A DNA stretch of 64,000 nt from Octopus vulgaris (GCA_951406725.2 OX597817.1:57288001-57352000); one strand, 5' to 3'. Positions 1 to 64,000 are shown, counted from the stretch's first letter. Made by a program: numbers and translations. The notes: generated from the letters alone by a model not told the origin.

Positions 1-49
1 ACATCATTCTTATGAGCTGCTGTTGCAATGAAATGAAATATCTGTATTT

Positions 50-527
50 CATTTGTTTCATGAAACAGACTGTGACCATGCTGGAGCACCAGCTTGAGGA
101 ATTCTTAGCCTAACGTATCAACCCCAGAACTTTAAGCCTGGTACTTATTCTGTTGGTTTTGCCAAACTATTTAGTAACGGGGATGTAAACACCAACACCA
201 GTTGCCAAGCAGTGGCAGGGGACAAGCACAGATACAAAGATATATATATATATATACTTTATTTAAAAGCAGCAGAAATATAACAAAAGCTGTTACTCAA
301 AGTTTCTCATTCCCGTTCATTGAACAATCTTGTTAAAATAGAACAGCATATATATATAAATTCATATGATAGTCTTCTTTCAATTTCCATTTACCAAATC
401 CTCTCACGAGGCTTCGATCGACCTGAGGCTATAATAGAAGACACTTGCCCAAGGTGTCACACAGTGGAACTGAACCCGGAACCATATGATTCGGAAGCAA
501 ACTTTTTACCACAGAGCCAGACCTGCG
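50..527 (-). mobile_element. SINE family A (tRNA-like head, central microsatellite, ~400-470 bp)
   Basis: Reverse complement of the repeat at 9159-9568. Further copies or partials at about 9571, 12858, 20805, 23040, 26655, 31550, 38400, 44865, 45285, 46295, 55650 and 60050. Confidence 0.85.
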
Positions 528-538
528 TTCAACTCTAA

Positions 539-779
539 TATTGGGTTGGTGCATAATTATTGCGGCTTTTTTTCAACAAATTTTATTCAACAAAAACAAT
601 AACGATATTTAACAAAAACATCTTTAAATGACAGTCTGACTGTCTGTCAAGCAAATGGGAAGCAGTAATTGAAGTAGATGGTGAATATGCTCCGGAATAA
701 TCGTTTAAAGATGTTTTTGTTACATGTTGTTATTGTTTTTGTTGAATAAAATCTGTTGAGAAAAGCCACAATAATTGCG
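539..779 (+). mobile_element. Mariner-derived MITE (right end truncated)
   Basis: Starts TA-TTGGGTTGGTGCATAATTATTGCGG, resembling the Hsmar1/MADE1 TIR. Long inverted arms flank a transposase C-terminal remnant (KWEAVIEVDGEYAPE*). Same family as 17209-17443. Confidence 0.8.
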
Positions 780-1799
780 TTTTTCACACGTCTTGAAAAG
801 ATTTTTCTCTCAGACAAAAACCACAGCATCATGCCTTTCAGAGGTGTATATACATTTAGTATGATACACAAATGTCATTTCAACTATATTCACTAAGTTT
901 TATTCTCACACAAACATACATATATTAGCATCAATAGAGTTTTTTTCTTTTTTCTGTTTTATATTGCGTATAGCTGCCTTTATTATTTTATAATTTTCAC
1001 ATTAGCATTTTGCTAAATCAACCATAAATTTTTATGGTAAAAATATATGCTGTCAGTTTAAGTTTAGCCAAACCATTCAGTAATGTAGTAGTCACTACTG
1101 ATGAGCTTGTAATTTTTCAGGCAAAACTAGTCTCACCTAGTGATCTAGCTTTGGTTATGGAGCAGTTATCTCCCCTGCCAGTATACGAAAATGTGCTTTC
1201 TAGCAGCTATAAAATATTTTAACTCTTATTCCTAGCAATATAGGTATATAGGTGCTACCCTGAACCCTCAGTCAGAATTAGTGACACATGAATTTTTCCT
1301 TTTTGGTTTTATATAGCATATAGCTGCCTTCATCATTATATATATATATATATACATATTATTTATATATATATTATATATATATCATTTATCATTATCA
1401 TTATTATATCAATGCATATATATATAGAGATATATAAATATATATATACATATGTGTGTACACACGCCCATATATGTATTCATACATATATATATATATA
1501 CCTTACCCTTGGGGAGTAAGCTTAAGTCTACACCACTGTTCTCCTATCTCCACACTTGTATTATCATTTCTATCTTCAAAGAATTTTTCTGCTCAAATCT
1601 AAAGGGACAGTGCCAGAATAGCACATGGTGCCGGTGGTGCCGTAGATAAATATTTATATACAATATGTTGATAACAAAAGATATTCAGAGGTGGGGGTTG
1701 GTGATTGGGGTGGGGGAGTCCCTCAATCAGGTACCAACAGTACAACTGTCGCAACCAGTAACATCATTCTCCATGTATAGCAACAACAACACATGCCTT

Positions 1800-2500
1800 C
1801 ACTATGGCACACTACCACCACCACCAATAATACCAACACCATCGTCATCACCACCACCACCATCACCACCACCACCACCACCACTACCATGACCATCACG
1901 TCCACTGTCATCGCCATAAAACCAACACCACTACCATCACCACCACTGCCATCACCACCACAGCCATTATCACCACCACCACCACCAATACCAACACCAT
2001 CGTCATCACCACGACCATCACCGCCACCACCACCACCACCACCACTATGAAGCCTACAACTGAAAACATACATTATCATCACAAATCAACTAGAAATAGC
2101 AGCTAAATCTAACTCAAATACGCCCCCCCCCCCCATTTAAAAAAAAACAAACATTTTATAGTATAGTTCTGGTTACACATACAATGCCTGACAAAAATAG
2201 GGATGGTCATGGCCAGAATGCCTTTTGATCATAGGTCAGCTTACCACATTATACCATAACCATTACAGCTGTATACTACAATAACTATACACCATAACAA
2301 CCATAGATACCACTACAACCATACACGACAAATACAACCATACTGCCAATACCATACTGTCATCATGGCCATACTCCACCATCACAACTATAGCTATTAT
2401 CACATAGATATACTACCACAACAACTTTAACTCTAAGTCACACACTACTACCATAGCTTCACACTACCATCTCTACCATACCTTATCACCAGACTTTGCC
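1800..2500. repeat. (CAC/CAT/ACC)n low-complexity tract
   Basis: Visible trinucleotide repeat; explains the poly-P/T/G ORFs. Confidence 0.9.
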
Positions 2501-2614
2501 ATACCACCACAACCATTCACTAGCACATACATGTATAATCGTATGTTGTGGTGATGAATCTATAATGATTTTCAACAGTGCGATTGTTGATGAGATCATC
2601 AGCAGCAGCAGCAG

Positions 2615-2935
2615 TGGAGGCGCAATGGCCCAATGGTTAGGGCAGCGGACTCGCAGTTGGAGGATCGCGGTTTTGATTTCCAGACTGGGCGTTGTGTGTA
2701 TTTATTGAGCGAAAACACCTAAAGCTCCACGAGGTTCCGGCAGGGCAGGTAGCGACCCCTGTTGTACTCTTTCTTCCTGTTTCTTGTCCCCGACTTCCTA
2801 CACATCCGCTGAGCCTGGATGCGCATTCATCCATCCGTCGATGCTCTCAGTGTCGGGGGGTTGACCTGCTTTCTCTTCTGCGGGTCTTATGAATAGCAAA
2901 GGACCACAGTTCGGGCCGCTCAGACCAAATCGCTC
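2615..2935 (+). mobile_element. SINE family D with tRNA-like Pol III head
   Basis: Head TGGCCCAATGGTTAGGGCAGCGGACTCGC with a degenerate B box. Related copies on - at about 10715-11043 and 36780-37060. Confidence 0.75.
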
Positions 2936-3939
2936 AACAGCAACAGCAGCAGCAGTAGTAGCAGCATTGTTTAATGTCCACTTTTCCATGCTTCTATGGC
3001 TTGGACAGAATTTGTTGGGGTGGATTTTTCTACAACCAGGTGCCCTTCCTATTGCCAACCATTACCTGTTTCCAAGTAAGATAATAATCTTTCTTCATGG
3101 ACCAAACATGTTTCCACAGAATATCAGACTCAAAGGACCCTGCTTGCATAACAGTGACACTCGTTTACGACTATCGCTGAAAGTCAAAACAAGGAGACAA
3201 TAACACACACACACACACACATGTGCATCACACACACATATATACAGAGAGAGAGAGAGAGAGAAGACCCACCCACTTCAGCAAAACTGAGTTCTGGAAG
3301 TGCTATGTATTAGGTGCTCTCCTCTCCCCACCCCCACACTTTACATTAATTTCTAACCCCATGAACCAAACCACAGCTCATCAGGCACTATACTTGTCTC
3401 TCTCTACCTCTGTCCCAGAACTGTGGAAGAGATAGTTGCCCAAGGTGGCACCCAGTAGAACTGAACCTAAAACTTAGTGATTGAGGAGCAAACTTCTTAG
3501 CACAGAGCCATACCTGCACCTATATCCACATTTACTTAAACCATTTTTCTTATATTGTTTCACCTGATATAGTTGTTTTTACCTGTCTTTGCCATTTTTG
3601 GAGGGGTTTTTGTGTCAGGTGTTGTTTCGTGTAGTTTTATGTTCTTTAGTCTTTAGTGCTATCCCCAAGCATAACCCCTAGTTGACCAAGTTATGTAGGT
3701 TCGTTCCATTAATTGGTATAGCTCTGGATCAAGTTTTAATTGCTTCTATTGTCTTATTTAATTTTGTCATTAACGGATTATAAGGGTCATATATCTAAAT
3801 GGATCGAGATCAAGGTTTTAGATTGTTATTAGTGTCAGTTCATTAGAAATTAAATGGTTGAGGGATTAATTGGTTTAGGTGTTAGCTAGCAATTACATGA
3901 TGGTGGATTTGTGACAAATGTATTTGTACACACACACAT

Positions 3940-3973
<34 letters not shown>

Positions 3974-4155
3974 TGTAAAACTGTGAAACTCCAATCAGGA
4001 AGAGAACATATATACCACAAAAGGGTGCCAGTAAGGAGAATGAGATGGGATCAATTTTTCACAACACAAGAACAGAGACAGGTTAGCAGTAATTATAATG
4101 ATAATGTGTTGAGTAACGGATACTAATTGTATAAAAAATGTATTAACGTGTGTGA

Positions 4156-4207
<52 letters not shown>

Positions 4208-4210
<3 letters not shown>

Positions 4211-4712
4211 GGTCCCGGGTTGAGTCGGGGTTAACCACAGTAAATAAGGTACTCAATACATAGCAGAGTAAATTAATTTATTTTATAGAAGGAGCTTCTA
4301 CAGGACTAGAACTGTTTCATTCAAATGAAATCTTCAGGAAGCTGGCTGTCAAAATAAGGTCTGGTATTTATACATTTAGGCAGATTTAATGGGGTGGTGG
4401 TGGGGGACGTTTTTTGGGTAAGCAGGGCACAAACTATCTTTCTTAGGGGAGTGGTCAAAAGAATCAGTGATAAAGTAAATAAATGAATAAATAGAATAAT
4501 TGAATAGAATTTTAGATAAATTAGAAGACAATTGCTTTTAGTCAGTTTGTTGTTGTTAAGTGGGGGGAAGAAGTAGATAAATATACATGAAAAAACATAT
4601 AAAATAAATATACATACAAACCCACATACATACACATGCGAATGTCCATATATATATATATACATATGCCCATGTATATACATACAGACACACACACACA
4701 TACATATAAATA

Positions 4713-4746
<34 letters not shown>

Positions 4747-4970
4747 TATACATACATATATATATATATATATATACACATATATACAAATACACATACA
4801 CATACATGCAAACACCCAAACACAAGCACATATATATATACACATATACATACCCACATATACACACACACATACATATATTTTTTCTCCTCATCTTCCT
4901 CCCTTATTTTATTTTTATTTTTATTTTCCCTTTTCTCTATTTGTCTCTCCCCCTACTCCAAACACACAGA

Positions 4971-5024
<54 letters not shown>

Positions 5025-5312
5025 AACACACACGTACACACAGAGACGCGCCCACACACACACCTCCACAGTACAATCATACAAAGTAGACAAAGTTCTT
5101 AGACCCCAAATGGCATCTGACCATCCTCAAAATCATAAAAGGTATAATTTATGACCTGCCTACCCACCGACACACATTCAGTGACACTAGAATAGACAAA
5201 CGCCAAAAGTTCCTAGAACTCCCCTGGGGTTCCAGCAGGCCAAAGGGAATCCTTCTACTACTCCCCTCTCCCTTCCCTTCTATCTCTTTACCCACGGATA
5301 CAAACGCACACA

Positions 5313-5363
<51 letters not shown>

Positions 5364-5447
5364 GCACACTCATACACATACCCACATGTTCTCTCACTCA
5401 TTTCCTCCTCATCCACTTATACATATGTATATATCTCTCTCTACATG

Positions 5448-5497
<50 letters not shown>

Positions 5498-5801
5498 AAA
5501 TACACATATGCATACATACATAAATGTACCCACGTTCACATAAACATATACATCATTATGCATATATAAACACACATATATAAACGTACTTCTGTACACA
5601 TAAACACACATAAATATCTGCACGCATATATAAACGCATATGCACATATAAAAACATATGTGCATAGAAATATACATACGCATATATACGCATCCATACG
5701 CATATAAATACATATATGCACACATGCATGCATACATGTATACATAAATGCATTCATTTGAATGAAACAGTTCTAGTCCTGTAGAAGCTCCTTCTATAAA
5801 G

Positions 5802-5805
<4 letters not shown>
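4208..5805 (-). mobile_element. Non-autonomous Penelope-like element with pLTR-type ends and microsatellite-filled interior
   Basis: Left end 4208-4343 carries a hammerhead. 5752-5805 is an inverted copy of about 4276-4329. Both ends are embedded in (TA)n. Confidence 0.6.
4293..4343 (-). ncRNA. Predicted type I hammerhead ribozyme
   Basis: Minus strand reads AGCUUC-CUGAAGA-UUUCAUUUGAAU-GAAA-CAG(UUCUAGUC)CUGU-A-GAAGCU. Stems I and III pair and the triplet is GUA; the first pair of stem II is a U-U mismatch. Confidence 0.75.
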
Positions 5806-5856
<51 letters not shown>

Positions 5857-5859
<3 letters not shown>

Positions 5860-6054
5860 GGTCCCGGGTTGAGTCGGGGTTAACCACAGTAAATAAGGTA
5901 CTCAATACATAGCAGAGTAAAATTAATTTATTATATAGAAGGAGCTTCTACAGGACTAGAACTGTTTCATTCAAGAGAAATCTTCAGGAGCTTCCTGAAG
6001 ATTTCTCTTGAATGAAACAGTTCTAGTCCTGTAGAAGCTCCTTCTATATAATAA

Positions 6055-6056
<2 letters not shown>
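5857..6056. mobile_element. Second copy of the same pLTR, ending in a ~130-bp palindrome (5926-6056)
   Basis: 5857-5990 is nearly identical to 4208-4340, then is immediately mirrored. Flanked by (TA)n. Confidence 0.75.
5987..6041 (+). ncRNA. Predicted type I hammerhead ribozyme
   Basis: GGAGCUUC-CUGAAGA-UUUCUCUUGAAU-GAAA-CAG(UUCUAGUC)CUGU-A-GAAGCUCC, with an 8-bp stem I. Confidence 0.75.
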
Positions 6057-6091
<35 letters not shown>

Positions 6092-6099
6092 AAGTTTAT

Positions 6100-6494
6100 G
6101 CTTTTCTACTCTAGACACAAGGCCCGAAATTTTTGGGGAAAGGGCCAGTCGATTAAATCAACCTCAGTACGCAACTGGTACTTAATTGGCCCCAAAAGGA
6201 TGAAAGGCAAAGTCAACCTTCGTGGAATTTGAACTCAGAATGTAACGGCAGACAAAATACCTATTTCTTTACTACCCACAAGGAGCTAAACACAGAGAGG
6301 ACAAACAAGGACAGACAAATGGATTAAGTTGATTTTATCGTCCCCAGTGCGTAACTGGTACTTATTTAATCAACCCCGAAAGGATGACAGGCAAAGTAGA
6401 CCTCGGCGGAATTTGAACTCAGAATGTAATGGCAGTTGAAATACTGCTAAGTATTTCATCTGGTGTGCTAATGTTTCTGCCAGCTCACCACCTT
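6100..6494 (-). mobile_element. SINE family B (tandem partial duplication)
   Basis: Shares the motif CCCGAAAGGATGAAAGGCAAAGTCGACCTCGGCGGAATTTGAACTCAGAA with copies at about 11801-12198, 15355-15585, 21195-21418, 35040-35240, 46800-46945, 61410-61830 and 63560-63765. Confidence 0.85.
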
Positions 6495-6667
6495 ATATAT
6501 ATATATAAGCATGGCCGCAGCCTTCAGGCTAAAACATTTTTAAGGATTTAAGGATATATATATATATATAAAGTTAATCCAAACAAGAAAACAAAAAGAC
6601 AACAACACGAGGATGTGGAACAATTAAAGTATTATTGGGCGCTCAGGAAAAAAAAAGGGAAGAAGGA

Positions 6668-6708
6668 GGGTATGACGTTTCGAGCGGAGCTCTTCGTCAG
6701 AAACATAG
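6668..6708 (-). ncRNA. Minimal hammerhead-like motif in a Penelope-like repeat (degenerate stem I)
   Basis: Minus strand reads CUGACGA-A-GAGC(UCC)GCUC-GAAA-CGUC. A fragment of the same repeat family lies at about 38590-38672. Confidence 0.5.
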
Positions 6709-7039
6709 GAGAAAGAAAGATCCTGAGGTGGGAGGACAGAGGGAAAAAAAATGCAAGTGGTCTTCACGAGGTCAACATACTGAAAAGGCGGAAGTAGTAA
6801 ACAAGAGGGTGCAGGTTTTCAAAGACAAGAGAGTGGAAAAAGAAGGAAGGTAAACAACGGTGTGCGAGATGACATGGGTGTGTGTGTATGTGTGTGCGTG
6901 TGTGTATGTGTGTATATGGTGGGTGAAGGCTAGGGCAAACAGCAGTAGCAACGGTGTGCGAGATGACAAGGGTGTGTATGTGAGTGTGTGCGTGTGTGTG
7001 TATGTGTGTATATGGTGGGCGAAGGCTAGCGAGTCACAG

Positions 7040-8712
7040 GTCGGAAACAAGAAGGAATGTGTGTGTGTGTGTATATGTCTCGTGTGTGTGTTTAGTTGTA
7101 GTATGTGTGTGTACGTGTGCATTTTTTTGTGTGTATGGCGAGTAACTGTGCTTAACTAAGTGTATGTGTGGGTGTGTGTGTGTGCTTATATGTGCGTATA
7201 TGTATAATTGTGTGCATGTATGTATGTGTGCGTGCGTATGTGTGCACATGTTTTGGTGTGCGTATGTATGTGCGTGTGTGTACAAAATGTAGGGGTATTA
7301 TATGTGTGTTTATATGTTTATGTGTGTGTATATATATGCATGCAAGGAAACACTTCGCAACTGAAGGAATGATGGAAAATACTCCTGCGGTGACAGGCGT
7401 AAGAGAAACCCCAGGCACAATGCGCCGGCCCAGACACGAACCCGAGATATAGCCAGAACCCACAGGCGTGTGTGCATGCATGTATGTATGTGTGCATGCG
7501 CGCGCATGCATGTGTGTGCGCGTGCATGCGAGTGTGTGTGTGGGTATGTGTATGTGTATGTGTGAGTGTGTATGTGTGTATGTCTGTGTGTATGTGTGTC
7601 TGTATGAGTGTATGTTAGTGTGTGTATATGTGTGTGTATGTGTGTGTGTATGTATGTATGTATGTGTGTGTGTGTGTATGTATGTATGTGTGTATGTGTG
7701 GAAGTGTGTGTGTATGTATGTATGTATGTGTGTGTGTGTATGTATGTATGTGTGCATGCGTGTGTGAATGTATGTATAAGTGCATGCGTGTATGTGTGTG
7801 TATGTATGCATGTATGCATGCATGTGCGTATGTATGTGTGTGTGTGCATGTGTGTAAGTATATGTGTATGTGCGTATATGTGTGTGTATGTGAGTGTGTG
7901 TATGTATGTGTGTGTGTGTATGCATGTGTGTAGGCGTGTGTGTATAAGTGTATGCGTGTATGTATGTATGAGTGAAGGTATGAATGTATGTAAGTATGTG
8001 TGTGTACGTATGTAATGTATGTATGTGTGTGTGTATGTGTGTGTGTGTGTGTAGGTGTGTAGGTGTGTATGTATGTATGTGGGAGTGTAGGTGTGTGTGT
8101 ATGTATGTGTGTGTATGTGGGTGTGTATGTATGGGTGTATGTCTGTGTGTATATATGTGTATGTGTGTGTGTGTATGTATGTGTGTGGGTATGTATGTGT
8201 GTGTGTATGTGTGTAAGTGTGTGTGCGTGTATGTATGTAGGTATGTAGGTGTGCGCGTGTGCATGCATGTGTGTGTATGTATGTATACACACACACACAC
8301 ACACACACGACGCACGCCCACACACACAACACACAAACAACACAACCCACGCATATGGGGCCGACCCCACCCCAGGCCCGTGTCAAAGCGCGTGCGCGCG
8401 GACCCCCAAACACCCACACCACAAGAACTGAGATCCATCAACCCCTCAACCCAAAAGAAGGGGGGTGCGCCTGGATGCAAATATATGTATGTGTGCGTGC
8501 ATTCGTGTAAACGTGTGCGTGTGTAGGTATGTATGTATGTGTGTGTGCATGTGTGTATGTGTGCATGTGTGTGTGTGTATGTATGTATGTAAAGTATGTA
8601 TGTACGTATGTGTGTGTGTGTATGTGTGTATGTATGCGCGTATGTATGTATGTGTGTGTGTGTATGTATGTATGTATGTATGTATGTATGTATGTATATA
8701 TATATATATACA
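7040..8712. repeat. Compound (TG)n/(TATG)n microsatellite array
   Basis: Directly visible; source of the HT/CV-rich pseudo-ORFs, including the 557-aa ORF. Confidence 0.95.
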
Positions 8713-9158
8713 AGTTTATTGACAGTATTTAGGTAATAATTTTTCATTGCTTTATAAACGCATATTCTTTTAACATAATTACATTTCCTCTTAAAGCTCT
8801 CTTTTACATTTTCCACGATTGACATTCAAGCTCCATTCATATTGCATGCCTTGCTTGTGTTTTTCCCATTGGCAAGCCATATGTTGTATTCTTATGCATA
8901 TACACTAAAGGAACACAGGGTGCAATGATAACACAGAGCTCTAGTTAGACATAAGAGAAATTAGATGCAGCGTGCAAGAGAGAAGACTGTTCTGATTCAG
9001 TCATGTCATGCGAGTGGATGCTGATGGCTCCATAAACCATTGCTGATCTTTCAAAGTGGATGGGACATGTGGAAGAGGGAGACCCAGGAAGACAGATGAC
9101 CCAAGAGACCCAGGAAGACCCAGGAATGCGAAATGACAAAGGATCAAAATATATATAG

Positions 9159-9313
9159 GCGCAGGTATGGCTGTGTGGTAAGAAGTTTGTTTCCCAACCA
9201 CATGGTTCCGAGTTCAGTCCCACTGCATGGCACTTTGGGCAAGAGTCTTCTACTATAGCCTCTGGCTGACCAAAGCCTTGTAAGTGGATTTGGTAGACGG
9301 AAACTGAAAGAAG

Positions 9314-9348
<35 letters not shown>

Positions 9349-9568
9349 TTGTGTGTCTGTGCTTGTTCCCCCCCCCCCCAACATCACTTGACATGCAATG
9401 CTGGTGTGTTTACATCCCCATAACTTAGCAGTTCGGCAAAAGGAGACTGATAGAATAAGTACTTGGCTTACAAAGAATAAGTCCTGGGGTCGAGTTGCTG
9501 GACTAAAAGGTGGTGCTCCAGCATGGCCGCAGTCAAATGACTGAAACAAGTAAAAGAGTAAAAGAATA
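9159..9568 (+). mobile_element. SINE family A, full-length copy
   Basis: A-box-like TGGCTGTGTGG and B-box-like GAGTTCAGTCCC, central (TG)n, and a 3' end GAAACAAGTAAAAGAG. Confidence 0.85.
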
Positions 9569-9733
9569 GTTGCAGGTATAGCTGTGTGGTAAGAAGTTTG
9601 TTTCCCAACCACATGGTTCCGGGTTCAGTCTCACTGCATGGCATCTTGGGCAAGTGTCTTCTTCTATACCCTGAAACCGACCAAAGCAACTGTGGGTGAA
9701 TTTAGTTGATGGAAATTGAAAGAAGCCTGTTTC

Positions 9734-9769
<36 letters not shown>

Positions 9770-9819
9770 AAGAGAACGAGAGAGAGAGAGAGAGATTTTG
9801 TGTGTATGTGCAAATACTT

Positions 9820-10115
9820 TTTAGTGGTAGTGGTGGTGGTAGCAGTTGTAGTGGCGGTGGTGGTGGTTTTAGTGGTAGTGGTTGTTATAGTGGTGGTGGT
9901 AGTGGGAGTGGTTTTAGTGATAGTAGTGGTGATAGTGGTGACGGTGGGGGGGTGTTAGTGATGGTGACGGTGGTTTTTGATGGTGGTGGTGTTAGTGGTG
10001 GTGATGGTGGTAACGGTGGTGATGGTGGTGATGGTGGTAACGGTGGTGATGGTGGTGTTGGTGTTGCTGCTGGTGCTATTGGTAATGGTGGTGGTGGTGG
10101 TGGTGGTGGCGGCGG
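9820..10115. repeat. (GGT/AGT)n low-complexity tract
   Basis: Visible trinucleotide repeat. Confidence 0.9.
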
Positions 10116-10286
10116 GGTCTGTATAAACTGCTACAGTATCACGGTCTAAATAAACAATTCCAGTCACACAGTTAAGGTGAAAAACAGGGAAATAACTGAC
10201 CTGAAACAAATAAGAGAGAGAATGGACAGTAAATATATAGCAACTTGTTGGCATTGTGTGCGTGTGTATGTATGTATATATACATA

Positions 10287-10331
<45 letters not shown>

Positions 10332-10353
10332 CATACATATATACATACAAATA

Positions 10354-10436
<83 letters not shown>

Positions 10437-11800
10437 AATGTGTGTATATATATATATACACACACTCTGATACATATGAACATACACACATACACAACCA
10501 TGCACATACACACACTCCCTCTCTCTCTCTCTCTCTATTGCATGGCTATTAAATGGAGAGCATATATGCTAAGATTCGGAGGAAAGGAAGTGAGAATGGT
10601 CTCTTGCAGGTGTAAAGAACAACAGGGAAGAAGTGAGCTGGGAAAAGAAAAAAGACAACATGAAAATGAGGGACCATTTATGCAAATTAATTGCAGAGGG
10701 TAAGAAGAAGACTGGAGTCGGTAACGGGGTGCGATTTTTGTTTGTTCCTTCTCGAGCCACGCCTGGCTCATAAGGGCCGATTTCCCACTTTCCTTGGCGT
10801 ATAGGTTCCCCACCTGGATGGGATGCTGGTCCGTCGCAGGTGAGCTGCAAGATGCAGGAGGAAAGAGTGAGAGAAAGTTGTGGCAAAAGAGTCAGCAGAA
10901 GTTCGCCATTACCTTCTGCCAGAGCTGCGTGTAGCTTAGGTGTTTCACTCATAAACACACACACATTGCCCGGTCTGAGATTCGAACCCACGATCCTTCG
11001 ACCGCAAGTCCGCTGCTCTAACCACTCGGCCATGTGCCTCCACAAATGGCATGCGATGCAAAGGAAGAATGATAATTTTGTGTAAAGTGCCATATTAGTG
11101 GTGACATATCATCATCATTATCATTAACAACAACATTTAGCTTCTGTGTTTTTGTACTGGTATGGATTGAATGATTTAATGGGAACTAGCATGGCCAGGA
11201 GCTGCACCAGGGTCCATAATCTATTTTGGTTTGGTTTCTATGGCTGGATGCCCTTCCAAACGCCAACCACTTTACAGAGTGTACTGGGTGCTTTTTTTTT
11301 TATGTGGCATCATCCCCAGTGCTTTCTACATGGCACCAGCACCCTTACGAATGCTTTCTATGTAGCACTTTGTTTTAGGATCTCGATTCTCCTGTGGTGA
11401 ATGGGTCTTCTTGAGTGCTGCAATGCACCACATATCTCGGACCCCATTTATCTCCTTTGTAAGATTCAGCACTTTGAGATCAGCCTTCGATTTTTCATCT
11501 CATATCTTCCTGGATCTCTCTCTTCCACGACTTCCCTCCAGTGATCAGCGCTTCTTTATGCAACTGTCCTCAACCATCCACATCACATCATCAAACCAGT
11601 GCAGTCTTCTCCATTGCACACTGCATAAAGAATTCCTCTTATGCTCAAGTTCTCTCAGAGCTTAGTTGCACATGTACACTGACATTGCACATCCAGCACA
11701 GCACACCAGCATTGTTCCTCTCTAGTCTTCCCATGTCCTCTGCATTCAGTATCGCAGTAGTGATGGTCATGGTGATGGTGTTGTTGCAATCTTGTTGCAA

Positions 11801-12198
11801 GCGAGCTGGCAGAAACATTAGCACGCCGGGCGAAATTCTTAGCAATATTTCGTCTGTACGTTCTGAGTTCAAATTCCACCGAGGTCAACTTTGGCTTTCG
11901 TCCTTTCAGGGTCGATTAAATAAGTACCAGTTACACACTGGGGTTGATATAATCGACTTAATGCGTTTGTCTGTCCTTGTTTGTCCTCTCTGTGTTTAGC
12001 CCCTTGTGGGTAGTATTTCGTCTGCCGCAATGTTTTGAGTTCAAATTCCGCCGAGGTTGACTTTGCCTTTCATCCTTTCAGGGTCGATTAAATAAGTATC
12101 AGTTATGCACTGGGGTCGATATAATTGACTTAATGTGTTTGTCTGTCCTTGTTTGTCCTCTCTGTGTTTAGCCCCTTGTGGGTAGTAAAGAAATAGGC
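11801..12198 (+). mobile_element. SINE family B, tandem 3' duplication
   Basis: Two consecutive ~180-bp units ending GTTTAGCCCCTTGTGGGTAGTA. Confidence 0.85.
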
Positions 12199-12514
12199 GT
12201 TGTTGCAATCTTAGTATAGGTGTTCATAACAGTGGTACTGAATGGTTGTAGTGGTTGCAGTGGTTTCGTGGTAGTGTTAATGCTGTTGTCTAGCCCCAGG
12301 TCAGCCTTGATCAAACAGACCAGTGACCAAAGACAATCCAGCTGTGACCACCCTGTCTTTTTCTTATGTGCAGGGAACCCCATACCACATTCTCCAACAT
12401 GTCCTTCTCTAAAACATTAAGAATTTGCTTCTTTGAAATGGTGAACCGGCAGAATTGTTTGTATGTTGGAAAAAAAAATACTTAGTGGCATTTCTCCTGG
12501 TTCTTTACATTCTG

Positions 12515-12614
12515 NNNNNNNNNNNNNNNNNNNNNNNNNNNNNNNNNNNNNNNNNNNNNNNNNNNNNNNNNNNNNNNNNNNNNNNNNNNNNNNNNNNNNN
12601 NNNNNNNNNNNNNN
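12515..12614. other. Assembly gap (100 N)
   Basis: Run of N. Confidence 1.
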
Positions 12615-13029
12615 ATTTTCGACAGTTGTGGACAAATTACCAGGGCCCTCTGTTAGTCAGGGATGACCATGTCTCTATGTGTGTGAAGCTGCAGGCCTGG
12701 ACAATATTCTTTTCTTTCTTTTTTTTCTGTGCATGTTTTCAGGCAGTCAGGGAGACTGGTACTTGTCTACAAGTCTCCTATCTCTAGATTAGTGGTTCTC
12801 ATCTGGGATCTGTATAACCGCTGGGGGTCCATAAAGCCCTTTACTTTTAAAATTTATCCGCAGGAGTGGCTGTGTAGTAAGAAGTTTTCTTACCAACCAC
12901 ATGGGTCTAGGTTCAGTCCCACTGCGTTGCACCATGGGCAAATGTCTTGTGTTATAGCCTTGGGCTGACAAAAGTCTTGTGAGTGGATTTGGTAGATGGA
13001 AACTGAAAGAAGCCCGTCATATATATATA

Positions 13030-14055
13030 TCACCCATATTGTAAACCAGGTAGTTCACGAAGGAGTCAGAGAGAAATAACTACAGGGTTTCAAATTGCAG
13101 GATCAGGTGATGGTCACAGAGAGGGTCATAGCCCAATTAATTAGGGAGTGAGTCTGTTTAGATGAGATGCAGTTCGGTTTTGTGCCAAGTAGAAGCACCA
13201 CTGGTGCTATATTCCTGGTACAGCAACTCCAGGAGAAATACCTAACCAAAGATAAACCCATATACTTGGATTTTATTGATTTGGAGAAAGCCTTTGACAG
13301 GGTCCCCTAATCCCTTATCTGGTGGGTGATGCAGAAACTGGGGATTGACAAGTGGTTAATAAGAGCTGTACAGGGATGCCATTAGTAAGGTAAGGGTCGG
13401 CAATGAATATAGCGAATAATTCTGGGTAGAAGTAGGGGTTCACCAAGGATCAGCCCTCAGCCCACTCTTATTCATCATAGTCTTCCAGGCAATAACAAGA
13501 ATTCAAGACAGGTTGCCCCTGGGAGCTCCTCTATGCTGATGACCTTGCTCTCATAGCAGAATTACTATCAGAACTAGAGAAGAAATTTTAGGTATTTAAG
13601 CAAGGTTTAGAATTGAAGGGCCTTAGAGTCAATGTTGCAAAAACCAAAGTCCTAGGAAGTAGGAAGGCCAACACATCACAAACCCCTTCAGGTAGATGGT
13701 CCTGCTCAATCTGTAGAAAAGGTGTAAGTAGAAACTCCATAATATGTACCAAGTGTAAACTATGGATGCATAAGAGGTGCAGCAACATCAAAGGAAAGTT
13801 AACCAGGAAGATAGCTTTTGTGTGCAGCAGATGCACAGGGGCAATAAACACCGCAGATGCTCAGTAAACTGATTCCATCACATGGCAGGAGGAGAAACTA
13901 GTAGTTGATAGCTTCCGCTGTCTAGGTGACCAAGTTTGTAGTGGGGGTGGATGCTTGGAGAGCGTTGCCACTAGAATAAGAATAGCCTGGGTAAAGCTCA
14001 AAAAGCTTCTACCTCTACTGGTGACAAAAGGCCTCTCACTCAGAGGGAAAGGTTG
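13030..14055 (+). mobile_element. Degenerate RTE-clade LINE reverse transcriptase fragment
   Basis: Translates to QFGFVPSRSTT, FIDLEKAFDRVP, VGVHQGSALSPLLFIIV, ELLYADDL and GLRVNVAKTKV, then a Cys-rich insert (CSICRKGVSRNSIICTKCKLWMHKRCS). Contains stops and frameshifts. Confidence 0.9.
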
Positions 14056-14956
14056 TGAGATTTAAAAATAGTAATTTTCTAACTTGAAAGAAAAGTCTCA
14101 GAAATATGGTATCTAAGAACAACAACTGTATCTGTGATCTTTAGACTTTTGGGAAGAATATCAAATGGCACTCTTAAATACCATGGCCAAATAGTAAGAA
14201 ACCCCAAAATATCAGAATGATAAGAAATTGTTTTCATGGGTATTGACCACATTCCTAAGAAAGACACTGTCAATCTGAGAATATTCGAATCTTAAAATCT
14301 TTCAAAATCACAAATTTAGCAAGGTTTTTAGCAAAATCTTAATTTTCGGTATTCCATCTCCTTTCCCAGAAATATATCAGTGCTAATCATAGATAATGGC
14401 GGTGCCCCAGCATGTCCACAGCTCGTAAGCTGAAACTAGATAAAATTTTTTAAAAAATGTCCACAGTAAAACATCCAACTGACCATTGTTACTTGAAGTC
14501 TTTTGGTGAGCAACAATAATCCTTTCTATTATAGGCACAAGGCCTGAAATTTTGGAGGGGAGGGTGATTTGATTACGTCAACGCCTGTGCTCAAATATTC
14601 CTGAAAGGATTATAGGCAAAGTTGATCTTGGTAGGAATTTGTAGATGGATAAAGTGCCACTAAGCATTTTACCTGGCATGTTAACGATTCTACCAACTTG
14701 CCACTTTACTAATATTTATAATTTTTTAAATGTAGGTACAAAGCCTGAAATTTAATGAAAGTTAATTAATTGACCCTGTTATTTTACTGGTATTTTATTT
14801 TATCAACCGTTGAAGGATAAATGCAAAGTTGACTGGACAGGACTTCATCTCAGAATTTAAAGAGCTGGAAATATAATAATAATGATGATGATTAAGATTT
14901 TTTGTTTTTTTTGCCGTTATGCTAATCTAATAACTTTGAAAACCATTGTCTTTCAG

Positions 14957-15139
14957 GTTTGAAACCATCAGTTCCAGTTGGCCGAGGAAGAGGAACTTCA
15001 GGTTGTAAAGAGAATGTGACGAAATTAGGGAAACCTGGTGCCTCTCAGACTGCAACAAAGCCAGGAAATGCCTCTGCTGTAGAATCAGACAAATTATCTG
15101 TGTCTGTTGATAAAACCTGGTTACAGGATGTGAATCAAA
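14957..15139 (+). CDS. Internal exon of the + strand gene (PYM1/eIF2A-like C-terminal coiled-coil protein)
   Basis: Acceptor TCTTTCAG, open frame LKPSVPVGRGRG...WLQDVNQ, and a GTAATT donor in phase 1 matching the next exon. Confidence 0.75.
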
Positions 15140-17208
15140 GTAATTTCATTTTTGATATTTTCATCAACTGCTGAAATAAAGTAACTTTTGTCGGCCAACC
15201 CCCAGTTTCTGATCTTATTCATCTGTTATTGCTGCTGCTACTACTGCTGCTGCTACTACTGCTGCTGCTAGTTTTTGTTTTCATTGAAAATCTCAAAAGT
15301 AGAAGGAACCCAAGTTACCATTTTCTTTCTCTTCCTTTTATTTTATTATTAATACCTATTTCTTTATTGCCCACAAGGGGCTAAACGCAGAGGGGACAAA
15401 CAAGGACAAAGGGATTAAGTCGTTTATATCGACCCCAGTGCGTAACTGGTACTTATTTAATCGACCCCAAAAGGATGAAAGGCAAAGTCGACCTCGGCGG
15501 AATTTGAACTCAGAATGTAACGGCAGACGAAATACCGCTTAGCATTTTGCCCGGCGTGCTAACAATTCTGCCAGTTCGCAGCCTTTTATTATTAATACCT
15601 GATGGTATTTGATTGAGTTGAGAGTCTACAGAATGAGACCAAGGAGTTTAGTCTGTCCTCGTGTAACATACTGAGCTGATTGCTTTTCTGCATCAGGACT
15701 GTAGATGTGGTAGTAATCTGTTCCATGTGGAAACGGACAAAGAACTCGGTTGCCATGTGTTGTGGAAAGTTGACAGGAGAGTGTAACGCTTGTGGAAACG
15801 ACTGAATGGGGATTGTCATACATGTGTGATGACTGACTGAAGGTTGTCATGCTTATTAAGCACTGTCACATGCACATGTGGAGATCTGTTGCTGGCACAT
15901 GTATGGCGGCTGCTATAGGACTTAAGCAAATGAGGATAGAATTTACCAATTTTATAATTGATTGGAATTTTATCTTAGTTGATTGATCTTTCTGTGTACA
16001 AGCAAGGTAAGTGGTTAGGGTGGGATTAGATTGCTGTGTCTGTCTGTCCTCATGTGTGACACACTGACACACTTGTGACTCCACCATAGTGACAAATACG
16101 CTAAATTGACTGTTGTTGTATCACTTCACATTGCTGAAATATCGCCACAAGTGAATTAGTTGAGGTTTGTGGTTCAAAAGAGCAGAAATGAAAATAATAA
16201 AGTGTGATGATGGGCAATGGAGGTTTTCAGTAATGATACAATAAGGGCCTGTGAGATTGCAGTGGGGTGACTGAAGGCTTTCAGTAATGACACAGTGGGG
16301 TAGTAAAACCTTTCGGTGATCTCAAAACACATCAGAGAAGTAAGCTAGCATCTTCTACATGGAGGAAATTATCTCATTTGTAAAGTTGTTGATCCTTGAC
16401 TGGCATAAGTTTTGGTATTGAGAAACTCGAGGCTGGCACCGATCTTTCTGTTAACTACAGTTCGATCTTTGGTGGTTGCTGTTTATGCAAATGAGACTTA
16501 TCAAGATACATTGTTTATTAAATGTTGTCATGGTGATTAAATCTGGAATGGGCATGAAGTAAGATGTTTGGAGAGAAAAATATAGTTGTGATGTTCATCC
16601 ATTTTTTTCTTTCTGATGAAATCAGCAATGTGAGTGAAAAGGAATTTTTCCAACTGCATTATAACACCATTATAATCATCATTGATATCTCTTGCTGCCA
16701 AGAATTGAATTGTATGGTTCTGGAAAAGCAGCACCTTTTGGCTGGTGATGCATCCTACAAAACTTCCAATTTATCACCAGTTCCCTTCCATACATAACCC
16801 CTTTGGTCCCTGGTCTTCCCATCATATTGTGACCAAAGCTTCATCCTTTGACTTAGCATCATGATCTTCCTAGATTAAATCCTTCACAAGGAAGGCCCAC
16901 TCTGCCGATTTGGACAAAATTAGAAGGTCAGTCTTTGATAAGAATTGTAATTTACCTGAGTTCTCAATGACAATTTTCCCAACAGTGCTTCATCGACAGA
17001 CACTTTGTTAAGCTGTTCCCAATAGAATTGGTATCTGGCACTCTGATGTAGCAGAATGCTCCTCTCACTCTTGCTATAACTTTGTACTACAAGACAAAGG
17101 TGATATGGATCTGATCAGTCTATCAATGACCACCTAACACAATTCACACTGAAGTTCATTTATTTTGTTCTATCATTAGGGTACCCATTATATATATATA
17201 TATTTATT

Positions 17209-17443
17209 TATTGGGTTGGTGCATTATTATTGTGGCTTTTTTTTCAACAAAAGCAATAACAATATTTAACAAAAACATCTTTAAATGGCGGTCTTGACCG
17301 TCTGCCAATCAAATGGGAAGTAGTAATTGAAGTAGATGGTGAATATGCTCCAGAATAATTGTTTAAAGATGTTTTTGTTAAATGTTGTTATTGCTTTTGT
17401 TGAATAATGGAAAAAACCGCAATAAATTTGCACCAACCCAATA
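17209..17443 (+). mobile_element. Complete mariner-derived MITE
   Basis: TIRs TTGGGTTGGTGCA...TGCACCAACCCAA flanked by TA. The interior encodes LPIKWEVVIEVDGEYAPE* (transposase C-terminus). Confidence 0.85.
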
Positions 17444-17485
17444 TATATAATATATTCTTACATATATTTATTACAGACATGCATG

Positions 17486-17528
<43 letters not shown>

Positions 17529-17773
17529 CATACACACACACATTACAGGCATACATGTGCATGTATAATCTCTTTCTCTCTCTACATATATATACACACA
17601 TACACACACACACACATATAATCATACCTGCCATTGTTATCTATTTATGTATGAGTTTTGAAAGTTGTATGGGAATATATTTAAGAAGTGGATTGTCTTC
17701 AGAATATCTCTGCAATTTGCTGGTTGTCACTTATTTTAATGACAATTTTTCACTTTGTTTCCATTTCCTTCAG

Positions 17774-17850
17774 ATTGTAAGAAAAAGAAGACCAAGACCA
17801 AGAATGCCTGTGCCAAAACTGTGATTAAAGAGGAACCACCAACTCCTGTG
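17774..17850 (+). CDS. Internal exon of the + strand gene
   Basis: TTTCCTTCAG acceptor, CKKKKTKTKNACAKTVIKEEPPTPV, GTGAGA donor; phases 1/0 are consistent with the neighbouring exons. Confidence 0.8.
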
Positions 17851-18944
17851 GTGAGATTTCATTTTCTCTTTCTATCTAAGCTTCATGCTATGTGGCAAAG
17901 TCAAGATCAGTCCTGCTGCTTTTGCCTCACACAGCATATAAAAGCATGCCGTTTGAGTCATTGGCAAAGATTTACCGAGTTGCAAACACACTCCAGCCTC
18001 TAGACTATACATGTGCTGTCACCTCGCATTTCCACTTGTATTACTTCTGTTGCAACAGGCTCTGCTCTTCACAACTTGTTTGTCGCATACCACTGCCATC
18101 CAAACTCTGCAATAACCATTTAAACACAGTTGCCCATCCTCAAGATGTCAGACTCATGATCTTTTTATACAACAGGTGTTAAGTTGCAGCTGACTAAAAC
18201 TGAGCATCAGCTGCAAGTCTGATCAGTCTGAGAGGGTCTGCAAAGGTCATGGGTGCGAGCTTATTATTTTAAAAGACATCTTGCAAGGTTCTTGGTGACC
18301 CTGTCAGTGCAGGTGCCACTTACAAAGCATCCAATTCACACTGTAAAATGGTTGGCATTTGGAAGGGCATCCAGCTGTAAAAACCTTGCCAAAACTGCCC
18401 TTGTTTGTGCTTGTGCCATGTAAAAAACACTAAGTCCACACTGCTGGGTGGTTGGTGTTAGGAAGGGCATCCAGCTGTAAAAATCCTGCCAAAACAGTTG
18501 CAGAATTCTGATGCAGATTTCTGTTTGGTTGGCTTCTGTCAAAATGTCCCACCCATACAGCCATGGAAGGTGGACGTTAAATGATGATGGTGATAAATGC
18601 TGCTCTTTCTCTTGTTTGACTGCACAGAAAAAGAACAGCAAACATGGTTGTTGCAGATCCCCTGTGTCTGGTGGCAGAGAGAGGGAGAGAAAAACCAAAA
18701 CTCAAGTTATTTTTGTTATTCCCAGATCAGTCACTTCCATAAAAGTCAACCAAGGGCCAGGTAGGAGATATTAGCTCTGCCACCCAAGATCAGATACAGT
18801 CTCTTTGATGAGCTTTCACAGAGTTTCCATCTCCCAATTTGACTCACAAGGTTTGGGTCTGCCTGAGGCTCGAGTAGAAAGCATTTACGTAAGGTGCTGT
18901 GCAAAAAGAATGAACCTGTAATATCATAATTGCAAAGCAAACTC

Positions 18945-19489
18945 CTTAACCATTTTTGATAACAATCCATCTGAAACTACCCATGATTTTAGGATACTAA
19001 TTCCTTGTTTTATAATTATCTTAATTAAAACCTTCCATCAGAATTTTGTCTTTTTCTCTCTTTTTCTTATCTTTTATTTGCTGTTCAAACAACGACCTCT
19101 GACCCAATTCAACTTCTGTTTTCACTGTTTTCATCTTACTAAAAGTTTGGTTATTGCTGAGTTTTGAACCTGGTTCCTTCAACCTCACATCATGTTTTCT
19201 TTCTGATCCACCTCCACCATGTTGGGTGGTAACAGTTTCCCAGTTGTTGGGAGATCTGCAAAATCTTTCAAATTTGGACTACATCAATATTGATAGATTT
19301 TCGACAGTTGTGGACAAATTACCAGGGCCCTCTGTTAGTCAGGGATGACCATGTCTCTATGTGTCTGAAGCTTATGTTCCAAGCGCCGGATTAATGATGA
19401 CAGTTATTTTACTAAATTCTTCATTAGTTTCAAAATTAATTCAACAAAGGCCGTGTATTTCTGTAGATGTTTGGTAACAAAAGGGTTAA
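18945..19489. mobile_element. TTAA-flanked MITE-like element carrying an internal insertion
   Basis: Imperfect inverted termini TTAACCATTTTTGATAAC...GTAACAAAAGGGTTAA (piggyBac-like ends). Confidence 0.4.
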
Positions 19490-19997
19490 CCATGTCCATA
19501 TCAATAAATGATATGTAAACACACATATCCTCTAGGAAATAACTTGAACAACAACAAGATGAAGATATTTTCATAAAAAATAGATTTAAAATGGATTAAG
19601 AGTAACAGGAAAAAATTGTTTATATTTTAATCTTTAAAGATGGCAAACCTTAATGTTTATGTTAGTTTGATCTTCAGAGGTTTTTTTACAGCTAGATATG
19701 TATGTTGTACATGTAACCTTGACTGAATCACTGATTCATTCATCACTGATTCATTTATCACTGATTCGCTTATCACTGATCTGGGTTAACACTGTACATT
19801 CAATTGTCAACCATTTTATGCTTATCACAGGTTTGTCTGTGATAATGTCGGTCAGTGATCAGTCAAAGGTTCTGTTTGTGTCACAAAAACGTGCCCCAGA
19901 AACCATTCACAATGCTCAGTTACCCAGAATGCACTGACTATTTTTTGCAATAACATGGTCGTGCTTCAAGGCTGCATATATATTGTATGGATTTATG

Positions 19998-20414
19998 TAT
20001 GAGGGTGAGGCAAAAAGTAATGCCATTTTGTTTAGGACAGGTATAATTACCAACCAACACAGGAACATGTATCATACATCAAGATGGAGCTGGTCCTCTG
20101 TGGATCACATCCCTACTTCTCAACATAGTCACTGTTTCTCTCAATAGCAATGTTCCCCCTTCAAATGAGAGCATGCATCCCTGCCCTGTAAAATTCGGTT
20201 GACTGTTCTTTGAGCCACTTCTTCACTACAGTTTCCACTTCCTTGTCAATGGAATAATGTTTGCCTCTCAAACCCTCTTTCATGGGGCTGAAGAGATGAT
20301 AGTCCAGTGATGAGGAAGTGAAAACTGTAGTAAAGAAGTGGCTCAAAGAGAATTTTACGGGGAAGGGATACATGCTCTCATTCAAAAGTGGAACATTGCT
20401 ATTGAGAGAAACAG
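19998..20414 (-). mobile_element. Mariner transposase 3' remnant with fold-back duplication
   Basis: DYHLFSPMKEGLRGKHYS..EVETVVKKWLKEQSTEFYRAGMHALI matches the mariner region after YSPDL. A TIR-like TATGAGGGTGAGGCAAAAAGTAATG starts at 19998. Confidence 0.8.
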
Positions 20415-21506
20415 CATGGACATTTATAAGTTCAAATAGAGGTTACCAACTTCATTGAGTGATAGCAAAATCCTATGAAAGTACTGGTTAGTTGCCTGTA
20501 CAAAGAATGTTGAACATCACAAACAAAAATTAAAGATTGTTTGCCAACATAACATGGCAGTCCTGGTTTAGGACGAATGTTGCAGTATTTTAGCCCCAGG
20601 AGACATCGTCTCCAGCTGGCTATATGATATGATCTGTGTCCTTATATTTTCAAACAAATAATATTCAACTGTAAGGTAACTATATAAACCATGGTTTATA
20701 TATATCTATTTAACTAAGAAAATAGAGAAACAATTAATAAATTATTATTTATCAATTAAAAAAATAAGTTATATAGATGTTGTCAAATATTTTAAATTCT
20801 TTTTTTCTTTTACTTGTTTCAGTCATTTGACTGTGGCCATGCTGGAGCACTGCCTTTAGTCGAGCAGATTGACCCTAGAGCTTATTCTTTGTAAGCCTAG
20901 TACTTATTCTATTGGTCTCTTTTGCCAAACCCCTAAGTTACAGGGACGTAAACACACCAGCATCAGTTGTCAAGCGATGTTGGGTGGGACAAACACAGAC
21001 ACACAAACATACACACACTCATATACGACGGGCTTCTTCCAGTTTCCGTCTACCAAATCCACTCACAAGACTTTGGTTGACCCGAGGCTATAGTAGAAGA
21101 CACTTGCCCAAGGTGCCACGCAGTGGGACTGAACCCGGGACCATGTGGTTGGTAAGCAAGCTACTTACGTCTCTCTATTTTCTTATATATATATATATTT
21201 CTTTACTACCCACAAGGGGCTAAACACAGAGAGGACAAACAAGGACAGACAAAGGGATTAAGTCGATTACATCGACCCCAGTGCGTAACTGGTACTTAAT
21301 TTATCGACCCCGAAAGGATGAAAGGCAAAGTCGACCTCGGCGGAATTTGAACTTGGAACATAACGACGGACAAAATACGGCTACGCATTTCACCCGGTGT
21401 GCTAACGATTCTGCCAGCACACTATATATATATAGTGTGCTTGTGAATATGTGTTTGTAGTAGTAATTTGATATTTCTAACTCTTTAATCTTTTCCCCAA
21501 AACCAG

Positions 21507-21614
21507 TCAACTGAAGATGAAGCCAAAACGATTCGTCGTCTTCGAAAGAAACTTCGTCAGATTAGTTTATTGGAAGAACAAAAGTCTGCTGGATTGTCAC
21601 TTGATAAAGACCAG
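21507..21614 (+). CDS. Exon of the + strand gene encoding the start of the C-terminal coiled coil
   Basis: CAG acceptor, 108 nt, STEDEAKTIRRLRKKLRQISLLEEQKSAGLSLDKDQ, GTAGGT donor. The KKLRQI motif resembles the PYM1 and eIF2A C-termini. Confidence 0.85.
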
Positions 21615-22403
21615 GTAGGTTACTTCCATCTCACCTTTTGGTTTTAATATAAGACATTATGCCCCTCTGTGTGTGCTCACTCAGTCTGCTAGAATTAGCA
21701 AACAAAACCCCTTTAAATCATACAGGTATGTCTTCTTATTGGAACATCTTTTTTTGTGGTTGTCTTTTGAAAACCCAGTTTGTATTTATCAATACATCAA
21801 TATAGACTATCAATTGGCTGTCAGTAATGGTATATGGTACCTGCTTACAGCTAGGTGGACTGTGCATATGTCCTGGTATGACCTTCTTTGATTATTTTAT
21901 CCCCGTCCCTCATCTTTGTCTATATGTTATGCTAACCCCTAACATCTAGTTCTACCTGTGACACCAGCCCCTTCAATTTGTTTTGCTACACAGAATTGGC
22001 TTTTTTCTGGCCCCTCAGTAGAGGAATCAGTCTGAATTTATACCTTTTGCTACCCCCCCTCGACTGTGTATGTATATATATATATATGCATATGAGGGGA
22101 AGTCAAAAATTATCCGCACTTTCACCATAACGTACCTTTATTATTGTCACTCTGCCTTCTGCGCATTCATGCTTTTAGTTGGTACTATTGTGGTCATGTG
22201 ACTGAAGTTTGAGCCTGATCATGCCATCTTTCTTTCTGGCTTGTTACTCTCTGTGTCACACTGAATCTCCCCGAGAACTACGTTAATTGTACATGTGTCT
22301 GTGGAGTGCTCAGCCACTTGCACGTTAATTTCATGAGCAGGCTGTTCCGTTGATCGCATCAGCTAGGACCCTCGTCATCGTAACCGACGAAGTGCCACGA
22401 CGA

Positions 22404-22442
<39 letters not shown>

Positions 22443-23399
22443 ATATGTATATATTTGTGCCTACATTGTGAAGAATGTAAATTTGGTTTCCTGTTATTCT
22501 ACAACTCAATCAAGCAATATGAAAAGATAGCAACAGATATCTTTGTTCTGTTTTTTTTCTTTTGTTTTTTTTTTTTTATTGAGCTTTTCCTAAATCTTTT
22601 ACACATGAAATATTTCTTGTTATTGTAAGAAATTTTATTTCAGCCTTACTTTCTATCGTACACTTCATGTAAGTTGACTTTGAATTGTTTTGCTGTTAAT
22701 TTTTTTGGTTTGAATTTGTTCTGAAAAATCATGTTTAATTCAGTCATTAATTAACAGGTGTTTTCTGTTAATTCTTTATATTTTTTTGGCATTCTTTCAT
22801 TTTACTGTATATCATCATCACCATCATTCATCATTCACTTCCCTATGCTTGCATGGGTCAGATGGAATTTATTGAGGCAGATTTTCTATGGGTCACCAAC
22901 CATCACCTGTTGCCAAAGTAGACATGTTTTTTTTTTTACAGAAGATTGGAAAGAAACAACTTCACTTGTATAACGATCACACTCATTTACATCCCTCATG
23001 TGATGTCTAGATAAAGCTACACACACGCCGCACACACCCAACAGATTTCCTCATAGCTTCCTTCTAGAAAACCCCACTCACAAGGCTTTGGCTGGCCTGG
23101 AGTGATAATAGAAGACACTTGCCCAAGGTGTTACACAGTGGGACTGAACCTACATAGCTAGGAAGCAAGCTTCTCAACTACACAATCATGCACACACATA
23201 TCTACGAGCATAACCCCCCACCCCACCCCACCCCCGTCCAGTGGACGGTGCTGAATCATATCTGCTGAATAAAAAGCAATCAGTGTTTTCTTTTCATTAA
23301 AAAAATATTTAACCATGCCTTTATTTCAATAAAATTTTTGGTTTTGTTAAACAAAGTTAAGGCAAAAAAAAAAAAACTTGAGAAACCAAATAGTTTTTC

Positions 23400-23767
23400 C
23401 TTCCTTCATGCCAAGTTTGAAGAAAATATCTCTTTTGCATCTTACTTTTTTGGTCTCTTAAATATACTGCATTTTGTGGCATTATTTCAAGCCAGTTGGC
23501 TTTTGTTGTGCAAACTGCACGTGCATTTTTCTCACATATGCATAGTATTGATCGCAACAGCTAATGTACTTGCGCATACAAATGCACGTTCCCATGGCTT
23601 TATCGATCGCATTCATACCTGGAATCGATTTTCGTAATTTTTTCAAGACTTATACATGCCCTGATACCGTTGGTATCTACATATCAAATTTGAGTGCAAT
23701 CGGATGGAGGATGCCCAAGATCCGAGAAGACACACACGCAGACAGAACGGATTTTATATAATAGATT
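23400..23767 (+). mobile_element. Helitron/Helentron-associated (DINE-like) non-autonomous remnant
   Basis: CATGCCAAGTTTGAAG and CAAATTTGAGTGCAATCGG motifs, a (CAGA)n tract and a TTTTATATAATAGAT end. A similar end occurs at about 28830-28886. Confidence 0.45.
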
Positions 23768-24069
23768 TTCAATTTAGTCATGCGTCTGTGCTCTGCCCCG
23801 AGTGATATTGATAGTAGCAAATTTCTGGTTTCATCAATTTTAGAGAAACCTGTCCGGCTCTGAGGCTTTAATATTTGGTTTCATGTCTTTGTAATATGTA
23901 TATCAAAGTTCTTAGTTTAGTTAGTTAGATTTAATTACAATCTATTTATACTATAAACTAGGTGAGATCTTTGGAATTACTTATTGAGTACTGCCTTGGT
24001 ACTTTACTTATACCTTGTGTCTTGAGAAATATTTCCATCTTAATTATGCATGTGTGTGTGTGTGTGTAT

Positions 24070-24470
24070 CATGATCATTTAATGTCTGTTGCCCATGCTG
24101 GCATGGGTTGGATGGTTTGACCAGGGCTGGTAAGCTGGAAGGTTGCACCAAACTCCAGTCTGATTTGGTATGGTTTTCTATGGCTGGATGCCCTTCCTAA
24201 TGCCAGCCACTCCGAGAGTGTAATGGGTGCTTTTACATGCCACCGACATGGGTGCCATTTAGGTGACACCAATACCTGCCACGACTGCAACTTTGTTCAG
24301 CTTGATGGATCTTCTGAAGCACAACAGAATGCCAAAGGTCTTGGTCATTGCCTCTGGAGGCCTAGCACTTGAAATGAACTCAGCCACTTCGCTTCTGTGA
24401 GGCCCAACACTTGAAAGGAGCTCGCCTCTGTGAGGCCAAATGCTCAAAAGGAACTTGGCCACTTTACTTC
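24070..24470 (-). mobile_element. SINE family C ((CAT)n end; CTGGATGCCCTTCCTAATGCCAACC core)
   Basis: The same core recurs at about 11110, 18300, 25020, 27545, 28290, 29150, 29610, 30880, 36170, 57600 and 61830. Confidence 0.8.
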
Positions 24471-25859
24471 CATGTATATGTGTGTGTGTATAAATACGTA
24501 ATGTGAAGAAATAAAAGACCTGGTAATTCAATCTGCAAACGTGACTCCGATTAGAGATGGATTTAAAGAACAATTGTACATGAGAGATTAAAAATATATA
24601 AATACACAGGCATTTGTTTTTAATCTATAAGTAAATAAATATATTAAAAATATATACATGCAATAGATTTTTAAAAAAACCTCCAGATACAGATATGAAA
24701 ACATTAAAACTTGCGTGTATTGGTAAAAATATTGGAAAAAGTCTGAAGTGGTGATGCAAATGAACTAAAAGATACAATGAGGAACAAAGTTAAATTTTGG
24801 AATATTTAAAGTTAGTTAAAATCAATCATGTTCGTGGATTGAATTACCAGGTCTTTTGTTTCTTCACATTACATATTTATATCTTTTGTCTGAAGTTACT
24901 CTTGAGCACTTCTAAGTCCAAACCTCTATATTGTGAGAGAATTTCTAGTCAATCTTCTTAAAACAATTATATATGCAGAGACTATATATATATATATATA
25001 GCCTTTGCATATATATGTATGTCATCATTTAATGTCCATGCTCCATGCTGGCATGAGCTGGATTATTTGACAAGGATCCGATGGGTCCAGGGGTCTGCAT
25101 TGTACTTCAATGTCTGCTTTGGCATGGTTTCCGTGACTGGATTCTCTTCCCAACATCAACTACTTTACAGTTAATTGGGTGCTGTTTTTCATGCCGCTGG
25201 CACTTGAGAGATACACGGAACGTGTATGCAGTTCACAAACATACAAGAGCCAAGGAGGTGTGTGGTGGATGCATTTATCTATGAATTATGTGTATGTGTG
25301 TAAATGTTATTAGATTCAATGTAGTGAGCATTAAAAATTTAATCAAAATTCATTAGGAAATGAGGGAAAGACAAGTGGTTAATAATAAATATAGTTTTTA
25401 TTCATTTTGGCTCATAGAATTAACTTGCAGGAAGAGCCACCATCCGCCTGTAAAAAAAATATATCTAATGACAAGTTGCATATGACACTCAACTAAATGA
25501 ATTACAGTGTAAAATTACTGTATCTAATCTAAGTAATTTGCACCACATCTTTAGTTAAAACTAAGTATAAAATAGTTTGACTTACAAGTAAATATTGTGT
25601 GTGTGTGTGTTTATATATAAAGCTGTTAATCCATCAGATTACTTAAAAGTTTCATGATATCAAGTTCCAAACTGAATATCAATCTTCCAACTCTTGGATG
25701 AAATCATGTGACTAATGTGGTCACTGAGTACAGGCAGGAAGTTCTTTCACTTTCTTTGGTATAAACATAACCTTAAAGTAAGATTTACCTGTACTGCTAA
25801 ATTATTCTACATCAACAGAGGCTGATTGTTCAGGTAGAAACACTAGCATATACTCACTG

Positions 25860-26010
25860 AATGTGTTCTGCAATGCAGAGGCTATAATAGACAAAGCAGA
25901 TGTTAATTCAATAAATTTGAAAATAACCATTCGAAAACACTATATTGGCATGACTGAGAGAAGTTTGAAGTAAAGATTTTACTGTCATACTTTTTCATTC
26001 AGAAACATTT
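25860..26010 (+). mobile_element. Penelope GIY-YIG endonuclease remnant
   Basis: Translates to CNAEAIIDKADV...KHYIGMTERSLK*RFYCHTFSFRN (YIG-x-T-x-R motif). Confidence 0.6.
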
Positions 26011-29000
26011 CTAAACAAAATGCTTAAAATCTCTTGGATTACATTTGATCATTGAAAGAAATTGTATCATGCTATAGCATGATACAATTTAGAATCTTAG
26101 AAAAATACCAATGCTTTATTGGAATGGTAGTAACAGATGTAACTATGCACTGTGCAGAAATGACTGGCTGTTAAAAATTCACTGTAATCAAGGCTATATT
26201 TGTATGGCAAATCTGAGTATTTTGGAGAATGCATCTATGCTTATAAATTCATTTTACTGAACTGAACACAACCGTTTAGAATTTATATTTTGTATACTGA
26301 GATGGTGATGAGTGTGGAGTATGCAAAGAATTTTAGCATCCATACACTTCTCCTCGTGCATCTATCAAACCCTATACCACCCCATTAATATTTCATCATG
26401 TTACTATCAAACTGTAACTATACGATGTTTCCTTTTGTGCTATAATGTTCAATTTATAACGGATCCTTTTAAGGATTTCATAAATTTTGTCTCAGTTCTT
26501 GTTATTAGTTTCAATAGTCATAAAGAACAGAACCTTCTCAATTTATTAGTTATCTCCCTTGCATCACCTTTTGTGTTCCTCCCCAACTTAGTTCAGTTTT
26601 CCAAATGGAAGTGAAGAACTAGTTTTGAGATCTTCTCGGTCTGAAGATTCATTCTTTTACTCTTTTACTTGTTTCAGTCGTATGACTGTGGTCATACTGG
26701 AGCACCGCAGTTAGTTGAGCAAATTAATCCCAGGACTTATTCTTTGTAAGCCTAGTACTTATTCTATCGGACTCTTTTGCCATACTGCTAAGTTACAGGG
26801 ACGTAAACACATCAGCATCGGTTGTCAAGCGATGTTGGGGGGGACAGACAAACAAACACGCACACATGATGGGCTTCTTAAAGTTTCCGTCTACCAAATC
26901 CACTCACAAGGCTTTGGTCAGCCCGAGGCTATAGTAGAAGACACTTGCCCAAGGGGCCATGCAGTGGGACTGAACCCAGAACCATGTGGTTGGTAAGCAA
27001 GCTACTTACCACACCAATTTTTAAAGTATCTGATGAATTCATGGTATATAGATATCATCATCGTTTAAGGGTTCAAATCCAGGATTCACAAGCAAAATAT
27101 TATTTTATAATTTTCAATCTTTCTTGTGTTTCAAAGTTATTTCACTGTTGATTTTTTTTTTTTTTTTCAGTCTTTTAAATGTTTCCCTTTTTTGGACACT
27201 TTTCTATTCAGATTATTCCAAATGTAATCTCTCTAAGTTCTTTATTTTATAAGTTTGGTTCTTTCTGTTCAAACATTTAAAGTTATTCCACCATTTATTT
27301 ATTTATTTATCTCGATATTTCTTACAAATGTTTAAAAATTATTTTAATGTTTTATGTTCCTGTTTTTCTTTGAAATGTTTAAACAAAAAAATTTGGGGTG
27401 GTGGTGGTAAGGGTATATACATGTTTACCACATGTTGAGAGAAGTGGTGGTGGTCTTTACATTTGGTACCACATGTTGGGGAAACATTGGCTGCTTTGGC
27501 CAACCACATGTTCTGAACTGCCACGGACGCTGCTCTTTCCTCCAGATCATCATTATTTAACATCCGTTGTCCATGCTGGCATGGGTTGGACAGTTTGACT
27601 GGGCTGGCATGCTGGAAGGCTGTACCAGGCTCCAGTCTGATTTGGCATGGTTTTCTACTGCTGGATGCCCTTCCTAACATCAACCACTCCGAGAGTGTAA
27701 TGGGGGCTTGACACCAGTATCTGCCCCAACTGCGATTTTGCTTGGCTTGATGGGTTTTCTTCTCAAGCACAACATAATGCCAAAGGTCTTGGTCATTGCC
27801 TCTGTGCGGCCCATCTTAAAACAAAAAAGAAAAATAAATTTGTAAAAATTCAGTCAGTAAAATTGGTCAATCAATGATTGTTTTCTGCAGAATAAATTGG
27901 GATATAATGTATAAATTATTTCCGGCATAACTTTTGTTCAACAATGTCCCTTACGACAGACATTTTTGTTTCGGAAATGTCACTTTACACATACACCTCT
28001 CCTTGTTTGGTACTTACCTCCTTCAGCCATGCCCCCTTTTATGTTTGGTACTTACCCCTTTAACCTTTCAAGCTTATATTGCTTCTGATTTTAATTCCCT
28101 TTTCTCTACAAATCCCTTGATTAGTTTTCTCAACACAAGTACAAAGTTACAGGTTTACACGAGAAGGGTAGCTGATTAGACCAACCCCCAAAACTGGGCT
28201 GGTATTTATTTTATTGATCCCTAAAGATGGAAAGCAAGGCCAGTCTTGACATAATTTTATCTCAGAACATTTAGGGACGTAACTCCAAACGTGGCTGATG
28301 CCAGTGCCGCCTTGACTGGCTCCCATGCTGGTGGCACGTAAAAAGCACCATCTGATCGTGGTCAATGCCACCCCATTATGGCCCCCGTGCCGGTGGCATG
28401 TAAAAAAAGCACCCTCTACACTCTCCGAGTGGTTGGCATTAGGAAGGGCATCCAGCTGTAGAAACACTGCCATATCAGGCTGGAGTCTGGTGCAGCCTCC
28501 TGACTTCCCAGGCCCCAGTTGAACCGTCCAACCCATGCCAGCATGGAAAATGGATGTTAATCAATAATGATGATGACACAAAAGAAAATTATTCTATTAA
28601 AGTAAACAAATCCTACTTTTTGGAATGTGGTGTCTTTTACCTCCACCACGTGGATAATGTAGAAGTATTAAATGCTAAGAACAGCCAATGATAACCTTAA
28701 CTTCATTCACGCTACTTTATGGGTTTCCCTAGACACAATGCTTTTATCCTGAATTGATGAAAGAGAGCAGTAGCATGAGGTCTGATGACACCAAAGATCT
28801 CAAAACCCATCAAGACTTAAAAGAATCTTAATGACAACAGACAGACAGACAGACAGACACACACACATTTTCAGTTTTATATAGATGTCTCATCCTTGTT
28901 ACAGATTCTTATGATTCAGTTTATGAGAGAAGTTGTGATATTCTTTGAGTATACACAGCTATGGTCTATGATGTCGGATTGTGTCAGTCTTTGTGTAAAC

Positions 29001-30093
29001 AAAGCTATGGTGCAGGGTTATGACATTCTGTCTAAAGATAACTGTGATGGGTTTGTGATCAGGAACTTGTGATCTACTTTCTTTGTAATCATAGCTGTGA
29101 TGTGTGATACTGTCCTCTCTCAGAATTAAGTATTTCAGAATACCACTTATCATCATCATCATTTAACATTCGTTTTTCATGCTGGCATGGGTTTGGATGG
29201 TTTGACTGAGGACTGGCAAGCCAGGAGGCTGCACCAGGCTCCAATCTGATCTGGCAATGTTTCTATGGCTGGATGCCTTTCCTAATGCCAACCGCTCTAA
29301 GAGTGTAGTGGGTGCTTTTTACATGCCACCGGCACGGGAGCCAGTTAGGCAGCACTGGCATTGGCCACGTTCGGGTGGTGTTTTAAACATCTCAACACAT
29401 TACCAATCACACAGGGAACAGGACCCTTTTGCCATGGATACTTTAGGATATTGGCGACAGGATATGAACTCTGGATCTGTTGGTTGGCAATTTGATGGTC
29501 CAACGTAGGGTTAAGGAACTCTTTGTCTACCTACAAGACTGAAATTAACACCTGAATAAATCTCTAAAACTGATATGAAAGAAAAATAATCAAAATGGTA
29601 ATTTAAGATTCATCACCATCATTTAGTATTTGCTTTCCATGATGGCATGTGGTCAGGTGGTTTGACTGGAATTGGTAAGCTGGAGAGCTGCACCAGGTTC
29701 CAATCTGATTTGGCTTGGTTTCTATGGTTGGATGCCCTTCCTAATGCCAACTGCTCCAAGAGTGTTGTGTGTGCCTTTTACACGTCACTGGCACCTGCCA
29801 AAGGTTCCAATTGCTTGCCATCACTTCCATGAGACCCAACATTCAAAGATCATGCTTCACCACCTTGTCCTATGTCTTCCTGGGTCTACCTCTTCCACAG
29901 GTTCCCTCCACACTATATTTCTCAACACAGATGGGGTCCCTACAGTTTCTTATGTTACAGTCCCATCCTCATACTAAAAATATTGTACACCCTTACCATA
30001 ACAATTCAAACAATTGTGCCTTGTATAAACTTTGTCAAATATTTGAATTTTTACTGATTTAAAAATTTTTTTCTTTTCTTTTTCATTCATTAG

Positions 30094-30152
30094 ATCGCCA
30101 AAATAGCTATGAAAGAGACGTTATGTAAACAACTAGAATCCCTGGAATTAAG
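30094..30152 (+). CDS. Penultimate coding exon of the + strand gene
   Basis: Strong polypyrimidine plus TAG acceptor; IAKIAMKETLCKQLESLEL continues the coiled coil; AG|GTCAGT donor. Confidence 0.85.
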
Positions 30153-30714
30153 GTCAGTCTGTTTATGAGTATCTTGATTCTTAGAAACAAAATAACTCTA
30201 GAAGACTAATATTTTTTTTGTTTTGCAATTATGGGATTTAGATATGGGATTTCTCTTTTATTGAAGCTATTTACCCTCACTTCAACCTTGAAACATTCAT
30301 AGATGTCTTTTAATGTACATTGTGTAGAGATACAAGCTACTAAGAGTTCTTTGTTTTGGTGACGCTGGTCTACACAGATTTTTGTAATATACCTTGTGTC
30401 TCCAAGCAATCTTCAAGCTCTGAGCACATGCTCTGTTCAGTTTGAAAACTGAACAATGGTACAAGAGAAAAATGAGAAGGCAAATGCAAAAAGTGGAATG
30501 GTGAATAAAAATAGCAAAAAGAAAATTAGTTATGTCCCCTTTGACTATAAAGCCATAATCAAGCTGCTCATTGTGGAATAATTTAATGGAGAGGGTTCCA
30601 AAGCCTGTGAGACAGCTGCTCAATCGGGTGAGGGTGGTGTCCTCCAGTTTGTCAAAAGGAATATGTCCAGATGTTTGCATTTGCTGGATCTCAGCAGTGC
30701 AGTGGAATTTTTAG

Positions 30715-30830
30715 ATCTGAAAACAATGTGATCTTCCAAATATGCACAAGTTGCATTTCTTTGATCCATTAACACATGGCATCGATTTCTCTACAACTCT
30801 CCACTTAATTGTATGTGAAACCCTGTAAGA
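30715..30830 (-). mobile_element. Penelope endonuclease C-terminal remnant
   Basis: IKWRVVEKSMPCVNGSKKCNLC resembles the PLE IKW...KRCNLCL motif. Confidence 0.6.
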
Positions 30831-31813
30831 ATAATGATAATAATTATAATAATGACACTGTATAGCCATGGGCCGCATGGAGACAATGGCTGAGACATCT
30901 GGCATTATATCGTGCTTGAGAAGAAGACCCATGAAACACAGCTGTGGCAGATACCGGTGATACGTAAAAGCACCCATTACACTCTTGGAGTGGTTGGTGT
31001 TAGGAAGGGCATCCAGCTGTAGAAAACCATACCAAATCAGACTGGAGTCTGGTGCAGCCTTCCAGCTTACCAGCCCCAGTCAAACCCTCCAAGCTATGCC
31101 AATATGGACAACAGACATTAAATGATGATGTATACGGTGCTTGGATGCCCTACATTTTGTACTGTACCCAATACATACCAAGGATGCACAACATGTGCAG
31201 GTGAGATCACAAACTGAATGACGGGGAAGAAAGATTTCAAATGTAGAAGATTTGATAGTGAACAGAATTAAATCTTTTACTGAGGTAACAAAAGCTAGAA
31301 GTAGTCGATGGCTTTTTGTTGACTTAATCTCCAGTGGAGGTTGGTGTTCAATCATCCTCGTTTAATGTCCAGTTTTCCATGTTTGCATGGATCAGATGGA
31401 ATTTGCTGAAGCTGACTTTGAGCTGTTTCCAAGCAAGGTAATATTTCTCCATGGCCAGACATGTTTTTCAGTGAAGACTGAACACTAACAACCTCACTTG
31501 AATGATGGCCATGCACATTTACAGCCATTACGCGATAAGACAAGGGTACACACACACACACGTGTGCATAGATGATGGGCTTCTTTCAGTTTCTGTCTAC
31601 CATATCCACTCACAAGCATAGTCTGGCCTAGGGCTATAGTAGAAACCAAGGTGCTGCACTGTGGGACTGAACCTGAGACCACATAGTTGTGGAGAAAGCT
31701 ACTCAGTGACACAGCTCTTGCACCTGTTGTGAATGCAAAGCAGCCAGAGTGGAGGCAGGTAGAAAAAGTTCAAGGAGCCAGTACCTCTGTTAGCAACAAA
31801 AGAGTTCTCTTCT

Positions 31814-31848
<35 letters not shown>

Positions 31849-32385
31849 GCATGTGGGGTAGACTGTATGATGCTTTTGTATGAAGTGCAATGGAAAAAAT
31901 GAAGCAAGTATACTGTTGAGGATGTGTAATGTTAACATGTAGGTAAAACAATATAGTAGTGCTGAGAGAAATACAAGGCATTTAGAGGTATCGGTTGTAG
32001 CATGTAAAACAAGAGAACTGCCATAAGATATGTGATGGGAATGAAGAATGATTGTTGGTGAAAAATGTATGATTGCAAGTGGAATTAGTAGAAGAGGAGA
32101 AGCAAAAATGTAAGAAGAATTGTGGAGAAATGTAATCTCAGGGTGCTAAACCTCACAAAGAAGATAAAGGAGTTGCACAAAAGAGATGATTTTTGGCTGA
32201 AGCAACCATGCAACCCATGTACAATGGAAAAGTAGATGTAAAAATGATGATGAAGATGACACACACACACACACATATATATATATTAATAATGGTATGA
32301 CAACAAAAGAATGAATGAGACCTCGATATTATGTAAATAGAGGAATTTATCTGTAATATAATATGTGACAATTGTTCGGTTGCCA

Positions 32386-32448
32386 TAATAAAACTCTGAG
32401 TTTCAGATGTTGGGGCAGAAATCTTCTCCAGCATCTCTTCAGTTATTA
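32386..32448 (-). ncRNA. Predicted type I hammerhead ribozyme in a pLTR-like inverted repeat (32348-32532)
   Basis: UAAUAA-CUGAAGA-GAUGCUGG...CCAACAUCU-GAAA-CU(CAG)AGU-U-UUAUUA: 6-bp stem I, long stem II, GUU triplet. Confidence 0.65.
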
Positions 32449-32735
32449 AGACAATCAAAAAATGCCCAACATCCGAAACTTGGAGTTTTATTATGGCAAC
32501 CGAATAATTGTCACATATTATATTGCAGATATGTCTGTGTGTATTTGTGGTGGGAGGAATCACAAAGAAGGTGAGTATTCAAATATAGGCTTTGTTAGAA
32601 GCTGAGGTAGATTTAGTTATATTGTTTTAGAGTATAGTCCACTGTGCCTTTCTGAGGCCCAAATAAATTAGCACACTTACCTTTCAAACACTGAACTTCC
32701 TACAAATGGTTTTTTTCTTCTTTTCTCTTTTCCAG

Positions 32736-32745
32736 AGACCATTGA
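32736..32745 (+). CDS. Terminal coding exon (R-D-H-stop) of the + strand gene, followed by a probable 3' UTR
   Basis: Very strong TTTTCTCTTTTCCAG acceptor; phase 2 gives AG|A GAC CAT TGA. A SINE-free AT-rich stretch follows, with AATAAA near 33456. Confidence 0.6.
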
Positions 32746-34512
32746 TGACTAGTGGAGCCTTAACTGCCGAAATTCTTTGAATTTATATATTCAGAAATAT
32801 TTTATTTTCCTTTCTAAACATTTGTCAGAAACCTGGTGAATACTGAACTCAAGACATTTGGGTTTGAGTTCCTATCGCAGCAAGTATTGTGTTGTCCTTA
32901 GACAAGACTCTTAACACAACATGCTTTGCAAATAATAATAATAATAATTAAAAAAAATCATCCTACCTTTTAAAAAAAATTCTAATAATCTAATATTTTC
33001 CCCCCTTAAATTCATTTTCCATTACAAGTTTGGAAAATGCATCAAAATATGAGAGAAAATGATATGAGACTTCAAATTGTTTGCTAAGGGCTTGTGCAAT
33101 CACTGTGAGCTGGAATTAAAAAAGAAAAGAAAAAGGAAATTGTCTCATGACATCTTTTTGTTGGTACAAGTTCAATTCTTCAATTGTTAGTTGAAGTTAC
33201 ACTCTAACCTCCAGCCCCTAATCTCTTGTCTTAAGCCTAATCCTAACCCCTACCCCACATCAGCTGTATGATCGAACGCCACGGGGAAAATTTCTTTCTC
33301 ATTCAACTCAATCATTAATGCTCAGAAGAAAGCTTTAAATTTTTATTAATGTAGAAGAATGTAAGTTTGGTCTCAATATGCTAAGGTCATTCATTTTCGA
33401 TTAGTCTTTTTTAATACTTGCTCAAAAATATCACACCCACCACCAAAAGACTTAAAATAAAACAGGTGAATTGTGATCTTTCAGACAGAGCCAGTCTTTG
33501 AATTTTATTAAGGGTTTTTTTCCCCCCTAATGCAGACCATCACTACTTTCCTCAAACTGTTATTTTAAAAACTCATAAATTAAGAGTAAATTATTACATT
33601 TTTTGCTCATAACAAATTTTTCATCCGGTGCCTATTTTTCCATTATGACAAAGTAGTCAGGTCTATAAATCCAACTGTTTATGTTTATAGAAAATTTTTT
33701 TCTTGTATGTCTGGTTGCTCTCCTTAATATCTAGCTATTGTGTCATATAATGAGAGCAATACACACTTTCATGCTAGCTAGTCATATGCATTTCCAAGTT
33801 TACAACACAAATATTTGAACTCACGACCAATAGTTCAGTAACCACTTACCACAATCCTTCTGTCGTTATTTCACACTGTCAAAATATAACAATCTATATT
33901 AATGATAGAAATTTTTCATGAGTTATACAAGAACTTTTAAATGAAGCAACATCATTTAGTTTTTATCAACTATTTCTAAATTGTTATACATGCCAGCTTC
34001 CTATTGTTAGGTGTAAGATATTCAAAAGAATCATATAAATAAGATTTAGTAGTAGGAGATACAAAATAACTTAGTACCTTTAGATACTAAACTGAAAATA
34101 GCACTAATGTGGTATATGAGTATGTTTGTGTATATCTGTATATCTATATATATATATATATAGCAGATGTGTTTTTTTCATTATGTTGTTACTAAAATGT
34201 GAAGCAAATAATGCCAATGCAATTTCAGTAATAGGTTGCTGGCAAGATATCACAGTGGAAAAAAAACAAAAAAACAGCTTTAGTAAGGAGTTATTATATT
34301 AGAGCTAAGAAATATATTTCACTCCAGATTACATATATCAAAAGAAGGGCAAACAGACATCCCTGCAGAAATCCTCATCTAAACAGGATTTTTAGGTGAG
34401 GAAATAACATAAAAAGGACATTGTAAATGATAATTAGGGAACATAAAAAACAAATCTTATTGGGTCTAATAGAACTGATGGATTGAGGAGGTTTCAGAAC
34501 AATATATAAAAT

Positions 34513-37809
<3,297 letters not shown>

Positions 37810-37874
37810 TATTCCTCTTCTCTCTTCCTCTGTCATCATTTCATGAATCTATACCCTATACATTCTCCTTATTT

Positions 37875-37930
37875 GTCACCGATGACGGAAGGTCCCATAC
37901 TCTGGAATATCCCAGAAACAGCTGTAAGAC
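37875..37930 (+). ncRNA. Degenerate hammerhead-like motif
   Basis: CCGAUGA...GAAA-CAGCUGU-A with a palindromic stem III; U4 is mutated and stem I is weak. Confidence 0.35.
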
Positions 37931-38667
37931 CTTGAATTTTTTTCCAATAATGAATATGACTTGAGACATTTGCCTTATCGTCTGTTGTCCTGTTTAACAA
38001 TTATACATCTGCTGCATTGGAAATCTGCAATGGTTACATAACTACCATCTCGTCTGTAAGCTCGGAGCCCCAGTAATTCGTTACAGCACTTACCTAGTGT
38101 ACCTAATCGTTTAGATCACCTGTGAACTAAATCCCCATATTTTGTATATTTACTTATGTAGGTTCTACTTCTTTCAAATTAAGATTTATGTAATCCACTT
38201 CACACCTTTAGAAGGATAAATGAAATGAAAACATTGCTCTCCAGAAAGTCTGGGAGTTAGAAAACGAAATCTTGACTTTTTTTTTTCATTTAATGTGGAG
38301 CATTAATGACACATGCTGAGCCATTTGTTAACAATAGATAGGATTGTAATCTCTGCTCTGTGGAATTGTTGGAAATCTAAAATGCACGAGAGAGGTTCTT
38401 TTATTCTTTTACTTGTTTCAGTCATTTGACTGTGGCCATACAGGAGCACCACCTTTTAGTTGAATAAATCGACCCCAGGACTTATTCTTTGTAAGCCTAG
38501 AACTTATTCTATTGGTCTTTTTTGCCGAACCACTAAGTTACAGGGATGGTAAACACAGACACAAAAACACACACATATATATAATATATCCTGAGCGTCC
38601 AATAGCGCTATACTTGTTCCGCGTCCTCGCGTTGTTGAGTTTTCTCTTTGTGTTTTCATGTTTGGAT

Positions 38668-38700
<33 letters not shown>

Positions 38701-38706
<6 letters not shown>

Positions 38707-38938
38707 GTTATCGCCATACTAATATGGCATTCTTATAAAAATAAGAATAAAGCTGTCCGCTTATTAGCTCCATGAGGCCATCGCCTTAAGTTAGCTATTT
38801 GATACACAAACTGTATCCATATAACCTTCGAACAAGGGAGGTCAGTCGCTCCACACTACTTGACTGGCAGCTACAGACGTGTTTCGGGGTATTGCCCCTT
38901 TTCAATGCAGGGTAGCCAGACCAGTAGGTGTCGCTTCT
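38701..38938 (-). repeat. Hammerhead-containing tandem repeat, part of the unit interrupted by the LINE
   Basis: Nearly identical to 44443-44680. Confidence 0.9.
38870..38911 (-). ncRNA. Predicted type I hammerhead (U3-A8 core variant) downstream of the LINE
   Basis: CUGCA-UUGAAAA-GGGG(CAAUA)CCCC-GAAA-CACG-UC-UGUAG. Confidence 0.65.
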
Positions 38939-39174
38939 AAAATCTTTATTATGATTATAAAAATCTTAGAGAGATAGTACATTACAATACAAAACATAAT
39001 TACAAAAAGTTTACGTTGTTCGTTTGATATTTACATATGTTGATTATTGATTATGATACTAGACTTTACTTTCTCCTTTTTTTTTAAAAATTAAAAATGA
39101 TTTTGGCCAGCTAGGTATATCACAGTCAGGATTCTTACCCGACAGCCTAAGAGCCCAGAGACTATTTTCTCCCT

Positions 39175-42100
39175 TCATGATGACCAAGCAGGGTTACTCA
39201 CACCCACCTTTTTTATCACATCCTTCCATCGATTCACATACTTTTTCTGTGTCAGGTTCCTCTTCTCTAAATCCATCTTGCTCTTTAGATGGTATCTGAA
39301 GTATTTTAACATACCATATCCAGAGACAAAGGTTCCTGACACCAAACCTTCCAATCTAGTTCTCCACACACACTCTTTCAGTACTGCCACCGTACAGTGA
39401 AAACAAGCCTCACCTTCCTTTGAGAGTCCAGCTGGCGGTATCATCTTTATTATAGATCCAGCCGATAGCTGTACTCGTCCCAGATGCGACAACACGTGTT
39501 CTACGTAACTTATTAAGCCTGACAGCTCCTGACAATGTACAAAAGCGTGCTGGACGGTTTCATCATCCAACCCACATCTTGGACATGTCGGTGGCACTGA
39601 CATTCCATGCCTATATAACTTATCGCGAACAGGTAGAGCATTCCTATAGCACTGCCAAGTCAGGGATTTTTGGTAATTGTCCAAATACCCTGGCTTGAAA
39701 GTCTTCTTAAACAGGTCGGATAGTTGATCCTCATCGAACCCCAGAGCCCCTCTTGAGGACGTCGTCATTTTTTGCCTCTACCATCCTTCTATAAAATGTC
39801 GAGGTGGTATTCCCGCAGCCGGCTTTGCCTATCTTGTGGATCAGCCAGAGTGCCTGTCGGCACTCTTTCTGCCATAAAGTCAGGTTCCGTCTTTTAATGA
39901 AACCGGGTTTAAATCTCTCCATAGAGTCCGGTTGCGGGAAGAAATTATCTGCCAGCGGACTCCACACCTTATCACCTTCCAGGTGAAACCAGAGATGTCT
40001 CAGTCTCAGCGCATGCCTGCGCATCATTAACCAAGGCATCCCCAGCCCACCCTTTAGTGGTTCCTGGCAACACACGGAGCGCCTTACAAGTGGCTTTCCT
40101 CCCTTCCACAAAAAGCGGAAAAGGAGTCGATCCAACTTGCTTAGCCACAAATCGGGGCAAGGCACGACAGTCAGGTGATAGGTGATTACAGATGCTATAA
40201 ACACCTGTACCACCTCCGCCCTCCCTTTCAAGGAAAGATGCCTTCCGGACCACTCCCGAACTATGGCTTCTACCTTGGTCACTACCTCGCTCCAATTTTT
40301 CTCCGTCTGGGAGTCTGAACCAAACCAAACTCCAAGCAATTTAACAGGACCATCTGTCCAGTGTCCAACAACACTGGACGATATCGGCTTGTTCCTCCAG
40401 GTGCCGAGGCGCAAACCAGTGGACTTGTCCTTGTTAACTTTTGCCCCAGCCACCGCTTCGTATCTTCGGAGAGCACCTTCTACACGAGTTAGTTGTGCTT
40501 CGTTGGACACGATGAAGGTGACGTCATCCGCATACGCAGAAACAGACTTACCGCATCCGATTTCATTAGGATTGCATCTCACCGTCTCCAACTTCCGCAG
40601 CAATGGCTCAAGAGCCAACACGTACAGGAGAGGGGACAAGGGACATCCTTGACGAACTGAACGCTTAATCGAAAACGGTTCCGTTAAGTAACCGTTTATC
40701 TGGACTGTGGACTTGATACCGCTGTACATAGCTGATATCCACCCACGAAAGTCAGGACCTAGCCCAGCCGCTTCGAGAACCGTCGCCAGGTACTGATGAT
40801 CTACCTTATCAAATGCTTTACTTTGGTCTAAATGGACCAATGCCCCTCCTTTGCCGGCTAATTGCCCAACCCTGTCTGTAGTGTAGCGTAGAAGGTGAAG
40901 ATTATCTTCGATCGACCTGCCTGGGATTGCACATGTCTGTGCCTTTCCGACAAGTTTTTCCATGACGACCTTCAACCTTTCTGCTAACACATTGGCCAAA
41001 ATCTTTAACTCTACATTAAGTAGAGTTATGGGCCTATAATTACTAATATTATCCCCCTTGCTCGGGTCTTTCTGGATCAGCGTCACAACTCCCCGGCTCA
41101 CAGAACTGGGAATCCTCCCATTCTGTTGCCAGTTTGCGTAGACGCTTGCCAGTATGTCCCTGAACAAGTCCGGCATACAACAATAAAACTCATAGGGCAG
41201 ACCATCCAGTCCCGGCGACTTTTCCCGGGCGCATTCAGCCAAAACCCCTCTTACCTCCGCGGGAGTAATCGGTCCTTCACAGCGTTCCGCTCTGCTTGGC
41301 GAGAGCCGAGGCCCACCAGCTAGGAAGTTCTGTAAGTCCTCCCCTCGCTCGAGTGGATCGCCTTCCCCAAACAACCGAGCGAAACGCTGTTGAAAGACCT
41401 TCTGTATCTCCTCCTGTCCATAGATTTTGCGTCCCTGTTCGTCAGTTAAAGACTTAATAGAGGACTTTTTGCCCTTCTGACTCTCCACACGACGTGCCCA
41501 TCCGGCAACATTAATACCTTCTCGTTTCACTGCACGTAGCTTAGCTCTGACTCTACATCCTTCATGCTTGGCATTGAGGTGACGGTACAAGATCGTTCTC
41601 TCTGCTAACACTCTAGATGCACAGCCAGATCCCATTGCCTCGTCTAAGTTCTTAACTAAATCGCCCTCTATTCTAGTCCTATCTAAACTTAGCTGGTTGC
41701 TAAATCTAATGGACTCAAACGGATGGCTCTTTTGAGGGCGATCCACCATCTATTATTAATGATGGTACCACATAATGCCCTCTGGACTAATTCCATAATC
41801 CGGTTACGGAAAGCTTCACAAGCCAAAATAGACTTGTTCATTTTCCAGTATCCGGGTCCCTGTCTATGGCATTTATCTACATGTACCTCACACATCACTA
41901 ATTTGTGATCCGTGTAAGGCACAATACAAAATTGTGGACAGCTAATGCTATTCCTATCTCGTTCTTTAACAAATACCCTATCTATATACGATCTGCGTGA
42001 GCCGTCATTGTTACTCCACGTCCACTGTGGAATGCTCGGCTCATCCATTCGAAACCGATCTACTAGATTAAAGCTCGTCAGTAGACCCTTAAGGCAAGGA

Positions 42101-42573
42101 TTCCCCCTTCTATCAGACGAGCCCACACTATCTATCCGTGCATCGATGATAGTGTTGAAATCCCCTACCAATACTACCGTTTTAGACGTCACTAGAAAGT
42201 GCTCCAAGTTCCGATAAAAACCAGTCTGCCTACCCTCATTAGGAGCATAAACAGCTACCAACCTGAAGGACTGCTTACTCACGTGAGTTACATCGAGGAC
42301 AACCAGCCTACCTTCTGGGTCCATAAAGACAGTACTTACCTGTAAGTCCAAGTTCTTCCTGATAAGGACTGCCATGCCTGCACTCCCTCCTCGGCTAGGA
42401 GAAATAAATTTCTCGTAACCATTGAGAAGATGCGAGAACGCTTGGGTTCCTCTCATCTTGGACTTGGTGACAATGGCTACATCTATTCTGTGTGTCCTGA
42501 GGTCGTCCAGCAAGCAAGCCTGTTTCCATTTCGACCCCATTCCACGCACATTTATACAGCCCAACTTAATCAT
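39175..42573 (-). pseudogene. LINE ORF2 (AP endonuclease, reverse transcriptase, zinc finger), split by two frameshifts
   Basis: EN motifs NVRG, VYAP, GDFN, IDR and TDH; RT motifs KSPGLDG, YRPITLLN, DQSKAFD, QGCPLSP and YADD; zinc finger CPRC...H...C. Frameshifts at about 41720 and 39750; Lys at the expected EN catalytic Glu (VTKSK). Confidence 0.92.
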
Positions 42574-42597
42574 CGATGAATGAAGAAAGTTTGTTAC

Positions 42598-44083
42598 TTA
42601 CGGTTGTGAGAGGGAGCATGGCAGCTTTTGTCTGCCTGCCTCCCCCACACTCTCCGTTGTTGCTGGGCATTTAACCGGCGTTGCCACCGGGCTCTGGGAT
42701 GGAGTGGCTGCCGGGCTAATATTCAATTTTCCAGCTATCACCTCTTGTGTGACATCTTTAATCAGGTTGTCCCTCACGTGTAGTTGGAAGAGTCTCTCCT
42801 TCCATACCTCCTCTCCAACCTTCGCATACCTCCAATCCGGGTTTTTTTCCGATGATTTGAAACATTTTATGTTTGGTTTCGCCTTTATGTACCAAACTAC
42901 TCTCTCATTTGTTGTGTTATAAGCAATGCACCTATCGGTTTTTTTGAATCCTTTTAAAGTTGGGGGCTGGGGTTTAATGAAATGCTGGCCTACAAAAGTA
43001 GTGCCAGCGGGGTGGGATTGGATAATTTTTTTGTGTTGCTCTTCTGCGTTTGTTTTTCTTTTTGTTTGGGGTGGGGAGTCCGGGGTATTGGATTTCTTCC
43101 TTTTGTTGGTTACAGTCGTATATTCCATTACTTCCAGTTCTTTTCCATTTGATAAATTATTTTCCCCCTCGTTTTCGTTTTGTTTTCTATTCATTTTCTT
43201 TTCCTCCTTTTGACTTTCATTTTGCTTTTTCCGGGTATTCTCTTTTGTTGTTGCTGTGATGTCTGCTTTGTTCTCCACAGCGGTTTGAATGGGGGCATTA
43301 ACGGGTTTTTTTCTTTTTGCACTCTGAGCGGACGTGACCCTTCTGCCCACATTTGAAACATCTGGGCCTACGTCCCTCCACCGATACCCGCATAGTGTGT
43401 CCATCCCCCACGAAGACCCTGTCTGGCAAACTCTCCAGCGTTGCATTGTCAGCTTGAACTATCATTTCAAGCTGCTGACCTTTCCAAAATTTTGCCTCTT
43501 TCATCCTCATGTTTAAAATGTTTAATTTCTCTTCTACGTCAAATACGACCGCTGTTGCTGCCCACATTACATCGTAACCTGTTGGTATATCCTCTATTGT
43601 TACCTTAGCTGTTCTGCGCCCTAAGTACGTGGGCATCAACAGGATGTCTGCACTCTTCAACGTTTGAGTTGAAATTTCCTTCACTATGCTAGCCGACTCG
43701 AAATGCGCTTCAATAGTAGCGCTTCTCACTCCTTGGCCAACATAGCGAACCTTGTTCCAAATTGGTGCCATGCACCGTTCTACCAATTCATTTTTTACAT
43801 CTGCAATCTTTTTTTCCTTAATATTATATACCTTATAAATTACCGTCTTCTCATGGATTGCTTGTAAGGTGTCAGGGGGCGGTATTATTCTCGTTTCTTC
43901 TCCATTCTTTTGTATGAACTTTCTGAACTTGAAGAGATCCCCCATTGCTACTTCCAGTTCTATAACATTGCCTCCAACGGCTTCCAAAAAACTTTGTTTC
44001 TTCTTTGTATCCTTTAGCTTTTCATTATTTATAACTTCTCCCATCTCGGGAAAATCAGAATTTGACGTTAAGTCAAGATCCAT
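42598..44083 (-). pseudogene. LINE ORF1 (zinc-knuckle RNA-binding protein), one frameshift
   Basis: ATG at 44083, knuckle CFKCGQKGHVRSEC, and a frame change in the A-run at about 43305-43320 into ORF 42598-43446. Confidence 0.85.
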
Positions 44084-44300
44084 ATTAAAATGCAAGTGAC
44101 TTGTCACAAGAGACAAGATAAAAATTAATTCCACACTGAATTAAAGTTCATATATAAAAAGAAATTTTCTACCCCAAAGGGCGAAAATTACTTTGTTCCA
44201 CAAGTTAATACTCCAAAAATTGTACGTTTAAATCCAGAACAGAACGAACTAACATAACAGCTTACAACGTAAAATAATCCGACGTAATCCAAGGAAAAAT

Positions 44301-44841
44301 CAGTAGGTGTCGCTTCTGACAATCTCTGTTCGAAGGTTTTATTTACCTAGCTTCGGTGGAATACATCCACTTGTTTTCAATAATAGAAATATTAAAATTA
44401 CTAAGTCTCTCTAAAAGAGAACAACGGCAGCGTTCCCGGAAAATAATAGTTATCGCCATACTAATATGGCATTCTTATAAAAATAAGAATAAAGCTGTCC
44501 GCTTATTAGCTCCATGAGGCCATCGCCTTAAGTTAGCTATTTGATACACAAACTGTATCCATATAACCTTCGAACAAGGGAGGTCAGTCGCTCCACACTA
44601 CTTGACCGGCAGCTACAGACGCGTTTCGGGGTATTGCCCCTTTTCAATGCAGCATAGCCAGACCAGTAGGTGTCGCTTCTGACAATCTCTGTTCGAAGGT
44701 TTTATTTACCTAGCCTCGGTGGAATACATCCACTTGTTTTCAATAATAGAATGCCATATTAGTATGGCGATAACTATTATTTTCCGAGAACGCTGCCGTT
44801 GTTCTCTTTTAGAGAGACTTAGTAATTTCAATATTTCTATT
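44301..44841 (-). mobile_element. Retrozyme/Penelope pLTR-like repeat: 363-bp tandem unit plus inverted tail
   Basis: CAGTAGGTGTCG recurs at 44301 and 44664 (period 363). About 44750-44841 is an inverted copy of about 44383-44473. Flanked by (TA)n. Confidence 0.85.
44612..44653 (-). ncRNA. Predicted type I hammerhead (U3-A8 core variant) upstream of the LINE
   Basis: GCUGCA-UUGAAAA-GGGG(CAAUA)CCCC-GAAA-CGCG-UC-UGUAGC, with a palindromic ACGCGU stem III and a GUC triplet. Confidence 0.8.
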
Positions 44842-47800
44842 ATATATATATACATATACATATACACGACGGGCTTCTTTTAGTTTCCGTTTACCAAATC
44901 CACCCACAAGGCTTTAGTCAGCCTGAGGCTACAGTAGAAGATACTTGCCCAAGGTGCCACGCAGTGGGACTGAACCCAGACCCATGTAGTTGGTAAGCAA
45001 GCTACTTACCACACAGCCACTCTTGCACCTATGTTATTAATAAATTGAACAAACTAAAAGGTTATACTTCTATAGGACTTTTCCAAAGGCTGGCTCCATA
45101 TCTAGAAACCTGGGGTCCATACCTTCATCACCAGTGACAGGATTGATCTTTGCTGCCGAGCCATACCTCTATATCATTATGGTTGTAACTGATCATATTC
45201 AAACAACCCTTGGTTCTCATGACACACACTGAGGATTGTCGATGATTGTTATTTATATATATTATATTCATCATATTATTTATATTCTTTTACTTGTTTC
45301 AGTCATTTGACTGTGGCCATGCTGGAGCACCGCCTTTAGTTGAGCAAATCAACCCCAAGACTTATTCTTTGTAAGCCTAGTACTTATTCTATTGGCTTCT
45401 TTTTTGCCGAACAGCTAAGTTACGGGGATGTAAACACACTAGCATCGGTTGTCAAGCGATGTTGGGGGGGACAAACAGACACACAAACATACATACACAC
45501 ACACACACATATATATATACACACACACACGATGGGCTTCCTTCAGTTTCCGTCTACCAAATCCACTCACAAGGCTTTGGTTGGACCAAGGCTATAGTAG
45601 ACGACACCTGCCCAAGGTGCCTCGCAGTGGGAATGAACCCGGAGCCATGTGGTTGGTAACCAAGCTACTTACCACACAGCCACTCCTGTGCCTATAATTT
45701 ATATTTAATAACTTTTTTCCAGTTTACTTCTAGCACTGGGTTATCTTTAATAACTATGTCATCCTCTCTCGTTACACACCTAATTCTTTATAATTTATTA
45801 TTTTATAAACTCTCTTGACACTATTTAGCACATATCAGGGCCTCCGTAACTCTTACAATTTTTATAAACTCTTTTAAACATTGTCTTGTTAATCCCAATA
45901 ATTACATTATTTACATTTTACGGTTATTTGTAAATAATTCCTCATCTCTTAAATATAGAACTGTATAATCCCAATATTTTCAAATCACTCGGTAATGTTC
46001 TATCTATTGTGCCAGTACAATTTTAATTAACTTACTTTATTTGAAATAATTTGTGGCAACTTTGGTTGTTATAAACATTAAGTTAATGCCTTTGGCTCAT
46101 CCTTGTTTATCAGTTCTGCTTTTCTTTCTCAGTTAAGCTCCGGTCTTTCAACTGACAGATTCTTTGCAGCTAAGTAACTGACATCTACATACCGTGTGGG
46201 CTAAACTCTCATCATTATTATTATTATTCTAGGATGTTCATTTCTTCATTCTTGCCAATACCATGTTCCTCTCAGTCTTGTACCTCTTCCTCTCTCTTAC
46301 TTGTTTCAGTCATTTGACTGTGGCCATGCTGGAGCACTGCCTTTTAGTCGAGCAAATCAACTCCAGGATTTATTCTATTGGTCTCTTTTGTGGAACTGAT
46401 AAATTACGGGGATGTAAACACACAAGCATTGATTGTCAAGTGATGTTGGGGGGGACAAACACAGACACAAAAACATACACACACACACACACACATATAT
46501 ATACGACAGGCTTCTTTCAGTTTCCGTCTACCAAATCCACTCACAATGCTTTGGTTGGCCTGAGGCTATAGTAGAAGGCACTTGCCCAAGGTGCCACACA
46601 GTGGGACTGAACCCGGAACCATGTGTTTGAGAAGCAAGCTACTTACCACACAGCCACTCCTACGCCTCTGTAAGTGATTTATCTTTTTCTTTCTTTTCCT
46701 TTTACTCCCCCTCTTCTTTCCTTCTTCCAGAATTCTGCAGAGAACCTAGCTCAGCTGCAGTTTTGTTCTGCATTGTTAGCTGGATCTCCTGTCACTACGA
46801 TCCAAGTGCAAATTCCGCTGAGGCCGACTTTGCCTTTCATCCTTTTTGGGGTCGATAAATTAAGCTCCAGTTGCATACTGGGGTCGATGTGATCGACTAT
46901 CCACCCACACTCAAATTCCAGGCCTTGTGCCTAGAGTAGAAAGGATTATTAGCTGGATTTCCATTAAACGATGCCAATATACTTGTCGTTCAATAATATT
47001 CTTTTGGAACTCTTATAAAAATTAAGAGTATGAAACAACGAATGCTGACTTTAAAGTAATATTATACAGTAAATGTCTCTTTTTCCTTTGAGCCACATTG
47101 GCAGCTGCCTTTGAACATGTTTTGATGGGGATCAGACGTCATGCTTGGTTCCTACTCTCTGCTAGATTCAAGTAAGTTTAGTGACCTTTGGCCTTTGTGG
47201 ATGAGATCGCAAAGCTTCATGACTTTAGGTTTATTGGTGCCTTTAACTGTCCTTATATTTATGACTTTATTCTACCATCCATCCCTCTTGATTGGCCGGT
47301 TGCAGACACACCCAGCTTCGATTTCTTAAATATTGGTAATTCTGATTAGACTTCATTTGTTGATAAATCAAATCGTTAATTTGGTTGCCTGACGAGTTGG
47401 GTGTTATGTCGCGTTAGACAGTCTAACTAAATTGTATTATGCTTAGGTCACAATAAAGACTCTGAATGAAATAACTGGAGCAATTACCAGAAAGCCCCTT
47501 AGTCTATAATAAGATACATACACTCACATACATACAGTGTGCCTTGGAAAAAAGATGGGATGGCCATGGCTGGAACATCTTTTCACACAAGTTTGCTCAA
47601 TAAGGACTGACAGCTAAACAATAACACAAACAAACAGATATCGTTATAAACGTAAATACATAAAAAAAAAAAAACTAAACATCAATTGCTTTGAATTTGT
47701 TTATTCCAATCAAACTTTTAGATATGCCAATCTATACAACTTGTCTTGTTATTTTTTTTTCCGATATTTTTTCTTGCAATTAAATTTGCAAAATGAAAAG

Positions 47801-48879
47801 TTCTACAAAAATGGAAGATGTTCTTCCTGCCAAAAATTAAAAAAAAAAAATTTTTAGTCTAAAGTTCAGTGATTGCTGGTAATTAGTAATTGGTGGTGGT
47901 GGTGATACTAGAATGAAGAAACAAATTGATAAGGCCAAAAAATGAATGCTTGAATGGTGAGCAATTCTTTGGACTTGTTCAAAAACACACACTTTACTCA
48001 CACTTGCACAAACATCCAAAAAGAATTAAAAAAAGAAAAAGTGACAAATTCTTCATTCTACCAATGATTTGATGGTTTCTTGCAAGAAAGGCAAGGCAAA
48101 CTTTTGTTTTGGAGTAATTCCTCAGACTAGATTTTGAATTTACGCCAATCAGAGGAGGTAGGGGAAGGAGAGAAAAATACAATTTGTTATGAAATACTTT
48201 TAATTGAATTGGACATAAAAAAGGGTGTCATAGAAATTAAAATTCTTTACCCTTTTTTTTCTTTCTTTCTTCTATCCTACAGGTGCTCAAATAATTGATT
48301 GTATTTAGATATTTACACAGGGTGTAAGGAAAGAGGAAGGGGTTCATATGCAGTGTTGAGACAATCATTACTTTCTATTGTACTGCAGCTCTACACAGAA
48401 AAAGCTCCATTAAAGGTGAGGGCTACTAGTTTCAGGCTGATTAAATGGTTCAACACTCAGGTGTAAAGTGGGCGAGAAACAACTGGAATTAGTACAGATT
48501 CCGGTGTAAGAGTACAACTTGTAAGGCAAAAGTGAGTGAATTTTGTCTAAGAATCAAAAAGACGGCTTGCCTTCTGACATTAAATTCTAGTTGAGATTAT
48601 TGTAAAACATAAGAGTGTGTTTCAAGGGAAGGAGATTTCAACAGGTGATAAATGGTGGGGGAATTCTCCCCCACACACATACACACAAACACTATTGATA
48701 ATACATATTTATATTAAGCATAAAAGATCGCCTATGCAATATATATACACACATACAAATATGCATATATATATATAATAATAACAATTTGAGGGAATAT
48801 TATTCCTAACTTACAGGGATAATTCAATTTAGAAATACTAAATCAAATTTCACAAAATATAATATATATAAAAAAAATC

Positions 48880-49132
48880 GAAAAAACTAGTTTTTATCAA
48901 TTCAAAATGAACAATAAAATTACATATAATAGAAATAAAAAATAAAATCACAATAATATACCAATGATTATGTAAATTGCAAAATAATAATAAAAATGTA
49001 TATATATTTTTATTATTTTGCAATTTACTTAATCATCAGTATATTATTGAAATTTTAATACTTCTATTATATGTAATTTTCTAGATGGTGTAATTTTATT
49101 GTTCATTTTGAATTGATAAAAGGTGGTTTTTC
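48880..49132. repeat. AT-rich fold-back (MITE-like) hairpin
   Basis: TTTTATCAATTCAAAATGAACAATAAAATTACA...TGTAATTTTATTGTTCATTTTGAATTGATAAAA, with inner arms centred near 49000. Confidence 0.7.
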
Positions 49133-51430
49133 TAATTTTTGTATGTATATATATATATATATATACTTGTGTGTATACATAGACATACACAAAGATACAT
49201 GTACATCATACACTTATGTACATACATATTCACATATTGTAACACACACACAAATGCATATCTTTTGTACGAGCTAAATGTATTTATATAATAAGTTATA
49301 TACAAATGCCACATTCAGTTAGACATGAAGGTCTTAGGATGGCATGAAAGTATGGTTCCATCTACCTAAGCAAATGCTACTAAGGTACTAAATACCAACG
49401 TAATAACCACAAACTGGCCAAAGACAGTGCCAGGAAGCTCGTCAACTAATTGGGTCATTGGAGGTCAAAAGCCCGAATCGTAACTGAATGCAAAAGCTTC
49501 ACATGTCTGTTTGACCCTTTAACTGACCCATATTAAGTCCAAATATGTTTTTTTTGTTCAAACTGGCTAGATCTGGCCTCTCAAACTTACCCTATAATGC
49601 CATTCTAAAAAGGAACAATTACATCAGCAAAATCTCACAACTATGAGATAACGCATCATAACTTCAAAATAATGAAACTCGACAAGCATTGGATTTGTCA
49701 GAAGAATCTGAACACCAAATGACTAAACCTTCAACTGGCTACATTAGTATGGTACTGTATGTGTTTGTTTGTATGTATGTATGTATATAAACACACTCAT
49801 AACTGCATGTGTATATACTGTGTGTATATATAGTAACCAAGCAGAAATTACAGTGACTCAGGGGCCTAGAGTTTTGTGCTAGCACTTAACAAACCCACAC
49901 AATTCTTGGCTCTTCAGTCACTTCTGCAGATTATTAATAAAATATACAGACATATTCATATATATATATATCTGTGTGTGTGTATATAACAATTAGGTGG
50001 TTGATCTTTCAGCAAAATATTAACAAAATCGATTTTTTTTTCTATCTATTTGATGGAGGCATAAATTTATTTTTCTTAAAGAACAAACTGAAGGGCAAGC
50101 AACAATTGAAAACTGGTGTGAAAATGTGTTTGTGATTATTCCAACCTAATATATTACTGGTATTTCCATGTTTACTTGCTTAATCAAGCCCCTGCGAGGG
50201 ATGAAAGGCAAAGCTGACCCATGGCAAGGTTTCTTTTTTTTGATGGGTCAATGGAAGTACAACACTATATTTTGCAAAGTCTTTCAGGAATTCAGCCCCT
50301 GGTTATAAGGTATGAAACATAATTAAACCAATACGGTAACCCCACTTTGATCCCCAACACAGCAATGTAACAAATAACTTAAGTATATATAACTGGGGGT
50401 TAGAGGTTAGTGGAACAAATTGGGAGTGGGTGGGATGGGGACAGAACACTCTTTCCCTGCCCCCCCACAAAAAATTTGACAGGAATGATCTTGTGAATGC
50501 ACTGTTGTGTGAGCTGAGGAGGGCATGAGTGGGGCAATGACCTTTCGGCAGTGACCTTCAGTTCCAGCAAAAATATTTAAGAAGGGGGGAAAAAAAAGAG
50601 AAAAAGAGGAATTAATTGGTAGAGAAAAAGGTTTGGGAATTGAATCTGGACAAAAAGGGAAATATGTGGGCTCAGTGAGAGCTTGCAGAAGAGAGGACCA
50701 ACCTATCAACCTGTGTTTGTGAGAAAAGATAGGACAAAGTGTCAGTTAACAGTGAAGAAAATATTATGAAGGAAAAAAAATAGGTTTTACTTTTTGGTTT
50801 GTTTCAAAGATAAAAATAATTATTTGGAACCGTGATGTGGAAGTGTGTACGTCTGTGTGTGTGTGTGTATATATATACCCACACACCACTCATATATGTA
50901 CAAGCAGGCATTTATGCATATTTATATCAACACATTCATGCACATATATAGTTTATATATACACACACACACATGTATGCATGTAATATGTATATGTGTA
51001 TGTCTGTATTTTTTTCCAAAATTTTGTAAAATATAATTTTTGGTAGCTACAAAACATAAAAAACTAAATTTTATTGTCTGTGTGTGCATGACAGAAAAAC
51101 TGCCTTCATTAATTCAATTTACAATTCATTAGTGTTAAGGGGATTCTCTAGTTGAACTGTTTCGTGTCTGTATTTGCAATTGTGTGTGTTTGTGTACACA
51201 TATATGCAGATTGATTTTATATACTTTTGTATAGAAATGTGCACATATATGTGTGTCTATATATGTTTGGTGTTACAAACAGGAAAGCAGAACTCAAAAC
51301 ATGAGTATATATATATATATACAAAGTTTAATTAGCAGAAGTTACAATGTAACTCAGGGGTCCAGAGATTTAAATAATGACCAATGCATGAAATTCTTGG
51401 TCCTTAAGTCACTTTGTAACTTCTGCTAAT

Positions 51431-51463
<33 letters not shown>

Positions 51464-51965
51464 GTTCACTGAAATATTTTCCGACAAAATTATATACTCT
51501 ATACAATGTATTAAGTTTTTTCTTTCTGTGTTGCATTTTTGTGTGTGTTAAAAATACAGCAACAAGTGTGTGTGTGTGTTGTGAATTGTGTCTGTGTCCA
51601 CTGAGTGATGCATCCACTGTGTTGCTAATTAAATAACCATCATTAACTCACCAAATTACGTTTCAATATCTGTACAGTGCATATGTGGTGATGTGTTTCA
51701 AGTCCAAGTAAGAGATGGGGTGGGGTACAATAGCAGGGTGGGCTGACAATCTCGTGCAGTAAACTCCACTGCAACATGTGGAAAACAGACATGTTGCAAC
51801 TGTGCAGTGTGGGCCCACATGTTGATGCAATCTGCACTGTACCCACCAACCAAAGAAGACAAAACAATGGTCGTTCCTTCAGTGGAAATCAATTTGCATA
51901 TTGAACTGTTATTGAATAAACATTAGACTAAATTGAAAAGATGGAGAATGAAGAATGAGGGATGG

Positions 51966-52068
51966 TCAGAATATATCTGGACATCTTGACCAATCACGCT
52001 GCCAATAGTCTTTGTTGAAAAGCCAGTCTTCTTTACCAGTGGTCGGGTGGGTACCATAGTGGAACCAT
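51966..52068 (-). CDS. OSBPL1A: Terminal coding exon of an OSBP-related protein (ORP1/2 type)
   Basis: TTTCAG acceptor; WFHYGTHPTTGKEDWLFNKDYWQRDWSRCPDIF* matches the ORP C-terminal WF...YW.R...PDI(Y/F) motif. Confidence 0.92.
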
Positions 52069-52826
52069 CTGAAATACAGAGAAAAAGACTGAAATGAGGG
52101 TGAGGGTTGTGCTGAATATTTATAGAGTTGTACTACATTCTGCAGTGGTCTGCTGAAAAAAAATATATATCAGATATGTGCCATCAGTAAGTACCCAGGG
52201 TAGGCAGTTGGTGACCTTTATGTAGTACAACACAAAAAATAAGTGAAACACAGGCGGACGACTGAGTTGGAGGCAGATTTACTAATGCCGTTATAGCACA
52301 AAGAGAAAACAGTGTTGTAGGAATGTACGCAGCATGTGTACTACAGCAGTCGTATGCGTAGCTTTAATACTGAGACTGAAAGGCAGGGGTGAATTATGCC
52401 TACCTAATCTACAAAAGAACAAAACATTTTACATATAGTAATCAGAGTAACCTTCATAATTTTATTGAATTTATGCATATTTTGCCATAAAAGGAAAATG
52501 TCACTATCGATCTATTTTATTCAAGGAAGGCATTGCCTACCTAGGCAGTATATCTCTGATATATATCTATTAAACAGATTGAAGATGGTGGTATTATGAC
52601 TTTATTAAAGGCGACAATTGTTTCAGAAGCAAGTGGAGTCATTTTGGCCAGGTGCACATTGGTTTGTACAGGTAGAAATTACATAAGTTCAAACACTGAT
52701 TTATTAAAGTCATGAATAAACCTCTCAACTCATCAGGAGGCTTGTTAAAGTTACTGGTGGTAATTTAATTCATGAATTCATTTATCATTATTAAGATTTA
52801 CATAATTTGCATCTACAAAACCAATG

Positions 52827-53367
52827 TACAAAGTCTGATCAAAAAGTATCGGGACTCGTGCTGTAAATAGAAAAACTACAACCACAATTTGGCATTTAAT
52901 CTCTTTTGAGTTGTCTCCTGCAGCCACACACTTTATCCAGCAGTGTTTCCATTGATGGAAGCATTCCTGGAACTCCTTTTATTTTAGGGATATTGAACAG
53001 CCGCCATGTTCCATTTTCTTGGATTTTCTCAATGAATTCTTGTGAAGGATCTTACACTGTAAAGACTGAGCCTTGATTTCACAGACATAGACTCGTAATT
53101 TTTCACCTCTTACGACCATTTTCAAAAAGTCTTCATCTTCCACAACGCAAGGTGGTTCTGCAAAGATGATGAAATTGAATCTTTTCAACATTACCACATT
53201 CTACACACTTTATTTCCAAGCACTGCTAGAAGCGAGTGAGGACATCATATCTCAGTGTGCATGCACAATAGAGTTCAAGGTCAATCTGTGCCAAGTGGCT
53301 TCACTCTGCATACTTTAGCTTTGTCACTATAGTAACAGTCATGATACCATTTGATCACACCTCATAT
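52827..53367 (-). mobile_element. Non-autonomous mariner element
   Basis: Imperfect TIRs TACAAAGTCTGATCAAAAAGTAT / ATACCATTTGATCACACCTCATA; the minus strand encodes EFQECFHQWKHCWIKCV (transposase C-terminus). Confidence 0.7.
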
Positions 53368-53689
53368 ACATAGCTGAAATGATTCCACTTGCTACTGAAA
53401 CAATCATCACCATAACATGGTCTTAGGAATCCTATGCACACTCCAGCACTTTATCTTAAAATAAAATAAAACAAATCCCAGCCTTCTGTGATTCTTTTTG
53501 GATGGCTCAATCATGCTATCTTAAGTTCCTACTTCATTTTTTTTTTCAATTGTAACCATTTACAAGGTTGATTTCTCTCAGCCTTGCAGATGCTTACAAA
53601 TGGTTGTTTTTAGCATTATCTTTATGTTTGATATCTTCCCTTCCTTCACAGGTTTCTCCAAAATACCAATTATTTCTGCTCTATATTTA

Positions 53690-53917
53690 AGAGATGAGGC
53701 ATTATGTACATTATTTACATTTGACAGATATTTGTCCTCATCTTGTTTGTTGTTAATGTTTCGGCTGATATACCCTCCAGCCTTCATCAGGTGTCTTGGG
53801 GAAATTTCAAACCTGGATTCTCATTCCTAAGGTATTTTTCGATATTATTATTCAGGTCACTGCTTGAAATTGAACTCGGAATCTTGGGGTTAGTAGCTTG
53901 TGCTCTTAACCTGTGGG
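53690..53917 (-). mobile_element. tRNA-headed SINE-like element with a hammerhead core
   Basis: tRNA-like head at about 53855-53915 and GACAC-CUGAUGA-AGGCUG...CAGCC-GAAAC at 53757-53795. Second copy at 60645-60892. Confidence 0.65.
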
Positions 53918-54510
53918 CAGTTTGAATCTTTTATACTTTATTTTTTCTGGGAGGTATTTTCTCACAAAGGAATAATTTAAAATCCAAATTTAACAACTCA
54001 CACTGTATTGAAAACCTCATCAGCTGTCCAGTGAAGTGAAATTGTGATTTCAGTTATAAACAGGCCTTCTAGATACAGCTGATAGAAATCAGGAAAATAA
54101 ATAAAGGTCCCCTTATTGGATGATACTCAATGTGAGATACTCATTTCTGATTAATTAATCAGGATTGAGGACTAGATCAGTGGTGGCTCAGGTATTTTTA
54201 CCATTTTTAATTACTGGTACCAATCTAAAATATGAGTTTAAGAGCCAATAAAAAATCTTTATGTGGTCTTTTGACCTGCTAGATATAGGAGCCATAAATC
54301 CTTCCAGCCATACACTATTATCTTAACAAATGGAAGGATACACTGATCAATGTAGTCCAGGAAATACTATGCTTAAAAAAACAGACAAATGCTTGCAGCT
54401 GGTAGGCTTTTGAACGTAGGCTTACATAACGAGGACAACCTTCAGATTGAATAGATCCTTAGTCAACAAATAAATGGTTTAAGAAACAACTAATGTCAAA
54501 GACAACTTAC

Positions 54511-54601
54511 ACAGGCGTCCATTCTTCTTTCTTTTTCTTCCGTTCTCGGCGAGCTGATCTTTGTTTCTCTTCTAGCCGGTTCTTCTCCATGGCAGCAGTG
54601 T
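54511..54601 (-). CDS. OSBPL1A: Penultimate exon of the OSBP-related protein
   Basis: CTGCAG acceptor, (D)TAAMEKNRLEEKQRSARRERKKKKEEWTP(V), GTAAGT donor; EKxRLEEKQR signature; phases 1/2 fit the neighbouring exons. Confidence 0.93.
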
Positions 54602-57569
54602 CTGCAGAGAAGACAAAGAAAAACATTTTGTCAACTGATACAACTGTAATCGCAGCATTTTAAATATTACAATGATTTACTACAAACAACAACAGGTGTC
54701 GTTTAATTTACAACCATGCCCTCCTTTTATTGAAATAAGTGTTTGCAGTGAATTTGATAAATCAGAGAGAATAGGGGCTGACCCCTATATTTCTTTCAGT
54801 GAGGAAGTGATGGAAGAGATAAAATACATGAATCTCAATAGAAGATGCCCTTAGTGAGAGAGACAGATGCAATACAGACTCACTCTCAAAAGTCACCTTA
54901 ACAGGGCTTCTCTCTTTCTTGCTCTCTTAGCACTCAAAGAAATTTCAAAAAGATACAAATTTATTCTGTTTGTCAACCACGGGGAATTGCCTGCATCCTC
55001 AACACGATAAGGTCTCGCATAATAAAATGAGACGAGCAATTCAGATCAACCCAGATTATCTACCTGCTTTTGTGGTTTATAAAACGCAGTTATGTTCTAA
55101 AAAAATGTCTAGAAAAAAGAAATGACCCTGGGTGTCCCATTAACTAATTTTATCCCTGATATTTTGAATATCTGCAGCTGAAATTGGGGTTCATCTAACA
55201 AACCTGTGCGTATTTTATGCCATCGAACACCCAAGCAATTAGTTTGTATGACAAATCTATTAACAAGGGAGATAACTCTCATGGAAAACGTCGAAATTTT
55301 TGTACATTTTTGTAGACAATAAAAATTGGAGTGGATCTGGTTTATAAAACAACCTGGGGAAGGTAACAAACATGTTTTGGTGCTATTAAACCTCCACAGC
55401 AAAGCATATTCTACTCACTTGATAAGACTAAAAGTGGTGAATATTACGACTAGGGTAAATACCATATGGGAATGTTCTCTATACTAAATACACATCTAGT
55501 TGGGTCTTGCATCTGTAATGCAGTTATCAAATTAGACTATTCAAACAATTAGTGGCTAAAACCGCCCTCTAAATGATGGCTTACACACAGATACATACAC
55601 ACACAACCAAAAAACAAAGGGGATAACTTCAACGATTTCTTTTTTTCTTTGTGTGTGGCAAGTAGCTTGCTTACCAACCATATGGTTCCAGGTTCAGTCC
55701 CACTGCGTGGCACTTTGGGTAAATGTCTTCTACTACAGCCCTGGGATGACCAAAGCCTTGTGAGTGGATTTGGTAGATGGAAACTGAAAGAAGCCCATCG
55801 TATATATGTGTGTGTGTGTGTTTATATGTGTATATGTTTGTGTTTCTGTGATTGTCCCCCCACCATCGCTTGACAACTGATGTTGGTGTGTCTATGTCCC
55901 CTATAACTTAGCAGTTTGGCAAATGAGACTGATAGAATCAGTACTAGGCTTACGAAGAATAAGTCCTGGGGTCAGTTTGTTTGACTAAAGGCGGTGCTTC
56001 CACTATGACCACAGTCAAATGGCTGAAACAAGTAAAAGAGTAACTCCATATCCCAAATGTGATACAACACTACTGCATTCCTTTCGTCACCAGTATTATA
56101 TTCTACATTTGACCAAAGAATCTTCAGGCAAAAACGCCTTCCACCTCTCCAGCCATCACTTGTCAATAGGATTAGAAACTTGCATCTAATCATAGAAAGT
56201 GATGGTGATGATGGTGGTGGTGATGAGGTTCTTCCCGACTCTTATGGCTATCTCTCACCTATAGTAAAACAAGTTATGTCCAAGTTTAAAGAGTTCTACT
56301 GACCTTCAGGAACTCATGTCTTTTCTAGCCAAATCTACATAGAGGACAGCTCCACCCCGTACCCCCTCCTCTGCATTGAAATCTTTGTGCACGGGATGTA
56401 AGGCCCTGAATATAGACTTCAAAAGTCTTTTGCAATGAGAAGATAAGTGATCTCATCAAACGTTTCCACATCAGAAGCACCTCTTTATAAATCGTACCCA
56501 CAAGAACCAATGAGGCAGCCTCCATAAGGCCAATCAACATACAAAAAATAGTAACTAACTATCCCTCAATTCATACCACCCAGTCTTACTAAAGCTATGA
56601 CATTATATAATGTTGTTCCAGATACACGACAACTGAATAAAGGACAAGATGGTCCAGGGTGGATCGCCTCTGATCATAGGTTTGTTGGATCATAACAAAC
56701 CTGGGGTTAAATAGCCACAAAATCTTCACACCTCTCATGAATAAAACCTAGTTAAACTCATCGAATTCCCTGCAAACGACAGAGTCATAATGTTTCTGAC
56801 ACCTCCTCATGGTGGCACACACACAAAACCAAAACAGTTACAGAGACAAAATTTCTTTGTTAGATTCTGTAAATATTTCAATCCCTGACAGTTGCTGGCT
56901 TTCTTTACCAGGGTATCAGCATACATACAAGCACATACACCTTGTATTGGTTAACCCCACCCACCAACAGACTGTATATTATGCACAGTGAAAGCACGTG
57001 GCTTAGTGATTTTAGGATATTCAGTTCATGATTGAAAGGTCAGAAGTTCCATTCCCAGCAGCACAGTATGCCCTTCAGCAAGACACTTTATTTTCACCTT
57101 GCTCAATTCCATTCAGCTGGTAAAGATGTGTTGTATCTGGAATTCAAAGGGGCCAGCCTTGTCACATTTCATGTCAGGCTTCTTCTCCCTGAGAACTATG
57201 TTAAGGCTATGCATGTATCTGTGGAGTACTCAGCCACTTGCACATAAATTTCATGAGAAGTCCAGCAAGCCAGATCAACTGGACACTTGTGGTCATAGCT
57301 GCCAGAGTGTGCCAGTTCTATATTGTGTATAACAAGTAACAGAACAAATAGCAAAATCAAATGTGCATCAAGAGACATTGGTCGCAACATGAAGGAGAAC
57401 ACGTGTATGTGGCCTTAAGGACATCAAGGGACCATGCCGGAAACAGAAGTACAAGTGAGACATAATTCTCCAACTCATCTATGAGCATTGAATAAGAAAC
57501 AGATTTCTAATATCAAAGACCAAACCAATTGCTGCCAACCCTGGATGTAGATACAAAATTATAATAATC

Positions 57570-57602
<33 letters not shown>

Positions 57603-58700
57603 CATCCAGCTGTAGAAACCTTGCCAGAACAGATTGGAACCTGGTGCAGCCATCTAGTTCACCAGCTCTCAGTCAAAGCATCCAACCCATGCCAGCATGG
57701 AAAGCGGACGTTAAACAACGATGATGATGACACACACCACTATATATTGCTGTTAATTACCAGATACAGAGATTTCTGTTTGTCTTGACTGTGTTCTAAC
57801 AATCATTGTTTACGTGAAGGTGATGGTGCACACACACACACACCTATGTTAATATACTCACTGCATGCGTGTTTTTTTATTTCATTTTTGATTTGCTTAT
57901 TTCAGTAATGTTAGAGTAAATGGATTAGCCTCTATCCCACCACGGGGTCAGCAAATCAGTGTTAATCTATGCCACTGCTGTGGCAGCAGACCAAAACTCT
58001 ACAACCAACACAAAATGGACAACGGATCAAAGTCTATTTAACTACTGGAACAACAACAACAACAACATTAGTTTATTAATCAACAGTGGGGGTGCTCATT
58101 GGAATACTCAGTAAAGCATGTTTTTTTTTCAATAACACTATAAATTATAAAACATTTTCATTGAATGCTATGGATTACAGTAAGGATAATCCATTGAGAT
58201 TATCATGTCAATATCATTTCTTAAGCCAGGCAGGCTCTAGAAATGAAGAAAAGAAAACAAGCAAAAAAACAACAACATCAACAACAATAAAGTTTGGTAA
58301 AAAACCACTACGAAACAAACTGAAACTGGGGGGCTTTTTTTTTCTTTCATCTAAACAAGACAGAAAGGAACAAAAATATAAAACTAAATCAACTAAAAGA
58401 ACCGAAGAACAACAAAATCTACAGACGATGGAGATGAACTGAAGACAGACAGATAGACAGAGAGATAGAGAGAGAGGAGGGGAAATACAGAGAGAGAGAG
58501 AGTAAGACATAGAGAGAGTGTGTGTAGCAGTGGTGGTGGGAGTTAATGTGTTTGGTAAGAGGGAGAGTGGTGGAGGGAGGAAGTGAAGAGGAGGAGGAAG
58601 AAAAGATGAAGACAAGAGAGAGAGAAAGAGAGAGAGACAAGAGCAGTGCTGTGGTGAGTGCGGCAGCAGCATCCAGACAAATGAGTGAGGTTACATTTAC

Positions 58701-58775
58701 CAAACACCTTCACTGAACGTATTGGGTGACCTCTTTGTTTTTCCTCTAACCTATTCTTCTCAATAGCGGCACCAT
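58701..58775 (-). CDS. OSBPL1A: Putative alternative, duplicated exon of the OSBP-related gene
   Basis: TTTCTTGTAG acceptor, (D)GAAIEKNRLEEKQRGHPIRSVKVF, G|GTAAAT donor; 75 nt, phase 1/1. The frame also stays open to a TAA at 58543-58545. Confidence 0.7.
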
Positions 58776-59089
58776 CTACAAGAAACAGAATCAGCTAGTA
58801 GACAACAACATCATATATATAGAGATGTATATATATATAGTCTGGAACCGGTACATGTATGTTTATATATATATATATGTATGTATATTGTATTACTGGT
58901 TCCAGCCGGTTGGTTGTGGCCATGCTAGGAAACCACCATCACGCATACAAGAATTCATATCAAATGGAACAAAAACAAAACTCAGTGTGTGTGTGTGTAT
59001 GTACATATAGCATCATCATCATCATCATACACACATACATATTAATCAACATCCATTAAGCAAATGAAGTTTGAAGCAGGAAGCATATG

Positions 59090-59129
<40 letters not shown>

Positions 59130-60644
59130 AGCTTGTATATGTGTGTGTATACATATATATATATGTGTGTGTATATGTATATATATATATATATACACAC
59201 CTACATATACATATGTAAATAACATAAGACATAGAAACTCATACACAAAGAATTTGTCCAAGTTCTCTCCTCAAATGAAGAACTCAAGCCTGGGCAAGGT
59301 GTTACTCAGTGTAATAGCATTGTTAGTGGTGAAGACCTACAAGGATCTGGTTTTTGAGAGCTGTCTGCATATAAATTCTTAACAAATATTGAAGAAAACA
59401 AAATTGAAGGAAGAAAATAAAAGGAAAGAAAGAAAAAAAGAAAAAAAAAACACTGTTTTGATGTAAAGACAAACTAAGGATTCCCAAATTAAAAGAGTTA
59501 TAACCAGCTATATATAGACTTCCGAGAATCATATTGTAACACTTTGGAATATTGGCAGAGGAAATCCAACATCTTGTGGTCTTCCTGTTTAATCAACAAA
59601 TGGAAGACAGATCAAAAAACACAAAAACACAATACAAATGACAGTTGAGGAAACAAAAAATAAAAAAATAAAAAACAGAAAAATGAAAAAAAAAACAATA
59701 AAAGAGAAATAAATAATTTTGTTTTGATCACAGATGATATATTTTATAAATACAAAGCCAAACGAGAGGGTATTGTCAATTTTAACGACCAAGTCATGGG
59801 TTGTCAGTTGAGTTTCATCAAATCTTATTTAGCCATTCAGAGAATAATTTTCCTATGAAAAAAGCAGTTTGAAATTCTGGATGTAAGCAGAGGCATGAAT
59901 TGGTCAGGTTAAGGGCAGATCTTCACTGTAAAAAGGTCACACAGAGAATTGGAAAGCAAAACAAGGCTAAACACAGAAGAAAGGGCCAATCCTTGACAAA
60001 GAACAGGGCTGAAACATCATCAAATATGCCTCTCTCTCTCTTTCTTATCTGTTACTTGTTTCAGACATTAGACCGTGGCCATGCTGGGGCAGGGCCTTGA
60101 AGAGCGTTTAGTCGAATGAATCAACCCCAGTATTCTTGTTCTTAAAGCTTGACACTTATTCTATCAATCTCTTCTGCCAAACCACTAAGTTACAGGGAGA
60201 TAAACACACCAACAGCAGTTTTTAAGCAGTGGGGACAAACACAGACACACACATGTATATACATAATGGGCTTCTTTCAGTTTCCATCCATCAAATCCAC
60301 TCAAAAGGTTTGGTCAGCCTGAGGCTATAGCAGAAGACACTTGCCCAAGGTGCCACAGAATGGGACTGAACCGAGAACCATGTAGTTGGGAAGCAAGCTT
60401 CTTACCACACAGCCACACCTGCACCATTTATAAATGAAAGTGTTACATCATGTGCAGCTCCTCTCTCTGAAGAACTAGGTTCAAAAGGCAGCACTTGAAG
60501 ATCGTAATGGTTGATCAAGGAGAAACCTTTAAAGCTTATGTTATTTTACAGCATATAAAAGTCACTGAAAGAACATCTTCAGTGATTTGTAACTCAAAGC
60601 TGTGTTACCACAGTAAAATGAAAGACATTATTAAACAAGGATTG

Positions 60645-60892
60645 AGACATTATTTACAATTGACAGACATTTGTCCTCATCTTGTTTGCTAACACAATGT
60701 TTTGGCTGATATACTCGCCAGTCATCCTCAGTTATCTTGGGGAAATTTTGAACCTGGGTTCTCATTCCTAAGGTATTTTTCAATGTTGTTGTTATTATTA
60801 TTATTATTATTCAGACCACTGCCTGGAATCGAACTCAGAATCTTGGGGTTAGTAGCCTGCACTCTTAACCACTATGCCATATGCCCGTGGGC
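60645..60892 (-). mobile_element. Second copy of the tRNA-headed, hammerhead-bearing SINE-like element
   Basis: A box TGGCATAGTGG, B box GTTCGATTCC, (AAT)n linker and a degenerate ribozyme core that retains the GUGUU stem I arm. Confidence 0.6.
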
Positions 60893-63230
60893 ATGTTGTA
60901 GAGTATAATGCCCTCCCGGAGCTTTCTGCAAAGATCTACAAACCAAATAGCAGAGTTATCTTATACTTGTTTATTAATGGAACAAATAAGGATGGAATAG
61001 CCCCATACATGATTACCTCTGACTAGAAATTTCAAGATCTTCATGATGAGTGAGGAAAATGTATTACTAAAAATGTGATTTTTGTGCATTTTCTTCATAG
61101 TTCTTTGATTTAAAATTCAAACTACTCACATCCATGACCGATCGAGAAGTGATTATTCTCCTTAGAATATTCTAAGGGGTCTCATGTGTTTAAACTTCCT
61201 TATATTTTGATGAAATTTCTGGAGGCTCAGAACTGTCATGGCAGACAAAACAGAAGCTTTGAAATACTTGCTGTCACACTCTCATCCTTGGCAAAATGCA
61301 GTGAAGAATTAACTGGTCTGTCAGTCAACCCTCTGAGCCCTTACATCCAAGAAAGTTATTAACTGGTCTGTCGGTCACCTCTCTGAGACCTTAATTCATT
61401 CCACTAAAGCTAAAGGTCTGAAATTTTGAGGGGAGGGGGCTTGTTGATTACATCAACCTCCAGTGCTCAGTTAATACTTATTCAATTAGCCCAGAAAGAA
61501 TGAAAGGTAAAGCTGATCTCACTGGAATCTGAACTCAAAATGTAACCATTCAGTAGAAATGCTGCTAAGCTTTTTGTCAAACACGCTGATGCTTCTGATG
61601 GTTTGCAGCCTTAAATGCATATAATGATGATGATGATGATTTAAAATTTTGGATCATGGGTAAATCAATTACATTGGTCCCAGTGTTCAACTGGTTCTTC
61701 TTTTACCAACCCCCAAAGGGATAAAATGCAAAGTCGACCTCAACAGAGTTTGAACTCAGAACATGAAGACAAATGAAATGCCACTAAGCATTTTGCCTGG
61801 TGTGCTAACGATTCTGCCAGCTCAGCACCTTGTCATGAATATACATGCTGGTGGCACATAAAAAGCACCAACCGATCATGGCCATTGCCAGCCTTGCGTG
61901 GCACCTGTGCCGGTGGCACGTAAAAAGCACCCACTACACTCACGGAGTGGTTGGCGTTAGGAAGGGCATCCAGCTGTAGAAACACTGCCAGATCAAACTG
62001 GAGCCTGGTGCAGCCTTCTTGCTTCCCAGACCCCGGTCGAACCGTCCAACCCATGATAGCACGGAAAACGGACGTTAAACGACGATGATGATGATACACA
62101 ATGACCGACCAACAAGATGTCACTCTCCTTTGGAAGGAGTCCAAAGAACTGATCTTCGCTGATGTAGCTCTGCCTGTAGATCAGAATGTGAAAACAGCAG
62201 ACAATAAAGTCGGGAAGTGCAAAAGAGCTAGTATTTATGTGAAATAAAACCACACAGCCTCAAAAGTAAGTGTGGTACCTCTTGTGATTGGTGCATTTGG
62301 GACCATCTGCAAGAAAGCAAAGTTCTGGCATCAAAAGCTGCAAATACCAAACTTCTTAGGAAGCAATACTTGGAACAGCTTGTGTGTTGAGGAAAGTGTT
62401 GCATCTTGAAGCTGTGGGATGGAGCTGAGGCATGGCATGGATGAATTAAGAGAAGTGAATAAATAGCAATTCAGATTTACTGTCTCAAAGTGTATTAGAA
62501 AGACATTTCAATCTACTTATCTCAGTTTACTTAGCTACAAGGAAGAGGTGAGAGACTTGATGAATTATTTCTCTTTCATCTGTTTAATACTACTGAGTTA
62601 AGAACTGGCTCCATGGAACCGTTATTCATTCTTATCTGGCATCAACAAGGGCAACCGGCCGTAGAAACCCTGCCAGAGTAGACAGTGGTGTATGAGGCAG
62701 TCCTTGAACCCATTGGACCCTGTCAAATTATCTGACCCAGGCTACAATGGAACATGGACGTATGATGATGATTCTTACAAAGGAAGGAATAGGGTTCCAA
62801 AGACTTTCAGATGCTCTTTCAATGGCAGATCAAGGCTGCTTTTTAGGGGACGAGGAGTGGGCGGTTAACTGATCTTAGTGCGACTGTCTCGGATTTATGT
62901 ATAAAGCAAGAAGGCAATGGTATATGAAGGTCCACCTGAAACAAACGAAGAGGACCTCATGTATTTAAGTTACAAGGTTTTTTTTGTCAAAAGATAAACA
63001 ATAAAATGTAAACTGAATGCGAGAAGGAGGTACCTTTTTGATGCAACTGAATATGAGAAGGTGGTACCTTTTTGACATAATCTGTGTACCCCTACATAAG
63101 TAATTAATGTACCTTGCTGATAAATCCTAAAATGACATAAGATGTATACTCCACCTCCATCCTCAGGTGGGGATTTGCGTATAAGCAATTGAAGAAACAT
63201 GCAGATTGGAAAGAAGCAGAGCTAACTTAC

Positions 63231-63354
63231 CGATGTCTCCTTGTTCCAATAGACGAATGTCAGGCCGCAGACGGGAGTCTGTTGGTGGTAACCTGTCTTT
63301 GAGGTTATCCGTCAATTCATTCAGCATCATGGCATACAGTGTGAAACTGAAGAA
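63231..63354 (-). CDS. OSBPL1A: Exon of the OSBP-related protein (ORD domain)
   Basis: TTTCAG acceptor, FFSFTLYAMMLNELTDNLKDRLPPTDSRLRPDIRLLEQGDI, GTAAGT donor; LPPTDSRLRPD is the ORD signature. Confidence 0.95.
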
Positions 63355-64000
63355 CTGAAACACAAAGGGAAGACCACAATATGAAGTGACCACACTATAC
63401 TGACCATTGAAACGGCAAAACAGGACACCACCATTTTCTCTCTCTCTCTCTCTCTTGGAGAAAGTGATTCCATCTTAGAAGACCAAACATTGAACAGTAG
63501 CATATAATTCTTATCCTTGACTATCAAACTGTTCTTCAATCACTCACAACAAATTTGGTTTTCAATTCTGGCACAAGGCCAGCAATTTCGGGAGAAACGG
63601 TCAATTACATTGGCCCCAGGGAACAACTGGTACTGATTTTATTGACTCTGAAAGGATGAAAGGCAAAGTCGACCTTGTTGGAATTTGAACTCAGAATGTA
63701 AAAATGGCCGAAATGCCGCTCAGCATTTAGCCTGGCATGGTGACGATTCTGCTGGCTCACTGCTTCCACTTGCAAGAAATATTAAATGACTGCAACATCA
63801 GACACTGCCAGACACACAATCTTAACACAATGGATATGAGTAAACATTTCATTGAATTCAACTAACATATTAATAACATGTAACTAAGGTCAAACATACA
63901 CACACACATGTAGCAGATATTATGACACACGCACTACTTTTGATTTCAATGATAAAAGCCTCAAATTCTGAATTGTTTCCATTAAAAATTTTCCCTCATA

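Follow-up and report, generated by a model that had tools for sequence, protein, structure and literature searches.

The locus in the window

What is a LINE doing inside a hammerhead repeat, between two ribozymes of the same sense, and does it depend on them? The window is a stretch of 64,000 nucleotides of Octopus vulgaris DNA (GCA_951406725.2 OX597817.1:57288001-57352000), and the region of concern lies at positions 38,701 to 44,841. The LINE, a member of what is called family A here, and its parts are as follows:

38939..44300, minus strand: full-length two-ORF LINE of family A (L1/Tx1 type)
42598..44083, minus strand: ORF1 with a CCHC zinc knuckle, one break (Pfam)
39175..42573, minus strand: ORF2 with APE endonuclease, reverse transcriptase, and zf-RVT, two breaks (Pfam)
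38945..38950, minus strand: AATAAA, 6 nt short of the LINE end (from the sequence)
39106..39118, minus strand: decayed U1-5'-like stretch in the LINE 3' UTR, homology judged by eye
44301..44317, minus strand: 17-bp target duplication, 5' copy, starting at the putative +1 of the host repeat
38922..38938, minus strand: 3' copy of the 17-bp target duplication

The earlier note had described a 5.36-kb two-ORF LINE on the minus strand, with a perfect 17-bp target-site duplication and no poly(A) tail. The measured span is 44300..38939 (5,362 bp). Its two 17-bp flanks, at 44317-44301 and 38938-38922, are identical, and the insertion has no poly(A) tail. Two details were corrected. The LINE does not end at the AATAAA (38950-38945), but 6 nt past it; and the window copy has three frameshifts, one in ORF1 and two in ORF2.

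The Pfam domains run in the order CCHC knuckle (ORF1), APE endonuclease, reverse transcriptase, and zf-RVT (ORF2). The ORF2 matches (PF03372, PF00078, and PF13966) are the combination of APE, RT, and C-terminal zinc-binding domain of the L1-group non-LTR retrotransposons, and the best PDB match is human L1 ORF2p (E 1.6e-66, by comparison with 1e-23 for R2). The CCHC zinc knuckle of ORF1 (PF00098, E 2.2e-5, above the cut-off) is a feature of the Tx1 clade, and the window LINE likely belongs to this clade. None of the 71 homologs from the protein search carried a Tx1 name, and the metagenome scan found no relatives. The endonuclease hairpin loop has a DG in common with the Tx1L graft, but it is two residues shorter in the alignment, and the L1, LTx, and LR1 chains score alike. 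Because both ORFs are open in 7 of the 16 full-length family-A copies, this family is recent and probably active. An older relative has a better U1 match at the equivalent place in its 3' UTR, again by eye.

The host repeat (host A) is arranged around the LINE as follows:

44301..44663, minus strand: a complete 363-bp unit of the hammerhead repeat
44664..44751, minus strand: partial upstream unit, positions 276-363
44748..44843, plus strand: inverted host arm of 96 nt, unit positions 189-284, a Penelope-type 5' inversion
38701..38921, minus strand: downstream host piece, unit positions 1-221, terminating in a (TA)n tract

The measured repeat spacing of 363 bp agrees with the earlier description of a 363-bp repeat interrupted by the LINE. 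The LINE-less host has only about 1.9 units plus the 96-nt inverted arm, between (TA)n tracts. The downstream host piece stops at one of the two common host 3' ends. Host A has hammerhead tandem units, 5' truncation, an inverted 5' arm, microsatellite sites, and no ORF, as do non-LTR retrozymes and non-autonomous Penelope-like elements. By these sequence features it is a Penelope-type hammerhead repeat (non-LTR retrozyme).

Target specificity of family A

The earlier note had proposed that the family targets hammerhead/retrozyme repeats, and that this could be checked by counting the LINE ends flanked by the target. All 21 family-A 3' ends ('AAG') in genome G000, from 16 loci, abut one site in the 363-bp repeat in one orientation, and no family-A 3' end was found at an unrelated site. 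The same site is empty in 1,020 copies, out of about 1,041 sites in 2.8 Gb. The 5' junctions are exact in 16/16 full-length copies. Among the five truncated copies, three rejoin same-sense host (unit positions 361-363, 356, and 343); the remaining two rejoin off-site, one to the inverted host arm and one to unit position 298. In PMC4494074, a LINE is called target-specific if more than 20% of its flanks are one target and its 5'-truncated copies retain the target. Here, this applies to 21/21 3' flanks; the target is kept on the 3' side in 5/5 truncated copies, and also on the 5' side in 3/5.

The youngest family-A clade occupies five host haplotypes, three of which were also found empty. One truncated copy is located in an A-type host, and its sister copies in G-type hosts. 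Given the truncated copies and the locus-specific host haplotypes, family A has almost certainly inserted repeatedly and independently at its site.

The LINE might also have landed in the repeat only once, by chance, with the Penelope machinery then spreading the repeat-LINE-repeat composite. Near-identical LINEs in different locus-wide host haplotypes argue against such spreading, as do the three truncations that rejoin at the site, the LINE-site-LINE tandems, and the use of the equivalent position in three separate repeats and two snRNA genes (see below). On the other side, the composite resembles a Penelope element with the LINE replacing its ORF, one copy is broken within the LINE and fused to the inverted host arm via microhomology, the LINE clade partly co-varies with host haplotype, and two entries of a related family (family C) that share one short branch are in head-to-head arrangement, ~5.4 kb apart (C4:124.13 Mb). 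As the general explanation this is highly improbable; as an occasional event beside independent insertion, the chances of hitchhiking seem about even.

At C1:162.6 Mb, a foreign-haplotype stretch lies behind the LINE; 3' transduction and a separate host insertion both fit this arrangement.

The hammerheads and the suggested release of the LINE RNA

Two hammerheads flank the window LINE, since the insertion site lies just 5' of the ribozyme in a tandem unit:

44606..44660, minus strand: upstream type I hammerhead (fold, covariation) with a U3-A8 core and a helix III of 1 bp that carries a palindromic loop; cut predicted after 44618
38864..38918, minus strand: downstream hammerhead (fold); predicted cut after 38876

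Cleavage is predicted 317 nt ahead of the LINE and 63 nt beyond it, close to the earlier estimates (~320 and ~65 nt). The downstream hammerhead of the window is damaged: a helix I pair is broken by a mismatch at 38911, and the helix III palindrome is altered at 38880. The fold, which had been noticed on the LINE strand, is real by covariation, and cleavage is predicted. Among 13 variants, 13/16 pairs change on both sides, which 0/500 shuffles equalled, although the relatedness of the variants inflates this test; slid-pair controls were low. The core elements GA..A, GAAA, and UC are invariant. The 145-nt hairpin folds at z = -7.6, the hammerhead core by itself only at z = -2.2. The U3-A8 variant is described in PMC4209133. 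Rfam gave no hammerhead match up to E 10 on 44480-44760, nor on three pieces of other hosts; its microRNA matches were dismissed as simple repeats and a palindrome.

The earlier note had suggested that the two host ribozymes release a unit-length, possibly circular RNA. This RNA, consisting of unit 47-363, the LINE, the site, and unit 1-46, would then serve as the template. Indeed, all 15 loci checked have a same-sense hammerhead 62-65 nt downstream, and 7 of 12 intact single copies have one 316-317 nt upstream. The fold covaries, as described; such ribozymes act as dimers (PMC4209133), so that flanking copies could pair. However, the upstream sense hammerhead is absent in the other 5/12 5'-intact single copies, three of which have both ORFs open. 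The U1- and U2-inserted relatives have no hammerhead, and they show the same 3' end as family A and, wherever junctions were read, an identical 5' start. The LINE thus does not seem to need release by two ribozymes. A five-copy LINE tandem bears on the circle: one of its four junctions contains exactly one unit, but the other three contain just the 17-nt site, not the whole unit expected from a ribozyme-to-ribozyme circle. No truncated copy rejoins at unit position 46. These genomic signs (tandem junctions, missing upstream hammerheads) oppose a requirement for an R2-like, ribozyme-defined 5' end. With several results against a requirement, release by both ribozymes is very unlikely, and a cut by the downstream ribozyme alone is unlikely. 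The contigs from four runs, one of them guessed to be RNA, carry no information on ends, strand, or circles and were given no weight; no listed piece among them bridged a LINE-host junction by 31 letters on both sides.

Another idea was that the helix II ATAC, 17 nt ahead of the ribozyme cut, is the true nick and that the mobile unit runs from cut to cut. It was rejected: the truncated copies rejoin at 343-363, not at 46.

Related families and their targets

The relatives of family A use equivalent positions in other targets. In family B, 11/12 3' ends lie at a second hammerhead repeat. Family C has 22 copies, and junctions were read for five: three are at a third hammerhead repeat and two in a U2 locus, where one copy bears a foreign 14-nt leader. 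For the U1-type copies, 11 3' ends were read; one is at a full U1 gene, one more in the U1 array, and the others at ATAC-like sites. Insertion without the promoter position is thus possible. An off-target U1-type copy has U1 nt 1-17 at its 5' end only. In both U1 and U2, position 1 of the Rfam model coincides with the LINE 3' junction (nucleotide +1).

In the tree, family A is nested within the U1-type copies (100/99). A single clade of A, B, and C was rejected (p-AU 3.6e-6), in a test named post hoc, after the tree was known, and with U1-array copies that may be mosaics. The best reading is that U1 and U2 snRNA genes were the older targets, and that the lineage would have switched from them to retrozymes at least twice.

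Over 934 ORF2 positions, family A and the U1-type copies differ by only 7 fixed residues, none of them in the endonuclease hairpin loop. There are 3 fixed differences in the endonuclease, none in the two surface loops named in PMC1950540. No nick-flanking letters are common to the A and U1-type sites. These counts bear on whether the specificity might be encoded in the protein, with an endonuclease that reads its own DNA site, small residue changes that moved it from U1 to the repeat, and RNA flanks that are irrelevant. In vitro, the nicks made by the Tx1L endonuclease fall almost only in its target (PMC1950540), and off-target insertions of the U1-type copies still show a preference for ATAC. 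A loop after the YAP motif distinguishes families B and C from A, and the host B and C sites share a few letters with the U1 and U2 5' ends. Nevertheless, so few endonuclease differences between A and the U1-type copies, outside those loops, stand against sites without shared nick letters, and the constant nick-to-motif distance (see below) is left unexplained. Specificity by the protein alone is unlikely.

The insertion site as a probable promoter position

One element upstream of the nick is common to the U1 genes and the repeats:

44366..44374, minus strand: motif ACAAGTGGA at -57 from the nick, a candidate snRNA-type promoter element; second copy at 44729-44737, one unit up

The window motif ACAAGTGGA aligns with ATCAGTGAA at -57/-58 of the U1 genes. 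The shorter form (C/A)AGTG is present at -55/-56 in 2/2 intact U1 genes and in 4/5 host-A, 4/4 host-B, 1/1 host-C, and 1/3 host-D flanks (plus a second at -58), counts to be read with the motif noticed post hoc and hosts B-D mutually related. Its frequency in shuffles is ~0.01 per sequence. It was not found at the one off-target U1-type site examined. The host-A match is the weakest (7/10 letters), and in the repeat hosts the motif doubles as an arm of a short palindrome.

Between nick and motif the spacing is constant (55-56 nt), whereas between nick and hammerhead core it is variable (32-33, 32, and 25 nt). Aiming at the ribozyme structure was dropped because of this range of 25 to 33 nt. 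A proximal element would lie ~50-60 nt before +1, and in four hosts the motif offset equals that of the U1 genes used for comparison. Newt satellite 2, also a hammerhead tandem repeat, is said to be Pol II-transcribed from an snRNA promoter (PMC2220036). The octopus site is probably an snRNA-type promoter position, the start of short multicopy RNA genes.

Recognition might also occur by tethering, of the kind that TRE5-A and Ty3 show with TFIIIB. The LINE particle would bind the snRNA promoter complex (SNAPc) and nick at a set spacing. The -55/-56 spacing, constant across unrelated nick sequences, and the use of both U2 and a repeat by family C agree with tethering. But none of the 21 family-A ends is at U1, U2, or other repeats, the motif is absent in the one off-target case checked, and fidelity at the level of the family is unexplained by tethering alone, which is quite unlikely as the explanation; joint action with RNA pairing is possible.

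Proposed mechanism

We propose that short multicopy RNA genes with an upstream promoter of the snRNA type are the targets of a site-specific L1/Tx1-type lineage, which inserts where their transcription begins. Family A would have shifted to a Penelope-type hammerhead repeat, as its sisters B and C would have done to different repeats of this type. The upstream motif would be the promoter element, and the nick in the repeat its +1. The LINE itself would lack a promoter and be transcribed from that of the host, as a leader of 17 host nt followed by the LINE. With the AATAAA 6 nt before the LINE end, the 3' cut would fall within or just beyond the duplicated target, and the RNA would end in target sequence. 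At priming, and again when the 5' end is joined, its two short host flanks may base-pair with the nicked DNA. Such pairing would give the exact junctions, the missing poly(A) tail, and the fidelity of each family to the donor's target. In R2, junctions are uniform when the RNA bears upstream target sequence (PMC3774820). As a whole, that a lineage aimed at the +1 of snRNA-type promoters borrows the host promoter, with family A now in a retrozyme, is reasonably probable. A role of the RNA flanks in targeting is slightly favoured, on leader evidence that U1-type and family-C copies provide and family A does not.

A stronger version is tentative: the target would be positional (the +1 of any snRNA-type promoter), with the specificity of each family carried by the short host flanks on its RNA. 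If so, a copy that on a rare occasion reached another repeat with a promoter would give rise to a further site-specific family, its proteins nearly the same as before. The system could then be retargeted by altering ~17 nt of RNA, and these invertebrate retrozymes would be transcribed like snRNA genes. In the boldest form, the downstream host hammerhead would also trim the 3' end of the LINE RNA.

Comparison with known systems

Within the literature searched, hammerhead retrozymes and the first nucleotide of U1/U2 genes are additions to the targets of site-specific LINEs. No LINE with a hammerhead-repeat target was found there; further Tx1 targets with a bearing on novelty may be listed in Repbase and the PMC4494074 supplement. 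The available parts of four papers on the host class (PMC7229834, PMC4209133, PMC8557442, and the preprint 10.64898/2026.07.22.740005) do not mention a LINE parasite of retrozymes, and 'Tx1' does not occur in the preprint. Family A parasitises another parasite and follows a clear insertion rule, and it may indicate where the promoter and start site lie in animal retrozymes. Target switching is also caught inside one genome; since the relatives' ORF2 differ at just 7 fixed positions, the question of protein versus RNA flanks is open to a swap test. The snRNA sites of the octopus lineage are at nucleotide +1, unlike the U2 site of Keno, which is reportedly internal.

The target-specific LINEs of the Tx1 clade, as listed in the accessible part of PMC4494074, include Keno (U2 snRNA), Tx1L (Tx1D transposon), Tx1-Mar (Mariner), and Kibi/Koshi (microsatellites). 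Like these, the octopus LINEs are APE-type two-ORF elements with a fixed site in a multicopy target, their truncated copies retain the target, and other transposons can serve as targets. Unlike these, they use a Penelope-type hammerhead target, and five kinds of target occur within one lineage. As in the R2 model (PMC3774820), a promoterless element would be co-transcribed with its target, and upstream target sequence on the RNA would give the uniform 5' junctions known for R2. However, the endonuclease of R2 is restriction-like and R2 brings its own ribozyme, an HDV-like one, whereas the hammerhead here is host-owned and seemingly dispensable. Dada DNA transposons and Utopia also target snRNA genes, but with other enzymes (PMC4640811).

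The host resembles the non-LTR retrozymes and Penelope pLTRs in the four papers above, with ~360-bp tandem units, an inverted 5' arm, and (TA)n sites. Its hammerhead is similar to the retrozyme type I described there, with a 6-bp helix I, a 4-bp helix II, a short palindromic helix III, and U3-A8. The newt satellite 2 (PMC2220036) is likewise a hammerhead tandem repeat, but from a vertebrate and with no LINE involved.

Target specificity of the LINE family

The window, C4:57288001-57352000, contains one copy of an L1/Tx1-type LINE family, here called family A:

44300-38939, minus strand, family-A LINE, 5,362 bp long, with the same 17 bp on each side

The earlier note had described a two-ORF LINE of 5.36 kb on this strand with a perfect 17-bp target duplication, which is borne out. 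ORF1 contains a CCHC knuckle; ORF2 contains APE endonuclease, RT and zf-RVT domains, and its closest solved relative is human L1 ORF2p. The Tx1 label fits this anatomy and is probable. The window copy has three frameshifts; both ORFs are open in 7 of the 16 full-length family-A copies. Poly(A) is absent, as had been noted, but the LINE does not end at AATAAA; its real end lies 6 nt beyond.

The 2.8-Gb genome was searched with an exact pattern for the last 28 nt of the LINE, and 28 ends were found. The duplicated 17-bp target (the site) follows all 21 ends of the 'AAG' variant (family A) and none of the seven 'ACG' ends, at a site frequency of ~2 per 10 million positions. The 21 copies are distributed over 16 loci, and the 5' junction is exact in 16/16 full-length copies. 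The targeting of a hammerhead repeat by this family, proposed from a single insertion, is supported by these counts.

The host repeat and its hammerhead

Without the LINE, the host comprises ~1.9 units of 363 bp and a 96-nt inverted arm, with (TA)n tracts on either side. At the 16 loci that carry the LINE, the end of the host is usually found at unit position ~221 or 284, and an inverted 5' arm is frequent, as was described for Penelope-like insertions (PMC8557442). An exact pattern search of the genome identified 1,020 empty sites.

Each unit contains a type I hammerhead built on a U3-A8 core; helices I and II have 6 bp and 4 bp, and helix III is a single base pair capped by a palindromic loop. 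The same architecture, its requirement for dimerisation and the U3-A8 variant have been reported (PMC4209133). The Rfam search did not detect the host hammerhead. Among 13 variants from four repeat families, 13/16 pairs are altered on both sides and 97% of cells pair, a level reached by 0/500 shuffles; slid controls pair at 28-51%. The predicted fold places the cuts after 44618 and after 38876, the positions given earlier, and the downstream copy in the window carries damage at positions 38911 and 38880. Because of the unit structure, the inverted arm and the covarying hammerhead, the host is, judging from sequence, a non-LTR retrozyme (a small self-cutting hammerhead repeat) or a non-autonomous Penelope-like element (PMC7229834, 10.64898/2026.07.22.740005), with predicted cleavage. 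Another hammerhead variant, with the U3-A8 core and other helices, lies ~5 kb from a family-A locus (L121:258-314, minus strand, C3:81.45 Mb).

Other repeats were also observed in the window:

5749-6030, near-perfect palindrome and inverted repeat around an (AT)n tract, giving the top Rfam microRNA hits
11860-12187, 172-bp tandem repeat, 1.9 copies, 92% matches
38390-38580, 44860-45030, 45290-45700 and 46300-46500, copies of an abundant SINE-like element flanking the host array on either side (by eye)

Independent insertion or co-mobilisation

Co-mobilisation of some copies along with the repeat, by Penelope machinery, is possible. Of the five truncated family-A copies, three rejoin same-sense host at the site (unit positions 361-363, 356 and 343), the fourth is fused to an inverted host arm and the fifth to position 298. 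Host haplotypes vary from locus to locus and are mostly common to all units within one. Five of them harbour the youngest LINE clade (0.5-4 changes per kb, one 693-nt row excluded), and three of the five were also found empty among 30 background loci. One truncated young copy lies in an A-type host, all its sisters in G-type hosts, and its duplicated site carries the local letter. Of the four junctions in a five-copy tandem, three are LINE-site-LINE and one includes a whole unit. Repeated targeting is the simplest reading of these junctions and haplotypes.

Three further arrangements were observed. At C1:162.6 Mb (L112:7643-7879), the 220 nt behind the LINE, which join onto unit position 20, have a different host haplotype from the remainder of the array. 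At C4:124.128-124.134 Mb (L220, L221), two near-identical LINEs of the related family C stand head to head, as if each arm of a Penelope-type insertion bore a LINE. At C4:130.77-130.78 Mb (L120), a family-A LINE in host A is preceded, ~2 kb upstream, by a LINE of the related family B in host B.

Related families and their targets

In the 'ACG' sisters and further close relatives, the LINE ends adjoin ATAC-like sites: 9 of the 11 ends read start with ATAC, one is at a full U1 gene, and one more is in a U1 array at C18:49.0 Mb. In this array (C18:49.00-49.06 Mb, L190-L194), LINE copies of several ages have piled up, nested and in tandem; L194 has three U1 genes by Rfam. Family B is ~85% identical, and 11/12 of its 3' ends lie at an unrelated site in a second hammerhead repeat, although for three of the 11 only the 16-nt site was seen; two additional B-type junctions and 51 exact empty sites were found there. 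Family C has 22 rows in the tree. Junctions were read for five of its copies: three sit at a third hammerhead repeat, the other two in a U2 locus; the C-site motif occurs 275 times. At C3:20.81-20.83 Mb (L222, L227, L229, L242, L243), three consecutive family-C LINEs end at U2 +1, the transcription start. At the middle junction, 14 nt of U2 (the duplication) precede a foreign 14-nt leader. The LINE junction coincides with Rfam model position 1 of both U1 and U2. More distant relatives form a tandem junction at a different 16-17-nt site (L203 ~8770, minus strand, C10:36.26 Mb).

In the tree (1,278 columns of the endonuclease region, midpoint root), the U1-array copies branch off at the base, B and C group together as a sister clade, and family A falls inside the U1-type copies (100/99). 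Monophyly of A+B+C, a group defined after the tree was seen, is rejected (p-AU 3.6e-6). The lineage therefore most likely reached hammerhead repeats at least twice, as far as the phylogeny indicates.

An upstream motif at the targets

The nick letters differ between targets, and the distance from nick to hammerhead core is 32-33 nt in A, 32 in B and 25 in C, whereas the distance to an upstream motif is constant. This motif, (C/A)AGTG, was found post hoc, and in the hosts it doubles as an arm of a palindrome. Its start lies at -55 or -56 in 2/2 intact U1 genes, 4/5 host-A flanks shown, 4/4 host-B and 1/1 host-C flanks; shuffles give it at ~0.01 each. Among flanks of host D, a related repeat, it starts there in one of three, and at -58 in another. 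The agreement with U1 at this place is 9/10 letters in hosts B, C and D, and 7/10 in host A. The motif is absent from the one off-target site examined. The 5' ends of family-D LINEs lie in such repeats with the same upstream motif (L050, C17:38.4 Mb; L051, C7:111.0 Mb; L055, C1:94.1 Mb). In snRNA promoters, a proximal element is located ~60 bp before the start (PMC4494074). An snRNA promoter has been attributed to newt satellite 2, itself a hammerhead repeat (PMC2220036). We infer that in every target the nick would mark the +1 of an snRNA-type promoter.

Proposed mechanism and comparison with known elements

Transcription from the host promoter would cover 17 nt of host before entering the LINE. 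In an off-target U1-type copy at C15:21.1 Mb, U1 nt 1-17 are present at the 5' end but not at the 3' end; this copy and the U2-locus copy with the foreign leader show what would be RNAs begun at a host +1. The spacing from AATAAA to the cut is 10-30 nt. Since AATAAA lies 6 nt before the LINE end, the 3' cut would be expected inside or just past the duplicated site.

The earlier note had instead proposed that two flanking host hammerheads release a unit-length, possibly circular RNA. A sense hammerhead stands behind the LINE in 15/15 loci checked, but ahead of it in just 7/12 intact single copies; moreover, snRNA-inserted sisters have the same ends without a ribozyme, and the tandem junctions are unlike copies of circles. 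Release at both ends is thus improbable, and a 3' trim alone by the downstream hammerhead is somewhat less so, though still doubtful.

With RNA begun at the host +1, target sequence on both RNA ends could pair with the nicked strands. The ORF2 proteins of family A and of U1-type copies differ at 7 fixed positions out of 934 and share the same endonuclease hairpin loop (for its role, see PMC1950540); such pairing would account for why the two keep different targets. Target choice may also owe something to recognition encoded in the protein, or to tethering at the promoter complex. A promoter is unnecessary for insertion, because U1-type copies occur at plain ATAC sites.

In the full-text articles searched, no LINE was found that targets the +1 of snRNA-type promoters or hammerhead repeats; for the latter target, the earlier note had likewise known of none. 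'Hammerhead', 'ribozyme' and 'snRNA' do not occur in the available text of a 2026 octopus repeat annotation (PMC13282606). Target-specific Tx1 elements are known, including those hitting other transposons and U2 (PMC4494074, PMC4640811); a U1-targeting LINE is absent from the PMC4640811 listing, as of 2015. Targeting is said to be strengthened by co-transcription (PMC4494074). The proposed pairing has a parallel in R2, in which upstream target sequence yields uniform junctions (PMC3774820).
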